A stretch of DNA of 64,000 nucleotides, from NCBI RefSeq assembly GCF_003334815.1, contig NZ_QOWO01000010.1; one strand, written 5' to 3'. This document shows, piece after piece, positions 1 to 64,000 of the stretch. How positions within the stretch are numbered: the stretch's first letter is position 1; each line of letters begins with the position of its first letter. The notes beneath the pieces are model-generated. The model saw nothing but the letters and a program-made list of their open reading frames with translations. It made no database searches and was not told the DNA's origin. The position numbers and the translations under genes were made by a program. Source of the stretch: Escherichia coli. Its GTDB lineage: Bacteria > Pseudomonadota > Gammaproteobacteria > Enterobacterales > Enterobacteriaceae.

Positions 1-13031: not shown

Positions 13032-13979
13032 TCAGACAACTTCCTCACCGTAACGCATAGTGCTGGTACGGTTGCGCCCATCTTTCTTCGAGCGATACAG
13101 ACACGTATCGGCTTCGACCATCAATTTATTAAAGTCATCGGTCAGCGTTAGGTACGATGCGCGACCACTACCGACGCCAATACTTACCGTGAGATAAAGC
13201 GTTTTTTGTTGCCAGGTGAATGGTTGCAGTTCAACGCCTTTACGGATTTTTTCCGCCATTAGCAGACCATCGACAGGATTCACCGACGGCACTGCAACAG
13301 CAAATTCTTCGCCGCCCATTCGCGCCACCAGCCCCTTATCACCGACAATCTTCTGAATATGCCGGGCAAACACGCTTAACACTTTATCGCCACATTCATG
13401 TCCATAGTTATCGTTAATGCTTTTGAAATAGTCGATATCAAGCAGCATGACAGTCAGATGTTGTGTCTGTTTCAGCGATGGACTTTTCAGCGCCTCATAA
13501 AGACCGGACCGTGAGTAAACCTGAGTCAGAAAATCAAAGTCGGCTCGCAGCGCAACTTGCTTCATTAGCGAATTGATCGCTGCCACGCTAAAAGAAACCA
13601 TAATTGGGCATATCGCCATCGTGGCAATACCGAGACGTGCGGAGAACATTTGCGGAATGGAGAACGGCGAACCGACCGAGATATCAATCACCGAATTTGC
13701 CACCAGTACGATTTCCACCGCACCGGTGACAAAGGTCAACAGACATGTTACCTGCGGCGTATAGCGCACTGCACACCAGATTAATGCAGGCAGCGGGAAC
13801 GCCAGACTCCCCGCTCCGCCAATGACTACCGAGGCAATAACCGACACAATAAGCGCGATGGCGGGCATCATCTGTTCTGCTTTAAAGCGCGGCAGCACTC
13901 CAGGAATAGCCAACGTCAGCATACAAGGCACGATCAACACGCCCGTTGAGAATTGCTCACTGAACCAGTCCGCAAGCAA
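13032..13979 (-). CDS. dgcF: Membrane-anchored diguanylate cyclase (GGDEF domain)
   Basis: 315-aa ORF; hydrophobic N-terminus; GGEEF active-site motif (RMGGEEFAVAV) visible. Confidence 0.85.
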   Translation of the reverse strand: MLADWFSEQFSTGVLIVPCMLTLAIPGVLPRFKAEQMMPAIALIVSVIASVVIGGAGSLAFPLPALIWCAVRYTPQVTCLLTFVTGAVEIVLVANSVIDISVGSPFSIPQMFSARLGIATMAICPIMVSFSVAAINSLMKQVALRADFDFLTQVYSRSGLYEALKSPSLKQTQHLTVMLLDIDYFKSINDNYGHECGDKVLSVFARHIQKIVGDKGLVARMGGEEFAVAVPSVNPVDGLLMAEKIRKGVELQPFTWQQKTLYLTVSIGVGSGRASYLTLTDDFNKLMVEADTCLYRSKKDGRNRTSTMRYGEEVV

Positions 13980-14090
13980 AGGCCAGAAATCCAGACTATC
14001 AATACTGACCGAACCAAGATAGCATGTTCGCTGACAGCGGCGGCAAATAAAGGTACCCTGGGAATGCTATTTTGTCGTTTTCCGCAATTC

Positions 14091-14450
14091 TCATGGCTGA
14101 TTCATCTGTACAACCAGCCAGTGATAGATTACCGCCACGATATAACGTTGTTGTTCTTCGCTTAACGAAACACCCTGCGGAATGTTATGCCACTTAGCCA
14201 GACAACCGCGACAGCAGGTCGCGGTGGCGTGCTGAGCGATAAACACCGGATGCCCGCGCATGGGGGTTTGCTTACCGTCATTAGCCGGTAATGCCGGAGC
14301 AAGACGTTTAGCGACAAAATCCGCCGCATGTTGTTCGATGACTGGCGCGCCTTTCTCCAGGCAATACTGACGCTCTTTCATGCCCAGACGAAAGCGAGAG
14401 CGAAATTTTGAACGGGATAAACGCGCGAAGAGTGGATCGAGAGACTGCAT
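14091..14450 (-). CDS. yneG: Uncharacterised protein YneG
   Basis: 119-aa ORF; start codon overlaps glsB stop (TAATG). Confidence 0.8.
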   Translation of the reverse strand: MQSLDPLFARLSRSKFRSRFRLGMKERQYCLEKGAPVIEQHAADFVAKRLAPALPANDGKQTPMRGHPVFIAQHATATCCRGCLAKWHNIPQGVSLSEEQQRYIVAVIYHWLVVQMNQP

Positions 14451-15376
14451 TAATAAACCGAACGCCCTAACTGTTTCGTCAATTGTTCAAGGACGGCAAT
14501 ACCCGCAAGCGAGTTACCTGCATCATCCAGTTCCGGACTCCAGACAGCGATGGCCATTTCATGCGGAACAATCGCCACAATACCGCCACCAACGCCAGAT
14601 TTCGCCGGTAGCCCCACCCGCCAGGCAAACTCCCCCGCGTTCTGGTACATACCACTGGTCGCCATCAGCGCGTTAATTTGCCGCGCCTGCATTGGCGTCA
14701 CCACTGGTTCATCAATATGAATAGCTTTCCCCTGATTAGCCAGAAAGACAAACGTCCGGGCCAGCTCTACACAGCTCATTTTCAGAGCGCAGTAATGAAA
14801 GTAGTTTTGCAGAACGGTTGTCACGTCATGATGGAAATTGCCAAACGACTTCATCAGCCAGGCGATAGCCGCATTTCGCGCGGAATGTTCAAATTCGGAA
14901 CGCGCTACCACCGTATCGTAGGAAATATCAGACACACCGCTTAAGCCGCGCACGACTTCCAGCATACGTTGCCGTGGTGCGCTTAATCGCCCTTGCAACA
15001 TATCGCAGACCACCAGCGCACCGGCATTAATGAACGGATTACGCGGTATACCCTGCTCCATTTCCAGTTGCACTAAGGAATTGAACGGTGATCCAGACGG
15101 ATCTTTGCCGACGCGTTGCCAGATTTCCTCTTCGGAGTAATGACGCATGGCGACAACGAGACTCAGCACTTTGGAAATAGACTGAATGGAAAAACGTTCT
15201 TGCGCGTCTCCGGCCTGAAAAAGCTGTCCGTCAACGGTACAGATAGCAATCCCCAATCGGGAACCGTCTACTGTAGCCAGCGCCGGAATATAATCCGCGA
15301 CTTTACCCTGACCAATGAGCGGCCGCACTTGCCGCAAGATGTTTTCTAAAATTGCATTATCCATGGCGACTGCCAC
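14450..15376 (-). CDS. glsB: Glutaminase 2
   Basis: 308-aa ORF; recognised glutaminase sequence. Confidence 0.9.
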
Positions 15377-15439
15377 TTTCTACTCCTGGACCGCAGGTCT
15401 GAAAAGACCTGCGAGTATATCAGAGCTGAATATGTCGCG

Positions 15440-16828
15440 TCAGATCCGGTCTTTCCACACCGTCTGGATATTACAGAATTCGTGTAAGCCGAAATGGGAA
15501 AGCTCACGACCAAAGCCACTCTTTTTCACGCCACCAAAGGCCACTCGCGCGTCGCTGGCACAATAACCATTGATAAACACCCCACCGCATTCCAGACGTG
15601 CCGCCATCTGTCTGGCCTGTGTTTCGTCAGTGGTAAAAATGGTCGCTGAAAGGCCGAACTCACTATCATTAGCCAGTTCCAGTGCATGTTCTGCATCTTT
15701 CGCAATGGTGATTGCCGCAACGGGGCCAAACATTTCTTCCCGAAACGCGGTCATTTCTGGGGTAACATTCGCCAGAACCGTTGGCGGATAGTAGTTACCT
15801 GCCCCAGCCATCTTTTCCCCGCCCAGTAACAAACGCGCACCCTGCGCCAGGGTTTTCTCCACCTGATGATGCAGCTCATCACGTAAATCAAAACGAGCCA
15901 TTGGTCCGAGAGCGTTCTCTTCGTCACGGGGATCGCCCATTTTCAAGGCTGCCGCAGCTGCCACAAAACGTTCGGTAAATGCCGAAGCAATTCCCTCTTC
16001 GATAATAAAGCGTTTTGCCGCTGCACATACCTGTCCGGTATTCTGATAACGTCCGGCTACCGCCGCTTTCACCGCCAGTTCCAGATCGGCATCGTTAAGC
16101 ACAATAAACGGATCCGAACCGCCCAGTTCCAGTACGCATTTTTTCAGTGCCGCTCCAGCCTGTGCGCCAATAGCCGCTCCCGCACGAACACTTCCGGTCA
16201 CCGTGACAGCAGCAATGCGCGAGTCTTTAATCATCTGACTGACACCGTCGTTGTCGGCATTCAGCCAGCCATATACGCCTTGTGGGATACCCGCATCTTT
16301 AAACACCTGGGCAATGAGCTGTGCACAGCCCATCACATTCGGCGCATGTTTAAGTAAGTAGCCGTTACCTGCAAGAATGATGGGAACAGCGCCACGCATC
16401 ACCTGCCATAACGGAAAATTCCACGGCATAATCGCCAGAATCGTCCCCAACGGTCGATACTCAATAACCGCCTGCTGATTTTCCACCAGCGTAGGTTCCG
16501 CCTTCAGCATTGCCGGACCATGTTCTGCATACCAGTCACACAAATTCGCCGATTTCGCCACTTCAGCGCGCGCCTGGTTGATTGGTTTGCCCATTTCGCG
16601 GGTGATCATTTGCGCCATTTCTTCGCTACGAGCGCGCAGAGCCTTACCGATATCACGCAGTTTTTCAGCACGATAATCTATATTTGTCTCGCGCCAGTCG
16701 CGAAAGCCTGCTGCCGCCAGCTGAAGTGCGTTTTCGATATCGTCAGCGCCAGCCCACGGCAGCACAGAAAGTTGTTCACCCGTGGCAGGATTTATCGAAA
16801 TTGCATGAGTTGCCGGAGTAATGGTCAT
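15440..16828 (-). CDS. sad: NAD-dependent succinate-semialdehyde dehydrogenase (ORF extends to 16852)
   Basis: Aldehyde dehydrogenase family; catalytic Cys region visible (GQVCAAAKR); recognised sequence. Confidence 0.9.
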
Positions 16829-16928
16829 CGGGATATCTCCTTTATGAGTCATGGTATGAAGATACGCAGATTTACTCTTGCTTTAAAATGAATAATATTA
16901 AGCCACTTATTCACGAATCGAGAATGCT

Positions 16929-17810
16929 ATGGATCTGACCCAACTGGAGATGTTCAACGCGGTTGCCGAAGCTGGCAGCATAACCCAGGCTGCAGCAAAA
17001 GTGCATCGCGTGCCGTCGAATCTCACTACCCGTCTGCGCCAGCTGGAAACAGAACTGGGGGTTGATCTGTTTATTCGCGAGAATCAGCGTTTACGTCTCT
17101 CTCCTGCCGGGCATAACTTTTTACGCTATAGCCAACAAATTCTCGCGTTAGTGGATGAAGCGCGGAGCGTTGTCGCTGGCGATGAGCCGCAAGGTTTATT
17201 TTCTCTTGGTTCGCTGGAAAGCACCGCTGCAGTGCGCATTCCAGCCACGCTGGCGGAATTCAACCGTCGTTATCCCAAAATTCAGTTTTCACTTTCCACC
17301 GGCCCTTCCGGCACTATGCTGGATGGTGTACTGGAGGGAAAACTGAATGCGGCGTTTATTGATGGACCCATTAACCATACTGCCATCGACGGGATACCGG
17401 TATACCGCGAGGAACTGATGATCGTCACGCCACAAGGATATGCGCCAGTAACCCGTGCCAGTCAGGTTAATGGCAGTAACATTTATGCCTTCCGCGCCAA
17501 TTGTTCGTATCGTCGCCACTTCGAGAGCTGGTTTCATGCTGACGGTGCCGCTCCGGGAACTATCCATGAGATGGAGTCTTATCACGGAATGTTGGCCTGT
17601 GTGATCGCAGGAGCAGGCATTGCGCTTATTCCGCGCTCTATGCTGGAAAGTATGCCGGGGCATCACCAGGTTGAAGCGTGGCCGTTAGCTGAGCAATGGC
17701 GTTGGTTAACAACCTGGCTGGTCTGGCGTCGTGGTGCGAAAACACGTCCGCTCGAGGCATTTATTCAACTGCTGGATGTGCCTGACTCGGCAAGACAGGG
17801 ATATCAATGA
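16929..17810 (+). CDS. yneJ: LysR-type transcriptional regulator, divergent from sad
   Basis: 293-aa ORF with N-terminal HTH; divergent arrangement typical of LTTRs. Confidence 0.88.
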
Positions 17811-17887
17811 GCTATTTTTGATAGTTCTTGCGGTTAATATGCTCTATATAGTGATGTTCCGATGACTTATGACTATATGGGGCAAAT

Positions 17888-19003
17888 ATGGTTACGCCAG
17901 TAAGCATCAGCAATTACATATCTCTTCCTGATGATTTTCCCGTACGTAATATTGCACCGCAGGTAAAAGAAGTTTTAAAGGATTTTATTGATGCACTTAG
18001 TACAATAATATGTAATGAAGAGTGGCGCACGTCTTTAAACATCAACTCAGCCACAAAAAAGATATTTAATAACCTTGACAACTTATCATATATTCAGAGG
18101 ACTTCTTTTCGGGGTAACGACACGCTATACAATGAAAAGGTTCAGTTTAAACTCACTTATCCCGCCAGGAATGGAAGACACAAAGAAAATATTGAATTTC
18201 AGGTAGTAATAAATTTAAGCCCTATTTATTTAGATAATTTTCGCCATGATGGAGAAATTAATATTTTTTGCGCTCCCAACCCAAAGCCTGTCACTATGGG
18301 GCGCGTATTTCAGACCGGCGTCGAGCGTGTACTCTTTCTGTTTCTGAATGATTTTATTGAACAATTTCCAATGATCAACCCTGGTGTTCCCATCAAAAGA
18401 GCGCATACACCACATATTGAACCCCTGCCTTCGGATCACCATACCGCTGCAGATTACTTACGCCAGTTTGATTTGCTTGTCCTGAATTTTATCTCTCGCG
18501 GTAATTTTGTCATACTCCCCCGATTATGGAATAACTCTGAGGTTCACAGATGGTTCGTCAATAAAGATCCTAACTTGATCACCGCCATTCTCGACATAAC
18601 GGACAGCGAATTAAAAGAGGATTTGTTGCAAAGCCTGATGGATTCATTAGGTTCTAACAAACATGTACTACCCGAAGTCTGCATCTGCTTTTTATCCCTT
18701 TTAGCAGAACAAGAATCTCCTCATTTTCAGAACTTGTTTTTATTTTTCGCCAATATGTTATTGCACTATCACCAATTTATGAATCCCAATGAAAGTGATT
18801 TGAATGACGTGTTGATGCCAGCATCATTAAGTGATGATAAAATTATCAAACATATGGCGCGCAGGACCCTCAAACTGTTTGTAAAAAATGAAACACCGCC
18901 AAAAGTTACTCACGAAGACCTGGTGAAAAACAGGCCTCGCTCCCCTGTCAGACCACCTATACCCGCAACCGCCAAAACGCCAGACCTCCCTGAACGTCAT
19001 TAA
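17888..19003 (+). CDS. yneK: Uncharacterised protein YneK (AT-rich gene)
   Basis: 371-aa ORF; AT-rich relative to neighbours; no motif I recognise. Confidence 0.8.
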   Translation: MVTPVSISNYISLPDDFPVRNIAPQVKEVLKDFIDALSTIICNEEWRTSLNINSATKKIFNNLDNLSYIQRTSFRGNDTLYNEKVQFKLTYPARNGRHKENIEFQVVINLSPIYLDNFRHDGEINIFCAPNPKPVTMGRVFQTGVERVLFLFLNDFIEQFPMINPGVPIKRAHTPHIEPLPSDHHTAADYLRQFDLLVLNFISRGNFVILPRLWNNSEVHRWFVNKDPNLITAILDITDSELKEDLLQSLMDSLGSNKHVLPEVCICFLSLLAEQESPHFQNLFLFFANMLLHYHQFMNPNESDLNDVLMPASLSDDKIIKHMARRTLKLFVKNETPPKVTHEDLVKNRPRSPVRPPIPATAKTPDLPERH

Positions 19004-19152
19004 ACCGTGATGTTACCGACTCTCTGACGCGTGAAAGAATCAGCGTCAGAGAAACGGAAAACGCGATCCAGATCACAAATGCATTGTATTCACATCATTA
19101 ACCGTTTTAAGATCATTTCATCACTTTTTCGCAACTCACCCGATAATCTGTT

Positions 19153-20343
19153 ATGACAACAAACACTGTTTCCCGCAAAGTGGCGTGGCTACGGGTCGTT
19201 ACGCTGGCAGTCGCCGCCTTCATCTTCAACACCACCGAATTTGTCCCTGTTGGCCTGCTCTCTGACATTGCGCAAAGTTTTCACATGCAAACCGCTCAGG
19301 TCGGCATCATGTTGACCATTTACGCATGGGTAGTAGCGCTAATGTCATTGCCTTTTATGTTAATGACCAGTCAGGTTGAACGGCGCAAATTACTGATCTG
19401 CCTGTTTGTGGTGTTTATTGCCAGCCACGTACTGTCGTTTTTGTCGTGGAGCTTTACCGTTCTGGTGATCAGTCGCATTGGTGTGGCTTTTGCACATGCG
19501 ATTTTCTGGTCGATTACGGCGTCTCTGGCGATCCGTATGGCTCCGGCCGGGAAGCGAGCACAGGCATTGAGTTTAATTGCCACCGGTACAGCACTGGCGA
19601 TGGTCTTAGGTTTACCTCTCGGGCGCATTGTGGGCCAGTATTTCGGTTGGCGAATGACCTTCTTCGCGATTGGTATTGGGGCGCTTATCACCCTTTTGTG
19701 CCTGATTAAGTTACTTCCCTTACTGCCCAGTGAGCATTCCGGTTCACTGAAAAGCCTCCCGCTATTGTTCCGCCGCCCGGCATTGATGAGCATTTATTTG
19801 TTAACTGTGGTGGTTGTCACCGCCCATTACACGGCATACAGCTATATCGAGCCTTTTGTACAAAACATTGCGGGATTCAGCGCCAACTTTGCCACGGCAT
19901 TACTGTTATTACTCGGTGGTGCGGGCATTATTGGCAGCGTGATTTTCGGTAAACTGGGTAATCAGTATGCGTCTGCGTTGGTGAGTACGGCGATTGCGCT
20001 GTTGCTGGTGTGCCTGGCATTGCTGTTACCTGCGGCGAACAGTGAAATACACCTCGGGGTGCTGAGTATTTTCTGGGGGATCGCGATGATGATCATCGGG
20101 CTTGGTATGCAGGTTAAAGTGCTGGCGCTGGCACCAGATGCTACCGACGTCGCGATGGCGCTATTCTCCGGCATATTTAATATTGGAATCGGGGCGGGTG
20201 CGTTGGTAGGTAATCAGGTGAGTTTGCACTGGTCAATGTCGATGATTGGTTATGTGGGCGCGGTGCCTGCTTTTGCCGCGTTAATTTGGTCAATCATTAT
20301 ATTTCGCCGCTGGCCAGTGACACTCGAAGAACAGACGCAATAG
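19153..20343 (+). CDS. ydeA: MFS sugar efflux transporter
   Basis: 396-aa multi-TM ORF; recognised sequence. Confidence 0.88.
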
Positions 20344-20349
20344 TTGAAA

Positions 20350-20369
20350 GGCCCATTCGGGCCTTTTTT
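20350..20369. terminator. Hairpin GGCCCATTCGGGCC followed by TTTTTT between convergent ydeA and marC
   Basis: Inverted repeat plus T-run read directly; approximate coordinates. Confidence 0.6.
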
Positions 20370-21033
20370 AATGGTACGTTTTAATGATTTCCAGGATGCC
20401 GTTAATAATAAACTGCACACCCATACATACCAGCAGGAATCCCATCAGACGGGAGATCGCTTCAATGCCACCCTTGCCCACCAGCCGCATAATTGCGCCG
20501 GAGCTGCGTAGGCTTCCCCACAAAATAACCGCCACCAGGAAAAAGATCAGCGGCGGCGCAACCATCAGTACCCAATCAGCGAAGGTTGAACTCTGACGCA
20601 CTGTGGACGCCGAGCTAATAATCATCGCTATGGTTCCCGGACCGGCAGTACTTGGCATTGCCAGCGGCACAAAGGCAATATTGGCACTGGGTTCATCTTC
20701 CAGCTCTTCCGACTTGCTTTTCGCCTCCGGTGAATCAATCGCTTTCTGTTGCGGAAAGAGCATCCGAAAACCGATAAACGCGACGATTAAGCCGCCTGCA
20801 ATTCGCAGACCGGGAATCGAAATGCCAAATGTATCCATCACCAGTTGCCCGGCGTAATACGCCACCATCATGATGGCAAATACGTACACCGAGGCCATCA
20901 ACGACTGACGATTACGTTCGGCACTGTTCATGTTGCCTGCCAGGCCAAGAAATAACGCGACAGTTGTTAATGGGTTAGCTAACGGCAGCAACACCACCAG
21001 CCCCAGGCCAATTGCTTTAAACAAATCTAACAT
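20368..21033 (-). CDS. marC: MarC-family inner membrane protein
   Basis: 221-aa hydrophobic ORF divergent from marRAB. Confidence 0.9.
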
Positions 21034-21145
21034 TGGTGGTTGTTATCCTGTGTATCTGGGTTATCAGCGAAAAGTATAAGGGGTAAACAAGGATAAAGTG
21101 TCACTCTTTAGCTAGCCTTGCATCGCATTGAACAAAACTTGAACC

Positions 21146-21241
21146 GATTTAGCAAAACGTGGCATCGGTCAATTCATTCATTTGACTTATACTTGCCTGG
21201 GCAATATTATCCCCTGCAACTAATTACTTGCCAGGGCAACT
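21146..21241 (+). promoter_or_regulatory. marO: marbox-like element (about 21146..21165), -35 TTGACT (about 21182..21187), -10 TATTAT, and two MarR palindromes TTGCCTGGGCAA (about 21194..21205) and TTGCCAGGGCAA (about 21228..21239)
   Basis: Motifs read directly; matches the known marRAB operator architecture. Confidence 0.8.
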
Positions 21242-21244
21242 AAT

Positions 21245-21679
21245 GTGAAAAGTACCAGCGATCTGTTCAATGAAATTATTCCATTGGGTCGCTTAATCCA
21301 TATGGTTAATCAGAAGAAAGATCGCCTGCTTAACGAGTATCTGTCTCCGCTGGATATTACCGCGGCACAGTTTAAGGTGCTCTGCTCTATCCGCTGCGCG
21401 GCGTGTATTACTCCGGTTGAACTGAAAAAGGTATTGTCGGTCGACCTGGGAGCACTGACCCGTATGCTGGATCGCCTGGTCTGTAAAGGCTGGGTGGAAA
21501 GGTTGCCGAACCCGAATGACAAGCGCGGCGTACTGGTAAAACTTACCACCGGCGGCGCGGCAATATGTGAACAATGCCATCAATTAGTTGGCCAGGACCT
21601 GCACCAAGAATTAACAAAAAACCTGACGGCGGACGAAGTGGCAACACTTGAGTATTTGCTTAAGAAAGTCCTGCCGTAA
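21245..21679 (+). CDS. marR: Multiple antibiotic resistance repressor MarR (GTG start)
   Basis: 144-aa ORF; recognised sequence. Confidence 0.95.
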
Positions 21680-21692
21680 ACAAAAAAGAGGT

Positions 21693-22082
21693 ATGACGAT
21701 GTCCAGACGCAATACTGACGCTATTACCATTCATAGCATTTTGGACTGGATCGAGGACAACCTGGAATCGCCACTGTCACTGGAGAAAGTGTCAGAGCGT
21801 TCGGGTTACTCCAAATGGCACCTGCAACGGATGTTTAAAAAAGAAACCGGTCATTCATTAGGCCAATACATCCGCAGCCGTAAGATGACGGAAATCGCGC
21901 AAAAGCTGAAGGAAAGTAACGAGCCGATACTCTATCTGGCAGAACGATATGGCTTCGAGTCGCAACAAACTCTGACCCGAACCTTCAAAAATTACTTTGA
22001 TGTTCCGCCGCATAAATACCGGATGACCAATATGCAGGGCGAATCGCGCTTTTTACATCCATTAAATCATTACAACAGCTAG
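21693..22082 (+). CDS. marA: AraC/XylS-family activator MarA (start at 21693 or 21699)
   Basis: Recognised MarA sequence; track ORF 21648..22082 includes an in-frame 5' extension overlapping marR. Confidence 0.95.
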
Positions 22083-22113
22083 TTGAAAACGTGACAACGT
22101 CACTGAGGCAATC

Positions 22114-22332
22114 ATGAAACCACTTTCATCCGCAATAGCAGCTGCGCTTATTCTCTTTTCCGCGCAGGGCGTTGCGGAACAAACCACGCAGCCAGTTGTT
22201 ACTTCTTGTGCCAATGTCGTGGTTGTTCCCCCATCGCAGGAACACCCACCGTTTGATTTAAATCACATGGGTACTGGCAGTTATAAGTCGGATGCGCTCG
22301 GCGTGCCCTATTATAATCAACACGCTATGTAG
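22114..22332 (+). CDS. marB: MarB periplasmic protein
   Basis: 72-aa ORF with signal peptide, third gene of marRAB. Confidence 0.9.
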   Translation: MKPLSSAIAAALILFSAQGVAEQTTQPVVTSCANVVVVPPSQEHPPFDLNHMGTGSYKSDALGVPYYNQHAM

Positions 22333-22341
22333 TTTGTTCTG

Positions 22342-22366
22342 GCCCCGACATCTCGGGGCTTATTAA
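22342..22366 (+). terminator. Hairpin GCCCCGA-CATC-TCGGGGC then TTATT after marB
   Basis: Inverted repeat read directly; approximate coordinates. Confidence 0.5.
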
Positions 22367-23262
22367 CTTCCCACCTTTACCGCTTTACGCCACCGCAAGC
22401 CAAATACATTGATATACAGCCCGGTCATAATGAGCACCGCACCTAAAAATTGCAGACCCGTTAAGCGTTCATCCAACAATAGTGCCGCACTTGCCAGTCC
22501 TACTACGGGCACCAGTAACGATAACGGTGCAACCCGCCAGGTTTCATAGCGTCCCAGTAACGTCCCCCAGATCCCATAACCAACAATTGTCGCCACAAAC
22601 GCCAGATACATCAGAGACAAGATGGTGGTCATATCGATAGTAACCAGACTGTGAATCATGGTTGCGGAACCATCGAGAATCAGCGAGGCAACAAAGAAGG
22701 GAATGATTGGGATTAAAGCGCTCCAGATTACCAGCGACATCACCGCCGGACGCGTTGAGTGCGACATGATCTTTTTATTGAAGATGTTGCCACACGCCCA
22801 ACTAAATGCTGCCGCCAGGGTCAACATAAAGCCGAGCATCGCCACATGCTGACCGTTCAGACTATCTTCGATTAACACCAGTACGCCAAAAATCGCTAAG
22901 GCGATCCCCGCCAATTGTTTGCCATGCAGTCGCTCCCCGAAAGTAAACGCGCCAAGCATGATAGTAAAAAACGCCTGTGCCTGTAACACCAGCGAAGCCA
23001 GTCCAGCAGGCATACCGAAGTTAATGGCACAAAAAAGAAAAGCAAACTGCGCAAAACTGATGGTTAATCCATACCCCAGCAGCAAATTCAGTGGTACTTT
23101 CGGTCGTGCGACAAAAAAGATAGCCGGAAAAGCGACCAGCATAAAGCGCAAACCGGCCAGCATCAGCGGTGGCATGTTATGAAGCCCCACTTTGATGACC
23201 ACAAAATTTAGCCCCCATACGACCACTACCAGTAGCGCCAACACCCCATCTTTTCGCGACAT
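22363..23262 (-). CDS. eamA: Cysteine / O-acetylserine exporter (DMT superfamily); ORF extends to 23283
   Basis: Multi-TM ORF; recognised sequence. Confidence 0.88.
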   Translation of the reverse strand: MSRKDGVLALLVVVVWGLNFVVIKVGLHNMPPLMLAGLRFMLVAFPAIFFVARPKVPLNLLLGYGLTISFAQFAFLFCAINFGMPAGLASLVLQAQAFFTIMLGAFTFGERLHGKQLAGIALAIFGVLVLIEDSLNGQHVAMLGFMLTLAAAFSWACGNIFNKKIMSHSTRPAVMSLVIWSALIPIIPFFVASLILDGSATMIHSLVTIDMTTILSLMYLAFVATIVGYGIWGTLLGRYETWRVAPLSLLVPVVGLASAALLLDERLTGLQFLGAVLIMTGLYINVFGLRWRKAVKVGS

Positions 23263-23456
23263 TCTACCGCCTCTGAATTTCATCTTTTGTAAGCAATCAA
23301 CTTAGCTGAATTTACTTTTCTTTAACAGTTGATTCGTTAGTCGCCGGTTACGACGGCATTAATGCGCAAATAAGTCGCTATACTTCGGATTTTTGCCATG
23401 CTATTTCTTTACATCTCTAAAACAAAACATAACGAAACGCACTGCCGGACAGACAA

Positions 23457-24644
23457 ATGAACTTATCCCTACGACGCTCTACCAGCGCCCTTCTTGCCTC
23501 GTCGTTGTTATTAACCATCGGACGCGGCGCTACGCTGCCATTTATGACCATTTACTTGAGTCGCCAGTACAGCCTGAGTGTCGATCTAATCGGTTATGCG
23601 ATGACAATTGCGCTCACTATTGGCGTCGTTTTTAGCCTCGGTTTTGGTATCCTGGCGGATAAGTTCGACAAGAAACGCTATATGTTACTGGCAATTACCG
23701 CCTTCGCCAGCGGTTTTATTGCCATTCCTTTAGTGAATAACGTGACGCTGGTTGTGCTCTTTTTTGCCCTCATTAACTGCGCCTATTCTGTTTTTGCTAC
23801 CGTGCTGAAAGCCTGGTTTGCCGACAATCTTTCGTCCACCAGCAAAACGAAAATCTTCTCAATCAACTACACCATGCTAAACATTGGCTGGACCATCGGT
23901 CCGCCGCTCGGCACGCTGTTGGTGATGCAGAGCATCAATCTGCCCTTCTGGCTGGCAGCTATCTGTTCCGCGTTTCCCATGCTTTTCATTCAAATTTGGG
24001 TAAAGCGCAGCGAGAAAATCATCGCCACGGAAACAGGCAGTGTCTGGTCGCCGAAAGTTTTATTACAAGATAAAGCACTGTTGTGGTTTACCTGCTCTGG
24101 TTTTCTGGCTTCTTTTGTAAGCGGCGCATTTGCTTCATGCATTTCACAATATGTGATGGTGATTGCTGATGGGGATTTTGCCGAAAAGGTGGTCGCGGTT
24201 GTTCTTCCGGTGAATGCTGCCATGGTGGTTACGTTGCAATATTCCGTGGGCCGCCGACTTAACCCGGCTAACATCCGCGCGCTGATGACAGCAGGCACCC
24301 TCTGTTTCGTCATCGGTCTGGTCGGTTTTATTTTTTCCGGCAACAGCCTGCTATTGTGGGGTATGTCAGCTGCGGTATTTACTGTCGGTGAAATCATTTA
24401 TGCGCCGGGCGAGTATATGTTGATTGACCATATTGCGCCGCCAGAAATGAAAGCCAGCTATTTTTCCGCCCAGTCTTTAGGCTGGCTTGGTGCCGCGATT
24501 AACCCATTAGTGAGTGGCGTAGTGCTAACCAGCCTGCCGCCTTCCTCGCTGTTTGTCATCTTAGCGTTGGTGATCATTGCTGCGTGGGTGCTGATGTTAA
24601 AAGGGATTCGAGCAAGACCGTGGGGGCAGCCCGCGCTTTGTTGA
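23457..24644 (+). CDS. ydeE: MFS transporter YdeE
   Basis: 395-aa multi-TM ORF; recognised sequence. Confidence 0.85.
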   Translation: MNLSLRRSTSALLASSLLLTIGRGATLPFMTIYLSRQYSLSVDLIGYAMTIALTIGVVFSLGFGILADKFDKKRYMLLAITAFASGFIAIPLVNNVTLVVLFFALINCAYSVFATVLKAWFADNLSSTSKTKIFSINYTMLNIGWTIGPPLGTLLVMQSINLPFWLAAICSAFPMLFIQIWVKRSEKIIATETGSVWSPKVLLQDKALLWFTCSGFLASFVSGAFASCISQYVMVIADGDFAEKVVAVVLPVNAAMVVTLQYSVGRRLNPANIRALMTAGTLCFVIGLVGFIFSGNSLLLWGMSAAVFTVGEIIYAPGEYMLIDHIAPPEMKASYFSAQSLGWLGAAINPLVSGVVLTSLPPSSLFVILALVIIAAWVLMLKGIRARPWGQPALC

Positions 24645-24770
24645 TTTAAGTCGAACACAATAAAGATTTAATTCAGCCTTCGTTTAGGTTACCTCTGCTA
24701 ATATCTTTCTCATTGAGATGAAAATTAAGGTAAGCGAGGAAACACACCACACCATAAACGGAGGCAAATA

Positions 24771-64000: not shown

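Follow-up and report, generated by a model that had tools for sequence, protein, structure and literature searches.

What can a single base shared by two genes tell us about an orphan protein? In Escherichia coli, the glutaminase B gene glsB runs into yneG, a gene of the DUF4186 family, through overlapping stop and start codons. A first-pass annotation of this DNA took this and other overlaps as signs of tight co-expression, and from there tied YneG to glutaminase and, through the upstream gene sad, to succinate-semialdehyde metabolism. We analysed the junction within a 64,000-nt stretch (hereafter, the window), a segment of the E. coli chromosome that extends from lsrK to ydgC, lacks the Qin prophage and contains 66 genes (RefSeq annotation transferred from near-identical E. 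coli strains). Many complete E. coli chromosomes match the 5-kb piece around the junction at 100% identity, and this piece was found in 5,422 of 5,426 genomes. The genes on the minus strand run in the order sad, glsB, yneG, dgcF, and ptrR (yneJ) is divergent from sad (Table 1). Two side observations concern the surroundings. Downstream of yneG, dgcF (yneF; window 13032-14090) is a short ORF of 315 aa with a TTG start; RefSeq flags a missing N terminus in a 100% identical strain, and a gene of 470-490 aa occupies this position in another E. coli (L004) and in other genera. Elsewhere, ydfJ is intact and lies 57 nt from rspB (window 34494-34552), marking a strain without the prophage that is known here in other E. 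coli; in strain 52F4 (L002), integrase and prophage genes adjoin rspB.

Table 1. Coordinates of the genes, junctions and candidate elements discussed. Positions are those of the window, except in the last two rows, which refer to loci of the DUF4186 survey.
Feature	Position	Strand	Description	Basis
sad (yneI)	15440..16828	-	succinate-semialdehyde dehydrogenase; opens the published sad-glsB-yneG operon	RefSeq mapping
glsB (yneH)	14450..15376	-	glutaminase B, 308 aa, GTG start	RefSeq mapping, 100% identity
yneG	14091..14450	-	119 aa, DUF4186 (PF13811)	Pfam match, E = 4e-52
ptrR (yneJ)	16929..17810	+	LysR-type regulator of sad-glsB-yneG, divergent	RefSeq mapping, literature
glsB/yneG junction	14448..14452	-	TAATG; glsB stop TAA 14452-14450, yneG start ATG 14450-14448	sequence, ORF list
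lsrA/lsrC junction	5144..5150	+	7 nt, ATGCTGA; strong GGAGG SD upstream; lsrA 3615-5150, lsrC 5144-6172	RefSeq mapping, sequence
lsrC/lsrD junction	6170..6174	+	TAATG, 1 nt (base 6172); strong GGAGG SD upstream; lsrD 6172-7164	RefSeq mapping, sequence
mgtS/mgtT junction	24864..24868	+	TAATG, 1 nt (base 24866); weak SD; mgtS 24771-24866, mgtT 24866-24970	RefSeq mapping, sequence
mdtJ/mdtI junction	54791..54804	-	14 nt; strong GGAGG SD upstream; mdtJ 54791-55156, mdtI 54475-54804	RefSeq mapping, sequence
Promoter-like element	15414..15443	-	CTGACG, 18 nt, TG-n-TATACT (extended -10), in the sad-glsB spacer	consensus scan, conservation
Predicted hairpin	15392..15413	-	stable hairpin directly after TATACT, where the 5' end of a glsB-yneG transcript is predicted	folding vs shuffles
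Clostridia loci with C-terminal DUF4186	near 6001-6345 in most		L037, L038, L044, L053, L061, L064, L066, L070, L079, L081	DUF4186 match
ybaK-adjoining DUF4186 loci	around 5970-6830		L046, L048, L052, L062, L068, L080; YbaK-type Cys-tRNA(Pro) deacylase	TIGR00011 above curated cut-off

That these genes are expressed together is already on record. The yneIHGF operon is repressed by PtrR, and the sad, glsB and yneG mRNAs are de-repressed in the mutant (bioRxiv 10.1101/2020.04.27.065417); co-regulation of sad and glsB has been supported, and a glsB mutant grows poorly on glutamine, or on glutamate plus putrescine as the source of nitrogen (PMC9068703); the sad-glsB-yneG mRNAs depend on YneJ, in a study that calls YneG a DUF4186 orphan (PMC9283627); and a point mutation in yneJ raises the Sad, GlsB and YneG proteins 10- to 100-fold (PMC11480449). 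We take PtrR-dependent expression and the PtrR site in the sad-ptrR spacer from this literature (10.1101/2020.04.27.065417, PMC9283627, PMC9068703). The window has the same genes, the same order and the same divergent regulator as the published sad-glsB-yneG (yneIHG) operon of the YneJ/PtrR regulon, with nothing that differs. Tight co-expression of sad, glsB and yneG under yneJ, as proposed in the first-pass annotation, is thus borne out at the level of both RNA and protein by work already published. The papers on yneIHG are silent on the stop/start overlap, on the missing Shine-Dalgarno (SD) sequence described below and on a conserved TATACT ahead of glsB.

The overlap itself is as it had been described: base 14450 is common to the glsB and yneG ORFs in the program-made list. 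The minus strand reads GGTTTATTAATGCAG across the junction, and in the longer read, CGGTTTATTAATGCAGTCT, the glsB TAA and the yneG ATG share one base. Three database entries annotated as 'glutaminase' and carrying DUF4186 (AFDB A0A377K717 and A0A2X3FBH3, together with P0002) are GlsB-YneG read-through fusions. We rejected such proteins (P0002, 200 aa; AFDB entries of 200 and 431 aa) as natural fusions and read them as single-base indels or sequencing errors, since one indel near a 1-nt overlap brings both frames into register; in P0002, the GlsB C terminus is frameshifted, with LTKTIRAFSLL replacing the normal residues.

Three other overlapping pairs had been listed for the window, lsrA/lsrC, lsrC/lsrD and mdtJ/mdtI, and all match the mapped RefSeq annotation. 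The coordinates of the four listed pairs were therefore right, but the list was incomplete, as it missed a fifth junction, mgtS/mgtT. At all five, the stop and start codons of two same-strand genes overlap, both partners encode conserved proteins, and there is no spacer and hence no room for a promoter or terminator between them. All four listed pairs sit in operons already described. Among these, lsrACDBFG, for the AI-2 ABC transporter, and mdtJI, for a heterodimeric SMR spermidine exporter, are textbook operons, and the LsrACD and MdtJI products are subunits of known membrane complexes; the window junctions are like those of these operons, with overlaps between subunit genes and a strong SD at each. 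The mgtT ORF is entirely antisense to the Hfq-binding small RNA STnc560 (24860-25073 on the minus strand, 281 bits), which is the sole Rfam match in the window; Rfam gave no match near the glsB/yneG junction. Overlaps of 3' ends also occur between clcB and a bioD-like gene (48 nt, 48179-48226) and between folM and ydgC (4 nt, 63350-63353). These gene pairs are convergent and unrelated to coupling.

Neither the number nor the kind of these overlaps sets the window apart. On a flat distance distribution, three co-directional pairs at exactly -1 among 41 would be rare (P about 9e-4), and -1 overlaps as a class are non-random, reflecting a genome-wide peak: -4 and -1 are the commonest same-strand spacings in E. 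coli, where 707 of 2,987 same-strand pairs fall between -8 and +6 (PMC10666635). Against about 9.7 expected from that -8 to +6 background, 5 of the 41 same-strand pairs in the window overlap. The window is not enriched in overlaps and, if anything, lies below the published E. coli average. Like the -1 and -4 coupled pairs of Huber et al. (PMC6728339, PMC10666635), the window has junctions of the TAATG/TGATG class, on the same strand and inside operons; three of the five have an intragenic SD, as is typical of those pairs, whereas yneG and mgtT do not have a usable one, and overlaps of 7 and 14 nt are rarer than -1, -4 and -8. Taken jointly with the re-initiation account of yneG given below, we think it likely that all five are ordinary intra-operon junctions and reflect the normal packing of E. 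coli genes. As a finding, the overlaps matter little, being a standard feature of bacterial operons.

What the junction could add concerns translation. A ribosome finishing the upstream gene would already be on the downstream start codon, or a few bases past it, so that both genes would be translated in step from one mRNA. Among overlapping E. coli pairs (-1 and -4), coupling was tight in four of the five tested (Huber et al. 2019, PMC6728339), and it collapses at a spacing of about 20 nt (PMC10666635). From the sequence we infer translational coupling at all these junctions, although the means would differ between them. Scoring SD strength by the best duplex between the upstream region and the 16S rRNA 3' terminus (window median, -5.8 kcal/mol), we found the three strongest anti-SD duplexes in the window at lsrC, lsrD (-10.3 kcal/mol each) and mdtI (-10.6 kcal/mol), all of them GGAGG sites at normal spacing inside the upstream gene; such sites would permit either re-initiation or fresh initiation. 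The yneG duplex reaches only -3.9 kcal/mol and is misplaced: the sole G-rich run belongs to codons for the GlsB C terminus, about 14 nt away. That of mgtT reaches -4.0 kcal/mol, and both are below the window median. Thus, yneG and mgtT have no usable SD sequence.

It is this lack of a ribosome-binding site that makes coupling a reasonable proposal above all for yneG, whose translation would probably depend on ribosomes terminating on glsB. The most likely route would be for a ribosome to terminate at the UAA of glsB and then restart on the AUG that overlaps it, which would cap YneG output at GlsB output, with no more YneG made than GlsB. We rejected coupling through the unfolding of a masking RNA structure: the RNA surrounding the yneG start folds less than its shuffled controls do (z = +1.66), so no hairpin needs to be opened. 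Termination-reinitiation is a likely, not a certain, explanation of how YneG is made, and it is the one we adopt with good confidence.

That same open start leaves room for another reading, in which the overlap is neutral packing and ribosomes load independently on a shared mRNA, with no true coupling. We regard this as rather unlikely. The yneG start region is both unstructured and A/U-rich (TTTATTAATG), which would favour independent loading, and bioBF provides a precedent: these two E. coli genes overlap, the SD is weak, and initiation is de novo and uncoupled (PMC6728339). Removal of the SD also reduced re-initiation in four of five E. coli pairs (PMC6728339). Together with the uncoupled bioBF, this means that the SD-less yneG junction may be inefficient or may initiate independently. 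Set against these points, initiation without an SD is expected to be poor, and coupling was the outcome in most of the overlapping pairs tested in that study.

Conservation of the junction also bears on this choice. We scanned one genome per species and obtained 80 loci encoding DUF4186 proteins, 21 of which have glsB directly upstream of yneG, all of them in Enterobacteriaceae. With the window included, 19 of 22 Enterobacteriaceae species have the one-base overlap T(A/G)ATG (TAATG or TGATG), and its persistence through TAA/TGA changes argues against independent loading, although a trait shared inside a single family may just have been inherited. The three exceptions have glsB-yneG gaps of 18, 104 and 212 nt, which shows that spacing is tolerated in related species and so speaks for independent loading; the species with the 212-nt gap (L023) has a canonical AAGGAGG ahead of yneG. 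We retain re-initiation at the glsB stop codon as the preferred account of yneG translation.

The surrounding gene order is looser. Twenty further Enterobacteriaceae loci share the order sad, glsB, yneG, frequently with mcp between sad and glsB; this insertion, present in about half of the species, has been reported before (10.1101/2020.04.27.065417, PMC9068703). As mcp variably splits sad from glsB, glsB-yneG is the constant core. In Phytobacter (L013), yneG stands behind sad-mcp without glsB. In 18 enteric loci a GNAT gene follows yneG, usually with diguanylate cyclase genes in between; BLAST showed no similarity between it and the GNAT domains of DUF4186 fusion proteins, and we read its conservation as synteny only.

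Does coupled expression mean that YneG works with glutaminase B? The expression link between yneG and glsB is solid and already known; the functional link is unproven, and the overlap informs on YneG function only weakly. One could suppose that YneG is a stoichiometric partner or regulator of glutaminase B and that the 1-nt overlap without an SD is there for this reason, with coupled synthesis serving co-translational assembly, but we find this quite improbable. The overlap is conserved, GlsB and YneG rise together (PMC11480449), and both observations fit such a partnership. The other overlapping pairs listed for the window, LsrACD and MdtJI, do encode complexes of this kind. Taxonomic distribution points the other way. 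Adjacency of glsB and yneG was found only in Enterobacteriaceae (about 21 of the 80 loci) and was absent from Pectobacterium, Dickeya, Pantoea, Erwinia, Rahnella, Tatumella, Hafnia and all other sampled phyla; 58 of the 80 DUF4186 loci have no glutaminase nearby, DUF4186 is fused to unrelated domains, and Phytobacter keeps yneG in the absence of glsB. Of the tie to glutaminase and succinate-semialdehyde metabolism put forward in the first-pass annotation, the expression link stands, confined to Enterobacteriaceae; it does not extend to the DUF4186 loci outside this family, as 58 of 58 have neither a glutaminase gene nor sad within 6 kb. AlphaFold2 modelling of a linker-fused GlsB-YneG gave a mean pLDDT of 78 and a pTM of 0.65, about that of two independently placed domains; but confidence in the GlsB part was only moderate, and the output held no inter-domain error map, so that this score decides for neither side. 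We treat it as a minority possibility that YneG and glutaminase are functionally tied.

The comparative data on the DUF4186 family point elsewhere. YneG is a full-length match to PF13811 (model positions 3-108 of 109), its AlphaFold2 model has a pLDDT of 94.6, and NCBIfam, PHROGs and PADLOC returned no match for it; our literature search found no publication characterizing the family. DUF4186 comprises 1,563 clusters at 50% identity and is strikingly conserved, with 50-68% identity across phyla. The residues that never vary are D58, G59, Q61, H67, P68, F70, A72, H74, C79, R81, C83 and W87; C80 and H88 are almost invariant. YneG carries the invariant H67, H74, C79 and C83 as well as C80 and H88, a His/Cys pattern that suggests a metal site.

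Its genomic company varies widely. Among 38 longer DUF4186 members, the domain is fused to DUF5131 in nine, to GNAT in four or five and to a RecD/UvrD-type helicase in three or four, with single fusions to an AddA-like nuclease-helicase, NUDIX, glyoxalase, DUF188 and DnaJ. In at least ten Clostridia genomes, including Lachnospiraceae, DUF4186 is the C-terminal domain of an ORF of about 840-975 aa; the one such ORF that was checked, in L037, is a full-length RecD2 (NCBIfam TIGR01448 score 930, cut-off 500). In six loci, mostly from Melainabacteria/Gastranaerophilales, the DUF4186 gene abuts ybaK or overlaps it by a few bases. Pectobacterium has the gene between pgl and ybhA, and Tatumella and Pantoea have it near ldcA and emtA. 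DUF4186 thus appears to be a portable and probably metal-binding module. That Enterobacteriaceae captured YneG, a small, all-helical, slow-evolving and probably metal-binding protein without a solved relative, as a partner or modulator of GlsB is doubtful. If it were true, the SD-less UAAUG junction would restrict YneG synthesis to where and when GlsB is made.

Upstream of the pair, transcription starts at the PtrR-controlled sad promoter and probably also within the sad-glsB spacer, where our consensus scan picked out an extended -10 element (Table 1). Its TATACT is the same in all 21 Enterobacteriaceae species compared and precedes the glsB start by 34-44 nt (42 in most), a position that holds whether sad or mcp is the upstream gene. 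Genomic SELEX had placed a constitutive promoter for 'yneHG' in this same spacer (PMC3946193). The element is probably a dedicated glsB-yneG promoter that would act beside read-through from sad. With the sad promoter and a glsB-proximal promoter both upstream of the pair, glsB-yneG would be the tightest unit of the operon.

The hairpin predicted directly after TATACT folds better than expected (z = -3.54), with 0 of 200 shuffles folding as well, and its stem is kept in 13 species. We rejected covariation support for it, as only one compensatory pair was seen and the covariation term came out close to zero; the hairpin stays a prediction. In the minimum-energy fold of 15392-15443 (minus strand), an outer stem pairs the sad stop region with the glsB SD and start region.

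By the first-pass annotation's own reckoning, independent promoters immediately upstream of yneG would have undone the link to glsB. A main yneG promoter inside glsB, which would leave the overlap with little to say on co-expression, is highly improbable and was rejected as unsupported: a consensus sigma-70-like scan found no promoter-like site in the last about 800 nt of glsB (weak evidence, as its total number of sites equals the shuffled-sequence expectation), the promoters placed by genomic SELEX are confined to two spacers, sad-yneH and yneG-yneF, with yneHG as one unit (PMC3946193), and sad, glsB and yneG change together as both mRNA and protein (10.1101/2020.04.27.065417, PMC9283627, PMC11480449).

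For the biology of translation in E. coli, glsB/yneG is a natural -1 overlap without an SD and a good native test case for re-initiation in the absence of one. Three points raised by the sequence can be tested: metal binding through H67, H74, C79 and C83, the dependence of YneG on GlsB translation, and the glsB-proximal promoter. YneG belongs to a very conserved, widespread and uncharacterized family, and the junction offers a clean experimental handle on this orphan protein.

Follow-up and report, generated by a model that had tools for sequence, protein, structure and literature searches.

yneK of Escherichia coli: an H-NS/StpA-silenced orphan gene on a ~1.28-kb AT-rich insert at the 3' end of yneJ

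Genes of E. coli K-12 that are foreign in origin and held silent by H-NS and StpA have a recognizable set of properties: they are AT-rich, absent from the orthologous site of related bacteria, expressed at a low level in wild-type cells and strongly de-repressed in hns-stpA cells, and they diverge faster than the genes that flank them. yneK has all of these properties. It differs from the typical H-NS-silenced island in that it is a single, gene-sized insert of 1.28 kb devoid of mobility genes and flanking repeats, at which binding of H-NS is presumed. The ORFan genes of the E. coli "y-ome" provide a second point of reference: like yneK, they lack a Pfam domain and a function established by experiment, are restricted to the genus, are low in G+C and evolve quickly. 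Unlike them, yneK is under demonstrable coding constraint (dN/dS ~0.15) and is older than the species, being present in E. albertii at 68% amino-acid identity and in the same position.

A third comparison is with ETT2, for which "widespread mutational attrition" has been described. Here too, an ancestral low-GC acquisition is intact in some lineages; in the case of yneK it is deleted in B2 (CFT073) and has suffered varied point lesions elsewhere. The likeness is one of history: yneK has no sequence or positional link to ETT2 loci or to any other secretion system, and a functional tie would be speculative. yneK can be thought of as an ordinary H-NS-silenced xenogeneic orphan, an instance of a familiar phenomenon that requires no new mechanism. 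The gene, its missing annotation, its narrow distribution and its de-repression in the absence of H-NS and StpA are already on record; new here are the boundaries of the insert, the inference of a single insertion event, the estimates of selection and the catalogue of lesions.

The gene and the segment that carries it

yneK (b1527 of E. coli K-12; "putative protein YneK" in RefSeq) is the ATG-to-stop ORF at positions 17888..19003 on the + strand of the window (the entire 64,000-nt stretch of E. coli DNA that was analysed) and encodes a 371-residue protein of 42.8 kDa and pI 6.4. It is the sole ORF of 80 or more codons in its span, both strands counted, and is located between yneJ/ptrR, the gene of a LysR-type regulator (16929..17810), and ydeA, the gene of an MFS exporter (19153..20343), with the coordinates and flanks that the original prediction had assigned. 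A 1.5-kb query around the gene is 100% identical to MG1655-derived genomes, and the protein matches the NCBIfam equivalog NF033404 ("YneK") over its full length (residues 1-371 on profile positions 1-371) with a score of 813.7 bits and E = 1.7e-245, exceeding the curated cut-off of 40 bits.

The AT-richness of yneK, which had been singled out as conspicuous from the sequence, is borne out by measurement. Its GC content, 0.398, is lower than that of the window (0.494) and those of the neighbouring genes (0.51-0.535), and only 0.9% of 1116-bp windows have a lower value (z = -3.2). Among 44 non-overlapping ORFs of at least 200 aa in the 64,000-nt window (yneK included), it has the lowest GC content (39.8% vs ~51%; z = -4.6), and the depletion extends to all three codon positions. 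The suggested comparison of codon adaptation gives the same result: a leave-one-out CAI-like index places yneK at the bottom of the 44 ORFs (0.60 vs 0.72; z = -3.2), and its fraction of rare codons places it at the top (8.4% vs 3.8%).

The AT-rich segment extends beyond the gene, with GC falling to 0.35-0.42 across ~17777..19054. (What marks its limits operationally is that alignment of K-12 with the insert-free yneJ of other Escherichia, Salmonella and Citrobacter holds through position 17776, and that similarity to insert-free loci returns at ~19055, at CGGAAAACGCGATCCAGATCACAA, in a conserved block upstream of ydeA.) K-12 thus leaves the ancestral sequence after 17776 and rejoins it at ~19055, and the insert is therefore ~1.28 kb long. 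In yneJ it takes the place of ~22 nt at the ancestral 3' end (~8 codons), giving YneJ a new C-terminus of 10 residues; the rest consists of a 77-nt leader, yneK and a hairpin 3' of the gene. The replacement yneJ/ptrR 3' end (17777..17810, + strand) is evident from the break in the alignment and from tblastn with K-12 YneJ, which is matched over residues 1-293 in E. coli and E. albertii alone; in all insert-free genomes the match extends over residues 1-282/292 only, and mostly over 1-282/285. Both junctions are common to K-12, to L087, a lineage whose allele is 84% identical, and to E. albertii (L012), implying a single insertion event.

The insert is bare of the features by which transposons, IS elements and integrative elements are recognized (repeats, duplications, an adjacent transposase or integrase). 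No terminal inverted repeats were found, shuffle-tested local alignment of the left and right junctions yielded no att-like duplication (p ~0.37), and the 1.28 kb contains no remnant of a transposase or integrase and no ORF of 80 or more codons besides yneK. The right flank of yneK was also considered as a decayed, att-like duplicate of the yneJ tail and rejected (p ~0.86 in a shuffle test). A donor of the insert was not found among the proteins, phages and plasmids searched.

The 77-nt leader that separates yneJ from yneK (17811..17887, + strand) contains two highly conserved blocks and a 13-bp stem in which 17840-17852 pairs with 17872-17884, thereby engaging the GGGG Shine-Dalgarno sequence at 17879-17882. 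The folded leader RNA has a minimum free energy of -26 kcal/mol (z = -2.4 vs shuffles), and all three lineages preserve the stem; in E. albertii it includes one mismatch and one G-U pair. A canonical σ70 promoter was not found on the + strand in 17811..17887; in vitro gSELEX peaks of RpoH holoenzyme and of NtrC map to this spacer (PMC5493296, PMC8743547). At the other end of the gene, 18 nt 3' of the yneK stop codon, is the start of a hairpin (19021..19052, + strand), found as an inverted repeat, with a 9-bp stem, TCTCTGACG/CGTCAGAGA, and no T-tract. Its stem is invariant and its loop variable in K-12, L087 and E. albertii; a terminator scan did not call it and identified no intrinsic terminator. 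Across the three lineages there is no true case of covariation in the leader stem and none in the stem of the 3' hairpin, and a search of the yneK region against Rfam returned nothing credible (a match to mir-471 is far below threshold). Both structures are kept although the coding sequence of yneK differs by 15-26% across lineages, and they may have a role.

Distribution, age and silencing

The distribution of yneK was surveyed by scanning one genome per species for YneJ, which yielded 80 syntenic Enterobacteriaceae loci, and by mapping Sad, YneJ, YneK, YdeA, MarC and MarR on each. (E. coli is represented among the 80 by a contig identical to K-12 that is catalogued under a "Caldithrix" MAG.) yneK is found in E. 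coli and E. albertii only, and the E. albertii protein, encoded in the same position, is 67-68% identical to that of E. coli. In Salmonella enterica subsp. diarizonae and arizonae, in Trabulsiella, in most Citrobacter loci with ydeA recovered, and in E. whittamii and two further Escherichia lineages, yneJ and ydeA are separated by just 108-321 bp. These empty sites bear no scar: a different, short yneJ 3' end runs into the conserved block upstream of ydeA. In Enterobacter, Klebsiella, Kosakonia, Kluyvera and Raoultella, the yneJ-ydeA junction holds unrelated metabolic genes of normal GC content; genes at the junction in these other genera include those for L-lactate dehydrogenase, a PhzF-family isomerase and a GNAT acetyltransferase. 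Horizontal acquisition, which had been proposed for yneK on the basis of its composition, is thus supported by its absence from scar-free orthologous junctions as well.

The acquisition is old. With a dS of 1.17 between E. coli and E. albertii, yneK is no less diverged at synonymous sites than its flanks (0.5-1.2), which argues against recent transfer between the species. The orthologues in other lineages are equally AT-rich (GC 0.36-0.38), so that no amelioration has taken place since acquisition. Judged by these comparisons, yneK has been at this locus at least since the divergence of E. coli and E. albertii. Its subsequent descent is less simple. At this locus, dS to K-12 is 0.2 for L087, which has yneK, 0.66-0.79 for the insert-free lineages L009 and L010, and ~1.0 for E. 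albertii, which has yneK; L009 and L010 accordingly branch between E. coli and E. albertii. Another lineage, L011, is a mosaic, with dS of 0.80 in yneJ and 0.24 in ydeA and a breakpoint exactly at the insert junction. With insert-free lineages placed between lineages that have the gene, a single gain followed by purely vertical descent does not fit: either lineages inherited different states of an early presence/absence polymorphism, or homologous recombination has exchanged alleles.

Silencing of yneK is apparent from published work. In the edgeR analysis of RNA-seq of wild type vs the hns-stpA mutant by Srinivasan et al. (PMC4288151, supplementary file 3, sheet "hs-wt", where negative logFC signifies lower expression in wild type), yneK (b1527) is barely expressed in wild type, and its transcript rises ~50-fold in the hns-stpA double mutant (logFC -5.65, P = 1.3e-67). 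yneJ (b1526) is de-repressed 4-fold (logFC -2.12, P 4.5e-13), ydeA (b1528) is not significantly affected (logFC +0.47, P 0.06), and sad (b1525) has logFC +0.79 (P 8.6e-4). Since yneK responds ~50-fold and ydeA is unchanged, the effect is local to the insert, and the original prediction that this is H-NS-silenced DNA agrees with the published measurements. A scan for the H-NS motif found 8 loose matches vs ~3.9 expected, a ~2-fold excess that mostly reflects AT-richness. From the AT-rich composition of yneK and its response to loss of H-NS and StpA we infer that H-NS binds there directly; de-repression could in principle be an indirect effect.

Constraint, loss and the orphan protein

The three inter-lineage comparisons of yneK, at dS of 0.6-1.3, give dN/dS of 0.148-0.172 with zero indels over 371 codons. 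The amino acid sequence nonetheless diverges ~4-30 times as much as that of its neighbours (dN 0.19 vs 0.006-0.046). Within E. coli, the nine intact alleles (from eight sampled genomes and K-12) have dN/dS of 0.06-0.32, and their segregating sites are distributed 13/13/41 over the three codon positions. By these measures, yneK is a real coding gene under purifying selection.

It is also a gene that is frequently lost. In an evenly spaced sample of 20 E. coli genomes, yneK is intact in nine and broken in 11. The broken alleles comprise four frameshifts in a T6 tract, three internal deletions, and one each of an IS1 allele, a nonsense allele (GAA to TAA at codon 263, in the sampled O157:H7 strain), a partial copy, and a deletion that reaches ydeA. 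Comparison of alleles locates the -1 frameshift to the T6 homopolymer at 18264..18269 (+ strand), where one T is lost at nt 377 of the CDS in four of 13 sampled full-length E. coli alleles (strains 89-3156, N273, STEC367 and L3_E36_ETEC; "frameshifted" in RefSeq); two of these four have further frameshifts. The internal-deletion allele reduces the CDS to ~85 nt from its start and ~30 nt from its end, and a deletion with the same junction is present in 1116 of 5426 complete E. coli genomes (21%), the B2 reference strain CFT073 included. Among Shigella sonnei YneK entries in the word-indexed protein search described below, a truncated form predominates. To judge from these alleles, yneK has been inactivated repeatedly and independently within E. 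coli, and is dispensable. The survey across E. coli and Shigella that had been proposed thus finds a patchy gene, with many broken alleles and with loss in about half of E. coli.

Homologues of YneK were sought widely. A word-indexed search of 5.8 billion proteins returned 22 matches, every source-named one of them from Escherichia or Shigella, and an exhaustive hmmsearch of 1.84 billion (1.84e9) cluster representatives returned 48, all of them fragments of 35-307 aa. (The weak hmmsearch matches that were inspected are frameshifted or error-ridden pieces of E. coli yneK, not distant homologues.) No match was found by tblastn in 50,697 phage records, and the matches to plasmids turned out to be mislabelled chromosomes of 4.8-4.9 Mb or chromosome fragments with a 34-aa remnant. 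The defence models of PADLOC-DB 2.0 include no family that matches at E <= 1, the best E-value in PHROG is 0.06, which is not significant, and there is no significant match in the PDB, by sequence or by profile, or in Pfam (DUF1140 has an i-Evalue of 0.34, and DUF2589 is absent). The DUF2589 label attached to the AFDB fragment A0A8T5ZLA4 was not reproduced by the Pfam search of YneK. Published BLASTp against GTDB also confines yneK to a narrow distribution (PMC12757027). At the sensitivity of profile HMMs, YneK is a taxonomically restricted orphan, with no homologue detected outside Escherichia/Shigella.

YneK has no signal peptide and no transmembrane segment and is soluble; having no hydrophobic stretch of membrane-helix length, it is probably cytoplasmic. 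AlphaFold2 models are unreliable, with a pLDDT of 46.5 for the full-length protein and 46.3 for its best-conserved part (residues 140-335), and Foldseek against AFDB50 finds only YneK-family entries (TM 0.14-0.41) and noise at TM <= 0.21. At this low confidence, the models suggest an N-terminal helix and β-sheet (α/β) region at residues ~24-110 and a mostly helical C-terminal half at ~146-335, followed by a proline-rich, probably disordered C-terminal tail. Conservation is lowest in this tail overall, yet its residues RPRSPV..P..P...KTP...RH are invariant; the best-conserved blocks are residues 151-210 and 241-270. That YneK acts by binding a partner, as an adaptor, rather than by catalysis is a guess, and one to be held lightly.

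The absence of a recognizable motif, noted at the outset from the translation, is matched by the empty searches of Pfam, PADLOC, PHROG and PDB, and the profile HMM and structure-prediction searches that had been recommended gave no functional assignment. The case for a foreign, functionally opaque gene could have foundered on a composition like that of the flanks or on homology to something familiar; the composition differs, and homology assigned no function.

The literature that mentions yneK assigns no function to the protein. The gene is a match, not validated, in a CAST host-factor screen; it was among the top three of a GWAS of adherence to the bovine recto-anal junction before correction, after which the P-values became 1; it appears in a table of ACA codons; and it is mentioned in connection with butanol-tolerance deletions, which are attributed to marC. 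(The "yneK" of the B. subtilis literature is an unrelated gene.)

Origin and significance

Taken as a whole, the locus is probably best explained, and with considerable confidence, by the entry of a foreign coding gene into the Escherichia chromosome, once, on a segment of ~1.28 kb. The incoming segment would have landed in the last codons of yneJ, and yneK would have stayed ~60% AT ever since. In laboratory-grown E. coli K-12, H-NS and StpA would hold the gene transcriptionally silent, presumably by way of filaments that nucleate on its AT-rich body and block transcription, and translation may be held back as well, by pairing of the leader stem with the ribosome-binding site. Expression would then be confined to some niche that relieves silencing, and a benefit conditional on that niche would explain loss of yneK in many lineages at no visible cost.

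The same losses can be read differently, with yneK as a decaying and functionless passenger, retained only because silencing by H-NS renders it free of cost, and with an apparent constraint that is historical. An ORF intact in just nine E. coli genomes of an even sample of 20, six or more independent kinds of lesion, T6-frameshift lineages that go on to acquire second frameshifts, and very low expression in wild type all point that way, as does the lack of a validated phenotype (the CAST match is unconfirmed and the adherence GWAS non-significant once corrected). What makes this reading unlikely, if a serious one, is the coding sequence itself: dN/dS of 0.15-0.17 is sustained over dS of 0.6-1.3, with no indel in 371 codons of three lineages; the intact E. 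coli alleles retain their low ratios (0.06-0.32) and 13/13/41 codon-position pattern; and a neutral ORF of 60% AT would not stay open past dS of 1. The notion of an old native or de novo gene, made AT-rich by local mutation bias or selection, draws on the failure to find a donor or homologue in the databases searched, on the absence of flanking mobility genes or repeats, and on a residence of yneK at the locus that dates back at least to the split of E. coli and E. albertii. The outgroup junction is hard to reconcile with it, however: a precursor could not be accommodated in a spacer of 108-321 bp that follows an intact, different yneJ 3' end, the 1.28 kb is seen as one block in which even the yneJ terminus is replaced, and other genera carry unrelated, GC-normal metabolic genes at the junction. 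A native origin is scarcely credible.

Two further proposals concern the vehicle and the destination of the gene. That yneK is the last cargo of an integrative element or prophage, now degraded, with the yneJ 3' end as its former target would fit the substitute 3' end that the insert supplies, as integrative elements often do, and the AT-rich, orphan character that yneK shares with many phage accessory genes; it is improbable in view of junctions without an att-like duplication above shuffles, a 1.28-kb segment without terminal inverted repeats or integrase or transposase remnants, and the silence of 50,697 phage records (tblastn) and of PHROG (nothing below E = 0.06). YneK might alternatively be a secreted host-interaction protein, such as a type III secretion substrate of ETT2 or LEE. 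A GC content of 36-40% is typical of E. coli virulence-type islands, and the distribution in E. coli and E. albertii would suit such a role. S/T/I/N/P make up 54% of residues 2-25, and the first acidic residue comes no earlier than position 15 (second of the 44 ORFs by a crude, unvalidated index), the proline-rich C-terminus is conserved and contains SP/TP sites, and yneK ranked in the top three of the bovine adherence GWAS before correction. Those P-values equal 1 after correction, however, and the neighbourhood offers no secretion-system, chaperone or effector genes, its genes being metabolic, regulatory or transport genes in all lineages. K-12, which has no working T3SS, retains an intact and constrained yneK, and the sampled strain of O157:H7, a serotype that carries LEE and most of ETT2, has a nonsense codon in it. 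An effector role of this kind is very hard to credit.

A foreign gene that arrived once and has since been kept under silence remains the favoured account, and its interest is that of a worked example: a datable, single-gene foreign insert that is unameliorated, silenced ~50-fold and constrained, and that has been lost independently in major pathogenic lineages (B2, O157:H7 and Shigella sonnei). yneK may serve as a small model for the persistence and decay of silenced orphans, and for the question whether silencing speeds sequence diversification; it is also a flagged "y-ome" target, beyond the reach of homology and of current structure prediction. A bolder conjecture, and a long shot, is that YneK has a new fold and a niche-specific function (secreted and host-interacting, or regulatory by way of its proline-rich tail), that it is expressed in the gut, and that its losses are adaptive. 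If this were so, production of YneK would await relief from H-NS silencing in the animal gut, and B2, O157:H7 and Shigella would have shed the gene, repeatedly, as an adaptation and not through neutral decay.

A mosaic and a possibly recombinant junction between yneJ and ydeA

The yneJ-ydeA locus of L011 (NZ_JAATUR010000028.1, positions 5001-7158; deposited as 'E. coli' SCPM-O-B-8794) is a mosaic. Its yneJ differs from the K-12 gene with a synonymous divergence (dS) of 0.80, resembling divergent Escherichia lineages in this regard, whereas dS of the ydeA gene next to it is only 0.24, and this contrast places a recombination breakpoint exactly at the yneJ/ydeA junction. It thus coincides with the site of yneK insertion in E. 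coli.

A different combination is found in Escherichia sp. MOD1-EC7003 (L008, positions ~5850-6000). Its left junction is of the E. coli type (GTGCCTGACT). An unrelated segment of ~55 bp separates this junction from the ancestral yneJ tail (ACACAGTAGTTGGTACAACATGAAG), which is well preserved (p < 0.001 relative to shuffles). The locus may have arisen from the yneK-bearing insert by deletion, or it may be a recombinant.

Lesions, deletions and oddly labelled records of yneK

An identical -1 frameshift in a T6 run inside yneK (window 18264-18269) is found in 4 of the 13 full-length alleles sampled, as either one inherited event or recurrent slippage. A larger deletion in strain CUVET21-PYO5 (L002, NZ_CP116948.1, positions 4111-5037) has removed all of yneK together with the 5' end of ydeA, so that a ydeA pseudogene directly adjoins ptrR. 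Deletion of yneK-ydeA-marC has also been reported in laboratory-evolved butanol-tolerant strains (bioRxiv 10.1101/143792).

Some public records of the locus carry odd labels. The genes sad-yneJ-yneK-ydeA-marC-marR of L007 (SMXE01000224.1, 'MAG: Caldithrix sp. isolate CR04bin15') are 99-100% identical to those of E. coli K-12 at the amino-acid level, and their presence in a Caldithrix bin is almost certainly E. coli contamination; a locus labelled Chryseobacterium (L045) is likewise of Enterobacteriaceae type. A 186-aa fragment with 98% identity to YneK (AFDB A0A8T5ZLA4) is named 'DUF2589 domain-containing protein', a label that looks spurious because a Pfam scan of full-length YneK returned no match to DUF2589.

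Other low-GC stretches and the marB-eamA island

Outside the yneK region, GC content in 1116-bp windows falls below 0.42 only at window positions 1-250 and ~25700-26100. The latter stretch falls at the 5' end of an ORF on the minus strand (25085-25975) and in the sequence upstream; this ORF is dgcZ by the annotation of the syntenic CFT073 region.

The spacer between marB and eamA (window ~22100-22360) is occupied in CFT073 (L088, positions 6170-12346) by an island that is absent from K-12 and encodes a 6-phospho-beta-glucosidase, a carbohydrate porin, PTS IIA, IIB and IIC components and a GntR regulator. E. albertii-like loci (L003-L006; L003 positions 10539-13143) have at least the first of these genes (glucosidase and LamB-type porin), up to the end of the compared DNA.

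Divergence of yneK relative to its flank

Between K-12 yneK (window 17888-19003) and the allele of the 84%-identity lineage (L087, positions 179-1294) dS is 0.58, ~2.8 times the value for the adjacent ydeA of the same pair (0.205). The best match around yneK is only 80-90% identical in 21 records designated 'E. coli', which may belong to this 84% allele class. The high dS of yneK reflects either alleles older than their flanks or faster mutation or diversification in silenced AT-rich DNA, as has been proposed for H-NS-bound DNA (PMC4720273).
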